A DNA stretch of 64,000 nt from Mobula hypostoma (lineage: Eukaryota). The position numbers were made by a program, and so were the translations under genes. The notes below the pieces were generated by a model that was not told the DNA's origin, did not search any database, and was given only the letters and a program-made list of their open reading frames with translations. Within the stretch, counting starts at the first letter, position 1; every line of letters begins with the position of its first letter. Shown piece after piece: positions 1 to 64,000 of this stretch. The stretch is from assembly GCF_963921235.1 (NCBI RefSeq), contig NC_086097.1, positions 5,084,001 to 5,148,000 on the forward strand, read 5' to 3'.

Positions 1-270
1 AGACTCATTCCACCGAGATGCAACACTGAGCGTCATAGGAAGTCATTCCTGCCTGTGGCCATCAAACTTTACAACTCCTCCCTTGGAGGGTCAGACACCC
101 TGAGCCAATAGGCTGGTCCTGGATTTTTTTCATAATTTACTGGCATAATTTACATATTACTATTTAACTATTTATGGTTCTATTACTATTTATTATTTAG
201 GGTGCAACTGTAACGAAAACCAATTTCCTCTGGGATCAATAAAGTATGACTATGACTATGACTATGACTA
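1..270 (+). mobile_element. Rex1/Babar-like LINE 3' end with (GACTAT)n tail, truncated by the window start
   Basis: Encodes RLIPPRCNTERHRKSFLPVAIKLYN, then AATAAA and tandem GACTAT. Near-identical to the inverted copy at 61448-62027. Confidence 0.8.
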
Positions 271-1225
271 CTAATGCCTCCATAATCTCTACTGTTACCT
301 TTTTTCAGAACCCAATGGTACAGTTCATCTGGTCCGTGTGATTTATGTAAATTTAGGTCTTTCAGCTTTTTGAGCCTCTTCTCCCTTGTAAAAGTAACTC
401 CACCCCTTTCTTCCCTTGCATCCTTCAACATCTGGCACACTGCTAGAGTTTTCCACAGTGAAGACTGATGCAAAATACTCATTAATTCATCTGCCATCTC
501 CTTGTCCCCCATTGTCATTTCTCTGGCCTAATTTTCAAGCTGTCCTATATCCACTCTCATCTCTCTTTTATTTTTATATGCTTGATATTGTTTGTGAGCT
601 TGCTTTTGTATTTCATCTTTTACCACTTAATAATTATTTTAGTTGCTTTCTATAGGTTTTTAAAGCCTTCCCAATCCTCCATCTTTCAGCTAATTTTTGC
701 TTTGTTGTGTAATTTCTTTTTTGCTTTTACATTAGCTTTTAATTCCCTTGTCAGCCACGCTTGGATTGTTTTGCTATTTGAGTATTTCTTTGTTTTTGGA
801 ATATATCTATCCTGCATCTTCCTCATTTTTCCCAGAAACTCAAGCCATTGCTGCTCTGCTGTCATCTCTGCCAGTATCTCCTTCCAATTTACTTTGGCCA
901 GCTCCTTTCTCACAGCACTGTAATTTTTTTTACTGCTCTGAGATACTGCTACATCAGATTTTACTTCCTCCCTATAAAACTTCAAGTTGATCTCAATGAT
1001 ATTGTGACCACTGCCTCCTAAGGATTCCTCTACCTTAAACTCTCTAATCACCTCCAGTTCATTACATAATGTCCAATCCAGTGTAGCTGATCCCCTCGTA
1101 GGTTCAAGAACAAACTGCTCAGAAAAGCCATTTTGTAGACATTCAACAAATTCACTCTCTTAAGATCCATTACCAAGCTGATTTTTCCAATCTACGTGCC
1201 TGTTATAATCTCCCATGATGATCAT
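271..1225 (-). mobile_element. CR1/HER1-like LINE ORF2 fragment (endonuclease to early RT), degenerate
   Basis: ORFs 686-1051 and 186-518 match typical CR1 ORF2 peptides (LGGSGHNII, KELAKVNW, KSHGPDELY). Confidence 0.85.
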
Positions 1226-1230
1226 AGCAA

Positions 1231-1575
1231 AGAGGGAATAAAGGGAGCCTTTTCTGGGTAGATATTTGTGCCTAGTGGTGTTCCACAGGGGTCTGTGTTA
1301 GGACTGCTTCATTTTACGTTATATGTCAATGATTTGGATGACGGACTTGATGGCTTTGTTGCAAAGTTTGCAGATGATATGAAAATAGGTGGAGAGACAG
1401 GTAGTTTTCAGTAAGTAGAGAGGCTACAGAAGGTCTTAGATTAGGAGAATGGGCAAAGAAGTGGCAGGTTGAACACAGTGTTGGGAAGTGTATGGTTATG
1501 CACATTGGTAGAAGAAATAAACGGTAGATTATTTTCTAAATGAAGAGAAAATACAAAAAACTGAGATGCAAAGAC
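1231..1575 (+). mobile_element. CR1-like RT fragment in opposite orientation to 271-1225
   Basis: Encodes [10 protein letters not shown] and KFADD motifs. Confidence 0.85.
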
Positions 1576-2214
1576 CTCATTGGAACAGTTCTGGAAGTCC
1601 GTTTTTTCAATAATTTCTAAAGCACTTAAAATTAATTTACAACCTAATAAATTAACTGTGCTTTTTGGAATAATTCCTCAAAATGTTCATGGTATTTCTG
1701 TGACTGACCAGCATGTTATTGCGTTTGTTACATTGATAGCTAGGAGGGCCATTTGTTGAAGTGGAAGGATACATCAGCTCCCACTTTGTCACAATGGTTC
1801 TCTCAAGTGATGCTATGTCTTAGTTTGGAGCAAATTAGAAGTCGAACCTTTGAACCTTTATTTGATTTTGAGAAAAGATGGGGCTCATTTGCTCGTTATT
1901 ATCATTTGAGCTAATTGATATAATTTTTCCAACATCTAATTGTAAATTTTTTTGGTATATTTTCTTTTCTTGCTGGCGGTTTGATGTTTATTTTTAGAAG
2001 CTTTTTGTATGACGCATGGCTCCAGGGTTGTACACCTAATGGGTTCTTTTTTTTTCTCACTTTCCTGCTTAGTAGGTTTTGTTTTGTTATCATAAATTTT
2101 TTTTTCAATCTTTAAGATGATATCTTTTTGAGACATTGTAAATGTTGTTACTTCAATGTATTCATGTTATTTTTTCTGTATAATATAACAATAAAAAGAT
2201 TTGAAAAGAAAGAA
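1576..2214 (+). mobile_element. L1-clade LINE 3' end
   Basis: Encodes the L1-type C-terminus (FWKSVFSIIS, IARRAI, KWKD.SAPT.SQW), followed by a T-rich 3' UTR, AATAAA and an A-rich tail. Confidence 0.7.
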
Positions 2215-3514
2215 CCCCAAAGCACCGCCAGCTCCCCCTCCCATGCGTAAGCAGCAGCAAAGCAACAATACCCCCTCCCCTACCAGCAAAAAAAAGCATT
2301 GGCACCCCCCCACCACCGAGCACTCAAGCGTGCAGCGATTCTGCAAAATCTCACTGTGCCACCATCTTACAGAAGGCTACAGCACTGGTTTAAGGACAAA
2401 AATCAGAAGGTACGAATAAATAAATCAATTTTGTTTTGGCAAATTTTTATGACTGGGATACATCAGGGATTAATGCTGAATGCATAAGCTGTTTACAATT
2501 TCTATGAACAATTTAAATGATTCAGTATCCGAACTTACAGACAATACATCTGGGAAAGTGATCTCTGAGGATGAAAAAGCTCTGTGCAGAAATAAATATA
2601 TATACAGTAAAGACTCTGGCAGATGGAGAATAGATTTTGTTTTACAGGTTAAGAAGAGAAAACAGAATATTTCTTATCAGTGTTGGTACTAGTTTTATTA
2701 TTGTCAAAGTGAGATAATTTGTTTGCCTGTAACCCAGTTCACTTAGAGGTTGGCGTATGAAGAAAGGTCGAGTATTTTGGGTCAATATTCATTGGAAGTT
2801 CAAAGACAGAGAGATGATCTGCTTGACAGGTAGATGACTCAGGGGGAGATTTGCAGGGAGGACCTGAGAAGATATTCCCCTTACTGGGGACATCTCAAAA
2901 TTAAAGCATGGTTTCACAACAAGGGTTTGCTGATTTCAGATGGAAATGGGGAGGAACTTCTCTTGAAGGATTATGATTCATCTGAATTCTCTCTCCCAGA
3001 GAGCCTGGAGGTGGAGTTATAAAACATAGGTTTAGAATATTAGAAGGCATATGAATCACAAGAGAGTCATTGGGCAGGGGGAAATGGAAAAGTGATGTTG
3101 AGGCCATGAATGGAACAGCTATGATCAGCTTGAGGAGCCAAATAATCTCCTCCTGCTTCGCTCATATACCTGGAAGGAAAGAACTTGGCCCATTGACTCC
3201 ATTTTGGTTCTCAGATCAATTCCATCATTCTTCATGATCATTAATCACACATCCCCACCTCCGACCATCCTCTGTCAATCACCTACACTAATAGTAATTT
3301 ATATAAACTAATTAACCTACTGACTTGCTGTTCCTGGTACTACTTATTTATTCAAGTTCATTTACACCTGCACTTGGGGCTCATACAAAAATGTCCCACC
3401 ACCACTACTTTACCACTTCCTGTCAGAGTCACCTTATGTACAGACACTCCTATGCCAGGCGTCTCTTTATGGACATACAATCAATCTATGTATATAAGCT
3501 ATCTTGGGTACTTA

Positions 3515-3930
3515 TACTGGTGGCGGGGTGGAGATACGACTCTACCAAAGGAGATGTAAGGCGCTGTTTCCCTCTGCTAGCCAGCAGGTCACCCTTGGGC
3601 AAGATGTAGTACTTGCTTAGCCTTCCCACCCACCCACCAGAGTGGGTCAGGGCCATTGTGAAGCCATGGGACTAGCTGGTGGACGGTCGTATGAGCAGTT
3701 GGTGCATATCACAAGTCCTGGTTATGTAACCGCTGACCAGGCAGACAATTTCTGAAGAGAAGTGATAGTGGCTCGGGTCACCCATTTTGTAAAAACACCA
3801 CCCAGAAGAAGACAATGGCAAACCACTTCTGTAGAAAAATTTGCCAAGAACAATCATGGTCATGAGACTATAATCATCACCATTATATGACATGCCACAA
3901 AATTATGATGACGATGTTGATGATGATGAC
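3515..3930 (+). mobile_element. RTE-related non-autonomous SINE-like element with (GAT)n tail
   Basis: Contains GAAGACAATGGCAAACCACTTCTGTAGAAAAATTTGCCAAG, resembling the RTE-derived segment of Bov-A/Sauria SINEs. Second copy at 49712-49998. Confidence 0.6.
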
Positions 3931-4489
3931 ATGCATTTATATTTATTGTCTTTTTATATCATTGTGTTCTTTATCTTATTGTGCTTTTTTTTGTGATGCA
4001 TCGGATCCGAAGTAACAATTATTTCATTCTCTTTTACACTTGTGTACTGGAAATGACAATAAGCTATCTTGAATCATGAATTATATATCTGGCAAAAGTC
4101 TTGCCTTGATAGTAAAGTAGTTCTTTTTTAATAATGGAAAAGAAACTAATATATCTATAAAAACCAAAAATGCTGGAAATTGCCTGTGTTCCTCGCAACA
4201 TCTGCTGACTACTCTAGATTTAATGGCTTTTGTCAGATTTCTGTCATGTTTATATTTTTGCTGAATGTTAATTGGGATCACTCTGGGATTCAGGTGACGG
4301 GTAACTGAGCTGAAATTTTAACTCTCACCTGCACTGCACATTTGGCTTTTTTCCCCCGATTTTATTCCTGCATGAAACAAATTTACATTTCCATAATAAT
4401 GGGAGACAACTCTGTGCCTACCGTCACCTCATGGATATACAATCAGTCTATTTATACAGTACTGTGCAAAAGTCTTAGACACATATATG

Positions 4490-4702
4490 AGAAAATCTGC
4501 AGATGCTGGAAATCCAAAGCACACACACACAATGCTGAAGGGACTCATTATGAAAAGACGAAATACCCAACCGTCCCGATGAAGGGTCTCGGACTGAAAC
4601 ATGTACTGTACTCTTTTCTATAGAAGCTGCCTGACCTGCTGAGTTCTCTGGCATTTTGCATGTGTTGCTCTGAATTTCCAGCATCTGCAGAATCCCTTCT
4701 GT
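4490..4702 (+). mobile_element. Penelope-like terminal repeat with inverted partial copy and degenerate hammerhead
   Basis: 4490-4547 is a reverse complement of 4635-4692. Degenerate core CCGATGA...GAAA at about 4577-4600. Confidence 0.7.
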
Positions 4703-4989
4703 CTATGATTTTATTCATTATCTTGTAGCTTTTTTGCACTGTGTCAGATTTGGAGTGAGAATTATTTTTTTCTCCTTTACACCTGTATATTGGGAATGAC
4801 ATCTTGAATCTTGAATCATGAATGATGGAAGACAGGTTAGAGATGGCAAAGGGGCTTCATGATCGTCAGCCTGTGCAGTGCTCCACCACCAATATTAAGC
4901 CAGTAGACAAGCATTGCCTTATTGTGATACTGTCTTCTGTCCAAATGTGTTACCATAAAACCATAAGATATAGGAGCAGAATTAGGCTG

Positions 4990-7097
4990 CATAGGTACAT
5001 TCCAATGAGACAGGGAAGGGATGGTAGGGTACAGGAACCATGGTGTACCAAGGCTGTTGAAAATCTAGTCAAGAAAGAATAAAAGCTTACAAAAGGTTCA
5101 ACAAACTATGTAATGATAGAGATCCAAAAGATTATAAGGCTAGTAGGAAGGAGTTCAAGAATGAAATTAGGAGAGCCAGAAGGGGCCATGAGAATACTTT
5201 GGTGAGCAGGATTAAGGAGAACTCCAAGGCATTCTACAAGTATGTGAAGAGCAAGAGGATAAGACGTGACAGAATAGGACCTATCAAGCGTGACAGTGGA
5301 AAAGTGTGCATGGAACCGGAGAAGATAGCAGAGATACTTAATAAATACTTTGCTTCAGTATTCACTACAGAAAAGGATCTTGGCAATTGTAGGGATGACT
5401 TACAGCAGATTGAAAAGCTTGAGCTTATGAACATTAAGAAAGAGGAAAGCATCATGTTGGATTAGTCTCTGAGACTCGATAAGATGTACCCCAGGCTACT
5501 GTGGGAGGTGAGGGAGGAGATTGCTGAACCTCTGGCAATGATCTTTGCATCATCAATGAGGATAGGAGAGGTTCTGGAGGATTGGACGGTTGTGTATGTT
5601 GTTCCTTTATTCAAGAAAGGGAGTAGAGATAGCCCAGGAAATTACAGATCAGTGAGTCTTACTTCAGTGGTTGGTAAGCTGATGGAAAAGATCCTGAGAG
5701 GGAGGATTTATGAACATTTGGAGAGGCATAATATGATTAGGAATAGTCAGCATGATTTTGTTAAAGGCAGTCATGCTTACGAGTCTGATTGAATTTTTTG
5801 AGGATGTGACTAAACACATTGATGAAGGTAGAGTAGTAGATGTAGTGTATATGGACTTCAGCAAGGCATTTGATAAGGTACTCCATGCAAGGTTTATTGT
5901 GAAAGTAAGGAGGCATGGGATCCAAGGGGACATTGTTTTGTGAATCCAGAATTAGCTTGCCTACAGAAGGCAAAGAGTGATTGGAGATGGGTCATATTCT
6001 GCTTGGAGGTTGGTGACCAGTGGTGTGCCTCAAGGATCTGTTCTGGGACCCCTTCACTTTGTGATTTTTATAAATGACCTAGATGAGGAAGTGTAGGTTT
6101 GGGTTAGTAAATTTGCTGATGACGCAGAGGTTGGAGGTGTTGTGGATAGTGTGGAGGGCTGTCAGAGATTACAGCAGGACATTGGTAGGATGCAAAACTG
6201 GGCTGAGAAGTAGCAGATGGAGTTCAACCCAGATAAGTGTGAGGTGGTTCATTTTGGCAGGTCAAATATGATGGCAGAATATAGTATTAATGGACTCATG
6301 GCAGTGTGGAGGATCAGAGGGATCTTGGGGTCCGAGTCCATAGGGCACTCAAAGCTGCTGCACAGGTTGACTTTGTGGTTAAGAAGGCATACGGTGAATT
6401 GGCCTTCATCAACCGCGGGACTGAGTTTAACAGCTGAGAGGTAATGTTACAGATATATAGGACCCGGCTTTGACTGCCTGCTTATTTCTACTCTATTGAA
6501 TTTAGGAGCTAAGGGATAATGTTGCAGCTATATAGGACCCTGGTCAGACCCCACTTGGAGTACTGTGCTCAGTTCTGGTCGCCTCACTACAGGAAGGATG
6601 TGGAAACCATAGAAAGGGTGCGGAGGAGATTTACAAGGATGTTGGCTGGATTGGGGAGCATGCTTCATGAGAATAGGTTGAGTGAACTCGGCCTCTTCTT
6701 GGAGTGGCGGAGGATGAGAAGTGACCTGATAGAAGTGCAGAAGATAATGAGAGGCATTGATTGTGTGGATAGTCAGAGGCTTTTTCCCAGGGCTGAAATG
6801 GCTAACATGAGAGGGCATAGTTTTAAGGTGCTTGCAAGTAGGTACAGAGGAGATATCAGGGGTAAGTTTTTTACGCAGAGAGTGATGAGTGCGTGAAATG
6901 GGCTGCCGGCAACGGTGGTGGAGATGAATACGATAGGGTCTTTTAAGAGATTCCTGGATAGGTACATGGAGCTGAAAAAAATAGAGGGCTATGGGTAACC
7001 CGAGATAATTTCTCAAGTAAGTAAATGTTTGGCACAGCATTGTGGGCTGAAGTGCCTATATTGTGCTGCAGATTTTCTAAGTTTCTACGTTTCTAAT
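4990..7097 (+). mobile_element. 5'-truncated CR1/HER1-like LINE (RT pseudogene plus 3' UTR)
   Basis: Encodes PLFKKG, YMDFSKAFDKV, KFADD and LVRPHLEYC, with stops and frameshifts; ends in a short tandem-repeat tail. Confidence 0.9.
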
Positions 7098-7249
7098 TTC
7101 AAAGTGATTGTTCCCTTTCTTAGTTCCACACATATAATCTCACTGGCTGCTTCTCCCAGGATATTCTTCCCGTGTACTGCTGAAATGTTCTCCCCTATCA
7201 TCAGTATAACAGTTCCTCATCTTTTGTACCTACCTCAATGCCTGAATCT

Positions 7250-7542
7250 TGGGTGCTACGGTAGTGTAGTGTTATTGTGACACTATTACAGCTGGAGAAT
7301 TGAATTTCAATGTTCTCTGTAAGGAATCAATGTACACCCTCCTTATGAAATACACAAGATTTCTCCGGGTTCTCTGGTTTCCTGTCACAGTCCAAAGTCA
7401 TACTGGGTCGGTTAATTGCAAATTGTCATTGTAAATTATTCTGCGATGAGGTTAAGTTTAATTCAGGGATTGTCAGGGCAACGTGGCTTAAAGCACTGGA
7501 TGGGCCTATCCTGTTGCATTGCTGAAAATAATAAACAATAAA
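7250..7542 (+). mobile_element. tRNA-derived V-SINE (HE1-like)
   Basis: tRNA-like head and the V-domain motif TTTCTCCGGGTTCTCTGGTTTCCTGTCACAGTCCAAAG. Confidence 0.65.
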
Positions 7543-8147
7543 AAGCACTTTCTGAATGAGTGCAATAGTAATTTAATGTCATTTAATGGAGTTATGTCTA
7601 CAATTGCTCTTTTCCCTACTGACAAGTGATATCTATCTGAATGCAGCCACCAGTTAGAATTAAAATCAATATGGGATCCAAATCTTGTTAAAAATAATGA
7701 AATGTCACTGCACATGCCATGTCGATTAACATAGTAACATTCACAATATTAGACCTAGCAGATTTTAAACATAATAGAATAATCAGTGAAATACTGCAAT
7801 TATTTGCAAATGAAAAACCTATGCCTACACTTCAAATAAAAACTCAATGACTGTGAAGGACTTTTGAGAGAGTAGAAGGCACAATAGAAATAAAAATTCC
7901 TTTTCTCTTTGCACAATTTATTCTCCATGTCATGGATAATATATTATGTAACATCTCTGCGATATTAATTGATTAGGGAATAAAATGATATTCCCTCAGC
8001 CACTCCTTAAATTTCAGTCTGACACGCCATTTAACATTCAAAAATATTTATATGATTCTATTTAACATCAGTTAGTTTCCTCTTTTAAGTGTGAAAAACA
8101 GAGAAAATAGATGCGTTTTACTACTACTACTAGTATAATAATGATTT

Positions 8148-11100
8148 GTGAGGTATCGTGTGCTTCTTGGAGTGCAACATCAAGTACACATTAAACAAAT
8201 ACACGCACGGGCGTCTTCGCTCTGTGGCCACTTCTTCAAGTCTTTCTGCAATCGGGGGGAGGGCGACGGAAGCAGTCAATGTGACGGCTGGACGCTCCTA
8301 GTCAAGAACCAGCACGAAAGTGGTGAATACTTGATTTAGTCGCTCAACATTTGGGCAGGAGCAGGAAAGTTGTTTGGTAGCAGGATCCACTCTGCTCACC
8401 CTGAACTGGGAAGGGGCTAGAAAAGGTGCCCCAAAAATAGTCTGTTTCACCCCATCCTGTCTGGAAAGCCGCGTCCAGAGGGATCACCATCATGTGGTCG
8501 AAAAACATCGAGAAGTGAAACTATGAAATTTGGAACCTGGAATATACGAACTCTGATGGATAACTCAAACTCAAACTGACCAGGGAGGAGAACTGCCTTT
8601 GTTGCCCGGGAACTCCAAAAATTCAACTTTGACATTACTGCTCTGAGTGAGACCCGCAGAGCTGGAGAAGGGCAACTAAAGGAAGAGCAAGGCCAATACA
8701 CCTTTTTCTGGAAAGAACTTGATCCTGAACAACCGAGGATCCATGGAGTAGGTTTTGCCATCTGAAACAGCCTACTTCAGAAGCTGACAGAGCAACCACT
8801 GGGAATCAACGAACGTCTCATGACTCTGCGAATCCAACTTGTCAAGAACCAACACACTATCATCATCAGCGCCTATGCTTCAACTCTGGATGCTGAAGAT
8901 GAAGTAAAGATGAACTTCTATGCCCAACTTGACACGTCCTTTCCTCTGTTCCCAACAATGACAAGATCATTCTCTTAGGAGACTTCATTGCCAGAGTTGG
9001 GAAAGATCATAGGCTCTGGACTGGAATAATAAGCAAGGAAGGAGTTGACAAAGTCAACAACAATGGAACACTCCTCTTCACCAAATGTGCTGAACACAAC
9101 CTGGTGATTACAAACACTCTTTTTCACCAGAAAAAAACAGGCACAAAGTCTCCTGGTAGCATTCACACTCCAAACACTGATACCTCATTGACTACATCAT
9201 CGTACGATCTCGGGACCAACAAGATGTACTGATAACAAGAGCTGTTACTGGTGCTGACGAGTGCTGGGCAGACCATCGACTCATCTCGTCCACCATGAGA
9301 ATGAGGATTTGGCCCAAAAGGAAACACCAAAATCAGAACACTATTAAGAAATGCAATGTTGACATCCTTCAAGACATCAGCCATGTACAGAAGTTCCAAC
9401 AAAATCTTCAAGAACAACTGCCTCAACAAATCCCACCATCTGTAGAAGAACACTGGAATCAATTGAAGGACGCTATCATCACCTCCTGCAAAGAAACCAT
9501 TGGTTCAAGATGAAAAAACATCAGGATTGGTTCGATGATAACGACAAACTACTCCAACAACTCATCAACGAAAAGAGAAAAACTTTCATCACCTTACAAA
9601 ATGACCAACAATCAGCTACCAAAAGGAAACACTATCAGGAATGCAAGGCTACAGTTCAGAAGAGCACCCGAAACCTGAAAAACTAATGGTGGAGGAAGAA
9701 AGCTCAGGAAATCCAACAACTAGCAGACGCCAACGACACTTGAGGCTTTTTCAACACAACTAACGCTATTTTTGGCCCATCCAGGCACGGTCAAGCCTCT
9801 CTCAAAAACAAAGATGGTTCAACCATCCTGAAGAGCAATGCTGACATCAATTCTGGATGGAGGGAGCATTTTCAAGATCTTCTAAATCAAACCGTCTCAT
9901 TTGACAGGAAGGTGATCAACAACATTCCAAAACAGCCCGTTGATGACTCCCTAAGCAAAATACCAACACTTGAAGAAGTCAAGGAAGTCATCAAAACCTT
10001 GAAAAACAACAAGGCCGCTGGACTCGATGGTATACCATCCGAGGTCTACGAAATTGGAGGTAATCCGCTTCATTATCAACTGCATCAAATTCTCATTAAG
10101 ATCTGGATAAATGAAGATGTACCAGCAGACTTTAGAGACTCAGCAATCGTTACCATCTACAAAAGAAAAGGCAATCGATCTGAATGCGGAAACTATCGTG
10201 GAATTTCTCTGTTAGCAACAGCAGGAAAGATCTTCACCTGCATCATGAACTACCAGCTCAAGCCTTTAGCTGAGAAGATCCTTCCGGAGACACAAGCCGG
10301 TTTTAGACCATCAAGTGGAGCAATCGACATGATCTTCACAGTGCGACAACTACAAGAAAAATGTCATGAACAATTTCAACCTTTGTACATGGCATTCATG
10401 GAGCTCACCAAAGCCTTTGACTCGGTATCAAAGGAACTCCTATGGGATGTCCTATCCACCTATGGATGCCCTGAAAAGTACATTCGAATCCTGAGACTCC
10501 TTCACGATGGTATGCTTGCCACAGTCATGGTCAGCAACAGTAACTGTGAGCCTTTTCAAGTTAGATCAGGAGTAAAACAGGGATGCGTGATTGCCCCAAC
10601 TTTGTTCACCATTTTCATTGTGACAATCATCCACATCATCAACGATGACCTACCCCCAGGAATCGAAATTGTCTACAGAACAGATGGCAGACTTTTCAAT
10701 CCTGCCTGTCTAGAGTCTAAAAACAAGACATCCACGAGTTCCCTCATCGAGTTCCAATACGCAAAATACAACAGTATTGCAGCTCTTTCAGAAAACCACC
10801 TCCAACAGATTCTGACTGCCTTCAACTATGCATACACGAAACTTGGACTTACCATCAATTCCAAGAATTCTCAGATCATCTACCAACCATCGCCAACTGA
10901 GACAAATCGGATAGAGCCATCAATTCAACTTGGCAAAACAACCCTGGAAAAAGTGGACCACTTTCCGTATCTTGGAAGTCACCTCTCCTCCAATGTCGAC
11001 CTTAATGACGAGATCCAACATCGTCTTAAATGTGCTGGAACAGCTTTTGAACGTCTCCAAACAAGAGTCTTTCATGATCGTGACCTCCGAACAGACACCA

Positions 11101-11625
11101 AAATGTTAGTGTACAAAGCACTGGTGATCCCAATGCCCCTGTATGCATCAGAAACCTGGACAATATACTGACGACATCTGAAGGCACTTTAATAGTTCCA
11201 TCAATGCTGTCTTCAATACATCTTAAATATCAGCTGGGAGTGGTCATGTTGTTCGGATGAAAGACGAATGTCTGCCAAAACAAATCTTCTACTCCCAGCT
11301 TAAAGGAGGCAAACATAAAAGAGGCGGACAACATGAAGAAATGTAACATCGACATCAACAATTGGGAAACCAATGCCAAGGACAGGAAACTCTGGCAAGC
11401 CATTATCCGAGGAGGAACAGCAACTTTCGAAGCCAACAGATGTGCAGAATTAGAAGAAAAGAGAAGAGAATGGAAAGAGAGGCAGCAACAACCAAAGCCT
11501 GATCTGCCATCTGGAACTACCTGTCCTGAATGCAGAAGAACTTTCAGAGCCAAAATTGGACTCATAAGCCACTTGAGAGCCCATAAATAGACCAACAGAA
11601 TGAAGACCATCATCCTCGACCTCGA
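8148..11625 (+). mobile_element. Near full-length RTE-clade LINE, inactivated
   Basis: APE endonuclease (GTWNIRTL, LSETR, SAYA), RT (YRGISLL, GVKQGC, YADD mutated to YAKY) and C-terminal C2H2 finger CPECRRTFRAKIGLISHLRAH. Several stops and frameshifts. Confidence 0.92.
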
Positions 11626-11711
11626 TTTTATCCAGAGAAATGGTACTTTAGTGCCCATCCTCTGAAATTTTACAGGCTATTTTTCAGATATTAGAGCAAG
11701 TAAATTAAAAT

Positions 11712-12006
11712 TATATATTTATTCAGAGATACAGCGTGGGAAATGCCCTTCTGGCCCAATGAACCGCACCAGCCAGCAACCAACCTATTTAAACCTAGCC
11801 TGGTCTCAGAACAATTTACATTGACCAACTAATCTACTAACTTGTATGTTTTTGGACCATAGTAGCAACCTGGAGTCTTTGGAGGAAACCAGACGATGGA
11901 GAACATACAAACTCCTTACAGAATGCCATGAGAATTGAACTCCCAACTGCGGAATGGCCTGAGCTGTAGTAGCCTTACACCAACTGCTATGCTACCATGG
12001 TGCCCC
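11712..12006 (-). mobile_element. V-SINE (HE1-like)
   Basis: Reverse-complement similarity to 31558-31835. Confidence 0.65.
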
Positions 12007-12060
12007 AAAATTTTATGTGATATACTACTTATATTAGTATTAATATTACTCAATACTACT

Positions 12061-14751
12061 AGAGGACAATCATAGTGATCGGGTATCTGGCACTGAGCAT
12101 GGTTCCATGCTGCAGAAGGGAGAGAAGAAGATGAGGAATGTGGTATTCATCGGGCATTCCATAGTCAGGGGAATGGACAGGAGGTTCTGTCAGCCTGATA
12201 GAGATACCCGCATGGTGTGTTGCCTCCTAGGTGCCAGGGTACGGGATGTCTCGGATCGGGTGCAGAGTATTCTGAAGGGAGAGAGTAAACAGCCAGAAGT
12301 CCTGGTACACATTGGTAACGATGACATAGGTAGAAAAAGGGAGGAGGTCCTGAAGAGAGAATTCAGGGAGTTGGGTAGGAAGCTGAAAAGCGGGACCTCC
12401 AGGGTAGTAATCTCAGCATTGCTGCCTGTGCCACCTGCTAAAAATTGCAAGAATAGCATGATCATACACATTAATGCATGGCTGAGATAGTGGTGTAGGG
12501 GGCAGAACCTCGGGTTCCTGGATCATTGGGGCCTCTTCTAGGGGTGGTACGACCTGTGCAAAAGGAGGAACTAAATTCCAATGTGTTGGTATTTCAGTGG
12601 AATAAAGGAAATTATAATGACATGAGAAGGGAACTGGCCAAGGTTGAGTGAAAAGAGGCACTAGCAGGAAGGACAGCAGAGCAGCAATGGCTGGAGTTTC
12701 TGTGAAAAATGAGAGAAGTGCAAGACAGATATATTCCAACTAAGAAGAAATTTTCAAATGGAAGAAGGACACGACTGTGGCTGACAAGTGAAGTCAGAGC
12801 CAAAGTAAAAGCAAAAGAGAGGGCATACAAAAAAGTCAAAGCTAGTGGGAAGATAGAGGATTGGAAAGCTTTTAAAAACTTTCAGAAGGAAACTAAGATG
12901 GTCATTAGGAAGGAAAAGATGAATTATGAAAGGAAGATGAAGCTATATAAAGGGTAAAAGAGAGTTGAGGGTAGATAGGGGACCAATAGAAAATGACGCT
13001 GGAGATATTGTAATGAGAGATGCAGAGATGGCAGAGGAGCTGAATGCATATTTTGCATCAGTCTTCACAGTGGAAGACATCTGCAGTATACCGGACATTC
13101 AACAGTATCAGGGAAGTGAAGCATCTGCAGTGAAAATTATGACTGAGAACGTGCTCAGGAAGCTTTTTGGTCTGAGGATGGATAAATCTCCTGGACCTGA
13201 TGGAATGCACCCTTGGGTTCTGAAGGAGGTAGCTGGAGAGATTGCGGAGGCATTAACAATGATCTGTCAAGAATTTATAGATTCTGGCATTGTATAACTG
13301 GAAAATTGCAAATGTTACTCCACCATTTAAGAAGGGTGGGAGGCAGCAGAAAAGAAACTATAAACCTGTTAGCCTGACATCAGTGGTTGGGAGGTTGTTG
13401 GAATCAATTGTTAAGGATGAGATTACGGAATACCTGGAGGCACATGACAAGATAGGCCAAAGCCAGCAAGGTTTCCTGAAAGGAAAGTCCTGCCTGACAA
13501 ACCTACTGCAATTCTTTGAGGAAATTACAAACAGGGTAGACAAAGGAGATGCAGTAGATGTGGTGTACTTGGATTTTCATTAGGCCTTTGACAAGGTGCT
13601 GCACATGAGACTGCTCAGCAAGGTAAGATCCCATGGAATTACAGGGAAGTTACTAGCAGGGTGGGGCATTGGTTGATCGACAGAAAACAGAGTGGGAATA
13701 AACGGATCCTATTTCGGCTGACTGCCGGTTACCAGTGGAGTTCCACAGGGGTTGGTGTTGGGACCGTTGCTTTTTATGATATATGTCAATGATTTGGAGT
13801 ATGGGATTAATGGATTTGTGGCTGAATTTGCAGATGATACAAAGAGAGGTGAGGAGTGGGTAGTGTTGAGGAAACAGAGCTTGCAAAGAGACTTAGATAG
13901 TTTAGGGGCAAGGGCAAAGAAGTGGCAAATGAAATACGATGTTGGAAAGTGTATGTTCATGGACTTTGGTGGAAGAAATAAACGGGCAGACTATGATTTA
14001 GATGGGAAGAGAATTCAAAATGCAGAGATGCAAAGGGACTTATGTGTCCATGTGCAGGATACCCTAAAGGTTAACCTCCAGGTTGAGTTGGTGGTGAAGA
14101 AGGCGAATGCAATGTTGGCATTCATTTAAGAGGTATAAAATATAAGAGCAGGGATGTGATGTTGAGGCTCTATAAGGCACTCGTGAAACCACAATTGGAG
14201 TATTGTGTGCATTTTTGGGATCCTTATTTAAAAAAGGATACTTGACATTGGAGATGGTTCAAAGAAGATTCACAAGAATGATTTCAGGAATGAAAGGGTT
14301 ATCGTATGAGGAACGTCTGGCAGCTCTTGGGCTGTATTCCCTGGAGTTCAGGAGAATGAGGGGGGACCTCATAGAAACATTCTGAATGTTAAGAGGCCTG
14401 AACAGACATGGCAAGGTCATTTCCCAAAGTAGGGGAGTCCAGGACAAGAGGGCACGACTTCAGGATTGAAGGACGTCTATTTAGAGCAGAGATGCAGAGA
14501 AATTACTTTAGTCAGAGGGTGGTAAATTTGTGGAATTTGTTGCCACGAGTGGCTGAGGAGGTCAAGTCATTGGGTGTATTTAAGGCGGAGATAGATAGGT
14601 TCTTGATTAGTCAGGGCATCAAAGTGTATAGGGAGAAGCCAGGGGAGTGGGGTTGACTGGAAGAATTGGATCAGCCCATGATTGAATGACAGAGCAGACT
14701 TGATGGGCCAAATGGCCTAGTTTGCTCCTATATCTTATGGTTCTATGGTCT
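12061..14751 (+). mobile_element. CR1-like LINE with ORF1 SGNH/esterase fragment fused by deletion to ORF2 RT
   Basis: ORF1 motifs IGHSIVRG, CLLGARV, VHIGNDD; RT motifs downstream; TACTACT flanks both ends (12054-12060 and 14752-14758). Confidence 0.88.
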
Positions 14752-15477
14752 TACTACTGGTACTGATAAACTGCCATAGATTCACAACACTGAAGCTTTT
14801 TCAAATTTGAAAATGCCAGATAGAGGCAGGGGAATTTTTGCTTCACACTTGAACTTCTGCATTTAAATATATTACCATGAAAATTAACCCAATATATGGG
14901 ACTGAGCCTTTGAACACTTCTGAGATGCAAACAGTTTATTCTTTTTTATGGTATTACATTAACCAGTTCTGAAAAAATGTAAAAAAAAATACAATGAGAA
15001 AATAAACTGGATAAGTCATGTTGATGAACAGTTGAGAAGAGAATTGAAATCCCAGGGTATCCTTTCAGACACGTTTACCCGCCACAGCTGCCAGGAGATT
15101 TGTCAGCTCTTGGCCGTTTCACAGGCCGGAGCACCATGTGATGTCAGACTGTGACACCTCAAGGGACAGGAAATGAAAGCTGCTTATCTCACTCAGCCAC
15201 CAATTATGGAACTGCTGATTGATGCTCCTACCCTCTCAGAAGAACATACTGAAACAAGAAGAGAAATTGGGTAAGGAATAAACAGAAACAATACAGAACA
15301 TGTGGAATCCACTGTGATAAATACCTGTTGGGATTTGCTTGAATAGCCTTTCATTTTAAATCCAGATTACAGTCTTTGTTTTCAAATGCATTGGTTAATT
15401 GTAAACCTGCATTTTTGATGGCCAAATTAACAATTAAAATTCTGATGAGACTCATTTTTTATGAGCTGTGAATGTGT

Positions 15478-16147
15478 AACCTGAAGGTGGAATCTCATGT
15501 GGGTAGGGTGTTGAAGAAAGCTTTTGGTATGCTGGCCTTTATAAATCAGAGCATTGAGTATAGGAGTTGGGATGTAATGTTGAAATTGTACAAGGCATTG
15601 GTAAGGCTGAATTTGGAGTGTTGTGTACAGTTCTGGTCACCAAATTATAGGAAAGAAGTGAACAAAATTGAGAGAGCACAGGGGAGATTTACTAGAATGT
15701 TGCCTGGGTTTCATCTCCTAAATTACAGCGAAAGGTTGAACAAGTTGGGTCTTTATTCTTTGGAGCGTAGAAGGTTGAGGAGGGACTTTATAGAGGTATT
15801 TAAAATTATGAGGGGGATCGATAGAGTTGACATGGATAGGTTTTTTCCATTGGGAGTGGGGGAGATTCAAACAAGAGGACATGAGTTGAGAGTTAAAGGG
15901 CAAAAGTTTAGGGGTAACATGAGGGGGAACTTCTTTACTCAGAGAATGGTAGCTGTGTGGAACGAGCTTCCAGCAGAAGTGGTTGAGGCAGGTTCGATGT
16001 TGTCGTTTAAAGTTAAATTGGACAGGAAAGGAATGGAGGGTTATGGGCTGAGTGCAGGTCGGTGGGACTAGGTGAGAGTAAGAGCTCGACACGGACTAGA
16101 AGAGCTGAGATGGCCTGTTTCCGTGCTGTAATTGTTATATGTTTATA
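15478..16147 (+). mobile_element. CR1-like LINE 3' fragment
   Basis: ORF 15472-16071 is a CR1 RT C-terminus (LYKALVR, FTQR..AVWN.LP). Confidence 0.9.
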
Positions 16148-17707
16148 AGTATTATGTGCAGTTGTTCATTTGACTCTTTGGTTCCTTTCCTTAATACTAG
16201 AGTCAGAATCAGGTTTGATATCACCGGCATATGCTGTGAAACTTGTTAACTTTGAAGCAACAGTATAATCCAATACATAACAATAGAAAAAAAATAATGT
16301 TTCAGGAACAGCTACTTCCCCTTACTGAATTACAGTAAGTCTATTATATATAGTTAGAAAGTATATTATATATATATAGAAAGTTAAATTAAATAAGTTG
16401 TGCAAAATTAGAAATGAAATAGTAGTGAGGTAGTTTCATGAGTTCAATATCCATTCAGAAATTGGATGGCAGAGGGGAAGAAGCTGTTCCTGAAACGTTG
16501 AATGTGTAGAGAAGATATATTTCTGCCGAAAAGCAAAAACTGACTGAAGATATTAGAAATATCACGTAGAAGTAGAAAATGTTGGAAAACTGTTCAGAGG
16601 ATATTTCTTACAATATATTCCTTGAAACAAAGATATTTCTTACCATGCATAATGAGGCCATTTGGCTGATCAATTTTATGCCTGATCTTCATTTCTTTCT
16701 CGTAATTATTCACATTGACTCTATACTCTTCCCTCAAGATCTCTCATCTTCTTCTCAATGAACAGCGAACTAAACTGGTAATAAAAATGAAAAGTGAAAA
16801 TCCAAAATAAAAAGGGAAAGCAGAATTCAGATTCTAATGAAGTGTCTTTGACCTGAAGCACAGAGTTCTCTCTCTGTAGATGCTGCTTGACTGCTAAGTC
16901 TTTCCAGCATTTTTCTGTTCTTTATTTGTCGAGAGAAAGCTTTAGAACCAACTGGGTTCATTTTAATCACATGGCTGTTGTGGTTTTGAATGTTTAGAGT
17001 AATCAATCATGCACTTCTGATTTACCCTCTACGTGACTTAAGCCCAATGGTGATGCAGGAAATAGGTGACCCTATTCAGGGATATTCATCAGTCAGCAAT
17101 AAATGTTGTTGAAGAGAACCACAAACAAAAAAGAAAGAACAGAGGCTGTTGCAACAAAGCTGTACCACATGAAATTCTTGCTCATATATACAACACTTAC
17201 TGAACAGATTCAGGGTTCAAGATTGTTTAGAGCCATTTCCTGTACTTGTGAAAAGGAGAACAAAATAATTGTTGCTTCACATCTGAAGTAACAGAAAAAA
17301 TCACATTAGGATAAAGAACACAATGATAAAAAAACACATAAGATAGCTTATACACTTGGATTGATTGTATGTCCATAAAGTGAGACTAGGCACAGGAGAG
17401 TCTGAACATAATGTGACGGACAGGAAATGATAAAGCAGTGGTGGTGGGAGATTGTGGAGGGGTGGGTTAGTGTACGGAGGTGTGGATGGGCCTTATTGCT
17501 TGGGGAAAGTGCTTTTGAGTCTGAGATCTTGGTGTGGATGCTGTGCAGTGTCCCAAACCACAATGTTGTGCATGTCCGATGCTGTATGGCCATGTTGTTT
17601 AGCCTCAGCCGAATTGAAGTAGTACAAAGCCACTGGAAAGTGGATCAGTGTGCATTCACCCCAGGATGATGGGAGACGGCATTCAACCCGAGAAGTATGA
17701 AGTGAAA

Positions 17708-18628
17708 CAAGGGAAAGTCTGCAGATGCTGGAAATCTGAGCAACACACACAAAATGCTGGAGGAACTCAGCAGAAACTAGAGAAAATCTGCAAATGCTGG
17801 AAATCCAGAGCAACGCACACAAAATGCTGGAGGAACTCAGCTGGTCAGGCAGCATATATTGAAAAAATTAGAGTCGTCATTTTGGCCCGAGACCCTTTGG
17901 CAGGACTGGAGGGAAAAAGCTTAGGAGTAGATTTAAAAAGTAAGGGGAGGGGAGAGAAAAACACCAGGTGATAGGTGAAACCTGGAGGGGGAGGGATGAA
18001 GTAAAGAGCTGGGAAATTGATTGATGAAAGAGACAGAAGGCCATGGAAGAAAGAAATGGGGGGAGGAGCACCAGAGGGAGGCAATGGGTCAGCAAATAGA
18101 TAAAGTGAAAGAGGGAAAACAGGATGGGAAATTGTGAAGGAGGGGGGATACATCACTGAAAGTTCGAGAAATTGGTGTTCATGCCATGTGTTGGAGGCTA
18201 CCCAGAAGGAATATAAGGTGTTGTTCCTCCAATCTAAGTGTGGCCTCATCATGACAGTAGACTACCATGTGGGAATGGGGATGGGATGTAGGATTAAAAC
18301 AAGTGACCACTGGGAAATCCCACATTTTCTGGCAGATGGAGTGTAAGTGCTTGGTGAAGCGGTCTCCCACTCTACATCGGGTCTCACTGATATACAGGAA
18401 GCCACACTGGGATCACCGAACACAGTAAATGACCCCAACAGTCTCACAGGTGAAGTGTCGTCTCACCTGGAAGGACTGTTTGAGGCCCTGAATGGTAGTG
18501 AGGGAGGAGGTGTAGGGCCAGGTGTAGCACTTGTTCCACTTGCAATGATAAGTGCCAGAAGGGAGATCAGTGAGGAGGGACGAATGGACTAGGGAGTATG
18601 AGGTGAAGCACTTCAGAAAGTCCACAAG
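17708..18628 (-). mobile_element. Penelope-like element fragment (GIY-YIG C-terminus plus terminal repeat)
   Basis: Encodes QVRRHFTCETVGVIYC and RLEEQHLIFLLGSLQ. Degenerate hammerhead at about 17872-17907; terminal ~60 bp partly tandem-duplicated at 17712-17772. Confidence 0.8.
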
Positions 18629-18829
18629 AATCAGAGAAGACCACTGCTGCTTTCCATTTGCATGAATAATTTAGAATATGGACTCAAAAGCATAATTCCT
18701 AACTTTGTGGAATTATAACACATTAATGGCCAAGGGGAGAGCATGAAAGTCAAACTGGAAGAAAGTCAATTCAAATTAAAACTGGACATTGAGAAACAGC
18801 AGATGAAGTTCAAAATGAATAAATGGGAA

Positions 18830-19258
18830 TGTATGCGAAGTGTTTGATGGCTCTGGGCCTGTACTCCCTGGAGTTTAGAAGAATGGGGGAGATCTCATTG
18901 AAAACTTTCGAATATTGAAAAGTCCAGATAGAGTGGACGTAGAGAGAATGTTTCCTTTAGTGGAGGAGTCTAGGACCAGAGGACACACCCTCAGAATAGA
19001 GGATGTCCATTTAGAACAGAGATGAGGAGGAATTTCATCAGCCATAAAGCAGTGAATCTGTGGAATTCATCGCCGCAGGTGGCTGTAGAGACCAAGTCAT
19101 TTAAAACGGAGATTGATAGATTCTTGATTAGTTGGAGTGTTAAAGGTTATGAGGAGAAGGAGGTAGAGAGGGATAATAAATCAGCCATGATGGAATGGCG
19201 GAGCTGAATTGATGGGCTGAATGGCCTAATTTTGCTCCTATGTTTGATGGTCATATGG
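18830..19258 (+). mobile_element. CR1-like LINE 3' fragment
   Basis: Encodes MRRNFI..AVNLWNS, followed by a CR1-type 3' UTR. Confidence 0.8.
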
Positions 19259-20289
19259 TGTATTTGCCTTATTTTATCAAGAAAAGAGAAGGAAACATCA
19301 AAGTTCAAAGCTGTCAAATAACTGCCTTGCTTCCTGCTGTGTAGCAATGCTTCAGCAAGCTGTAAATTGAAGCCCCTGCATGTGCACTGTCCTGCAAGAC
19401 CAGACGAAAAGATTTCTCCTGTCATTCTCCCGTCTACTGGACATCAAGTTGGAAGGCTTGGGTGATGGATGACATTTCCACTGCTGAATTTTGTCCTTCT
19501 CCTTCTGCAAAGTACTACTCCTATGGTGTAACCTTAAGCTTCATCAGCACTTCCAGTGGATAATACATTAGGTGCATCTTTAGACACCAGGTCATGCTTA
19601 ATAATGGACAGCAGCCATCTTCAAAAGGAATTCTGGAAGCATCATACCATCAAGACGTTGATTGCCAGTACTGGAAGTTACAGGCACCTCTGCACAGCCT
19701 GTTGCAAAAGACATGACTTGATTTCATCGACTCATTTCTTTCAATCTACACCGGGGCTTTAATCTTTGTTATGCCATGGGCCCCTTTAGCAGTCCAGTAA
19801 AGCCTATGGACGTCTTCTCAGAATAATGTATGGAAATATATAAAATAAAATACAAAAGAAACCAATGACAGTTAGCAAAATATGAAAGAAGTGAAACTGT
19901 GATACAGTAATGAGGTACTATACTGAAAACGGCACTGAGGAAAGAAAAGCACATCTACCTTGCAGTGACAGGAAAAATTGATGGACCAAAAAGTCGCGAT
20001 CGACTGCGCATGATGTTCATAATTATTGGAAGGGATGGACAGGTGGAAATTTTGAAGAGCTTTTTCAAACTTCTCAGAATGAAGACAGATGAAAGACTGT
20101 GATTGCCAATGTCAGTTGACACGGCTCATAATGAATGAATCAATGAGTAATTTATTTGCTTCTTTATTAATGCATTAATTAACAAATCTATACCTTTAAA
20201 ATATAGGCAAGTTAAAATTAAATTTTACTTTTTAAAGATGTACCAGAATGAAGGACTGTTGTTGCTTAGTTTGAATAAGAACATTAAAC

Positions 20290-20722
20290 ATGAGAAAGTC
20301 TGCAGATGCTGGAATTGAGGCTGCCCTCATGGTGTAGAAGCAACACCTCACATTCCATCTGGGTAGCCTCCAGCCTGATAGCATGGACATTGATTTCTCC
20401 ATCTGCTAAAAAAGAATTACCTTCCCCTACCCTCTTCTTCTAGTCCCCACTCTGGCCTCTTCCTTACCTATCACTTCTGCGGGGGTCCCCTCCTCCTTCC
20501 TTTTCCCCTCTGGTCTATTCTCCTCACCTTTCCCACCCAGTTGGATTCACCTGTCACCTTCTAGTGTGTTCCCTTCTCCTCCTCCCATCTTTTTATTCTG
20601 GCATCTCCCCCCTTCCTTCTCAGTCCTGAAAAAAGGTTTCGGCCTCAAACATCGACTATTTACTCATTTCCACAGATGCTGCCTGACCAACTGAGTTCCT
20701 CCAGCATCTTGCATGTGTTGCA
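20290..20722 (+). mobile_element. Penelope-like 3' fragment
   Basis: GIY-YIG tail similarity, pyrimidine-rich UTR and degenerate hammerhead at about 20622-20658. Confidence 0.7.
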
Positions 20723-21149
20723 TTAAATTGGTTTTTGACAAAGCAACGTGCATGTTATATTGGGCATCCAATTAATTTTGATCATTTGTTTTAATGATTA
20801 CAAGTGTTGAAAATTCTGATTTGTGAAGATATGTCATTGCAAATGGAATTAAAGTTTCTATAGCTCACTTTAAAAGTGTAGGCTGCCACCAGGAAGACTG
20901 TAGTCACATGCAACCTAGTGGTGAGTCTAATAACTACTGTAATTTTGAAGTAGTGATGAGCGTACCGTAAACAAAATCTTGAGATATTTGTAGCAACTGT
21001 AATGTGAAGTGAAAATATCTGTGATTTCTTTTTGTTACCGAGTCACAGGTACTGCTAATATTACTGTGGTTTGTCGCCTATGTTCATAATTTAAGGATGC
21101 TGAATTTCAGTGAGACATTACTGAAAATAAAGATGTAAATTTTTTCCCA

Positions 21150-21206
21150 TCTGAGTTCATGGACCCCATGGAATCTACCTGTGGACCCCAGGTTAAGAAT
21201 CCCTGA
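21150..21206. mobile_element. Probable hAT (Charlie-like) terminal inverted repeat
   Basis: GGACCCCAGGTTAAGAATCCCTG followed by ATCTA resembles hAT-Charlie termini. No partner end found. Confidence 0.4.
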
Positions 21207-21734
21207 TCTACGGGAAGTGCTACCTCAGCAAGGCAACATTCCCACTGTCCAGACCATCTTCTCCCAGCTGTCACTGGGCAGGAGCTCTAGAGGCACAAAG
21301 CCACACACCACCAGGTTCAAGAACGGCTACTTCAGCTATCTGGTTGTTGAACTCGTTGGCACAAGACTATTCACTGCAGTTCAACAACAGTGTGACCACT
21401 TTGATCACTTTACATTAAAGGGGACTTCTCTTCGTTCTGACTTGTGCTGATTTGGTAAACCAGATCACTAGGCTGTGCTTCCACTCCCTGCACACACACA
21501 GAAGCTGATACGTAAGGATCCCGTCATACAGAGCTGCTCTGAGGAAACAGATGTGCTTCTACGTGAGTGCTTTAAGTTGGTAGACTAATCAGTGTTCAAA
21601 GATTCGGCAGCCAGCCAAGGTCAGAATCAAAATCAGCTTTATTATCACTGGTATTTGTCGTGAAATTTGTTGTTTTAAGGCAGCAGTACAGTTCAACATA
21701 ACAATTACTATAAGTTGCAATAAGAAATAAACTA

Positions 21735-22410
21735 TAAGACACAGGAGAAGAGTTAGGCCATCCAGCCCATCAAGGGTGATTTACCTCCTGCCTTTCCCTA
21801 GTAACTTTGGATGCCCTTACTCATTGAGACCCTATCAACCTCTGCTTTAAATAAACCCAAGAGCCGCCTGTGGAAACAAATTCCACAGTTTCATCTCATC
21901 TGTCTAAAGAACTGCTTCCTTAACTCAGTTCTAAAGGGATGTTCTTGTATTCCTAGGCTGTGCCTTCTGACCCTAGACTCCCCTACTACAGGAAAAATTC
22001 CTCTCCAAATCCACTCCATGTAGACCTTTTAACATTCAATAGGTTTCAATGAGATGCCCCCTCAATCTTTAAGACTCCAGCGAGTACAGCCTAGAGCCAT
22101 CAAACACTCCTCATATGTTAACTCATTAATTCCCAGAATTATTCTTGTGAACCTTCTCTGGACTCTCTCCAATGCCAGCACATTCTTTCTTAGATAAACT
22201 GCCCGAAACTGCTCACAATTCTCCAAGTTAGGGCTTGCTAACGCCTTATAAAGCCTCAGCATTACATCCTTGCTCTTATATTCTAGTCCTCTGGAAATGA
22301 ATGCTAACACTACATTTACCTTCCTTACCACTGACTCAACCTGCAAGTTAACCTTTAAGAAATCCTGCAAAAGGACTCAAAAGTCCCTTTGCACCTCCAA
22401 TTTCTGAATG
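21735..22410 (-). mobile_element. CR1-like LINE 3' fragment
   Basis: ORF 22062-22370 is a CR1 RT C-terminus. Confidence 0.85.
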
Positions 22411-23219
22411 TGCTGCCCATTCCTCTTGCACCTTCAAAATGCTTTTGGCAGCTTCTGGATGTGTTTGCATCCAAAACAGTGCATGGCAAGCTGCTTGATC
22501 TGATGATCGATCCCAGGCTACCAGACAGAGCTTTGAGCCAATGCTTTCATTATGACCACGACTAGATGACGGGTCCATCACTCCTCCAACACTTTGGCTC
22601 TCAATTCCCACATAAGGCAAATCCTGTCATGGGCAAATTCATCCCGGTGCTGATAAGAATAGGGGTTCTGGGATTTCTGCTGAACATTCCAGGCATTTTG
22701 GGTAGCCATGTAGACCTGAGACAGTGTGGAATCTATTCTGGTTTCCCTTTGGCTCATGCCTGCTGTAATAGGAAAACTTTTGATTTATATTAGGGAGAAT
22801 ATGTCAACGGAAGTGTTCTTTTTTTGTAAATTTTTCAGGTATTTCCTTTTCCAAGGGTAAACAGACAAACCATCAACAGTTCCATGATTAGTTGTCCTCT
22901 TGAATTGGAACTGACAATAGTGTCCTACAGGAAATGGAGCCCAACTCTGTATTCATGCTGCTGTAAGTGGAAAGTCCTTCTGTAGATTGAAAATGGACAC
23001 AAGTGATTGATGATCAGCATCGAAGGTGAACTCTCTCCCATACAAGTCCTGGTTGAAATATTTCACACCCCAAAGCAGACTCAAGGGCTCTCTGTCCATC
23101 TGTGCGGAATGTTTCTCTGCAACGATATGGGAACTTGATGCAAAAGCTATGAGGCATCCACTTCTGTCACTCATAACACGTAACGTGACGGCACCATAAG
23201 ATGCGGCATCACAGGCAAC
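22411..23219 (-). mobile_element. Degenerate Gypsy/Ty3 pol fragment (RNase H to integrase H2C2)
   Basis: Encodes ACDA.SYG, IAFAS and YGREFT...DHQSL; frameshifted integrase zinc-finger region near 22450-22570. Confidence 0.75.
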
Positions 23220-25089
23220 TTCAAAATCTGAAAGATTTATTTATTATCAAAGTGTACAACTCTGAAATTCTTCTCCAGATAGCAAGGAACCCAAGAAAGA
23301 AAAGAACAGAGGCTCGATCATCAACTCCCAAATCCCTCCTCTCCCACACAAAAAAGGAACAAGTACACTGACTCCCAAATCCCCCTCCTCCGCTCACAAA
23401 AAAATGAGAAAGATCAGGTGAAAAATACAGAATACAAATAAGAACATAAGTCTGAAAAAAAAGTCCATATCCTAAACGCAGAAAACCTGGGTAACATTCT
23501 CCCTCTCCGTAGCAGAGCGATCTCACCTCTTTATAGCAGAGCGATCCCTCAGTGATAAAAAGGCAGACAACCAGCTTTTCAATCTCCCTCATCGTTTCAA
23601 TCAGCAAACAATGGAAGATTTAGTTGACAAAATGGAGTCTTGCAGCCTTCTCGCCAAAAGGTTCCTGATTACTGCCTCTGCCTCCTGGAATCCCCTCGCA
23701 GACTGTAGAATGCTGAAACACTCAACGATCTCCACACTGGACAATGTGGATCATAATGTGTGAGTACCATGTCTGACATCACCATTTCCATTGTGTTTTG
23801 TAAAGCCATCTCACACTGCATTGTCCATTGTCATTTCTTCCTGACCTGTAGTAATGAGTTCAAAGGGTGGAGCACAGTAGCCGGGTTGGGGAGGAACCTG
23901 TTGTAATAATTGACAGATCCTAAACAGGATTCCATCTGTGATATGTGCTGTTTCTAAATTGTTGAGTGTGTGTCTTCAGGCTCCTGAACTTCCTTCATTA
24001 TTAGTTCCAATCTGTTCTTGAACGTGTTGATACTACACGTTAATGTCAAAAGCGAGTGAAGCTTATCGTAGCAAGTGCCTTTATCCAGCCCTTACAGTTA
24101 AAACCCTCAGGGAATTTAACAGGGTGAATCTGGAAATAAGGTTTGCTCTTTTGTGGGAGAATCATGCAAGTCTGTGGGAGATTTCAGAATGGTCCATGCA
24201 CCCATGAACAGTACATCATTATTCCTTTTTTTGTAATTTATAATAATTTTATGTCTTTGCAGTGTACTCTGCCAAAAAACAGCAAATTTTGTGGCATAAG
24301 TCAGTGGTAAGAAACCTGATTCTGGAATTGATTTTGATCTAGAAATGAAAGTAGAGATGGGGTAACTTGTTTTTTCCATGGTGGAAGAAGGAAGTACTTG
24401 AATAATTTTAGAAACCGATAGAATATTGTTAAGTGAAAAGGTGAATGATTGCAATGGGAGACCAGCATGCATAGTTGGTGTTGCAATTATATCAGTCATG
24501 AGCGTATTAAGCGGGTTCAAGACACTGAGTGACAATTTCTCGTAAATCTGGTGGCTCAGCTTCACCCCTGTAAAGAACAGCCTCTCCTGTCTTCCAAGGT
24601 CCAAGTCAGAGTAGGTTTGTTGCCCCCTCCACAAGTACACATGCACAGGTGCACTGAAAAACTTCCTTGCAGCAGCATCACTGGCACAAAGATCATACAA
24701 GCAGCATTCACATTAGCATAAATTACACATAAATATTGCAAGAACAAGACAAATAGAACAAAGAGACAGTGCAAAGTGGTCATAGTGTTGTTGAACTGTA
24801 GAGATCAGGGTTTTGTTGCTTTTGTGGAGCTTTTACATTTTTACGTTATTCATTATTGATGAACTAAGATCATAACTAAAGTATCCAGTTTCAGAGAAGA
24901 TGCTAAACCAGCCTTCCTGACCTCTTAAATGGACGTAAGTGATTGTATGGCACTATTCTGAGGATGTGAAAAGCAATTCTCTCCAGTGTTTTGTCCAATA
25001 ATTTTCTTTAGTGAGAGCCTACAGAACTGATAATGTGCTCTCAATCCTAGTGTTGTTTCTGAAAACAAATCAACTGTTGTTCTTCTCCC

Positions 25090-25400
25090 ACTAATCTCAT
25101 TGAAACCCATCCAATATTGAAAGGTCTAGATAGAGTGGCTGCGGAAAGAATATTTCTGATAGCGGGCAAGTCTATAGGTCTCAGAGACGAAGAGGAATTA
25201 CGTTAGCCAGAGGCTGGCAAATCTGTGGAATTCATTGCTACAGAGGACGCGGATAGATTCATGATTAATAAGGCTGTCAAAGATTATGGGGAGAAGGCAG
25301 CAGACTGGGATTTAAGGTGATAATAAATCAGCCATGATGGAATGGTGGAGCAGACGCAACGGGCCAGTTGGCCTTATTTTGCTCCTATGTCGCATGGTCC
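25090..25400 (+). mobile_element. CR1-like 3' fragment
   Basis: Similar to the 3' ends at 14400-14750 and 18900-19258. Confidence 0.7.
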
Positions 25401-26258
25401 TTTGAACTTGTCCATGAAAGCTTGAAGACAATCTCAATCCCACACCTATTTTCCTTTAACCTATTCCTTTCCACATAACTCTTCCTACGAATCAGCATCA
25501 AAGAGGAGCAATTTAAAGTGGGTGATTAACCCACAAAATCACACAGCTTTTGGGAGTGAAAATCCAGAGGAACTGGAGAGAATCTGCACGGTCACAGGGA
25601 GAATTCACAAACTCCAACAGGGGGCACCTGAGTTCAGAATAAAACCTGGCTGTCAGAACTCCAGAGCTGTTTCTATATTGGGAGCCTTGTTTCAGTAAAG
25701 AAACTTCGAGTCTAGAATGGGAGGAGAAAAATGTCACTGAAATGATTCCAGAGATAAAGGACTTTGGTTCTGTGTGTGGATTGGAAAACCTGGAAGGTCT
25801 GGAATTGAGTGATGAAAGGAAATATATTTTTGCACTTCAATTATTTAAGGTCTGGAAGCAACTGTCTGTTGGAATAAAGGAGGTGGATTCTTATGTTACA
25901 TTCACTCATGAGTGAAAGTGTACACAGGAATGTGACACTGACAAATGGGACACTATTTACAGGCAGTGCTCCTGGATAGGGCAAAGTTTGGAAGCAATGA
26001 CTGGGATGTATGACATTTGCAACGGTGTTCACAGAGAGACATCAGTGCTTTCCAGGGGAGCACAAGGAGTGGGGGCAGTGTTAAAGAGAAGCCTTTGCAA
26101 ATGTCATTTTCATGATTCATTCATTTTTCTCTCTTCGATATTCCATTTTATTTCCCTATTCTTTAAGATTAAATTAGGAAGAATAATTTAAAATATTTTG
26201 TACAATGTCTGAGCCATTTCCTTGTTTCCCTGCACCGTTTTAGGACTGAATCTCCTTT

Positions 26259-27025
26259 AGAACATAGAAGAGTGCGGCACAGGGTCAGGCCATTCAGCCC
26301 AGAAGATTGTGCCAAACCAGCTGAAAAGTGAATCAAAAACACCCTAATCTCCTACCGACGCAATTTCCATATCCTCCATCTTGTTTACGTGCCTATCCAA
26401 ACATCTCTTAAAAGCCTTCAATGTATGTGACTCTACCTCCATAACATGCAGCGCATTCCAGGCATCTATCACTCTGGGTAAAACATGCCCTCTGGTATTC
26501 GATACTTCAACCCCAGGAAACAGATACTGTCTGTCTGCTCTAAGCCTCTCATAATCTTGTACGCCTCTATCAGATCTCCCCTCAGCTTCTGATGCTCTAG
26601 AGAAAGCAACCCAAGTTTACCCAGCCTCTCGTGATAGCACATGCCCTCTAAACCAGGCAACATCCAGGTAAACCTCTTCTGCACCCTCTCCAAAGCACCA
26701 ACATACATCCTATAGTGGGGTGACCAGAACTGTATGCAATACTCCAGGTGCAGCCTCACTAGAGTTTATAAAGCTGCAGCACAACCTCCTCACTTTTGAA
26801 CTCAATGCCTCAACTAATAAAGGCAAGCATGTCTTAAGCCTTCTTTGCCACCTTATCAGCTTGTGTAGCTACTGTCATACAGCTATGGACCACAAGATCT
26901 ATCCTTTCATCAACACTGTTAAGGATCTTGCCCTTAACAGTGTACTACCTCCTTGCCTTTGCCCTGCTGAGGTGTAACATCACACATCAATCTGAGTTAA
27001 ACACTGTCTGCCATTTCTCTGCCCA
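26259..27025 (-). mobile_element. CR1-like LINE 3' fragment
   Basis: ORF 26469-26759 (RLHLEYCIQFWSPHY). Confidence 0.85.
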
Positions 27026-27244
27026 AACACGAGTCAGGGAGGATGAACAACCCTATCTCTACTACACCTGAGGTCACCATGGAAACAGGTTATGCCTTTC
27101 ACCCTCATTACATCATTGTAACCCAGTCAGTGACCAAGGCTTTTATCAAATGTGACGATGTTGAGGTGTGACCACTCAGGGGGAGGTCAAACTCTGACAT
27201 CATAAGGCCACTGTGACATCACAATGCGATGCAGCATCTTGACA

Positions 27245-27845
27245 GGATTTAAACTCTGGTCACCTGGAGACCAGAGGCAGAGCAACCATCTTCAGCATGG
27301 TTCTTGCTTCTTGATCCTCCAAAATATTCTGCATGGAATTTAAACTGGAGGTGGCAGAGAGTAGGCTTAAGGAGATTTTTGAAGAAGAAAAGCTGCCTTA
27401 AATTTAATTGGGTTTGGTTGTGTGACTGTGTTAGGATTAAGATTATTCCATGCTTTAATTGTGTGGGGGAAAAATAAATTGCTGTACACATCTGACTTGG
27501 TAGTTAGTATTTCAAATTGAGTTGAGTGCCCTTGTCTGCTCCTAATAGGTTTGGGTTTGATGTGGGATTGGCAGTCTATGTCGAGCTGACCATTTAACAT
27601 TTTGTAAAAACAAGTCAGGTGGTCTGCTTCACGTCTATCTTGGAGAGAGTTCCACTTTAATGAATTTAAAAGTTGAGTAACACTCGCTTCTCTCTCATAG
27701 GTATTTGTGACAAATCGGGCTGCCTGTCTTTGGACTCACTCGATGGAAGTTGTGTTTTTGTTTGTGTATGGGTCCCATGCTGCAACTGCACATTTCAAAT
27801 GTGGCCTAACAAGGGTGAGGTACAACTTCTCCTTAACTGAAGCTG
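27245..27845 (-). mobile_element. Divergent CR1-group LINE 3' fragment
   Basis: Encodes LVRPHL..AVAAWDPY, VQRQAARFV and FFPHTIKAWNNL, distinct from the dominant CR1 subfamilies here. Confidence 0.7.
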
Positions 27846-29058
27846 AAGTTGAAGGATAGCTTGTTGATCTGGAGGCTGGTATAGACACAGTGTATTAAAA
27901 TACCTTATTATGGGCTACAGATTTGGCTGATCTTTGGCTGGCGGCGCTGAGATTTGCCCAATCTCCAAATGACGAATTTGGTCCTTGGATGTTCCCGCTT
28001 CCCGGTGTTCCCAATGGAGCGGCCCAAATTGAATCGGGTTCTGGTGGATTTGAACCAATAACCTAGCAGCATCATAACAGGCCGAAAGGGAAAATCTTGG
28101 ACTCTAGAATTTTTCCCTCAGTGGAATACTTTTCCTGAACTGCATCTTCTGTTGGGAAGTCTAACAGTGGAATGGATGTGGAAGAGAACATGTTCTGTTG
28201 AGGGTGTGAAGCCCCTGAGAGAGGACAAGCTGGAGATGGGGAGGAAGAGGACAGAGAAAGACAGGAAGGATCTGTGGAGCTTTCTTTGCAACAGCACCAT
28301 GATGGGATGAAGGGCCTCTTCCTTAGATTCACCATTCTGCTCCTTGGTGGGAATAGATCCCTGACTCGACTGACTTTCCTGAACTTAATCTACCACACCG
28401 AAACTCTGAAGAGAAGAGAGACTGATGTAGAAATTAGGTGGAGACATCTAAAGGGAAAGAAGAAAACTGCACAAGATGGAGAGACCCCCCTCCGAGAGAG
28501 AGAACTTCAGCAACAGTGAGACAAGGTACTAATCCCTTCCATTCCTTCAGGAGCAATGATTAGTGATTGTCTTTGGGAGGGATTAGTTGTTGGTATTCGG
28601 GGGTCAGCTCTGGGTAAATATGGATAATTACTGCTTGTCTGAAGGTGGTGCTCAATGTCTAACTGCAGACCGTGAAACTTATCGCTTTTTCTGCTGAGGC
28701 AGTGTTTCAGCCTCTTTCCAAGTCTAGAAGTATAAACGGTCTTGTTGACATCTTGTGTAACCTGCTGTTCATCATGTGTTAATGATTTGCAGGGGAATAT
28801 AGGTTGAAATGATTGTGAGTTTGTGGATGACACCAAAACTAGTGTGTGGTGGAAGTGAGGGTTTTCTAAGTTTATAATGAGATGAAGACCAGCTTGGGAA
28901 GTCGGCCAAGGAATGGTAGTTGGAACTTAACTGGGGCAAGTGCGATGTGATAGATTTTGGGAAGTTAAACCAGTGTAGAACTAAGAGGAAATGACAGGGC
29001 CCAGGGAGAGTTGTAGAACAGAGAGACCGAGGGGTACAAGTACAGAACTCACTGAAAG

Positions 29059-30258
29059 TGTCATGGTCCAGTCCCTTAACTACTCATTTTTGTTAATTTC
29101 CTTTTCCCCGTGTTCCACCGGGCTCCTTGATTAGGGCACTTGATCTTCATCTGAACCGGCAGCATAAAAACCCCGGCTTACAGCTACTCGGGGCTGGTCC
29201 ATCACTGTAGCCAGGGCGGCAATGAATGTTTCGAGCCGCCAAGAATAAGGGACCGTCTTCATGAGCTTCTCCGTGTCAAGGTACGTATTGTCAGTTGTTG
29301 TTTGTTTTTATAGTCTCGTTTTTCCGCTGCTCTGAGCTGGGATGCGAGTGGTCCGACGTTTTGTTTTGTAGGCTCCAAGTCCAGTCCAAGTCAAGGCTTT
29401 GAGTCCCGGTCCAAGTCAAGGCTTCATGTTCAGTCAAGGCTTCGTGTCCAGGTCATGTCCAAGTCTGTCCCCGTGTCAAGTCTCCGTGCTGTGTCCTGTA
29501 CTTGGGTCCACTTCCTCCGCTTCCAGTCGCCACACATGCAACAGAACGGACCAGCCGAACGCGGACCCAGCGGACACAGACATTGTCTTACAAACTCTCG
29601 CTAACCAGAGTACCCTCCTGCCAAACCTCACCCCCCTCCACCCACCCGGGTCGTCAGTAATCCAGGCAAGCCTGTTAGCTCACCTGGAGACTCCCATTGT
29701 AGTGGGAGGTACTTTCATGGTTCGGTCATTTAACTACTCATTTCAGTTAATTTCCTTTTCCCCGTGTTCCACCGAGCTTCTTGATCAGGGCACCTGATCT
29801 TCATCCAAACTGGCAGGATAAAAACTCCGACTTACAGCTGCTTGGGGCTGGTCCGTCACCGTAGCCAGGGCGGCAATGAATGTTCTGAGCTGCCAAGAAT
29901 AAGAGACTGTCTTCCGAGCTCATGTCTTCATGAGCTTCTCCGTGTCAAGATACGTATTATCTGTTGATGTTTGTTTTTGTCGTCTCGTGTCCAGCTGAGT
30001 GTTGCTGGCCATTTTGCCACTTCTTTAAGCCGGGATGCGAGTGGTCCGTCGTTTTGTTTTGTAGGCTCTGAGTCCCAGTTCAAGTCAAGGCTCTGAGTCC
30101 AGTCCAAGTCAAGGCTCTAAGTCTCAGAGCAAGTCAAGGCTTCATGTCCAAGTCCGTTCCCATGTCCAAGTCATATCCTAGTCCAAGTGTCAAGTCTCCA
30201 TGCTGTGTCCTGCACTTGGATCCACTTCCTCTGTTTCCAGTTGCCATGCATTGTGACA
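29059..30258 (+). mobile_element. Miniature two-LTR Gypsy (Tf1/sushi-like) element with 169-bp internal region
   Basis: LTR1 29059-29543 and LTR2 29713-30258; outer termini TGTCA...TGACA; TSD GAAAG/GAAAT; purine tract AGTGGGAGG before LTR2; inserted into a CR1 fragment that resumes afterwards. Confidence 0.88.
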
Positions 30259-31004
30259 GAAATTGGTGACATTGTTAGACAGGACAGTGAAGCACGGGTT
30301 CTCATGCTGTGTAAATCTGTGACTGCAAGTGTAAAGGGTCCTGTCATTGTCTAGTTGTAAGCTGGTGGGTGTCCACAGATCCCCTGTGCCAAAGATCTGA
30401 ATGAGGCCAGCCTTCTCCAGGCTTGATGCTGTGGCCTCAGGCCCTTCAGATGCTTCACCATCTGGGTGGGTGGGGGCCACATTCAGAACCAGTGGCTTTG
30501 GGGCCTCAGGACGTGGATGTGTTCTCCTGGTATTCCCACCGGCTCAGAGAGTGAAGGGTACAATGGACATTGTCTAGTTCCAGACTCAGGGCGGGGTTGT
30601 CAGTGTGTCTCCAGACAGACAGTATGACCAGGGTCTGGGCTCTGTAGATATAGTTGGAACCCCTCCTGGGCCTCACTCTCTGCTTCCCACTGGTGACTGA
30701 GCGACGGGGTGACACTCCTGGTCACATCTGCCGGGGTCAGACGATCCAACAGCTGGCTCTCTCAGCTGCTCTGAGCTCCACCCTCGCGAGTGGATGATCC
30801 ACATGGAGGCAGTCTGCAGGTCTCCCATGGTCCAACTAACAAGATGACTATTAGTTTGACAAAGAATGATAATGATCAGGGTACATAGGCTGAGAGGCAT
30901 GAATAGAGGAAACAGCCAGCACCTTTTCCCAAAGTGAAAATGGACTAATACGAAAGAACATGAGGTTAAGGTGATTGAGGGGGAAATCAAAAATGGGTCT
31001 TATT

Positions 31005-31275
31005 TATTTATTTAGAGAAATAGCATGAAATGGGCCCTCCCAACCCATCAAGCTTTGCCACCTGGCAACCCACCAATTTAACACTAGCCTAATCACAGGA
31101 CAGTTGAAAATGACGAATCAAACTTCCAACTGGTGCATCTTGGTCTGTGGGAGGAAACACATGCAGTCACGGGAAGAACAGACAAACTGCTTGCAGGGGA
31201 TGCTGGAATTGAACTCAGAACTCCAACATGATGAGCTTTAATAGTGGCACACTATCTGCTACACTACCATTGCAA
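31005..31275 (-). mobile_element. V-SINE (HE1-like)
   Basis: Reverse-complement similarity to 31558-31835. Confidence 0.6.
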
Positions 31276-31557
31276 CTGGTTTTTACACTCACAGAGTGGA
31301 AAGTGTGTGGAGTGGACTGCCAGAGTGGTGATAGAGGCAGATCCATTGGGGACATTTAGGAAACTCATGGATAACCACATGGATGGAAGGATGCTGTGGA
31401 TTATTTGGAGAGGAAAACTTGGATTGATATTGGAGCAGGTGAAAAGTTTGTCACAACATCGTGGGCCAAAGGACCTGTACGATGCTGTACTCTGTTGTAT
31501 GTTAGGATCTCACAGCCAATGATAAGACCTCAAAAGTTTGATATGCACACACATGGA

Positions 31558-31835
31558 GAGGTATGGTATTGTAGTGTTTAGCACAATGCTTTACTGTACC
31601 AGTGACCTGGGTTCAATTGCCATTGCTATCTGTAAGGACTTTACATGATCTCCCAGTGACTGCATGGGTTTCCTCCGGGTGCTCTGGTTTCCACCCACAG
31701 TCCAAAGATGTACCAGTTGGTAGGCTCATTGGTCATTGTAAATTGTCCCGTGATTAGGTTAGGGTTAAATCGGGATTGCTAGGTGGTGCGGCTCAAAGGG
31801 CTGGAAAGGCTGTTTCTCAACAAATCAATAAATAC
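31558..31835 (+). mobile_element. V-SINE (HE1-like)
   Basis: A-box/B-box-like head (GGGTTCAATTGCC), V-domain TGGGTTTCCTCCGGGTGCTCTGGTTTCC and a TAAA-type tail. Confidence 0.75.
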
Positions 31836-33059
31836 GTAGATGTGCAAGATTCTGCTTGCGAAGGGGCAGCTAAAGGTGGCGCTTGAGGATGACGTCTCCC
31901 AGCTCATCAGCAAAACTGTTAAATTCTTTCTATTCTAATGTCTCTATTTTCCTTTTCAGGACGGCTGGGGTCCTATCAGAATCTTTGATCTTCAGCGGCC
32001 CTCAAAAGCTGCAGCTCTGCATGACGGTGTGTTCCCGTTCTTGGAGCTCGCTGATCGGCCACGTTTCGGTATGTCCAGGTTTGGCCTGAAGTCGCCCGAC
32101 TTCAGGTCCTGTGCCACCTTGTGGACGTGAACACTTACTTGCCAGTGTCATGTACTGAAGCGTAGTGCATGCCAGAACATCAAAGACAGTGAGAGTGGCT
32201 GTCAGAGGCTTCTGCACTCAATAATCAATTTGCCAATTCTCAAGTCGGGGAACTCAAATTAAAATGCAACACTTCAGACTGATTGTAACATTGAAACAAC
32301 TGTTATCTCCCTTATCACTGTGGAAGGAGTGATATCCGTCTCTCCCTCGTTAGTGAGAGATAGAGCCTGCGGGATGTCAAAATGTTAGAGTTAGCTTTTG
32401 ATGGACCAAAGACCCTGGTCTCTCTTTGGGGCTTTGCTGTTGCTTGCATGATGGATGGTGGGAATGCTGATGCTTTCTGCTGAATAATTTGTAGGAGGGG
32501 AGGGGGAAGATTGATGCTGCTTGTGCATGGAAAGGGGCGAGGCTTTGGAGTTCTTACGTCCCTTTTCTGTCATTCATTCTTTGTGGATGTCTGAGGAGAG
32601 TAAGAATTTCAAGTTGTATATTGTATACATTCTCTGATATTAAATGGAACAATTGAACTATTGAAATAAACTATGACTAGTTTGAAAGCACAATGCCATA
32701 CTTTAATGTAATAGTGAAAGCACCAAAAAACAGGCATTACCAAACCAATTTTTCACTCTGAGTGTCAAAGAGGATTCTTCTGTCAGACAGGGTTAAGACC
32801 CTTGCTCTACTCATTCAAACCCCATCCTCAACACAGCAAATTAAGCCTGGAGCCATCAACAGGATAAGCAGGAAGTGCTATTCCTTCACCAATGATCACC
32901 AACAAAATCTGCTCCAGAGCCATCTGTACTCCAGGCATGAGTTAGCAATGTTCAAACCCCATCAGTAGCTTCTCAAGTGAGAGAGAACACCTGACGATTG
33001 ATTGTCCATGGTGTCTTTTCTCCTTTTCCAGTCATTTGCAACATTGCATGTTCTATCAT

Positions 33060-33575
33060 TGAAGTTCAAAGTTCAAAATAACTTTATTATCAAAGTATAT
33101 ATTTGTCACCATGCATAAGCCTGAGACTCATTTTCTTGTGGGCATTCACAGTAAATACAAAGAAACACAATAGAATCAATGGGAAACTACTGAAAACAAA
33201 ATGGTCAAACAACCAAAATGCAAATCTAAAAAGAAAAAATGAACAAAATAATAATACCTGCAGCATAACAGTAAAGATGGGAACCAGGGCATTACAACAA
33301 TGATAATAATAAAGAAGTAATAAATATTGAGAGCATAAGAAGAAGGAGTCCTTGAAAGTGAGTGCATAGGTTGTGGGATGAGTTCAGTGTTGGGGTGAGT
33401 GAAGTTATCCCCTCTGGTTCAGAAGCCCGATGTTTGAGGGGTAGTAACTGTTCCTGAACCTGGAGGTGTGGGTCCTGAGGCTCCTGCAGCTCATTCCTGA
33501 TGGCAGCAGTGAGAAGAGAGCATGGTCTGAGTGGATGGGGTCTTTGATGATGGTTGCTGCTTTCCTGTGACAGCG
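33060..33575 (-). mobile_element. Rex1/Babar-like LINE 3' fragment
   Basis: Encodes IIKDPIHSDHALFSLLPSG...RFRNSYYP, with a TTTGAAC-type tail. Confidence 0.75.
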
Positions 33576-34059
33576 CAGGGGGCTGATAATGTAACTAGCA
33601 GAGGAAGCGGGAAGCACACGAAGTGTTCAGTGCAACATGATGTCACCGAGACAGCCCTAATCGGCAGTTAGAGACTGACTGCTCCTGCTGCTTCAGACAG
33701 CACTGGAGCGGAGCAGACAGGCAGCATGCTGATGAAGACACGGCAAGTGGAAGAATGTGGCATGTCCAATTTGTCACCAGCAGAATGCTCTCTGGAGCCC
33801 TGCTGTCATGTCAGCCTGTAACGCCATGAGAGAGAAAAGGTGGGAAGTTAAGATAGTTCAGTCCAAAGGAAACAACTGTCAGTTCATTGCAAGGATGTTG
33901 TGACTGCAGATTTACTTTGCACATATAAGCAGCACGAAAAGAGAATTACCCCTGACAAGGAGATAGGGTTCAGTGTGGCTGCAAATAAAAGGCTATTTTC
34001 CTGGCTTGTTTTGGCTAGGCCCAGTGTATTGGTTTGAAAATAGAAAGAACATCAAACAA

Positions 34060-34578
34060 GTTCAATCACAGCTACTTGATCCAGCACACAGGGATTTGGC
34101 TCCAGAGTTTTCCAGTGGCCAAACATTTGAATTCCCATTCTCATTCCAATATGTCGTCCATGGCCTGCCTGTGTGCCAAGATGAGACCACCCTTAGAGTG
34201 GAGGAGCAACACCTTTATTCTGTCTGGGTACCCTCCAACTTGATGGGATGAATATTGATTTTTCTTTCCAGTAATTTTCTCCTTCCCCCTCTTCTTTTCC
34301 CCACTCTTTTTACCTTTTCTCATCTGCCCATCACCTTTCCCTGGAACTCATAGTCCACTCTCTTCTCCTATCAGATTCCTTCATCTCCAGCCCTTTACCT
34401 TTCCCACTCACCTGGCTTCACTTATCACCTTCTATCTATTGTCCTTCCTCTCCTCTACCTTTTTATTCAGACATCTTCCCCCTCCCTTTTCAGTCCTGAA
34501 GAAGTATCTCAAATGTCATCTGTTTTTTCCATAAAAGCTGCCTGACTGGTTGAGTTCCTCCAGCATGTTGTGTGTGCT
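34060..34578 (+). mobile_element. Penelope-like 3' fragment
   Basis: Encodes VHGLPVCQDETTLRVEEQHL, followed by the terminal repeat. Confidence 0.75.
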
Positions 34579-35305
34579 ACACAGGGATTTCCATAGGTTT
34601 TCTTTATCCAGGGGATTCATTTTAATTGGTTAATAATGTGAACAATATTTCTTTGAAGCCTCTGGTTTTTAAAGCAGAGTATACCAATTATTGATTTATT
34701 CATATGTAATTACATATATCTGGGCTCCCTCCTGTTCAAGTTATAGGCATTTCACTGGGCAATTTGCCCAACAAAACTTGGAGCCACATCACGGGTAATA
34801 AAGGGACCCTACCTGCTATAACATTGACTCCCAGTACCAGCAGATTTGCAATGCAGTAGTCAGAAACTGGCCTCTAACACATTCTTACTGCTCAACCATC
34901 AAACTCAAACATCTGATTACATGGAGTATTTACAGTTTGGAGAGAGAGGGCCATAAATTTTGTTGACAGCTAAGATAATATCTCAATATTTCTTCAGTTT
35001 GAGTAGCAGAAAATAGAACAATGTGGATTCCCTCCCACTTTCTTGGGCCTTATCATTCTGGTTGTGATTTCAGTAAATATCACAAATGCCTACCGTCACT
35101 TTACAGACATAAACTCGATCTATGTTTAGAAGGTTATGTATTTGTCACACAATGTGTGCTGAGAGATGACTGAGCCAAGGCGCGGAGGAACAACAAACTC
35201 CCACTTTGAGACAGAAACAAGGGTTTATTCATCGGAACTGCAAAAGAGCTTCTGTAGTTTGACCGAGCAACACCATGAGATGAATCATTCTCGAAATGAA
35301 ATGAA

Positions 35306-35341
35306 ACACACACACACACACACACACACATACACACACAC
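35306..35341. repeat. (CA)n microsatellite
   Basis: Directly visible. Confidence 0.95.
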
Positions 35342-36416
35342 TAAAGTAAGCTGAAAACCCATGCCAGTCAGAATTAACCTGACAAGGTTAAACAGAGAAC
35401 ATAAACTCTAGTTAAGACAACAATTAGTAAATACATTGCTTGAGAAACCAAGAAGCCGAATGCTCTTTGGCATGCTGCAGAGGCCCACGGGGCTCATCAC
35501 AGTGTTTATATTTATTGTGCTTTTTATTATTATTGTGTTCTTATTGTGCTTTTAATTTTGAATCTTGACCTCCTCAATTCCCTCCTCCTAGCACATCTTG
35601 CATCTCTTCTAACATATCTCTATTCTCATTCTCACTCAGTGCCTCCTATTTCTCTCAGATTTTCTCAGCTTCATTGTCTATTTTTCTCCTTCCCCTTCCC
35701 TATTCTTACTTTCCCTCTGTCCCCAGCACACTAGATAATTAATATGCCGATGTAACAATTCCAAACACTCTCATGATGTTGCATACTCGATAAAGATGAG
35801 TCTAGCCTTTCTATTCATAAAATGATCGTATTAATTCAAATGGGACCTGTGGTGTCCCAATGTATTTCTATCTATAATACCAAATCATAATCAAATCAAA
35901 TCTAATGCACAATAAAATAAAATTAATTGCATTTTCCACAACAGGACTGGAATTATAAATGACCTGAAGGGACTTGATGGGAGTCCAGAGCTTGAAGACT
36001 AGATGAAGAATCTTGCTCACTTACCTAACAATTCACTTTTTTAAGAGTTCTTCAAATAATTACACTTTCAAATGTAATTTGTGTTAAATGAACCATTCAT
36101 TCTGTTGAGTGAGCAGCACAACCCTTCATTAGAATTTTGATTAAACTGAAAAATGACTTTTATTGCAATCAAGTTATACATCACCTTATGTCTGTACTGA
36201 CACTGACAATTGGTCTACAATCAACTAAGGGCCTCTGCAACTTGTATAGCTGAGATATTTTCCATGCTTCAAAACGCCATTGTTTCTTACAGTTCATTGT
36301 GTGTGTTCATGCTTAGGAGCCTTTATATGATTGAGCTCCACTGAGAGTCTCTGGCTTTGGAAGAAGCCATTGGTAGATATGGTAAAGGTAAATAATTGTT
36401 TCCAAGTCTAAATGTT

Positions 36417-37052
36417 AGAACATAAGTCATAGAACATAGAATTGTACAGCACAAGAACAGCCCCTTTGGCCCACAATGTTTTGCCAAACCAATTAAATTA
36501 GTAATCAAATAGCTAACTAGACTTATCCCTTTTGCCTACACAATGTTCATATTTTCCTCACATTTATGAGCCTATCTAAACGTCCCTTAAAAGTCTGTAT
36601 CTTTTCTGTATCTACCACCACCCCACGTTCCAAGCACCCACCACAGTCTGTGTAAAAAAAGACCTTGCCCCTCCCATCTCCTTTGAAATTCACCCGCTTA
36701 CCTTGAATGCATGCCCTCAGGTATGAGACATTTCAACCTTAGGAAAAAGATATTGTCTACTCTATCTTGTAGTAGTAGTAATAATAATAATAATAATAAA
36801 ATAATAATAATAATAATAATACTCTTATAATAATCCTTTATCAGATCTCTCCTCAGTTTGCAGTGCTCCGGAGAAAACAACCTGAGATTGTCCTGCCTCT
36901 CGTGACAGCACATGCCCCCTAATCCAGGCAACATCCTGATAAACCTCTTCTTCACCCTCTCCAAATCCTCAACATCCTTCCTACAATGTGCGACCAGAAC
37001 TGTATGCAATACTCTAGACATGGCCGAGATGAATTTTTACAAATCTGCAACA
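36417..37052 (-). mobile_element. CR1-like 3' fragment containing a (TAG)n/(AAT)n microsatellite at about 36769-36820
   Basis: ORF 36698-37021; its poly-I/L run comes from the microsatellite. Confidence 0.8.
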
Positions 37053-38754
37053 TAATTGCTGTGGAAATGAGAAAGTGGCGATGGTGGGGTGGGTTAGTGG
37101 GTGGAGGTGTTGATCAGCCTTACTGCCTGGGGAAAGGAACAGTCTTTCAGTCCCTGACAGGCATGGGGGGGGAAAAAAAAACAGTCCTTGAGCAAGGTGG
37201 ATGGGATCCTTCATGATGTTACTGGCCCTTTTGGTCCTTCTACTGTTGGAAGCATCAGGGATAAGGGGTTTCAGTCAGAAGTGGCTTAGAGAGCAAAGGC
37301 TTGGTGGAAATGAGAACTGAGGTAGGAAGGTGAATAGTATGTACATGCACACATATAAAGTTTACACAGCAGACCTGGTGTGTAATAGTCTTAGACATCC
37401 CTGTCACTGCACGAAAAATCTCAGCATCAAGACAGTGGGTTAACTATTTTGGATCTATCTCTGCACCTTCTGTTGCCACAGGAAGGATAAGTGACTCAAG
37501 TCAGTGTCCTCTCACAGAACAGCATCTCCAACACTGAGGTCAATCTTATATCTTTACTGAAGTAAAATATCATAACTGTACTTGAAACCTCTTTGAAAGA
37601 AAGCAATCTTCTCAGTGACGCATGGGAATCCCTGATACATGACTATTCCGAATGGAGGAACAGCATTGGTATTGCGTCATGTCCAGTTTCTGCGATAGCA
37701 CAGGAGCCCAGCATAACCACAGAAGTTCTCACAAACTCCCTGCTTGTCCATTACATTCAATGTTCACGGTAAACTTATTATCAAAGTGCATATATGATTC
37801 ATTTTCATTTTCTTGTGGGTATTCATAGTAAATAGAAAGAAATACAATAGAATCAATAAAAAAAACCATAATGACAGAGGCAGCCAAGCAACCAATGTGC
37901 AAAAGACAATTTCCTGCCCCATTTGTTAATTTGTCTGTTGATCAAGCAATAAACAAGGTTGCTGGAGGAATTCAGTGGGTCAGGCATCATCTATTGGGAG
38001 AAATGGACAACAGATGTTTTGGATCTGGACTGATGAAGAGTCTCAACCAGAAACATAATCAGTCAATTTCCTCCACAGATACTTCTGACCCATTGAGTTC
38101 CACCAGTGTTTCAGATCTCCCAGTTTGTTGGCATGAACATTGATTTCTCCTTCTGGTAATTTTTTCTCTTCATTTCTTTTCCTCTCCCCCACCCCTTTTC
38201 TTCGATTCCCTACTTTAATCTCTTACCTCTTCTCCTCCCCCTGGTGCCCCTCCTCCCTTTCCTTTTTCCAATGGTCCACTCTCCTCTCCTATCAGATTCC
38301 TTCTTTTCTAACCCTTTACCTTTTCCACCTATCACCTTCCCTCCCCTCTCTCCTGGTTTCACCAATCACCTTTAGTTTGTCCTCTTTCTCTTCCCCCCAC
38401 TTTCCTATTCTGGCTTCTTCCCCCTTCCACTTAAGTCCTGATGAAGTGTCTCAGCCTAAAATGTCAACTGTTTATTCATTTCCACAGATGCTGCCTGAAT
38501 TGCTGAGGTCCTGAAGCATTTTGATGTTGTTCCAATATTTTGTTTGTTATCCCATAATATCCTGTCTCTAGTGATTTCATATGATCCCACAAATCCTTGC
38601 TCACCTCTTTTTTTAAATGAATGTTCCTCTATCCTGAGATTGTGCTGTCTGCTCCTAGACTCCCTCACTATAGGAAACATCAGTCAGCTCAGAGAATCAG
38701 GTTTAATATCACCAGCATATGCCATGAAATTTGTCTTTCAGGAAGGAGTAGAAT

Positions 38755-39505
38755 GCAATACATTGGAGGAACTCAGCAGGTCCGTCAGCATCAGTTGAAA
38801 AGGTTAATCAATGTTTCGGGCTGAAACCCTTCGTCAGGACTGAAGGAAGAACTTTGGGGAGGGTTTGAAGAATGCTGGTAGTTGGAAAAAACAGTAATTT
38901 GAAAGACAAAGGGGTCAGGGAGGGGAAGCAGGGAGGTGATTGGCAGGAGAACAATAGTAGAAGGAGGTGGAACTATTTGGGACCGCTTCGTCGAGCACCT
39001 CCACTCCGTCCGCCACAACAGACAGGATCTCCCGGTAGCCACCCACTTCAACTCTGCTTCCCATTCCCATTCAGATACGTCCATACATGGCCTCCTCTAC
39101 TGCCATGATGAGGCTAAACTTAGGTTGGAGGAGCAACACCTCATATACCGTCTAGGTAGTCTCCAGCCCCTTGGTATGAATATAGAATTCTCTGACTTCC
39201 AGTAATTCCCTCCCCCTCCCTTCCTCTATCCCTATTTCACATCACCTCCTTCTACTACTGCGCATTGTTCTCCTGCCAATCACCTCCCTGCTTCCCCTCC
39301 CCCACCCCTTTGTCTTTAAAATTACTGTTTTTTTCAACTACCAGCATTCTTCAAACCCTCCCCAAAGTTCTTCCCTCAGTCCTGACGAAGGGTTTCGACC
39401 TGAAACATCGACTAATCTTTTCAACTGATGCTGACTGGCCTGCTGAGTTCCTCCAGCGCATTGTGAGTGTTCCTTTGACAACGGCATCTGCAGATTATTT
39501 TGTGT
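38755..39505 (+). mobile_element. Penelope-like element with inverted terminal-repeat copy (fold-back)
   Basis: GIY-YIG C-terminus RFVEHL...VATHFN...RLEEQHLIYRLGSLQPLGMNIEF between inverted arms at about 38757-38970 and 39243-39463. Confidence 0.85.
39378..39413 (+). ncRNA. Minimal type I hammerhead ribozyme motif, slightly decayed
   Basis: AGTC-CTGACGA-AGGGTTTCGACCT-GAAA-CATC-GACT, with stem I AGTC/GACT. Confidence 0.65.
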
Positions 39506-39861
39506 TAGAATACAATACATAACAATAGAGTAAAACATGAATTTCAGTAAATGCAGGTATTTATTGTAAATTGTTAAGTTAAATTAAATTAAATAAGAAA
39601 TGCAAAAATAGAAACAAAAATGTAGTGAGTTAGTGTTTCTGGGTTCATTGTCCATTCAGAAATCTGATAGCAGAGGGGAAGAAGTTGTTCCTGAATCATT
39701 GAGTGTGCCTCAGGCTCCTGCTCCTCCTTCCTGATGGCAGCAAAGACAACAAGGCATGTCCTGAGTGATGGGGTTTCTTAATGATGGACGTTACCTTCTT
39801 CAGACATCGCTCCTTGAAGATGTCCTGGATACTATGGAAGCTAGTGTCCATGATGGAATTA

Positions 39862-40631
39862 GAAAACCATACAAACCATAGAAAAACTACAGCACAGAAA
39901 CAAAACTTTTTGGCCCTTCTTGGCTGTGCCGAACTATTTTCTGCTTAGTCCCACTGACCTGCACACAGACCATATCCCTCCATACACCTCCCATCCATGT
40001 ATCTGTCCAATTTATTCTTAAATGTTAAAAAAGAACCTGCATTTACCACCTCATCTGGCAGCTCATTCCATACTCCCACCACTCTCTGTGTGAAGAAGCC
40101 CCCTCCCCAATGTTCCCTTTAAACTTTTCCCTCTCACCCTTAACCCATGTCCTCTGGTTTTTTTCTCCCCTTGCCTCAGTGGAAAAAGCCTGCTTGAATT
40201 CACTCTATCTATACCCATCATAATTTTATATACCTCTATCAAATCTCCCCTCATTCTTCTACGCTCCAGGGAATAAAGTCCTAACCTATTCAACATTTCT
40301 CTGTAATTGAGTTTCTCAAGTCCCGGCAACATCCTTGTAAACCTTCTCTGCACTCTTTCAACCTTATTTATATCCTTCCTGTAATTTGGTGACCAAAACT
40401 GAATACAATACTCCAGATTCGGCCTCACCAATGCCTTATACAACCTCATCATAACATTCCAGCTCTTATACTCAATACTTTGATTAGTTAAGGCCAAAGT
40501 ACCAAAAACTCTCTTTACGACCCTATCTACCTGTGACGCCACTTTTAGGGAATTTTGTATCTGTATTCCCAGATCCCTCTGTTCCACTGCACTCCTCAGT
40601 GCCTTACCATTAACCCTGTATGTTCTACCTT
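39862..40631 (-). mobile_element. CR1-like 3' fragment nested in a Rex1-like fragment
   Basis: ORF 40063-40587. The host element sequence before 39861 resumes after 40631. Confidence 0.85.
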
Positions 40632-40744
40632 GACTAAGCTTACAACTCTCTGAAGTTTATTTCGATCCTATGTGGTAACCCACCTTCCACCCAGAATATC
40701 AGGCAGTGATGCAGCCAGTTACAATGGATTGGATGCTATGCAAT

Positions 40745-41307
40745 GAACTGGAATTGATTAGAGAGCTTAAGGTAAAGGAATGCTTAGGATCAAAGTGACA
40801 CTGTAATTTGAGAAGGAGAAGCTAAAGTCAGATGTATCAGTATTACAGTGGAGTAAAAGGAATTACAGAGGCATGAGAGAGGAGTTGGTGAGAATTGATT
40901 GGAAAAGAACACTGGCAGGGATGACAGCAGAGCAGCGATAGCTGGAATTTCTGGAAGCAATTCAGAAGGCACTGGACATATACATCTGAAAGAGGAATAA
41001 GTATTCTAAGCCAAGGTAACACCACCATGGCTAACAAGAGAAGCCAACATAAAAGCCGAAGGGAGAGCATATAATAAAGAAAAAATTAGTGGGAAGCCAG
41101 AGGATTGGGAAGCTTTTAAAATCCAACAAAAGACAACTAAAAAAGTCGTTAATGTAATGGTGGAATATAAAAGGAGGCTGACCAATAATGGTCGTATGGT
41201 CAAATAATATTAAAGAGAATGCCAAAAGTTTCTTCAGGTACATAAAGTGTAAAGGAAAAGCAGGAGTGGATTTCGGACCGCTGGATAACAATGCTGGAGA
41301 TGCAGTA
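40745..41307 (+). mobile_element. CR1-like ORF2 fragment (end of endonuclease)
   Basis: Similar to 12575-13010 and to the reverse complement of 560-1060. Confidence 0.8.
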
Positions 41308-41844
41308 AGACCATAAAACATAGGAGCAGAATTAGGCCGTGACTGATCAGAAAACGATCAATTTCCGCCTTAAGTATATGGATGGACTTGGCCTCCACCA
41401 CAGTCTGTAGCAGAACGTTCCAGCAATTTAATACTCCCTGGCTAAAAAATCCTCCTTACATCTGTTCTAAAAGGTCGCCCTTCAGTTTTGAGGCTGTGCC
41501 CTCTAGTGCTGGCTACCCCCAGCATAGGAAACATCCTCGCCACATTCACCTTATCTAGTCTTTTCAACATTCGGTAGGTTTCAATGAGATCTCCCACATT
41601 CTTCTAAATGATTCACATCTTCCCGTCTAAAACAATATAATTCACACACTAACAAGCTACCGTCACCAAGCCTTCACAATCAGAATCAGAGTCAGGGTTA
41701 ATATCACTGGCATGTGTACAGTGCAGTACAGTACATAATAATAAAATATAAATATATAATCGAATAAGTAATCCAAAAAAGAGCAAAAAAGAAAAAAAAA
41801 GTGAGCTACTGTACATGGGTTCTTTATAGGTACTTATCATTACA

Positions 41845-42572
41845 AGTGGCCAATCACCCCCTTCCTCATCTCCATTCTGGGCCCCAAGCAATCCTTCCAG
41901 GCAAGGCAACACTTCACCTGCAAACCTGCTGGGGCCGCTTATTGTGTCTGGTGCTCCCAATGCAGCCTCCTCTGTAAATTTGACTATTGCTTTGTCGATC
42001 ACCTCTGCTCCAACTGCCGAAAGTGGAACTTCGCTAGTGACCATACATTTTAATTCTGATTCCCATTCCTATTCCGATATGCCAGTCCACGGCCTTGCTT
42101 GTGCCAAGATGAGGCCACCCTCACAGTGGAGGAGCAACACCCTATATTCTGCCTGGATAGCCTTCAACCTGATGGGATGCATATCAATTTCTCCTTCTGG
42201 TAAAAAAATTGCCCTCCTCCCCCCTCTTTCTTCTATTCCCCACTCTGGTGTCCCACCTCTTCTCACCTGCCTGTCAATTCCTCCTGGATTCCCACCTCCT
42301 TTTTCTTCTATGATCCACTTTCCTCTCCTATCAGATTCAGTCCTCTCCAGCCCTTTACCTTTGCCACCCACTTGATTTCACCTATCACATTCTAGCTATC
42401 ATCTTTCCCTCCAACCATCAGTTATTCTGGCATCTTCGCCCCATCCATTGCAGTCCTGAAGAAGTGTCTTAGCCTGAAACTTTGACTGTCCATAGATGCT
42501 GCCTGATCTGCTGAGTTTCTCCAGCATTTCATGCCTGTTGTTTTGGATTTCCATCATCTGCAGACTTTCTCG
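41845..42572 (+). mobile_element. Penelope-like GIY-YIG fragment plus terminal repeat
   Basis: QSFQARQHFTC...YCVWCSQC..L motif region; degenerate hammerhead at 42452-42488. Confidence 0.78.
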
Positions 42573-43015
42573 TGTATATAAGCTCGTTGTCCATTCAGAA
42601 TTCTGATGGATGAAAGGAAAAAACTGTTCCTAAGACTTGAGTGACTGTCTTCAGTCTCTTGTACCCACTCCTTTATAGTGGAAATAAAAAAGAGGCAGGT
42701 CCTGGGTGATGGGGGTCCTTAATAATGGATGCAGCCTTTGTGAGGCATTGCCTTTTGAAGGTGTTTTAAAGGGGTTTTGATGCTGGAGAAGCTAGTGTCC
42801 ATGATGGAGATGGCTGGGTTTTCAACTTTCTGGAACTTTTTCCGATCCTATCCAGTGGCCCAGCATTCTTGGCGGTGATGAGGCCAGTTTGAATGTTTTC
42901 CACAGTACACCTGCAGAAATTTGCAGAAGTCTTTGGTGACATACCAAATTTCCTCAAACTCCTAATGAAAGTTAACCTTCCCCTATGCAGTTAATGTTAT
43001 CATCAGTGCTACAGA

Positions 43016-43705
43016 ATTAGATTAGATTAGATTAGATTATGAGGACACGCAGTCCTCTTTTATTGTCGTTTAGTAATGCATGCATTAAGAAATGATACAA
43101 TGTTCCTCCAGAATGTTATCACGGAAACACAAGACAAACCAAGACTGAAAAACTGACTAAAACCATATAATTATAACATATAGTTACAACAGTGCAAAGC
43201 AATATTGTAATTTGATAAAGAACAGACCATGGGCATGGTAAAAAAAATCTGAAAGTCTCTCAAAAGTCCCATCATCTCACGCAGATGGTAGAAGGAAGAA
43301 AAACTCTCCCTGCCATGAGCTTCTAGCACCGCAAACTTGCCGATGCAACACCCTGGAAGCACCCGACCACAGCCTACTCTTGAGTCCATCCAAAAACTTC
43401 CAGCCTTCGACTAGCCCTCCGACACCGAGCACCGAGCACCATCTCTGCCGAGCGCTTCGACCCCGGCCCCAGCCCCGGCAATAGGCAAAGCCGAGGATCT
43501 GTGGCCTTCCCTCCGGAGATTCTCAATCGCACAGTAGCAGCGGCAGCGAAGCAGGCATTCCAGAAATTTCTCCAGATGTTCCTCCATGCTTCTCACATCT
43601 GTCTCCATCAAATCAAGATTGTGCACAGCCCCTACTTACAAATACAATATCATTTCGGAGCGGCCGCACGTGTTGCGTCGTGCCACCATCTTCTCCTCTT
43701 CTCCC
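43016..43705 (-). mobile_element. Non-autonomous retroelement with (CTAAT)n tail and GC-rich 5' end
   Basis: The plus strand shows (ATTAG)n then TTTTATT. The minus-strand 5' end begins AAGATGGTGG (YY1-like) and is CpG-rich. No ORF. Confidence 0.55.
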
Positions 43706-43836
43706 CAACAGACATATTGGTAAAATCATCCATCTGACAGTCTATTGTTCAATATTCAGACAGTATTTAAAACCTGGTTGTTCACGTTCTGTTTCTGAGT
43801 TACACTGGTAAAGTAAAAGCTATAAGTATTTTTCTC

Positions 43837-44015
43837 TAGGAAGAGGTACAGTCGACGTTTCAGGCCAAGACCCTTCGTCAGGACTCCTGACGAAGGGTCT
43901 CGGCCTGAAACGTCGACTGTACCTCTTCCTAGAGATGCTGTCTGGCCTGCTGCGTTTACCAGCAACTTTGATGTGTGTTGCTTGAATTTCCAGCATCTGC
44001 AGAATTCCTGTTGTT
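43837..44015 (+). mobile_element. Young 179-bp Penelope-derived insertion with fold-back 5' end
   Basis: 14-bp TSD TAAGTATTTTTCTC at 43823-43836 and 44016-44029. Confidence 0.88.
43850..43885 (-). ncRNA. Minimal type I hammerhead ribozyme motif, intact core
   Basis: The minus strand reads AGTC-CTGACGA-AGGGTCTTGGCCT-GAAA-C-GTC^GACT. A mirror copy lies on the plus strand at 43883-43918. Confidence 0.8.
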
Positions 44016-44284
44016 TAAGTATTTTTCTCCTTGTGTGGAAATCTGTAAGTAAAAGATAGTGTTTCAGAATAAAGATCCATGAGGTGAAAAGGAATTTCTT
44101 CCTTAAGAGGGTTGTATGTCTTGGGAATTCTCTACCTTGGAGAGATGTGGAGGCTGATTCATTGAATACATTTAAGAATGATCTTGATCTAAAAGGATTT
44201 TTAACCTAAAAAGAATCAGATTGTAGGAAGAGTCGGGGAAGTGGAAGTGGGGGCTGGCTCTCCTGCCCCCAGATCCACTGGGTT

Positions 44285-44910
44285 GTCAATATCTCTGAGG
44301 ACCTATCCCAGGCCGAACATATTGATGTAGCTACAATAAAGGCACAAAGGCAGCTATATTTTGTTAGGAGTTTGAGGAGACGGTATGTCACCAAAGTCAT
44401 ACTCGCAAATTTTTACAGTTGTACCATGGAGAGCATTCTAACTGGCTGCATCTCCATGTTTTATGGGGGGTGGTGGGGAATGGGTGCACAGCACACGATC
44501 AAAATAAGCTGCAGAAATTTGTGAACTCAGTCAGCTCCATCATGGCCACTAGATTCGCCACATCCAGGACATCTTCAAGGAGCAATGCCTCAAAAAGGCA
44601 GCATCCATCATTAAGAACCCGATCACCCAGGACACGTCCTCTTCTCATTACTACCATCAGGGACCTAAAGGAGCCAGAAGGCACAAACTCAATGATTCAG
44701 GAACTGCTTCTTCCCCTCTGCCATACAATTTCTAAATGGACATTGAACCCATAAACACTACCTCACTTTTTTTTTCTCTTTTTGCACTACTTATTTCACT
44801 TTTTAAAGACAAATATACCTACTGCATTTTGCAGTTTCTGTTATTATATACTGCAAGATGACAAATTTCACGACATATGTCAGTGATATTAAATCTGATT
44901 CTGATTTTTG
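44285..44910 (+). mobile_element. Rex1/Babar-like LINE 3' fragment
   Basis: KAQRQLYFVRSLRR and ESILTGCI motifs, with a CTGATT-type tail. Confidence 0.75.
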
Positions 44911-45344
44911 ATGTGAGATTACTGAACGGTAAACCAGGACTTTCTCCTGATTCTACTGCTTATCTTCTGTTACTCAGCAAAACTACTTTGCAATTCAGCA
45001 GCTCATATGTGGAGGTTATTGAGGTGGCCATCAGAAACCATAGCATCCTGATCCAGCCTGACCCTAATGATGTCTGGGTTATTTTATGTTTAAACAGAGA
45101 ACTGCACAGCACAGTACAGGCCCTTTGGCCAAATCTTTAACCTACTCCAAGATCAATCAATCCCTTCCCTTCTTTCTAACCCTCTATTTGTCTTTCATTC
45201 ATGCGCCTGTCTAAGAGTCTCTTACAAGGCATAATGTATCTGCCTCTACCACCTCCCCTGGCAGTACGTTTCATGTACCTACCGATCTGTAAACATAGGC
45301 TGGCCTCCCTTAGTCAGGGCCAACCATGGATGTTGTTATCTTCG

Positions 45345-45760
45345 CTTGGTTGAGTGAACTCGGCCTTTTCTCCTTGGAGCAACGGAGGATGAGAGGTGAC
45401 CTGATAGAAGTGTATAAGATGATGAGAGGCGTTGATCATGTGGATAGTCAGAGGCTTTTCCCCAGGGCTGAAATAGCTAACATGAGAGGGCACAGTTTTA
45501 AGGTGCTTGGAAGTAGGTACAGAGGAGATGTCAGGGATAAGTTTTTTACGCAGAGTGGTGAGTGCATGGAATGGGCTGCCGGTGACGGTGGTGGAGGTGG
45601 AAATGATAGGGTCTTTTAAGAGACTCCTGGATAGGTACATGGAGCTTAGAAAAATAGAGGGCTATGGGTAACCCTAAGTAATTTCTAAGTAAGTACATGT
45701 TCAGCACAGCATTGTGGGCCAAAAGGCCTGTATTATGCTGCAGGTTTTCTACATTTTCTA
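45345..45760 (+). mobile_element. CR1-like 3' fragment
   Basis: Same subfamily as 6675-7097 and 53976-54415. Confidence 0.88.
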
Positions 45761-46287
45761 TGGCAAGATCAATCCACAAGCCAGTATGCAAGCCAGGGCG
45801 TTACGATATGGACAGCAAGCTGTTGCCCCTGTTGCAGGCTCCCCCACTCCATGTAACTGATGAATCCAAAGGAACAGCAAAGACCAATATAGTCTGGCAC
45901 CAGCAGCATCACAGGAGTTGGCAGTCAATATTGAACTCAATGTAGGACTGCCTTAGGGACTGCAACTCCAGATTTTTCCACAGGATTTATTCATGAAGCC
46001 TTCCCAATGAGCAGGTATACCCACAAGGCAGTGAAGGTTTGAGATCAGAGTTTTCCTTCTCCTAGATGAAGAGCCTCAACTATCCTAAGTGACGAGTTTG
46101 AAGGTGCCAATAACCCGCCTTTGCCACTTCTCCTGCACATGAAGGCTGGGAGCTGGACTTGGTTGTCAGAGGCTATTTGAGACGTATGCCATTAGCAGCA
46201 TTTATTAAGTAGTGGGAGCTTATCCCCACCCCCAATCTCCGATGATGACAACCTTAAGAAACCCCTGCAAAAATACTACTTCTGATA

Positions 46288-47232
46288 TCATAGAAACATA
46301 GAAACATAGAAAATAGGTGCAGGAGTAGGCCATTCGGCCCTTCGAGCCTGCACCGCCATTTATTATGATCATGGCTGATCATCCAACTCAGAACCCTGCA
46401 CCAGCCTTCCCTCCATACCCCCTGACCCCTGTAGCCACAAGGGCCATATCTAACTCCCTCTTAAACATAGCCAATGAACTGGCCTCAACAGTTTCCTGTG
46501 GCAGAGAATTCCACAGATTCACCACTCTCTGTGTGAAGAAGTTTTTCCTAATCTTGGTCCTAAAAGGCTTCCCCTCTATCCTCAAACTGTGACCCCTCGT
46601 TCTGGACTTCCCCAACATCGGGAACAATCTTCCTGCATCTAGCCTGTCCAATCCCTTTAGGATCTTATACGTTTCAATCAGATCCCCCTCAATCTTCTAA
46701 ATTCCAACGAGTACAAGCCCAGTTCATCCAGTCTTTCTTCATATGAAAGTCCTGCCATCCCAGGAATCAATCTGGTGAACCTTCTTTGTACTCCCTCTAT
46801 GGCAAAGATGTCTTTCCTCAGATTAGGGGACCAAAACTGCACACAATACTCCAGGTGTGGTCTCACCAAGGCCTTGTACAACTGCAGTAGTACCTCCCTG
46901 CTCCTGTACTCGAATCGCCTTTTTCACCGCCTGCTGTACCTGCATGCCCACTCTTCAAACACATTAAAGTTATGCCTCTCCTCATAATAGCTATTTCCAC
47001 CCTGGGAAAAAAAATCTCTGTCTGCCCATTTGATTTACTGTATGTCTCATCACCTTTGTACACTTCCATCAAGTCAACTCCCATCCTCCTCCACTTCACA
47101 GAGAAAGGCCTTCTTTCACTCAGCTTATCCGCATAAGACATGCTCTCTAATTCAGACAGCATCTCAATAAATCTCCTCTGTACCCTTTCTAAATCTTCCA
47201 CATTTTTCCTATAATGAAGCAACCAGAACTTA
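46288..47232 (-). mobile_element. Two adjacent or nested CR1-like 3' fragments
   Basis: ORFs 46388-46881 (young, TTTCTATG-type tail) and 46863-47222. Confidence 0.85.
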
Positions 47233-47809
47233 ACGCTCTGTCTTTATCCTAGGATTAAATTCTCTGCACTTGCTATCCCATTGGAGATTCGCAGTTGCAA
47301 AATCCTGTGGATGCAGTGTCCATTTTCTTGAAGGTAATACATGGTTATCAGTAAACTCCCCCTAACTTCCTTTAAGTCCGGATGAAGGGTCTTGACCTGA
47401 AATGGTGGCTGCTTATTCACTTCCTTAGATGTTGCCTGACCTGCTGAGTTCCTCCTGTATTTTCTACATGCTGCTCTGCATTTCCAGCATCTGCAGAATG
47501 TCATGTTTATTCATGGGCCTGTTAGTATAAAAAAATGCCATTTCTTTTAGAAACTAGCTAATAGGCATCATTGGTCAGATAGCTCATAAATATAAAATGT
47601 TTTTTTGTACAATATTGATTATTCACATATTGATCTTGGCTTGAGAGTGGAGAAATCAAAAGCACTATGAGTTTAAATCTCATTTAATCTTACAAACTGC
47701 TATAGATATCTTGGTCTTTGTTAGCTTATTGGGGTAGGCATCAACACTATTAAAGCCAGCATTATATCCTTGTGAAACAATTTACAAAGGTGTTATTGTT
47801 TCTAGATTG

Positions 47810-48250
47810 TTTCAAGATTGTTTAATGTTTAATGTCATGTCCAGTACACAAGTGTAAAGGAGAATGAAATAATTGTTACTCAGGATCAGATGCAGCACAA
47901 AAATACACAATAAGATAAAGAGCACATTGATAAAGAAACAAAATCATTATAAATACATTAGGCAGCTTATATACATAGATTGATTTTATGTCTGTAAAGT
48001 GACATTAGGCACAGGAGTGTCTGTACATGAGGTGACTGACTGGAAATTATAACATTGTGGAAGGGTGGGTTAGAGGGAAGTGCTGGGGAAAGGAACTGTT
48101 TTTGAGTCTGGTAGTCTTGCCATGGATGCTACACAGCCTCCTCCCTGATGGGAGTGGGACAAACAGTCCATGAATGGGATAGGTGGGATCCCCCATGATG
48201 TTACTGGCCCTTTTCCAGCACCTTTCTGTATATATGTCCTCAATGGCGGG
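47810..48250 (-). mobile_element. Rex1/Babar-like LINE 3' fragment
   Basis: Encodes ASNIMGDPTYPIHGLFVPLPSGRRL. Confidence 0.75.
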
Positions 48251-48462
48251 TCTACATTGAAAATTAGGAACGTAAATCTTCTGCTTGTACATATTCACCT
48301 CATTCTAATACTGGATGCATCCATTTGATGATGTTACTGGCCTTTTCCAGCATCTTTCTGTATATATGTCCTCAATGGCGGGTCTACATTGAAAATTAGG
48401 AACGTAAATCTTCTGCTTGTACATATTCACCTCATTCTAATACTGGATGCATCCATTTGATG
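48195..48462. repeat. Tandem duplication of a ~133-bp unit
   Basis: 48195-48327 is repeated from 48328 with very few differences. Confidence 0.95.
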
Positions 48463-49000
48463 GAATATGTTGTTTCCACTGAGCTTCTGCTCACAATCAT
48501 TTGCATAATATAATTGGAAACAAAATCTGCCATCAGCAAGTACTACTGTACATAATTTTAAGCAATGTTTTTATCCATTGTATTGAAAATATTCTACAGT
48601 ATTTATTTACTATTAGTAATATTTATTTATTATTATTATATGTGATATTTCTGTATTTGCACAGCTTGTCTTTTGCACAGTTTGTCAGTTTTTGCAGTTT
48701 TTCTGTTGTATTTCTTTGTTCTACTGTAAATGTCTGCAAGAAAATGAACCTCAGGGTAGTATAACGTTCAACGTAAATTTAATAGTACATTTACTTTAAA
48801 CTGAAAACATTTTTTGATACTTTTAAGAATGACAAATTGTTAAATGTGGATTTTTACACAGAAAATTTATTTTCTCACAAAATACAAAGGACTACAAGTG
48901 CGAGCAACACCACTTTTTTCTAGTGCTTTGCAGATGGAAACCACATTAATGTGACTTTGTGTTGTGTTAAATTTGACCTTGATGGAATTAATGCTAATTA

Positions 49001-49705
49001 CACTGGACAATAAAGATTTTGTTTCCTGAATACTTTTGGGTGTACTATATGGATTTTGAGCTGTTGATCATGAAAATCACTATGAAATTTCCCTATCACA
49101 CAATATTTTTGAATCTCCAATATTTGTTATTTCAATTCATAATTCAAGTCAGAATAATTAACGCCAAGATTAAGGAAGTCATTTTAGTTGGTCTACAAAT
49201 TAAACAGGTCATCAATGACAGGCACATCAAGAGCTTTTAGTGGGACTGGAGAAAATTGCATGGAGGCATTTAGGGTGTTGTTGAAAATCTTGGCAAGTAC
49301 AGCTGGTTGACAATATGCTTCAAACATACAAAACCATGAAGAGCAATATGTCACTAAAGGTTTATTTTCTGCATTCCCATTTAGACTTCTTCCCTGCAAA
49401 TCTTGGAGTTGTCAGTGGAAGGTTTCCCCAGGACGTTGCAGTCATGGAGAAACAGTATCTGGGAAACTGGAATCAATCGATGCTGGCAAATGATTGGTTG
49501 ACACTGAAACGAGAAGTGTCAGATGCTGAGGATGAACAAAAATCATCAGCTAAACGTTTTTAGCTTAGTTGAACTTTTGCAAAGCATCAGCACCATTATG
49601 CAATTAAATGCATTATATCAAGTAACGTTAATTTTTTTGTTTCACCAAATTCCTACATAATACAAGTAGTCTGAAATTATAATTATGTTCAGCTTCAAGC
49701 AGTCT
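49001..49705 (+). mobile_element. Internally deleted Chapaev-like (CMC) DNA transposon
   Basis: Begins TTA|CACTGGACAA. Encodes the transposase C-terminus AKIKEVILVG.QI...MSLKVYFLHSHLDFFPANLG...MEKQYLGNWNQSMLA. Confidence 0.65.
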
Positions 49706-49711
49706 ACCATG

Positions 49712-49998
49712 GTCTTCCCTCTACTAGCCTGCAGGTCACCCTTGGGCTTTGTCTAGCACCTACTTAGCGCCCCCCCCCCCCCGATCACATGAAGTTATGG
49801 GAGCAGGTGGTGGATCATTTGGCAGCTGGTTCACATCATAAGTCCTGGTTATGTGACCACTGACACCAGGCAGATAATCTCTGAAGAGTATGATAATGGC
49901 TGGGGTTACCAATTTTGTAAAGACACTGATCAGAAGAATAATCCGCCAAGAACAGTCACGGTCATGGAAAGACCACAATCACCCATGTCATACGACAT
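49712..49998 (+). mobile_element. RTE-related SINE-like element (second copy)
   Basis: Aligns by eye with 3570-3895. Confidence 0.65.
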
Positions 49999-50368
49999 AG
50001 TATGTAACAGAGGAATCTATGCACATGCACTTGTTCAGTGCGTCCCTAGTAGTTACAATTCTTTGTATTATTCTGGAAGCTTCTTTGATATTACATTATT
50101 TGAATAGTGGCTATCTGATAGGTTAATTCTTATCTACAAATTTGAATAGATTATCTCTTATCTATGGTATAAGAAGAGCTGAGGGCATTTGCGCATCATC
50201 TTTTTTTTTGTTTCTAGACTTCTGCCACTCTCCATTTTCAATCCTCTTTGTTTCATTAGCACTTAATAAAGTGACCATGATGCAACAGCTGTTACGCCTC
50301 TTTCTTGACTTCCGAACGAACCTTGAATCCAAAGCATCAGAGCCCAGCAATGTGTAACATCTTGGTAA

Positions 50369-52084
50369 GGCAAACAGACAGCTTCCCCATCAGGTCTGGA
50401 GTCAGGCAGGGCTGTCCCCTCTCCCCTGTCTTGTTTGTCTGCTGCATTGAACCCTTTGCGGAAGCCATCAGGAGGGATGAGGGCATAAGAAGGGTGACGC
50501 TGCCAGGCAGTGGAGGGACCCAAGTGAAAACCTCCCTGTACATGGACGACGTCACCGTCTTCTGCTCTGATCCGAGGTCAGTTCGCAGGTTGATTGGCAC
50601 CTGCGAACAGTTCGAGCTAGCGTCGGGGGCCAGGGTCAACCGCACGAAGAGCGAAGCCATGCTCTTCTGCAACTGGCCCAACCGATCCAGCTCCCCTTCA
50701 CCATCAGGTCTGACCACGTGAAGGTGTTGGGGATCTGGTTCGGAGGGGCGGAGGCGTGCAACAAGAACTGGCAGGAGCGGACTGCCAAGGTGAAACAGAA
50801 ACTGGGTCTGTGGGGAGGGCGCTCCCTGTCGATAACGGGCAAGAACCTGGTCATCAGGTGTGAGGTGCTCTCAGGGCTGCTGTACTTGGTGCAGGTCTGG
50901 CCCGTCCCCTGCTCCTACAGCTCGGAAATCACCCGGGCTGTCTTCAGATTCGTCTGGGGATCCAAGATGGAGCGGGTGAGATGGACCGCCGTGCACAAGT
51001 CCCTGGACAACAGGGGCAAGAACGTCCCCAATGTCGCCCTCACCCTGATGGCCAGCTTCGTATGTGGCTGCATCAGGTTGTGTATAGAGCCCAGGTATGT
51101 GGGCACCAAGTATCACTATGTGCCCAGGTTCTACTTGTCGCCCTGGCTACGAAGGATGGGTCTGGCCCCACTCCCGCGCAACGTCCCAGTCAGCTGGTCG
51201 TTGCCGGCATACCTGTCCTACGTAGCAAAGTTCTTCCAGGAGAACGCCTTTGACCACAGGGCCATCAGGCAGTGGTCGGCACGTAGTGTCCTGCAGGCAC
51301 TGCAGGAGAAGGACGTGATGGACACAGTGGGGTGGTTCCCTGAGCTGACTTTCCAGTTCATCTGGCAAAATGCCTCATCGCCAGATCTAACCAACAGGCA
51401 CCAAGACCTCGCATGGCTGGCAGTGAGAGGGGCCCTCCCAGTCAGAGCCCTCCTGTACGCCCGGAACGTCGTCTCTGCACCCCACTGCCCACGGGAGGAC
51501 TGCAGTGAGGAGGAGTCTGTGACCCACCTATTTGCACACTGCCAGTTCGCAAAGAGGGTGTGGAGGAGGATGGACGGGCTAGTGTCATGGTTTATCCCCA
51601 GCAGCTGCGTAACAGAGGACTCTCTGATCTACGGGCTGTTCCCGGGGACACACACGGAGACCAACGTCCGGTGCTGCTGGCAGATCATCAACTCGGTGAA
51701 AGACGCTCTTTGGTCGGCCCGAAACTTGATGATCTACCAGCACATGGAGATGTCCGTGGGAGAATGCTGCCGACTGGCACATTCTCGGCTGCAGGAGTAC
51801 GTGCTGAGGGACGCACTGAAACTTGGTGCAACCACCGCAAGGGCCCGGTGGGGAAGGACCACGGTATAGATTTCCTCACCCGCGGGAGTGGGAGGGGTCG
51901 GAGGGCGGGGAGTATACCCCTCAACAACGATGTGGTAAGCTGAACTACTGGAGTGCCACGTGGGTGGCTATAAATACGGATATGTACTGTGTATAATGGA
52001 AACGTATGTAAAGGATGAAAAGTTATTGAATGGTTTATTGTATATATTTATTATTGAATAAAGTATATTTTGAAATAAAAAAAA
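50369..52084 (+). mobile_element. 5'-truncated Tx1-like (L1 clade) retrotransposon, young
   Basis: RT motifs SGVRQGCPLSP and YMDD; 383-aa C-terminal ORF with a CCHC finger (CPREDC..EESVTHLFAHC); AATAAA and poly(A); GC/CpG-rich. Confidence 0.88.
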
Positions 52085-52202
52085 CTGTTCTGCATATGAC
52101 AGGGAGTAATTACAGCTCAGCTCACTGGTCGCCTCACTACAGGAAGGATGTGGAAGCCATAAAGGGTGCAGAGTAGATTTACAAGGATGTAGCCTGGATT
52201 GG

Positions 52203-53970
52203 CGTTGGCAACAGGAGTGAAGGTAGGACCGATTAGAGATAAAGGTGGGAAGATGTGCCTGGAGGCTGTGGAAGTGAGCGAGGTCCTCAATGAATACTTC
52301 TCTTCAATATTCACCAATGAGAGGGAACTTGATGATGGTGAGGACAATATGAGTGAGGTTGATGTTCTGGAGCATGTTGATATTAAGGCAGAGGAGGTGT
52401 TGGAGTTATTAAAATACATTAGGGTGGATAAGTCCCTGGGGTCTGATGGAATATTCGCCAGGCAGCTCAACGAGGTGAGGGAAGAGATTGCTGAGCCTCT
52501 GGCTAGGATCTTTATGTCCTTGTTGTCTACGGGAATGGTACCGGAGGATTGGAGGGAGGCGAATGTTGTCCCCTTGTTCAAAAAAGGTAGTAAGGATAGT
52601 CCGGGTAATTATAGACCAGTGAGCCTTACGCCTGTGGTGAGAAAGCTGTTGGAAAATATTCTTACAGATAGGACCTATGGGCATTTAGAGAATCATGGTC
52701 TGATCAGGGACAGTCAGCATGCCTTTGTGAAGGGCAGATTCTGTCTAACAAGCTTGATAGAGTTCTTTGAGGAGGTGACCAGGCATATAAATGAGGGTAG
52801 TGCAGTGGATGTGATCCATATGGATTTTAGTAAGGCATTTGACAAGGTTCCACATGGTAGGCTTATTCAGAAAGTCAGAAGGCATGGGATTCAGGGAAGT
52901 TTGACCAAGTGGATTCAGAAATGGCTTGCCTGCAGTAGGCAGAAGGTTGTGGTGGAGGGAGTACATTTGGATTAGAGGATTGTGACTAGTGGTGTCACAC
53001 AAGGATCTGTTCTGGGACCTCTACTTTTTGCAATTTTTATTAACGACCTGGATGTGGGGGTAGAAGGGTGGGTTGGCAAGTTTGCAGATGACACAAAAGT
53101 TGGTGGTGTTGTAGAAGGTGTAGCGGATTGTCGAAGATTGCAGAGAGACATTGATAGGTTACAGAAGTGGGCTGACAAGTGGCAGATGGAGTTCAACCTG
53201 GAGAAGTGTGAGGTGGTACACTTTGGAAGGACGAACTACAAGGCAGAGTACAAAGTAAATGGCAGGATACTTGGTAGTGTGGAGGAGCAGAGGGATCTTG
53301 GGGTACATGTCTACAGATATCTGAAAGTTGCCTCACGGGTAGATAGGGTAGTTAAGAAGGCTTATGGGATGTTAGCTTTCATAAGTCGAGTGATAGAGTT
53401 TAAGAGTCACGAGGTAATGATGCAGCTCTATAAAACTCTGGTTAGGCCACACTTGGAGTATTGTGTCCAGTTCTGGTCACCTCTCTATAGGAAGGATGTG
53501 GAAGCATTGGAAAGGGTACAGAGGAGATTTACCAGGATGCTGCCTGGTTTAGAGAGTGTGCATTATGATAAGACATTAAGGGAGCTAGGGCTTTCCTCTT
53601 TGGAGAGAAGGAGGATGAGAGGAGACATGATAGAGGTGTACAAGATAATAAGAGGAATAGATAGAGTGGATAGCCAGCACCTCTTCCCCAGGGCACCACT
53701 GCTCAATACAAGAGGACATGGCTTTAAGGTAAGGGATGGGAAGTTCAAGGGGGATATTAGAGGAAGGTTTTTTACTCAAAGAGTGGTTGGTGCGTGGAAC
53801 GTACTGCCTGAGTCAGTGGTGGAGGCAGATACACTAGTGAAATTTAAGAGACTACTAGACAGGTATATGGAGAAATTTAAGGTGAGGGGTTATATGGGAG
53901 GCAGGGTTTGAGGGTCAGCACAACAATGTGGGTTGAAGGGCCTGTATTGTGCTGTACTATTCTATGTTCT
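52203..53970 (+). mobile_element. Young 5'-truncated CR1-like LINE nested in another CR1
   Basis: RT frame 52199-53911 is open except for one TAG (52973-52975). Flanked by ATTGG/ATTAG; the host CR1 at 52122-52202 resumes at 53971. Confidence 0.92.
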
Positions 53971-54415
53971 ATTAGGGAGCATGCCTTATGAGAATAGATT
54001 GAGTGAACTCGGCCTTTTCTCCTTGGAGCGACGGAGGATGAGAGGTGACCTGATAGAGGTGTACAAGATGATGAGAGGCATTGATCGTGTGGATAGTCAG
54101 AGGCTTTTTCCCAGGGCTGAAATGGTTGCCACAAGAGGACACAGGTTTAAGGTGCTGGGGAGTAGGTACAGAGGAGATGTCAGGAGTAAGTTTTTTATGC
54201 AGAGAGTGGTGAGTGCGTGGAATGGGCTGCTGGCAACGGTGGTGGAGGTGGATACGATAGGGTCTTTTAAGAGACTTTTGGATAGGTACATGGAGCTTAG
54301 AAAAATGGAGGGCTATAGGTAAGCCTAGTAATTTCTTAGGTAGGGACACGTTCAGCACAACTTTGTGGGCCGAAGGGCCTGTATTGTGCTGTAGGTTCTC
54401 TGTGTTTCTATGTTT
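53971..54415 (+). mobile_element. CR1-like 3' fragment (host of the preceding insertion)
   Basis: ORF 53933-54322 plus 3' UTR. Confidence 0.88.
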
Positions 54416-54819
54416 CAGCACTTCCTTCCCTCTAAGGACTCTGTCTACACTTTTTGTTTCCCATCAGTAAAGAAGTCACCAGAATCAAACCATACACATT
54501 CTCTCTTCTCTCCTCTATCACGGGCAGAAGATGCAGAAGCCTGAAAGCACGTACCACCAGGCTCGAGGACAGCTTCTATTCCACTGTTATTAGACTTTTG
54601 AATGTTCCTCCTGTTTGATAAGGTGGACACTTGACCTCGTTATGATCTTGCACCGCATTACCACCTACACTGTACTTTATTCTGCAATGTTAATTGTTTT
54701 ACTTTGTTCTACCTCAATGCGCTGTGTAATGGTTTGGTCGGAATGATAAGTATGCAAGACAAGCTTTTCACTGTATCTTGGAACCAGCAACACTCACAAA
54801 CTGATACTTTTACAAATTA

Positions 54820-55690
54820 ACACACACAGAATTCTGGAGAAACTCAGCAGGACTGAAAGCATCAATGGAAATGAATGAACAGTCCACATTTCGGGCTGAG
54901 ACCCTTCTTCAGGTCTGAAAAGGGAAGGGAACGGACCTCCAAGAGGATTACAGCTTCATCGTGGTTTGGAGGCTCACGTGCCTCGAAGGCCTAGATAACT
55001 ATGTTGGCAAGAGACAGGACTTTATGCTTTGGCTCTTGGTAGGATCACCCCTGCCAAACAGGTCAAAGGGTAGAGGTGAACCAGTCCTCTGGGTTCAGGG
55101 GTTCAGCTCAGGGCCCAATAACCCTGACTGTTCAAAACAAAACATTGTTACAGAAACAGCAATGAAGAATCCTTCTGCATCTGTGTGTGATGTTATTCCG
55201 TAGTCTCCAACCAGGATTTGCATGACCGACAGTAGTGAAAACCGAGAGGAAGCTACTGCCAGCAATGGCACAGGTAGTAAGTAAGGAGGGGAAGGAGAAT
55301 AGCCGGAAGGTGATAGGTGAAGCCAGGTGGTTTGGAAAGATAAAGGGCTGGAGAGGAAGCAATCTGATGGGAGAGGAGAGTGGACCAGAGGAGGGAACCC
55401 AGGTGGAGGTGATAGGCAGGTGATGAGTGGTAAGAGGCAAGAGTGGAGGAATAGAAGAAGAGGAGCGGGTGGAGAGAAATTTGTTTACCAGAAAGAGAAT
55501 TTGATATTCATGCCATCAGGTTGGAGGCTACCCAGATGGAATACAAGGTGTTGCTCCTCTTCTTCGAGGGTGGCCTCATCTTGGCACCGATATTTCAGAA
55601 CAGATTGGGAGTGGGAATTAAAATGTTTGGCCACCAGGAAGCTCTACTTTTGGTGGATGGAGCGGAGGTGCTCAATGAAGCGGCCCCTCC
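54820..55690 (-). mobile_element. Penelope-like fragment interrupted by an RTE (Rex3/Expander-like) 5' UTR piece at about 54945-55235
   Basis: Degenerate hammerhead at about 54882-54917; GIY-YIG tail at 55500-55690. Confidence 0.6.
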
Positions 55691-55994
55691 AATCATGACA
55701 AATTTACCACACACATGGAAAACCTAGCAGTTCTCTATCCCATTCCGAAAGTTCACAATGAACTACAACCGAAGATGAAGTATGCAACTAACAACAACTA
55801 CATTGTCCATGGTGGATCAACAAGAATGTGGAGGAAAGTACAAACTTTGCAAACAATTCTAACAATATTCATCCACAGTGTTTTAAAAATGTATTTGGCC
55901 TGGTAAACAGAGGAACTCAGCTCCCCTCCATTCTCTTTCATCACCATATAAATGATTAACAATTTTTTCTGATTAAAAAGAATGTAGAACATAT

Positions 55995-56442
55995 ATACCG
56001 AAAGGTATCGGAAAATGGCCAGTAACATCATGAAGGATCCCACCCACCCTTCTCATGGACTGTCTGTCCCACTCCCATCAGGGAAGAGGTTACGTACCAC
56101 CCACACCAGGACCGCCAGACTCAAAAACACTTTCTCGAAGCAGTAAGTCTGATCAACACCTCCACCGAGTAACCCACCCCTCCACACCCCTAACCACCAG
56201 TACTTTGTCATTTCCTGTCAGCGTCACTGTATGTACAGACACGCTTGTGTCCAGTGTTACTTTGTGATTGCTACCGTAAGTATTTATATTATATTTTGTA
56301 TTTATTGTGATTTTTTATTATTGTGTTCTTTATCTTACTGTTTTTGTCTGTGCTGCTTCAGATGGAGAGTAACAAATATTTTGTTCTCATTTACACTTGT
56401 GTGCTGGAAATGGCATTAAACAACTTTGAATCTTGAATCTTG
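55995..56442 (+). mobile_element. Rex1/Babar-like 3' fragment
   Basis: Encodes ASNIMKDPTHPSHGL.VPLPSG, with a TTGAATC tail. Confidence 0.75.
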
Positions 56443-57239
56443 AGATATGCTTTTTCACATTAAAGGATTCTTTTTCTAAATAACGTCTCATACCTTGCCA
56501 CGTTGTGATGATACAACTGTCTGCTTTGGCGCCCTCAGAGGAAACCTGCTACACTTCAGAACCATTTTAGTCATTGTTGGCACATCCCAAGGCAATCATG
56601 TTCCAGCTTTTAATTAGATATGAAAAAATTTGGAAAGTAAGGAAGTTGGCTGTATGTGCCAATTGAGCATATGCTGTGTTGTTAACAGTCTGTACCAGTC
56701 TCTTCCAGTTTCAGTCCTTCTGTTTGATTGTACTTTACACCACCAGGTTCAGGAACGGTTCAGGAATCATCGGGCTCCTGAAACAGAGGGAATAACTGAA
56801 TCTCACTCATCCCATCACTGACCTGTTCCTACAACGTATGGTCGCACTTTCAACGACTTTACATCTCACGTTCTCGATATTTATTGCTCATTTGTTTTGT
56901 TCTTTTTCTTTTTGCATTTGCATAGTTTGTCATCTTTTGCAAATTGGTTGTTTGTCTGTCCTATTGGGTGCAGTCTTTCATTAATTCTATTGTGTTTCTT
57001 TGTATTTACTGTGAATGTCCACAAGAAAATGAATCTCAGGGTCGTATACGATGATCTATATGTATTTTGATAATAAATTTATTTTGAACTTTTGAACTTT
57101 GATCAGGAGGCTTAAGAAATACGTCCCCTTTTGTGAAGTATTCAGAAATTCAAAAGGCAGATTCAGACATTGTATGTCAGTGTGCTCACAAAGCATCAAT
57201 ACTGGTGATCTAAAATCACATTTTAACTCCTGTTTACCC

Positions 57240-58000
57240 ACAGAATTTAAAGCAGACAAGTATGAGGTTTTGCACTCTGGGAGGACCAGCTAGAGTAGTT
57301 CTTACACAGTGAAGAGCAGGGTACTGAGGAAAGTGTAGAAAAGAGGGATCTGGGAATACAGGTACATAATTCGTTGAAAGGTCGTAAAGAAAGCTTTTGA
57401 CACATTGGCCTTCATAAATCAATGTACTGAGTACAGGAGATGGGATGTTATGCTGTAGTTGTATAAGACACCGGTGTCTAATTTGGAATATTGTGTGCAG
57501 TTTTGATCACCTACCTACGGGAAAGATATAAATAACATTGAACAGGTGCAGGTAAAATTTACAAGGATGTTGCCGGGACTCGAGTACCTGAGTTATAGGG
57601 AAAGGGTGAAAAAGTTAAGACTTTATCCCCTAGAATGTAGAAGATTGAGGGGAGATTTGATAGAGGTGTACAAAATTATGAGGGATGTAGATAGGGTAAT
57701 TGCAAGCAGACATTTTCCACTGAGTTTGCATGAGACTAGAACTGGAGGTCATGAGTTAAGGGTGAAAGGTGAAAAGTTTAAGGAACATCTTCCCTCAGAG
57801 GATGGTGAGAGTGTGGAATGAGTTGCCAGTAGAAGTGTTGGATCCAGGTTTAAGAGTAACTTGGATAGGTACATGGATGGGAGAAGAATAGAGCACGATG
57901 GTCCTGGTGCAGGTGGATGGGATTAGGCTGAATAATAGTTTGGTACTGACTAGATGGGCTGTAGGGACTGTTTCTGTGCTGTAACATTCCATGACTCTAT
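57240..58000 (+). mobile_element. CR1-like 3' fragment
   Basis: ORF 57546-57821. Confidence 0.85.
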
Positions 58001-58189
58001 ATAAAAATACTACTTGATAGGGTGTCCACTGTCCAACATGTACAGTTTCAATGTATAATTACCCTGATTCTTCTGTAACATAACAATGCGAAGGAAGTAC
58101 CCTCAATGAAACAGCAGCTATGACTGAGATGCAAGTGAAATATCTTTGAACTGACTGCAGATTTTTGTGGACATGTGGCTCAGTTTGAG

Positions 58190-60204
58190 GAGGAGCATTG
58201 TTGGAATGGGGTACAGAGGGCTCTGAATAGACGTAGTACCTTTGATGTCTGACATGCTGCTCCCTACCAGACAGGGTGGACAGGCATCACCGGTCCTCAT
58301 CCATCTCCTAAATCTCTCACGTGTTGGCTCCAAGCGTCATACCCCGGTAAACCCTTCAGCTGGCGGGCTAAACCATATGAGGGGGTGGTGTTAACACGGC
58401 AGCACTGGGCGAATGACTTCCATGATGAAGTCACCGCCGGGGCGGAGAGGTTCACAGATGAACTATAACGGCCACGTGTTCACGACCAAGGCGAGCCACC
58501 TAGTTGGAGGAAATTGGCTGTGGTCAAACCTGGAGAGGGATGGACTCCGCCAGGTTTCAGATGCCCAAGACACGCCGCATGATGAACACACCAAAAAGCA
58601 ACCTCATACCGGATTGGTCGCAGCCTGGGTTACCAATGACCCCGCTATCCGTCTCACACTAGGGCGGACGCAATAAATGTGCTACTGGTGATCCGACACA
58701 GAAGATCGGTGGCAGAGAGAACATCACAATCACCACATGGAATGTAAGAACACTGAACCAAGCAGGGAAACTCAAGGAACTCATGCATGAGATGGAAAGA
58801 TACAACAGGCACCTCCTTGGGCTCTGTGAAGCCAGATGGAAGAACGCTGGAGAAGTGCATACTGAGGAAGGACATTTACTCTATTGTAGCGGAGAAGAGA
58901 ACAGACATGAAAATGGCGTAGGGTTCCTAGTCAACAAATCCATCAAGAACACTGTTCTAGGATGCCAACCAGTGTCAATCAGGCTCATGACCATCCGCCT
59001 GTGAGTGAAGCCACTCAACATCACAGTGGCACGAGCCTACGCCCCAACAACAGACTACAACGATGAGCACATTGAAGAATTCTACAAGATGTCATCGACA
59101 AGGTGGACATAAAAGATATTTCAATCATTCAGGGTGACTGGAATGCCAAGGTGGGCAGAGCCGCACAAGATGAGTTGGGGAGATCTCATCGGCCCCTCAT
59201 GCAATGACACCTCCAATGAGAGGGGACTACGCCTGCTGGAATTTGCCATTTGTAACAACATGGTGCTGACGAACACACTTGGAGAGAACAAAGCATCCCA
59301 AAGATGGACCAGGCATGCCCCCAGTGGTCAACATCACCAGATCGACTACATCCTGGGGCAAAGACGGCACAAATCTGGTGTGAACAGACCGAAGACCAGA
59401 ACATTCCCAGGTGCAGACGTGGGCAGTGACCATGACCTTGTCATGATGAACATCAGAGTGCGCTTGAGGAGAATCAACAAGCCAAAAAACAGTCGGCTGA
59501 GATTCGACCTTGAAGAACTGAAAGACCCCGCCATCTCTGAAGAATTTCAGGCAGCAGCTGGGGGGAAGTTTGCACCAATACTCCTCCTTGATGAAGACCT
59601 GGAGACCACCACAAATGATTTTAACACAGTGATGACAGAAACAACAAGCAAGATTCTGGGGAAAAGCCACCGCAAGTCGAAACCATGGGTCACTAACAAG
59701 ATACTGGATATGTGTGACACAAGAAGGAAATTAAAGAAAGATAAAAACACAGCAGAGGGAAGAACAGAATACAGGAAAATCAACAAGGAAATCAGGAGGG
59801 AAATGAAGGAAGCAAAGCAAAGATGGATAGCCGAACAATGTGTGGACATTGAAGACAGCCTCTCCAACAACAACACAAAGAAGGCATTCCAACTGGTGAA
59901 GGATCTTACCAAAGAAAAACAAGCCAAAGTGAACATCATCCAAGACAAAAATGGCAGAAGTCTCACAGAAGAAAAGGAAATAATGGAAAGCTGGACAGAG
60001 TACTGTTCAGAACTGTACAATTACCAGAGCAAAGGGGATCCAAGCATGCTGAATGTGCAGGAGTCTTCCAATGAGGAAGACTATCCAATCATGCATGAAG
60101 AAGTTGAAGCTGCAATACGATCACTCAAGTGAGGGAAGTCAGCCGGAGTTGACAACATCCCTGCTGAACTGCTGAAGCAAGGAGGAGAGGCCACGATAGA
60201 CATG
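58190..60204 (+). mobile_element. RTE-clade LINE 5' half (5' UTR plus APE endonuclease), copy A
   Basis: Encodes TWNVRTL, LGLCEARW, GDWNAKVG, HQIDYI and GSDH motifs. Confidence 0.88.
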
Positions 60205-60830
60205 GGCTGAAAAATGGCAGATGCAATTTAATGCAGAGAAGTGTGAGGTGTTGCACTTCAGTAGGACCAACCAAGCTATGTCTTACATGGTGAATGGTAG
60301 GGCACTGAGGATTGCTGTAGAACAAAGGGATCTGGGAATATAGGTCCAAAATTCATTGAAAGTATCATCACAGGTAGATGGGTTGTAAAGAAAGTTTTAG
60401 CACATTGGCCCTCATATATTGAGTACAGGAGATGTGGAGTTCTGTTGAAGTTGTATAAGACATTGGTGAAGCCGTATTTGGAGTATTGTGTGAAGTTTTG
60501 GTCACCTACCAACAGGAAAGATGGAAATAAATTTGAAAGAGTACAGGAAAAATTTAAAAGAGTGGTGTCGGGTCTGGAGGATCTGAGTTATAAGGAAAGA
60601 TTGAATAGGTAAGGACTGTATGCTTTAGATTGTAGAAGATTGAGAGGAGATTTCATAAAAGTACACAACATTATGAGAGGTATAGATAGGGTGAATGCAA
60701 GCAGGCTTTTCTTCCACTGAAATTTAGTGGGACTACAACCAGATGTCATGGGTTAAGGGTAAAAGTTGAGATCTTTACAGGGAACTTGAGGGGAAACTTC
60801 TTCACTCAGAGAGTCATGAGAGTGTGGAAC
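60205..60830 (+). mobile_element. CR1-like RT C-terminal fragment
   Basis: Encodes WAEKWQMQFN and LVKPYLEYC. Confidence 0.85.
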
Positions 60831-60839
60831 TCAAAGGGA

Positions 60840-60887
60840 TAAATAAATAAATAAATGCATACATACATACATACATACATACATACA
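60840..60887. repeat. (TAAA)n-(TACA)n compound microsatellite
   Basis: Directly visible. Confidence 0.95.
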
Positions 60888-61447
60888 ATCAACATATTAT
60901 GGTACTCCTTCTATATCTGACAAAGCACTGCTGGTAAACAGAGATGTATCTCAGCACTAAGGTGTTTCTGAAGTCTGAGGAAGATATTTGCCTAATTTGT
61001 AAAAGGCACCAAGATAGTTCAATTATTTTCCATTTTCAAAATGCCATGTCCTTTCTAACATGCAACTGACCACAAAACAATGAGATGTACAATAATTATA
61101 CCATTTGGCCCATTGAATCTGCTCCACCATTCCATCGTAGCTGATTTATTATCCCTCTCAACACCATTCTCCTGCCTTCTCCTCATAACCTTTGACACCC
61201 TGACTAATCAAGATCAACCTCCACCTTAGAAATACTCACAGACTTGGTCTCCACCACCATCTGTGGCAAACGATTCCACAGATTCTCCATCTGCTGCCTG
61301 CCCTGAGTAATATCTTTTCTTCTGGCAAAAAAGTTGCCAGGGCAATCTGTATGAAGACATGCTTCATTTATGTGGGGCATAGATTCAGTTTTTTTCTCCC
61401 CAGGGATGGGGAATAAAAAAATTAGAGGACATAGGTTTAAGGATTTA

Positions 61448-62027
61448 GTCATAGTCATAGTCATAGTCATACTTTATTGATCCCAGGGGAAATTGGTTTT
61501 CGTTACAGTTGCACCATAAATAATAAATAGTAATAGAACCATAAGTAGTTAAATAATAATATGTAAATTATGCTAGTAAATTATGAAATAAGTCCAGGAC
61601 CAGCCTATTGGCTCAGGGTGTCTGACCCTCCAAGGGGGGAGTTGTAAAGTTTGATGGCCACAGGCAGGAATGACTTCCTATGATGTTCTGTGTTGCATCT
61701 GGGTGGAATGAGTCTCTGGCTGAATGTACTCCTGTGTCCACCCAGTACATTATGTAGTGGATGGGAGACATTGACCAAGATGGCATGCAACTTAGACAGC
61801 ATCCTCTTTTCAGACACCACCATGAGAGAGTCCAGTTCCATCCCCACAACATCACTGGCCTTACGAATGAGTTTGTTGATTCTGTTGGTGTCTGCTACCC
61901 TCAGCCTGCTGCCCCAGCACACAACAGCAAACATGATAGCACTGGCCACCACAGACTCGTAGAACATCCTCAGCATCGTCCTCAGATCCTCAGATGTTAA
62001 AGGACCCCAGTCTCCTCAGGAAATAGG
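61448..62027 (-). mobile_element. 5'-truncated Rex1/Babar-like LINE with (GACTAT)n tail and 18-bp TSD
   Basis: ORF 61605-61976. TSD CATAGGTTTAA(G/A)GATTTA at 61430-61447 and 62028-62045. Confidence 0.88.
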
Positions 62028-62185
62028 CATAGGTTTAAAGATTTAATAGGATTTAATAGGAGCTTGAAGGGCAGCTTTTTTTCCTGGGGAGTTGTCAGTA
62101 TATATAGTGATTTGCCAAAGTAAGTGGCTGAGGTATGTACAGTAACAACTCTTAAACGACATTTTTTATTTAGAGATACAGCACA

Positions 62186-64000
62186 GAGATGGAAACATAC
62201 AACTGGCACCTCCTCGGGCTCTGTGAAGCCAGATGGAAGAACGCTGGAGAAGTGCATACTGAGGAAGGACATTTACTCTATTGTAGCAGAGAAGAGAACA
62301 GACATGAAAATGGCGTAGGGTTCCTAGTCAACAAATCCATCAAGAACACTGTTCTAGGATGCCAACCAGTGTCAATCAGGCTCATGACCATTCGCCTGTG
62401 AGTGAAGCCATTCAACATCACGGTGGCACGAGCCTACGCCCCAACAATAGACTACAACGATGAACACATTGCAGAATTCTATAAGAAACTACAAGATGTC
62501 ATTGACAAGGTGGACAAAAAAGATATTTCAATCATTCAGGGTGACTGGAATGCCAAGGTGGGCGCAAGATGAGTTGGGGAAATCTCATCGGCCCCTCATG
62601 CAATGACACCTCCAATGAGAGGGGACTACGCCTGCTGGAATTTGCCATTTGTAACAACATGGTGCTGACGAACACACTTGGAGAGAACAAAGAATCCCAA
62701 AGATGGACCAGGCATGCCCCCAGTGGTCAACATCACCAGATCGACTACATCCTGGGGCAAAGATGGCACAAATCTGGTGTGAACAGACCGAAGACCAGAA
62801 CATTCCCAGGTGCAGACGTGGGCAGTGACCATGACCTTGTCATGATGAACATCAGAGTGCGCTTGAGGAGAATCAACAAGCCAAAAAACAGTCGGCTGAG
62901 ATTCAACCTTGAAAAACTGAAAGACCGCGCCATCTCTGAAGAATTTCAGGCAGCAGCTGGGGGGAAGTTTGCACCAATACTCCTCCTTGATGAAGACCTG
63001 GAGACCACCACAAATAACTTTAACACAGTGATGACAGAAACAACAAGCAAGATTCTGGGGAAAAGCCACCGCAAGTCGAAACCATGGGTCACTAACAAGA
63101 TACTGGATATGTGTGACACAAGAAGGAAATTAAAGAAAGATAAAAACACAGCAGAGGGAAGAACAGAATACAGGAAAATCAACAAGGAAATCAGCAGGTA
63201 AATGAAGGAAGCAAAGCAAAGATGGATAGCTGAACAATAGACATAGAAGACATAGAATAGTACAGCACAGTACAGGCCCTTCTGCCCACAATATTTTGCC
63301 GACCCTTAAACCCTACCTCCCATATAACCCCCCACCTTAAATTCCTCCATATACCTCCATATACAATGTGAAGACATTGAAGACAGCCTCTCCAACAACA
63401 ACACAAAGAAGGCATTCCAACTGGTGAAGGATCTTACCAAAGAAAAACAAGCCAAAGTGAACATCATCTAAGACAAAAATGTCAAAAGTCTCCTGGAAGA
63501 AATGGAAAGTTGGACAGAGTACTGTTCAGAACTGTACAACTACCAGAGCAAAGGGGATATAAGCGTGCTGAATGTGCAGGAGTCTTCCAATGAGGAAGAC
63601 TATCCAATCATGCATGAAGAAGTTGAAGCTGCAATACGATCACTCAAGTGAGGGAAGTCAGCAGGAATTGACAACACCCCTGCTGAACTGCTGAAGCAAG
63701 GAGGAGAGGCCACGATAGACATGCTTACCACCATCTGCAATGACATCTGGCAGACAGGTGAATGGCCGACACCTTGGACTCAGTCGCTGATCACTGTGCT
63801 TCCCAAGAAAGGCAATCTCCAACTTTGCCAGAATTACTGTACCATCAGTTTGATCAGCCATGTAAGCAAGGTAATGCTCAGAATCACCTTGAACAGACTG
63901 AGACCTCTGGCAGAAGACATCATTGCCGAGGAACAAGTAGGGTTCTGTAAGGGCAGAAGCACCACTGAGAAGATTTTCAACCTCTGCACCCTCTGTGAGA
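62186..64000 (+). mobile_element. RTE-clade LINE copy B, running into the RT domain at the window end
   Basis: Duplicates 58789-60204, then continues with PKKG, NY.TISLISH and EEQVGF. Confidence 0.9.
63239..63362 (-). mobile_element. 124-bp CR1 3' tip inserted in RTE copy B
   Basis: TSD ACAAT (63234-63238 and 63363-63367); absent from copy A; matches the reverse complement of about 53860-53970. Confidence 0.85.

Follow-up and report, generated by a model that had tools for sequence, protein, structure and literature searches.

Self-priming has been described for the Tf1/sushi group of retrotransposons in fungi, vertebrates and some plants (accessible parts of PMC6317226, PMC4600332 and PMC5341516). 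The group comprises Tf1, Tf2, Tj1, Tosmo1-3 and Tcry1, together with the vertebrate V clade represented by sushi-ichi and Amn-ichi/ni/san (PMC6317226, bioRxiv 10.1101/2022.12.06.519325, PMC4600332, in the portions available). [quoted passage not shown] The preliminary description of the locus analyzed here invoked self-priming in this group as known, which the accessible text of PMC6317226 and PMC4600332 bears out.

Short non-autonomous LTR elements have been described separately. TRIMs are defined by a size below 1000 bp, repeats of 100-250 bp and a tRNA-complementary PBS (PMC6934838, in part); the biv-TRIMs have no canonical PBS, and the available sections of PMC6934838 and PMC10886601 propose no self-primer for them. 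Among the TRIM papers found, the one on bivalves is alone in naming self-priming, and it offers no mechanism. Vertebrate TRIMs of the Helenus type include LTR-11_DR from zebrafish and LTR1/2_LCh from coelacanth, as well as elements from sturgeon and paddlefish; according to the accessible part of the same source (PMC10886601), these fish elements depend on Gypsy partners, and Helenus elements reach 1263 bp, carry a tRNA-derived promoter in the LTR, are primed by tRNA 3' ends in vertebrates and have a 4-bp target-site duplication (TSD) in animals.

The element studied here lies in a 64,000-nucleotide stretch of the Mobula hypostoma genome (NC_086097.1, 5,084,001 to 5,148,000), hereafter the window, whose own numbering is used throughout. 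We read it as one decayed copy of an old and small self-priming, non-autonomous family of the Ty3/gypsy type, and give this reading as a whole a probability of about 0.68. As in Tf1/sushi elements, its PBS complements the LTR at the presumed transcript start instead of a tRNA end, and in prediction both PBS-adjacent segments can pair with the LTR downstream of the primer; the TSD of 5 bp is shared with Tj1. Unlike them, the element is devoid of gag-pol, RT and the chromodomain integrase, hence it can be given no phylogenetic placement and must be moved in trans; and while priming was demonstrated experimentally for Tf1, for the Mobula hypostoma element we infer it. With TRIMs (plant TRIMs, PbTRIM and biv-TRIM) it shares two LTRs, a short non-coding interior, a PBS, a PPT, a TSD and the presence of several copies, but its total length of 1200 bp and its LTRs of ~500 bp lie above the limits given for the class (PMC6934838, in part), and its PBS is self-complementary instead of tRNA-complementary. 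It resembles Helenus as a short non-autonomous LTR element in fishes, and differs from it in its TATA-like promoter, 5-bp TSD and LTR-pairing PBS; a search of the LTRs for tRNA- or 5S-derived sequence yielded no Rfam match at the gathering score and no ARAGORN gene, a result that a very decayed remnant could escape. The term "TRIM-like" proposed earlier thus stands for the two LTRs, the TG...CA ends, the TSD, the short interior and the several copies, and does not extend to the size or to a tRNA-directed PBS; we keep it for an element of 1200 bp because Helenus elements of up to 1263 bp are still called TRIMs (PMC10886601, in part). In short, the element would work like Tf1/sushi and is built like a TRIM, while falling outside the TRIM definition in size and in tRNA complementarity.

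In addition to the window we used contigs from public sequencing runs. Among 24 runs listed, four contain at least half of the element's words (organism A), four contain about 0.4 of them (organism B) and the rest contain little; the list named no RNA holder. Four of the 24, namely the DNA runs X1, X5 and X9 and the run X20, which is guessed to be RNA, were aligned to positions 28762-29751 at 80% likeness and gave 1462, 1481, 1288 and 105 contigs, respectively.

Anatomy of the element and its insertion site

All features described below lie on the forward strand. The 5' LTR (LTR1, 29059-29543; 485 bp, TG...CA) and the 3' LTR (LTR2, 29713-30258; 546 bp, TT...CA) enclose an interior of only 169 bp (29544-29712); the sequence and the LTR alignment confirm the lengths and coordinates given in the preliminary description. 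The start of LTR1 was placed by comparison of the two LTRs and by contigs with unrelated flanks that terminate at 29059 (26 in X1 and 37 in X5; agreement 0.37). The LTRs are identical in 422 of 484 aligned columns (87.2%; K2P 0.144), with transitions accounting for 48 of the 62 mismatches, and since the mismatch rate outside CpG is still 10.5% (45/430), the element is old. LTR2 has additional 15-bp and 24-bp blocks and a larger number of the short tandem repeats, with units of ~18-25 bp, that occupy 29370-29475 in the U5 of LTR1. AATAAG followed by a GT-rich tract (29244-29311) may serve as a non-canonical poly(A) signal, to judge from the sequence. An intron in U5, running from a GT that resembles a donor (29281) to an AG that resembles an acceptor (29370-29371), was considered and rejected, as 46 X1 contigs, making up 96% of the depth, differ at 29281 in the same way as LTR2, so that the donor-like GT is private to this copy. 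In each of the three DNA runs, summed contig depth over the U3 core (29092-29157) exceeds 1000 times that of a single contig, compared with about 10 times at the LTR's 3' end, which indicates that a large family of LTRs has U3, and not U5, in common.

The interior consists of the PBS (29546-29556), the post-PBS arm with a decayed gag-like start (29557-29620), a segment with the C-rich internal junction (~29620-29635) and a 3' stub (29621-29700, spanned by the contigs that bridge the interior), and a PPT (29701-29709) that ends 3 nt before LTR2. The PPT reported earlier is present but decayed, with purines at eight of nine positions; another short copy found among the contigs has an unbroken run of eight purines, the same 3-nt spacer and an LTR that starts with TG. 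The element is old and decayed, and its cis signals were "retained" in the past more than they are today, given the primer mismatch in LTR1, the loss of TG in LTR2 and the degraded PPT.

Upstream of the insertion lies a fragment of the RT region of a LINE (28881-29058), presumably CR1-like, recognized by tblastn with the RVT_1-bearing ORF 52976-53908, which matches 28881-29063 with an E-value of 1.2e-8. Because the element sits inside a LINE, its imperfect TSD (GAAAG at 29054-29058 and GAAAT at 30259-30263, four of five positions matching) could be checked against uninterrupted copies. Of the three other LINE copies that the window contains, two run on from a GAAAG-type site into sequence that resembles the 3' flank past the 5 bp and the third has a deletion at this site; uninterrupted LINE contigs behave likewise (49 in X1 and 33 in X5, with loose ends at 29060). 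It is therefore well supported that the element entered an old LINE in a single insertion and that the 5-bp duplication is genuine, as originally claimed. A contig from organism C (record 30) crosses the border between the flank and LTR1 with 12 differences in 152 positions, hence the insertion is older than the split between organisms A and C.

The window as a whole is rich in decayed LINEs, with RVT_1 in three of the six ORFs scanned and zf-RVT in one, and contains no Rfam match and no tRNA gene. A GC-rich (0.545) LINE fragment at 50281-51869, with a 432-aa open frame and zf-RVT, is unlike the surrounding copies, which we take to be CR1-like. A LINE-bearing stretch has recently been duplicated locally (58789-60204 and 62186-63723; 1079 bp at 95.6% and 370 bp at 93.2%), and a 132-bp unit is duplicated in near-perfect tandem at 48195-48462 (98% match). 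A pair of inverted arms (69 and 47 nt, ~80% complementary) at 31073-31196 and 31630-31773 presumably represents two oppositely oriented SINE copies.

The primer-binding site and the predicted priming RNA

The PBS, ACGGACCAGCC, begins two bases past the CA that ends LTR1. Read in reverse complement, it is identical to 29846-29856 in LTR2 (11/11) and agrees with the corresponding site in LTR1, 29192-29202, at 10 of 11 positions. Of 5000 dinucleotide-shuffled LTR2 sequences, 2 contained a complement of at least 11 nt, and 21 of 15622 background 16-mers had one. Each of the two primer sites is preceded at a distance of 28 nt by ATAAAA (29164-29169 and from 29818), the sole match to a TATA-like pattern in its LTR. 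RNA polymerase II is expected to start at about that distance behind a TATA-like box, and ATAAAA may accordingly act as the promoter, with 29192 as the putative start of R. The first 20 nt after LTR1 contain no TGG, which makes pairing with the CCA end of a tRNA impossible. The pairing and the position of ATAAAA given in the preliminary description were thus confirmed, the latter in both LTRs.

Contigs place the mismatch in LTR1 in the context of the family: 39 X1 contigs, representing 56% of the depth, have the LTR2 letter, so that a perfect match between primer and PBS is common. The first base of the primer, position 29192, differs in 31 X1 contigs (28% of the depth) and in 84% of the X20 depth; these variants possibly represent a subfamily with another primer. 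A second, shorter complement of the PBS (7-8 nt) is present in the U5 of both LTRs (29349-29355 and 30042-30049), which could reflect a competing fold or chance.

In the predicted fold of the priming RNA the post-PBS segment pairs with U5 positions 29479-29514, a candidate side arm of a Tf1-like "pretzel", with core probabilities of 0.87-1.0. An arm at least equal to it arose in 3 of 150 shuffles for LTR1, compared with 54 of 150 for LTR2. The other arm, between the end of the LTR and the bases that follow the primer, is better than 973 of 1000 shuffles in LTR1 (27/1000 as good), with 269/1000 as good in LTR2. In the natural RNA (29192-29600) the primer:PBS duplex can be imposed at a cost of only 1.6 kcal/mol; taken whole, the 409-nt RNA does not exceed its shuffles in stability (z +1.24), and in the unconstrained ensemble the primer pairs with the PBS at only 8%, a figure from ViennaRNA, which cannot model the crossing post-PBS pseudoknot. 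The predicted side arms are compatible with a candidate "pretzel" structure, although in LTR2 they do not exceed chance.

The complementarity makes it highly probable that the element was primed by the end of its own RNA. The complement between LTR and PBS might instead be structural or accidental, with a tRNA fragment or another small RNA acting as the primer. Half-tRNAs do prime some other LTR elements as well as the Helenus TRIMs of fungi (PMC6317226, PMC10886601, in their available parts), and the second complement of the PBS in U5 would agree with such a view, but the same sources, as far as accessible, place half-tRNA priming in Ty1/copia lineages and in copia-dependent fungal TRIMs. Since this explanation must also treat as coincidental an exact 11-mer, its spacing from the putative start site in both LTRs and the absence of TGG, we regard it as very unlikely.

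Copies of the short form

Among 32 pieces listed of 4471, at least five contigs bridge the whole interior (records 6, 7 and 8 in X1, 24 in X5 and 32 in X9). Record 6 corresponds to this locus, as it matches 29251-29751 with no differences, and X1 may be the source sample; the short interior is thus not an artefact of the window. The other four differ from this copy: record 7 has 18 differences and five gaps, record 8 has 29 and 12, record 24, from organism B, has 20 and five, and record 32, from organism C, has 21 and three. Records 7 and 24 extend via the purine run into the start of the LTR and probably show one common second locus; record 8 reaches 29745, and record 32 might, with less probability, be orthologous to this locus. 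The other copies lack 5-6 nt of the C-rich junction run, and among the 12 rows listed of 80, contigs aligned across this gap number at least 2+2 in X1, 2+1 in X5 and 1+0 in X9. The junction, whose uniqueness would have spoken for a deletion after insertion, is therefore bridged by four other contigs, from three organisms.

At least three distinct short copies are certain in organism A, with further contigs in organisms B and C. Summed depth corresponds to 6-19 single-contig depths at the minimum over the junction and to 21-68 in the four interior bins between 29554 and 29685, values which, as the tool itself warns, are not copy numbers; we take the family to comprise roughly ten to a few tens of copies. 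The window holds no second copy.

The bridging contigs other than record 6 diverge from this copy by 11.4, 14.1, 12.7 and 12.1%, compared with 12.8% between the two LTRs, all with wide intervals, whereas four probably orthologous contigs are 3.6-7.9% divergent. As copies differ from each other about as much as the LTRs do, they appear to have parted at about the time when this copy was inserted, as would be expected if a short master had retrotransposed in a single burst. The sequences suggest, with good probability, that the family moved in the short form. The alternative is that a full-length self-primed element lost its interior once, after insertion, and that the locus was then copied at the DNA level, segmentally or in tandem, without ever having been mobile as a short RNA. 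Few copies are certain, none of the non-self bridging contigs (207-291 bp) reaches a flank, and the window offers no second copy, all of which leaves room for such a history; on the other hand, copies made after a deletion should show less divergence among themselves than the LTRs do, while 11-14% is seen against 12.8%, albeit with wide intervals, and precisely the cis signals needed for copying have survived. We consider DNA-level copying rather unlikely. As for the earlier claim of a non-autonomous element mobilized in trans, several short copies now speak for it, but they are read only inside the element and their mobility is deduced from divergence. The best reading is probably that of a small, old family of a self-primed, non-autonomous short form.

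Lineage, mode of amplification and implications

In translation the interior opens with ADPADTDIVLQTLANQSTLL, including "xDPA" at 29561-29572, which, we assume, is similar to the way gag begins in vertebrate sushi-type elements; likewise, we take the last 60 bp of the interior to resemble a sushi-type pol end followed by the PPT. Of the gag and pol stubs proposed earlier the "xDPA" motif stands, whereas protein searches gave no true relative that would establish either identity. A 55-aa frame of the interior matched none of 90 candidate longer proteins at E 10, and a 141-aa frame none of 37 proteins of similar length at E 1. Pfam returned one match at E 1.9, far below the cut-off, and assigned no family; a PDB search of the stubs had no match, and the top score in the ESM Atlas, 0.77, is at noise level. 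The lone match in a scan of 1.84 billion proteins, a repetitive bacterial adhesin-like protein with ~24% identity, was discarded, its score being a sum over repeats. A full-length partner was not found in viral, metagenome and prokaryote collections, where none is likely; the 24 loci that matched the DNA pattern there were rejected as relatives, having no LTR-like structure around the match and no similarity beyond the motif.

Contigs of X20 follow the PBS and the stub and stop at ~29619, with three differences that are rare among the DNA contigs; one of them, over 29521-29619, has a depth of ~30 and differences of its own. These contigs hint weakly at a longer relative that is transcribed and at a deletion point near 29620; X20 does not cover 29653-29751, and this gap is no evidence either way.

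Compared by eye with the accessible part of a published motif table (PMC3601003), the start of LTR1 fits the Sushi and rGmr1 motifs in full and that of Mag C at seven of eight positions, and the LTR ends fit the Sushi motif at 5/7 and 6/7; on the whole Sushi, rGmr1 and Mag C fit the termini about equally. Since the termini do not separate these lineages and the stub identities are putative, the assignment rests on the priming layout. The typical vertebrate sushi-type layout is, as we understand it, a primer right behind a TATA-like box, a 2-nt spacer before the PBS, a 5-bp TSD, a DPA-type gag start that overlaps the arm pairing with U5, and a G-run, TAC and TG at the PPT. On this basis the element likely belongs to the Tf1/sushi lineage. 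A short mobile family that did not arise by direct deletion of a sushi-type gag-pol, but descends from a different Gypsy lineage whose PBS is self-complementary (e.g. Mag-like) or from a family that carries host cargo, its 3' stub then not being pol, would agree with termini that do not distinguish Sushi from rGmr1 and Mag C and with stubs that no database match identifies. The sushi-type layout speaks against it, and a sequence comparison with other indexed windows, of little power at 87% identity, gave no look-alike; we find it unlikely.

For the Tf1/sushi assignment we propose the following scenario. A founder element would have lost nearly all of gag-pol, keeping both LTRs, the PBS and the PPT. 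RNA polymerase II would start at 29192 or close to it, ~28 nt past ATAAAA, and the first 11 nt of the transcript would pair with the PBS with the help of two side duplexes like those of the Tf1 "pretzel". A related full-length element, most likely a vertebrate Tf1/sushi-type chromovirus, would provide in trans the RT and RNase H that cleave off the 11-mer and use it as the minus-strand primer; the PPT would prime the plus strand, and the cDNA would be inserted by the integrase of the partner. The family would have been amplified once, before organisms A and C split, and would then have decayed. As a tentative extension, about which we have somewhat more doubt than confidence, the copies might represent a vertebrate self-priming miniature lineage that spread in trans in an ancestor of several cartilaginous fishes and in which the gag start up to ~29620 was kept because this stretch is an RNA arm of the self-priming structure. 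If so, the common deletion boundary would delimit the smallest cis element with which a vertebrate Tf1/sushi element can self-prime and be packaged.

The full-text literature we searched, from which subscription papers are largely excluded, contains no description of a self-primed TRIM, and it gave nothing relevant on such elements in cartilaginous fishes; the family may be catalogued already in Repbase or Dfam. Vertebrate Tf1/sushi elements that prime themselves and vertebrate TRIMs primed by tRNAs are both in print, the present family is small and dead, and the combination is an incremental gain. It bears on repeat annotation, as PBS finders based on tRNAs miss such elements, and the insertion can serve as a shared marker among related species. 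If our reading is true, tRNA-independent self-priming works in trans for a passenger RNA in a vertebrate, as the biology of Tf1 predicts, and nature would have supplied, in the short copies, a deletion map showing which cis signals such elements need.

What the first reader, a model, noticed from the sequence alone, without database searches (positions are those of the whole stretch)
43823..44029. TSD-flanked 103-bp palindrome carrying a hammerhead ribozyme core on each strand
Seen: arms 43833-43883 and 43885-43935 are reverse complements (50/51) around a 1-nt spacer, in a 179-bp insertion with a perfect 14-bp TSD. Each strand reads CTGACGA-stem II-GAAA-C-GTC^GACT, and stem I (AGTC/GACT) is intact on the minus strand. 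Known: Penelope-like elements carry minimal type I hammerheads with a short palindromic helix III, thought to work as dimers, and often insert with inverted terminal repeats. Inference: this is a recent fold-back insertion of a small non-coding, ribozyme-bearing retroelement. If transcribed, the long hairpin would compete with ribozyme folding and could be a Dicer or ADAR substrate.
Basis: partly seen in the sequence, partly recalled or inferred. Interest (0 to 1): 0.75.

Follow-up and report, generated by a model that had tools for sequence, protein, structure and literature searches.

The report
Fold-back Penelope retroelement leader copy
The 179-base hairpin-shaped insertion is a dead-end, head-to-head double copy of the front end of a very abundant Penelope-like jumping gene, hammerhead ribozyme motif included: a correct catch, but of a kind already described.

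Summary
There are 51-nt inverted arms (50/51) around one base, a perfect 14-bp target-site duplication (TSD), and a complete hammerhead core on each strand.

It is not a stand-alone element. Each arm is the 5' leader of a Penelope-like element (PLE) of this 3.5-Gb genome. In locus L056 the same leader lies about 300 nt after a GIY-YIG ORF and runs into a 1055-codon RT/GIY-YIG open frame.

- **Copy numbers:** the ordinary leader junction has 86,448 pattern matches. The palindrome junction has 224 forward and 204 reverse matches.
- **Ends:** the right arm ends at the tailed 3' terminus B. Sister copies' left arms mostly end at the untailed terminus A, 34 nt shorter. The window's left arm is cut to 47 nt.
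- **Tail rule:** 9 of 9 unselected head-to-head pairs also have one A and one B end. This is the published PLE "tail at one end" layout.
- **Axis:** the palindrome axis is the leader's discrete 5' end, where many single-arm copies also begin.
- **Origin:** arm haplotypes mirror those of ordinary copies, which argues for recurrent formation.
- **Limits:** Rfam finds no hammerhead, covariation gives no support, and cleavage is untested.

Verdict: a new member of a known kind.

The parts
43823..43836 (.). Left copy of the 14-bp target-site duplication, TAAGTATTTTTCTC. Its last 4 nt (TCTC) are microhomology with the element.
   Evidence: D1, 100% identity
43837..43884 (-). Left arm: an inverted copy of the first 47-48 nt of the PLE leader (GTCCTGACGA... 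read on the minus strand). It is outer-truncated, since sister copies reach 95-98 nt and end at site A. Base 43884 is the axis base (G on the minus strand, the leader's first base).
43885..43981 (+). Right arm: the PLE leader from TCCTGACGA to 3' terminus A (...GTGTGTTGC), 97 nt. It differs at 5 of 97 positions (94.8% identity) from the leader in front of the 1055-codon PLE frame of L056; the 25-nt hammerhead core is identical.
43982..44015 (+). The 34-nt 'tail' between 3' termini A and B (TTGAATTTCCAGCATCTGCAGAATTCCTGTTGTT). In the intact PLE this stretch continues into the 5' UTR and ORF. [quoted passage not shown]
   Evidence: PMC8557442 and PMC11167929 (passages / main text read)
44016..44029 (.). 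Right copy of the 14-bp target-site duplication.
43887..43919 (+). Minimal hammerhead motif of the right arm: CUGACGA, a bulged A, helix II GGGU/GCCU with a CUCG loop, GAAA, palindromic ACGU in place of helix III, C17, and a predicted cut at 43914/43915. Helix I is reduced to UC.../GA...
   Evidence: sequence; alignment; no Rfam match
43849..43881 (-). Mirror hammerhead motif of the left arm, with one loop-II difference (CUUG) and a predicted cut at 43854/43853. The 4-bp AGUC/GACU helix I is created by the junction.

Best explanation
**What it is.** The insert is a dead-on-arrival, head-to-head double copy of the roughly 100-135-nt 5' leader of an abundant endonuclease-bearing Penelope-like element (PLE). 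The leader RNA starts at (G)UCCUGACGA. It therefore begins inside helix I of the PLE's minimal hammerhead. It ends at one of two alternative 3' termini just upstream of the RT/GIY-YIG ORF: A (...GTGTGTTGC), or B, 34-45 nt further on (...CCTGTTGTT[TGCGTTTAAAT]).

**Shown.**
- The arms are homologous to the leader of a PLE.
- Insertion was by retroposition, with a 14-bp TSD here and 10-15 bp in 26 of the 29 sister copies.
- The right arm ends at B and the left arm is an inverted copy of the leader.
- The palindrome axis coincides with the discrete 5' end at which single-arm leader copies also begin.
- The two ends of head-to-head pairs always differ (one A, one B).
- Palindromes carry the same set of haplotypes as ordinary copies.

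**Inferred mechanism.** The PLE protein nicked both target strands, and each nick primed a cDNA on a leader RNA. This is what the anole PLE does in vitro. Both cDNAs ran off at the RNA's 5' end and were joined head to head. In the window copy the tail-less arm was primed or joined at an internal GAGA/TCTC microhomology, which left 47 nt. I put about 0.45 on this sub-mechanism and about 0.3 on the self-priming/copy-back variant proposed for rotifer PLEs.

**Activity of this copy.** The hammerhead motif is the PLE's own min-HHR. In this copy it is a passenger. Helix I is truncated, and any transcript would fold into a 47-bp hairpin instead.
For: **Family and anatomy.**
- The insert is a family member. 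One search returned 80 matches at 90-100% identity (full-length ones 93-100%; 1632 first-look candidates, 40 scored).
- Among the 30 loci read (the window plus 29 others), 22 have a 95-98-nt left arm that starts GCAACACAC. That is the reverse complement of right-arm positions up to A. The other 8, including the window, have shorter left arms.
- 27 of 30 have exact TSDs of at least 9 nt.

**Link to a PLE.**
- In L056 the 25-nt hammerhead core identical to the window's right arm (0 substitutions; the 97-nt arms are 94.8% identical) lies about 300 nt after an ORF that passes Pfam GIY-YIG (23.1 bits, cut-off 22.6).
- It continues through A and the tail into a 1055-codon open frame.
- That frame gives sub-threshold RVT_1 (18 bits, E = 0.0026) and partial GIY-YIG (17.7 bits).
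- Its ESM-Atlas look-alikes score 0.97. They are animal clusters carrying RVT_1, GIY-YIG, HTH_animal and DUF8422.
- A second leader 3.5 kb downstream ends at A.
- In 9 of 12 loci found with the window's own degenerate endonuclease fragment, a module lies about 205-750 nt downstream of the match.
- That fragment family aligns to a Pfam-positive GIY-YIG ORF at E = 7e-6.

**Pattern counts in the genome.**
- Ordinary leader junction: 42,983 + 43,465 matches.
- Palindrome junction: 224 + 204 matches.
- Reversed control patterns: 0.

**Architecture.**
- 9 of 9 head-to-head pairs taken from the first 100 ordinary matches have one end at A and the other at B.
- Among 12 single-arm copies, A:B is 4:8. 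Independent choice would give A/B in about 44% of pairs.

**Axis is an RNA 5' end.**
- 1,943 matches have neither ordinary nor palindromic sequence upstream of TCCTGA..., and G is the commonest base at -1.
- Of 16 such sites read, 12 are single-arm insertions that start at (G)TCC and have 9-14-bp TSDs. Two are palindrome variants and 2 are unclear.

**Recurrent origin.**
- Palindromic arms carry at least 6 multi-site haplotypes. These also occur in ordinary and single-arm copies.
- The two arms of a copy nearly always share a haplotype. L018 differs at 4 diagnostic sites and L030 at 2.

**Literature.**
- Inverted 5'-truncated copies, and a 30-40-bp tail at one end only: PMC8557442 (passages) and PMC3846280 (passages).
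- Nicking and extension of both strands, and two internal RT start sites that bound the tail: PMC11167929 (main text).
- min-HHRs in PLE repeats: PMC4209133 (parts 1-2).
Against: - No Rfam hammerhead model matches, either at gathering score or at E <= 10.
- The three helices get no covariation support in 31 modules of this genome. 79% of cells are paired, but 135 of 500 shuffles do as well.
- RT identity rests on a sub-threshold Pfam hit and on language-model look-alikes. There is no PDB sequence match, and the protein search found nothing.
- 8 of 30 palindromes have variably shortened tail-less arms. That is also what 5' truncation of a hairpin-shaped template would give, so some copies could descend from palindromic masters.
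- The cause of the discrete leader 5' end is unknown. It could be a transcription start, RNA processing, or an RT stop.
- The both-strand-priming model does not by itself explain why the ends are always A plus B.
- Copy counts are pattern matches, not curated copies.
- Neither expression nor cleavage was observed.
Confidence: 0.85

Rival explanations
1. A self-standing hairpin retroposon (SINE-like). On this view a palindromic master copy is transcribed as a hairpin RNA and copied in trans by the PLE enzyme starting at site B. It amplified as its own family, and 5' truncation produced short left arms such as the window's.
For: - 8 of 30 copies have left arms shortened at different points, each with a normal 13-15-bp TSD. 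That is the pattern expected of 5' truncation.
- A few hundred copies share exactly the same axis.
- The arms co-vary between subgroups.
- PLE RT initiates internally, so it could use any transcript that contains site B (PMC11167929, main text).
Against: - Every diagnostic variant sits in both arms, and the same multi-site haplotypes occur in ordinary and single-arm copies. A palindromic lineage should instead accumulate arm-specific markers.
- 22 of 30 left ends stop sharply at site A with the TSD directly adjacent. There is no promoter to start a transcript there, and no carried-along upstream flank.
- The axis coincides with the 5' end of many single-arm copies, so no founder accident is needed.
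- Chimeric arms in L018 and L030 are hard to derive from a hairpin template.
Confidence: 0.12
2. A DNA-level fold-back element or MITE, or a hairpin (microRNA-like) gene, that carries a hammerhead-like motif by chance.
For: - The structure is a near-perfect long hairpin.
- Palindromic microRNA models of Rfam give sub-threshold matches. For example mir-5681 scores 53 bits against a gathering score of 88.
Against: - TSD length varies from 9 to 15 bp, and the two ends differ (A against B). Neither fits a transposase-cut element with terminal inverted repeats.
- The arms are contiguous with a PLE ORF.
- The microRNA hits only reflect generic hairpin shape and fall far below threshold.
- The motif sits in the same place in many PLE families of this genome.
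Confidence: 0.02
3. An assembly artefact: a spurious palindrome created by the assembler.
For: Palindromes are a known failure mode of assemblers. PMC8557442 notes (passages read) that PLE inverted structures cause assembly problems.
Against: - The same junction occurs at hundreds of separate loci, each with its own flanks and TSD.
- Contigs of other public runs contain opposite-strand joints within the leader (table 5).
Confidence: 0.01

Closest known systems
Canonical insertion unit of endonuclease-bearing Penelope-like elements: pLTR, an adjacent inverted 5'-truncated copy, and a 30-40-bp tail at one end (Evgen'ev & Arkhipova; Arkhipova et al. 2013, PMC3846280; Craig et al. 2021, PMC8557442)
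   Same: - Head-to-head inverted copies with a palindromic junction.
- A variable-length TSD.
- A 34-45-nt tail at one end only (9 of 9 pairs).
- A hammerhead motif in the repeated leader.
- An RT/GIY-YIG partner arranged in partial tandem.
   Different: - Both copies are reduced to the leader alone (97 + 131 nt, or 47 + 131 nt in the window).
- They meet exactly at the leader's first base, giving an almost loop-less palindrome.
- That junction recurs a few hundred times.
Minimal hammerheads (min-HHR) of metazoan PLEs (Cervera & de la Pena 2014, PMC4209133)
   Same: - All core bases are present (C3-A9, G12-A14, A15.1, U16.1, C17).
- There is no helix III, and positions 15.2-16.2 are palindromic (ACGU).
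- There is one extra base between A9 and 10.1.
- In the parent element helix I is 4-5 bp.
- The motif lies in the PLE repeat just upstream of the ORF.
   Different: - Helix II is only about 4 bp with a tetraloop, whereas the Schistosoma families described have 7-8 bp.
- Pair 10.1-11.1 is G-U in this young family. Among the 31 aligned modules it is G-C in 13, G-U in 13, A-U in 1 and unpaired in 4.
- In the palindromic copies helix I is cut off.
- Activity was not tested.
PAc, the Poseidon PLE of Anolis carolinensis studied in vitro (Frangieh et al. 2024, PMC11167929)
   Same: - The hammerhead lies next to the ORF start.
- Insertions end at two internal sites some tens of nt downstream of the hammerhead, and these sites bound the 'tail'.
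- The enzyme nicks and extends both target strands, which offers a route to head-to-head products.
   Different: - This is a different host and a different PLE family.
- Site A lies in a GU-rich stem-loop on the sense strand, not an AC-rich one.
- The distances from the predicted cut are 67 nt (A) and 101-112 nt (B). The roughly 85-92 nt for PAc is my own arithmetic from the paper's figures (RT start 111-118 bp into the ORF, cut site 26 bp in).
- Nothing here is biochemical.
Animal non-LTR retrozymes (Cervera & de la Pena 2020, PMC7229834, listing only; Li et al. 2026 preprint 10.64898/2026.07.22.740005, results read)
   Same: They are short, non-coding, hammerhead-bearing derivatives of PLE leader/pLTR sequence.
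   Different: Retrozymes are head-to-tail tandem repeats thought to give circular RNAs. This insert is a single, dispersed, head-to-head copy with a TSD, and it has no second same-strand hammerhead.

Membership tests
Penelope-like element (EN+ PLE) insertion | An autonomous partner encodes RT plus a C-terminal GIY-YIG endonuclease in one ORF. | tested here: met
   L056 has a 1055-codon open frame directly downstream of the same leader. GIY-YIG scores 23.1 bits (cut-off 22.6) in the upstream partial copy and 17.7 bits in the long frame. RVT_1 reaches only 18 bits, below its 29.6 cut-off. Atlas look-alikes at 0.97 carry RVT_1 and GIY-YIG. The RT part is therefore supported but sub-threshold.
Penelope-like element (EN+ PLE) insertion | Partial tandem / pseudo-LTR arrangement, with the repeated leader at both ends of the ORF. 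| tested here: met
   In L056 the order is: end of an upstream ORF, leader at 1611, the ORF, leader at 5125.
Penelope-like element (EN+ PLE) insertion | An inverted 5'-truncated copy adjacent to the direct copy, with a 30-40-bp tail at one end only. | tested here: met
   In the window the left arm lacks the tail and the right arm carries a 34-nt tail. 22 of 30 palindromes have A/B ends and 8 have a truncated arm plus B, with no B/B. 9 of 9 unselected pairs are A/B.
Penelope-like element (EN+ PLE) insertion | Retroposition marks: a variable-length TSD and truncation. | tested here: met
   The window has a 14-bp TSD. 27 of 30 copies have exact repeats of at least 9 nt, against 12 of 870 control pairs.
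Hammerhead ribozyme, Rfam families (Hammerhead_1, _3, _II, HH9, HH10) | A match to a curated covariance model. | tested here: not met
   No match at gathering score over the whole window. No match at E <= 10 on 43700-44150. The family names listed here are recalled, not taken from a call.
Hammerhead ribozyme, Rfam families (Hammerhead_1, _3, _II, HH9, HH10) | The conserved catalytic core CUGANGA ... GAAA ... UH. | tested here: met
   The core is read directly on both strands. In the alignment of 31 modules the core columns are invariant or at least 90% conserved.
Hammerhead ribozyme, Rfam families (Hammerhead_1, _3, _II, HH9, HH10) | Self-cleavage at the predicted site. | not testable with these tools
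   This needs in vitro transcription or mapping of 5'-OH RNA ends. The only indirect hint is the excess of palindrome axes at GTC|GAC.
PLE minimal hammerhead (min-HHR, PMC4209133) | No intramolecular helix III, and palindromic positions 15.2-16.2 for dimer pairing. | tested here: met
   A15.1-C-G-U16.1 (ACGU) has no loop. Across 31 modules the 15.2/16.2 pair is C-G in 10, U-G in 9 and unpaired in 12.
PLE minimal hammerhead (min-HHR, PMC4209133) | An unpaired base between A9 and 10.1, and a G10.1-C11.1 pair. | tested here: inconclusive
   The extra A is invariant in the alignment. Pair 10.1-11.1 is G-U in the window copy. Across 31 modules it is G-C in 13, G-U in 13, A-U in 1 and unpaired in 4.
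PLE minimal hammerhead (min-HHR, PMC4209133) | Helices supported by compensatory changes. | tested here: not met
   The covariation score is 0.174 against a shuffled mean of 0.168, and 147 of 500 shuffles score as high. The modules of this genome are too alike or too decayed to test this.
Non-LTR retrozyme | Head-to-tail tandem repeats, each unit with a same-strand hammerhead. | tested here: not met
   This is a single dispersed copy, the two motifs lie on opposite strands, and the insert is bounded by a TSD.
tRNA-derived SINE | A polymerase III tRNA-like head. | tested here: not met
   ARAGORN finds nothing in 43500-44300. The 5' end is an inverted leader, not a tRNA-like head.
MITE / fold-back DNA transposon | A TSD of fixed length and identical terminal inverted repeats. 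| tested here: not met
   TSDs range from 9 to 15 bp and the two termini differ by the tail.

The most novel reading that the evidence does not exclude
The genome may hold a fossil record of the 5' ends of PLE template RNAs. Head-to-head palindromes and single-arm copies pile up at two positions only.

The first is the leader's first base, which may be the still unmapped transcription start, placed inside helix I of the hammerhead.

The second is the predicted hammerhead cleavage site GUC^G. Exact palindromes occur there at 122 sites, against 3 at a control axis 10 nt away. Single-arm junctions are about 2-3 times commoner there than at the control position.

If the second peak comes from ribozyme-cut RNA, it would be the first in vivo evidence that metazoan PLE min-hammerheads cleave. 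The alternative is that the natural GTCGAC palindrome favours self-priming at that spot.
Probability: 0.3. Interest if true: 0.6.

Novelty: new member of a known kind. Interest (0 to 1): 0.33.

Why it matters
As an object it is ordinary. It is one of a few hundred palindromic by-products of a PLE family whose leader junction matches more than 86,000 times in a 3.5-Gb genome.

Its value is as a clean, minimal specimen of the unexplained PLE insertion architecture. It has two arms, one tail and a loop-less junction, which makes three open points directly countable in a genome:
- where the template RNA begins;
- why the two ends always differ, one at A and one at B;
- whether the hammerhead ever cuts in vivo. 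Frangieh et al. 2024 (PMC11167929) report no RNA-seq reads beginning or ending at the hammerhead cut site of the anole PLE.

Practically, such perfect hairpins are sites of assembly error. If transcribed within host genes they are also sources of double-stranded RNA.

Tried and rejected
**RNA family and structure tests**
- Rfam over the whole window at gathering score, and over 451 nt at E <= 10, gave no hammerhead. Only generic hairpin microRNA models matched, all below threshold.
- A covariation test of helices I, II and the helix III palindrome on 31 modules gave no support beyond shuffles.

**Protein searches**
- Pfam on the degenerate endonuclease fragments of the window and of loci L032, L038 and L053-L055 found no relevant family; the only matches were two weak ones judged spurious (E 0.02-0.04, below cut-off).
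- The search for homologous proteins with the L055 fragment ('longer' mode) scored none of 796 candidates.
- A PDB sequence search with the 1055-aa frame gave 0 matches.
- BLASTP of L055 against L044 was not significant.
- The best-scoring GIY-YIG family of the genome (L043-L052) turned out to be a different PLE family. No leader of that family's own was found within 1.5 kb; the leader modules seen in five of these ten loci lie elsewhere and look like separate insertions of the ordinary family.

**RNA evidence**
- No RNA holder was listed. All 22 runs are kept as contigs, and 'RNA' is only a guess for 18 of them.
- Laying four runs gave contigs only. This says nothing about starts, ends, strand or level of any RNA, and the depth profile cannot be used.

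**Technical failures**
16 short stretches were fetched instead.
- One search failed on the server side and was repeated.

**Not done**
- The empty-site check at a paralogous or related locus.

**Ideas considered and dropped**
- A second hammerhead cutting at the axis (UUA^G). No core motif lies upstream of that position.
- A 3' splice site as the origin of the leader's 5' end. The pyrimidine tract plus AG is there, but most copies begin one base before the expected exon start.
Full report
**1. The observation**

One search confirms two 51-nt arms (43833-43883 and 43885-43935), 98% complementary, around a single base. It also confirms an exact 14-nt direct repeat at 43823-43836 and 44016-44029, so the insert is 43837-44015 (179 bp).

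The outer 4 nt of the left arm (TCTC) belong to the repeat. The inserted left arm is therefore 47 nt, and the left junction has 4 nt of microhomology.

Reading, each strand carries CUGACGA, then a 13-nt segment, then GAAA, then CGUC, then GACUG. AGUC precedes the core only on the minus strand, because the centre base 43884 is C.

The insert RNA would fold at -111.5 kcal/mol (z = -14.9). The single arm with its tail folds at -34.5 kcal/mol, which is not unusual (z = -1.1).

**2. It is one copy of a family, and the short form of it**

The window lies in a 3.48-Gb, 200-contig assembly. The insert matches many loci at 90-100% identity, full-length matches at 93-100% (80 matches, 1632 first-look candidates, 40 scored).

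I read 30 loci, L001 being the window itself.
- 22 have a left arm of 95-98 nt. It begins GCAACACAC, which is the reverse complement of the right arm up to ...GTGTGTTGC. I call that point terminus A.
- 8, including the window, have shorter left arms of different lengths.
- All right arms continue past A through a 34-nt tail. They end within about 12 nt of ...CCTGTTGTT(TGCGTTTAAAT), which I call terminus B.
- 27 of 30 have exact flanking repeats of 9-15 nt. Only 12 of 870 mismatched flank pairs reach 9 nt.

The TSD length varies, the arms are truncated and the 3' end is ragged. These are marks of retroposition, not of a cut-and-paste element.

**3. What the arms are**

A fuzzy search for the hammerhead core over the window and the first 30 loci gave 78 hits.

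Many hits are not palindromic. They share the core and the downstream sequence, but have a different, mutually similar upstream stretch: a pyrimidine-rich run ending in ...CAGTC or ...CAGTTAGTC directly before CTGA. The window alone holds nine more such modules.

The module at 42456 lies about 250 nt downstream of frame-shifted fragments that read like the C-terminal part of a GIY-YIG endonuclease. That reading began as a recollection, so I tested it.
- The window fragment finds more than 100,000 first-look candidates in the genome.
- In 9 of 12 loci a module lies about 205-750 nt downstream of the match.
- One fragment, L032, aligns to the GIY-YIG domain of a Pfam-positive ORF, L044 (33.7 bits), at E = 7e-6.
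- Searching with the L034 fragment led to a copy with a 1055-codon open frame, fetched as L056.

In L056 the order is as follows.
- The end of an upstream ORF that passes Pfam GIY-YIG (23.1 bits against a cut-off of 22.6).
- About 300 nt of spacer.
- A hammerhead core with 0 substitutions from the window's right arm (the full 97-nt arms are 94.8% identical).
- Terminus A and the tail sequence, which run straight on into the long open frame.
- A second leader about 3.5 kb downstream, which ends at A against unrelated flank.

The long frame gives only a sub-threshold RVT_1 match (18 bits, E = 0.0026) and a partial GIY-YIG match (17.7 bits). Its language-model look-alikes (score 0.97) are animal clusters carrying RVT_1, GIY-YIG, HTH_animal and DUF8422. 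There was no PDB sequence match.

Taken together, this is a partial-tandem Penelope-like element. The arms of the window palindrome are its 5' leader.

**4. Numbers**

All counts below come from pattern searches of the own genome. The reversed control patterns always gave 0.

| Pattern | Matches |
|---|---|
| Ordinary junction (upstream sequence + core), up to 2 mismatches | 42,983 + 43,465 |
| Palindrome junction, up to 2 mismatches | 224 + 204 |

The palindrome pattern is nearly self-complementary, so most copies count on both strands. That means a few hundred copies.

**5. The architecture is the published PLE one**

Among the first 100 ordinary matches on contig 1, several lie head to head. 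I fetched nine such pairs and aligned them to L056.
- In 9 of 9, one outer end lies at A and the other at B.
- The inner ends vary widely: two pairs are nearly symmetric and seven are asymmetric.
- No palindrome among the 30 has a tail at both ends.
- Single-arm copies end at A in 4 and at B in 8 of the 12 examined. Independent choice would therefore give an A/B pair only about 44% of the time.

The literature describes exactly this layout.
- Craig et al. 2021 (PMC8557442, passages read) describe frequent 5' truncation, partial tandems, an inverted 5'-truncated copy adjacent to the 5' end, and a 30-40-bp tail often present at one end only.
- Arkhipova et al. 2013 (PMC3846280, passages read) describe the same layout in a rotifer. 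They note palindromes at the inverted junction and propose self-priming.
- Frangieh et al. 2024 (PMC11167929, main text read) show that an anole PLE starts reverse transcription at two internal sites that bound the tail. They also show that it nicks and extends both target strands.

**6. Why the axis is where it is**

I searched for leader copies whose upstream sequence is neither the ordinary one nor the palindromic one. This gave 1,943 exact matches, with G the commonest base directly before TCCTGA.

Of 16 that I read:
- 12 are simple single-arm insertions that begin at (G)TCCTGACGA, end at A or B, and have 9-14-bp TSDs;
- 2 are palindrome variants;
- 2 are unclear.

The template RNA therefore has a discrete 5' end at the palindrome axis. 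The palindrome is two run-off copies of that leader joined head to head. What makes that end is not shown. It could be a transcription start, RNA processing or an RT stop.

In passing, the base lies in a YYANWYY-like context (a motif I recall, not one from a call). It also follows a pyrimidine tract plus AG.

**7. One master or many births?**

I scored five diagnostic sites in 111 arms.
- Palindromic arms carry at least six multi-site haplotypes. Each also occurs among ordinary or single-arm copies.
- Both arms of a copy nearly always share the haplotype. L018 differs at four sites and L030 at two.

A self-propagating hairpin lineage should collect arm-specific markers. Instead the variants sit in both arms and mirror the parent family. 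This favours recurrent formation from PLE leader RNAs.

Two observations point to two separately templated arms rather than a simple copy-back:
- the chimeric arms in L018 and L030;
- asymmetric pairs in which either the A-ended or the B-ended arm is the longer one.

Against this, 8 of 30 shortened tail-less arms are equally what 5' truncation of a hairpin template, or an incomplete copy-back, would give. The window's TCTC microhomology fits either an internal microhomology-primed start or microhomology end joining.

I therefore give the both-strand model about 0.45, copy-back about 0.3 and hairpin masters about 0.12.

**8. Is it a hammerhead?**

*For.*
- All core bases are present.
- It has the min-HHR layout of Cervera & de la Pena 2014 (PMC4209133, parts 1-2 read): no helix III, a palindromic ACGU, and one extra base after A9.
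- In the parent element helix I is 4-5 bp.
- It occupies the canonical place in the PLE leader.
- The core is conserved across 31 modules from several PLE families of this genome, while the flanks diverge.

*Against, or missing.*
- No Rfam model matches.
- Helix II is short, about 4 bp.
- Pair 10.1-11.1 is G-U in this young family. It is G-C in 13 of the 31 modules.
- There is no covariation signal.
- Nothing here shows cleavage.

In the window copy both motifs lack most of the native helix I. They would also be locked in the 47-bp hairpin, so they are relics.

**9. A possible footprint of cleavage** (the bold reading)

Exact palindromes whose axis is the predicted cut site (...CAGTC|GACTG...) occur at 122 sites. 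Four of the five I read have the same ends and TSDs as the main class. A control axis 10 nt downstream gives 3 sites, none of them exact.

Junctions of non-family sequence directly at the cut site number 541, against 221 at the control position. After removing obvious internal-deletion variants by eye, this is roughly a 2-3-fold excess.

Of 10 such junctions read:
- 5 look like simple junctions, though their TSDs were not verified;
- 4 are asymmetric palindromes with one full arm and one arm starting at or near the cut site;
- 1 is a mutated ordinary copy.

This is what ribozyme-cut templates would leave. However, GTCGAC is itself a 6-nt palindrome that could favour self-priming at that spot. 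The much weaker excess among simple junctions fits that alternative. I give the cleavage reading about 0.3.

**10. Context and earlier notes**

The surroundings are repeat-rich. They hold LINE-type RT frames (RVT_1 84.8 bits at 9744-11171; also 52193-53911) and many decayed PLE leaders.

After forming my reading I looked up the scan's earlier notes. Two follow-ups on other genomes, e1-7788964 and e1-7788970, reached the same class of conclusion: fold-back, dead-on-arrival PLE tail-end copies carrying min-hammerheads.

**Verdict**

The finding is real and was correctly interpreted. It belongs to a known kind and is a new member of it. The interest lies only in what its family-wide statistics may say about PLE template RNA ends.

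Noticed in passing
window module starts: + strand 4576, 20626, 38030, 38438, 39382, 42456, 47379; - strand 54912, 38837: There are nine further PLE leader/hammerhead modules of several older families. Most have decayed cores (for example CGAAA changed to CAAAA) and a conserved downstream block ...GATGCTGCCTGACCTGCTGAGTT....
   Followed up: partly
window 41805-42203 (+), with the module at 42456: Frame-shifted fragments of a GIY-YIG-type endonuclease end of an old PLE lie about 250 nt upstream of its leader. Pfam does not recognise them. Homology is shown only through relatives.
   Followed up: yes
window 38791-39428: This is a head-to-head pair of another PLE family: modules at 38837 (-) and 39382 (+), about 545 bp apart, with arms about 90% identical.
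   Followed up: no
L057-L065 (contig 1 of the genome): In 9 of 9 head-to-head PLE pairs one outer end is at terminus A and the other at terminus B. Either the A-ended arm (4 pairs) or the B-ended arm (3 pairs) can be the longer one, and two pairs are nearly symmetric. This strict A/B pairing is not explained by independent priming or by simple copy-back.
   Followed up: partly
L056:1550-1612 and all ordinary copies: Directly upstream of the leader's first base lies a pyrimidine tract ending in CAG TTAG, which looks like a 3' splice site. Cervera & de la Pena (PMC4209133) note that in Drosophila virilis Penelope the intron ends at the 5' end of hammerhead helix I.
   Followed up: no
L043-L052, e.g. 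G000:C130:559-575 kb and C18:109.59-109.60 Mb: A second PLE family has a stronger GIY-YIG match (up to 35.6 bits) and a CxxC-type linker. It sits in roughly 3-6-kb tandem arrays, several near contig ends. My motif search found no leader of that family's own within 1.5 kb; leader modules of the ordinary family do occur elsewhere in five of these loci.
   Followed up: no
window 9744-11171, 50571-51869, 52193-53911 (+): These are LINE-type open frames: RVT_1 at 84.8 bits, zf-RVT at 40.1 bits, and RVT_1 at 53 and 41 bits. They are unrelated to the finding.
   Followed up: no
L021:626-851 and L075, L085: These are variant fold-backs of the same leader with other junctions. One has an extra 20 nt of upstream sequence in the loop, one has a 4-nt insertion at the axis, and one has an internal deletion with the tail on the other arm.
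   Followed up: no
L056:1450-1850 laid on runs X1, X5, X9, X19: Contigs from runs labelled as four different coded organisms hold the leader at 90% identity or more (8966, 4995, 25 and 1330 contigs laid). Many contigs diverge into unlike sequence right after positions 1705/1706 and 1744/1745, which are termini A and B (table 7).
   Followed up: no
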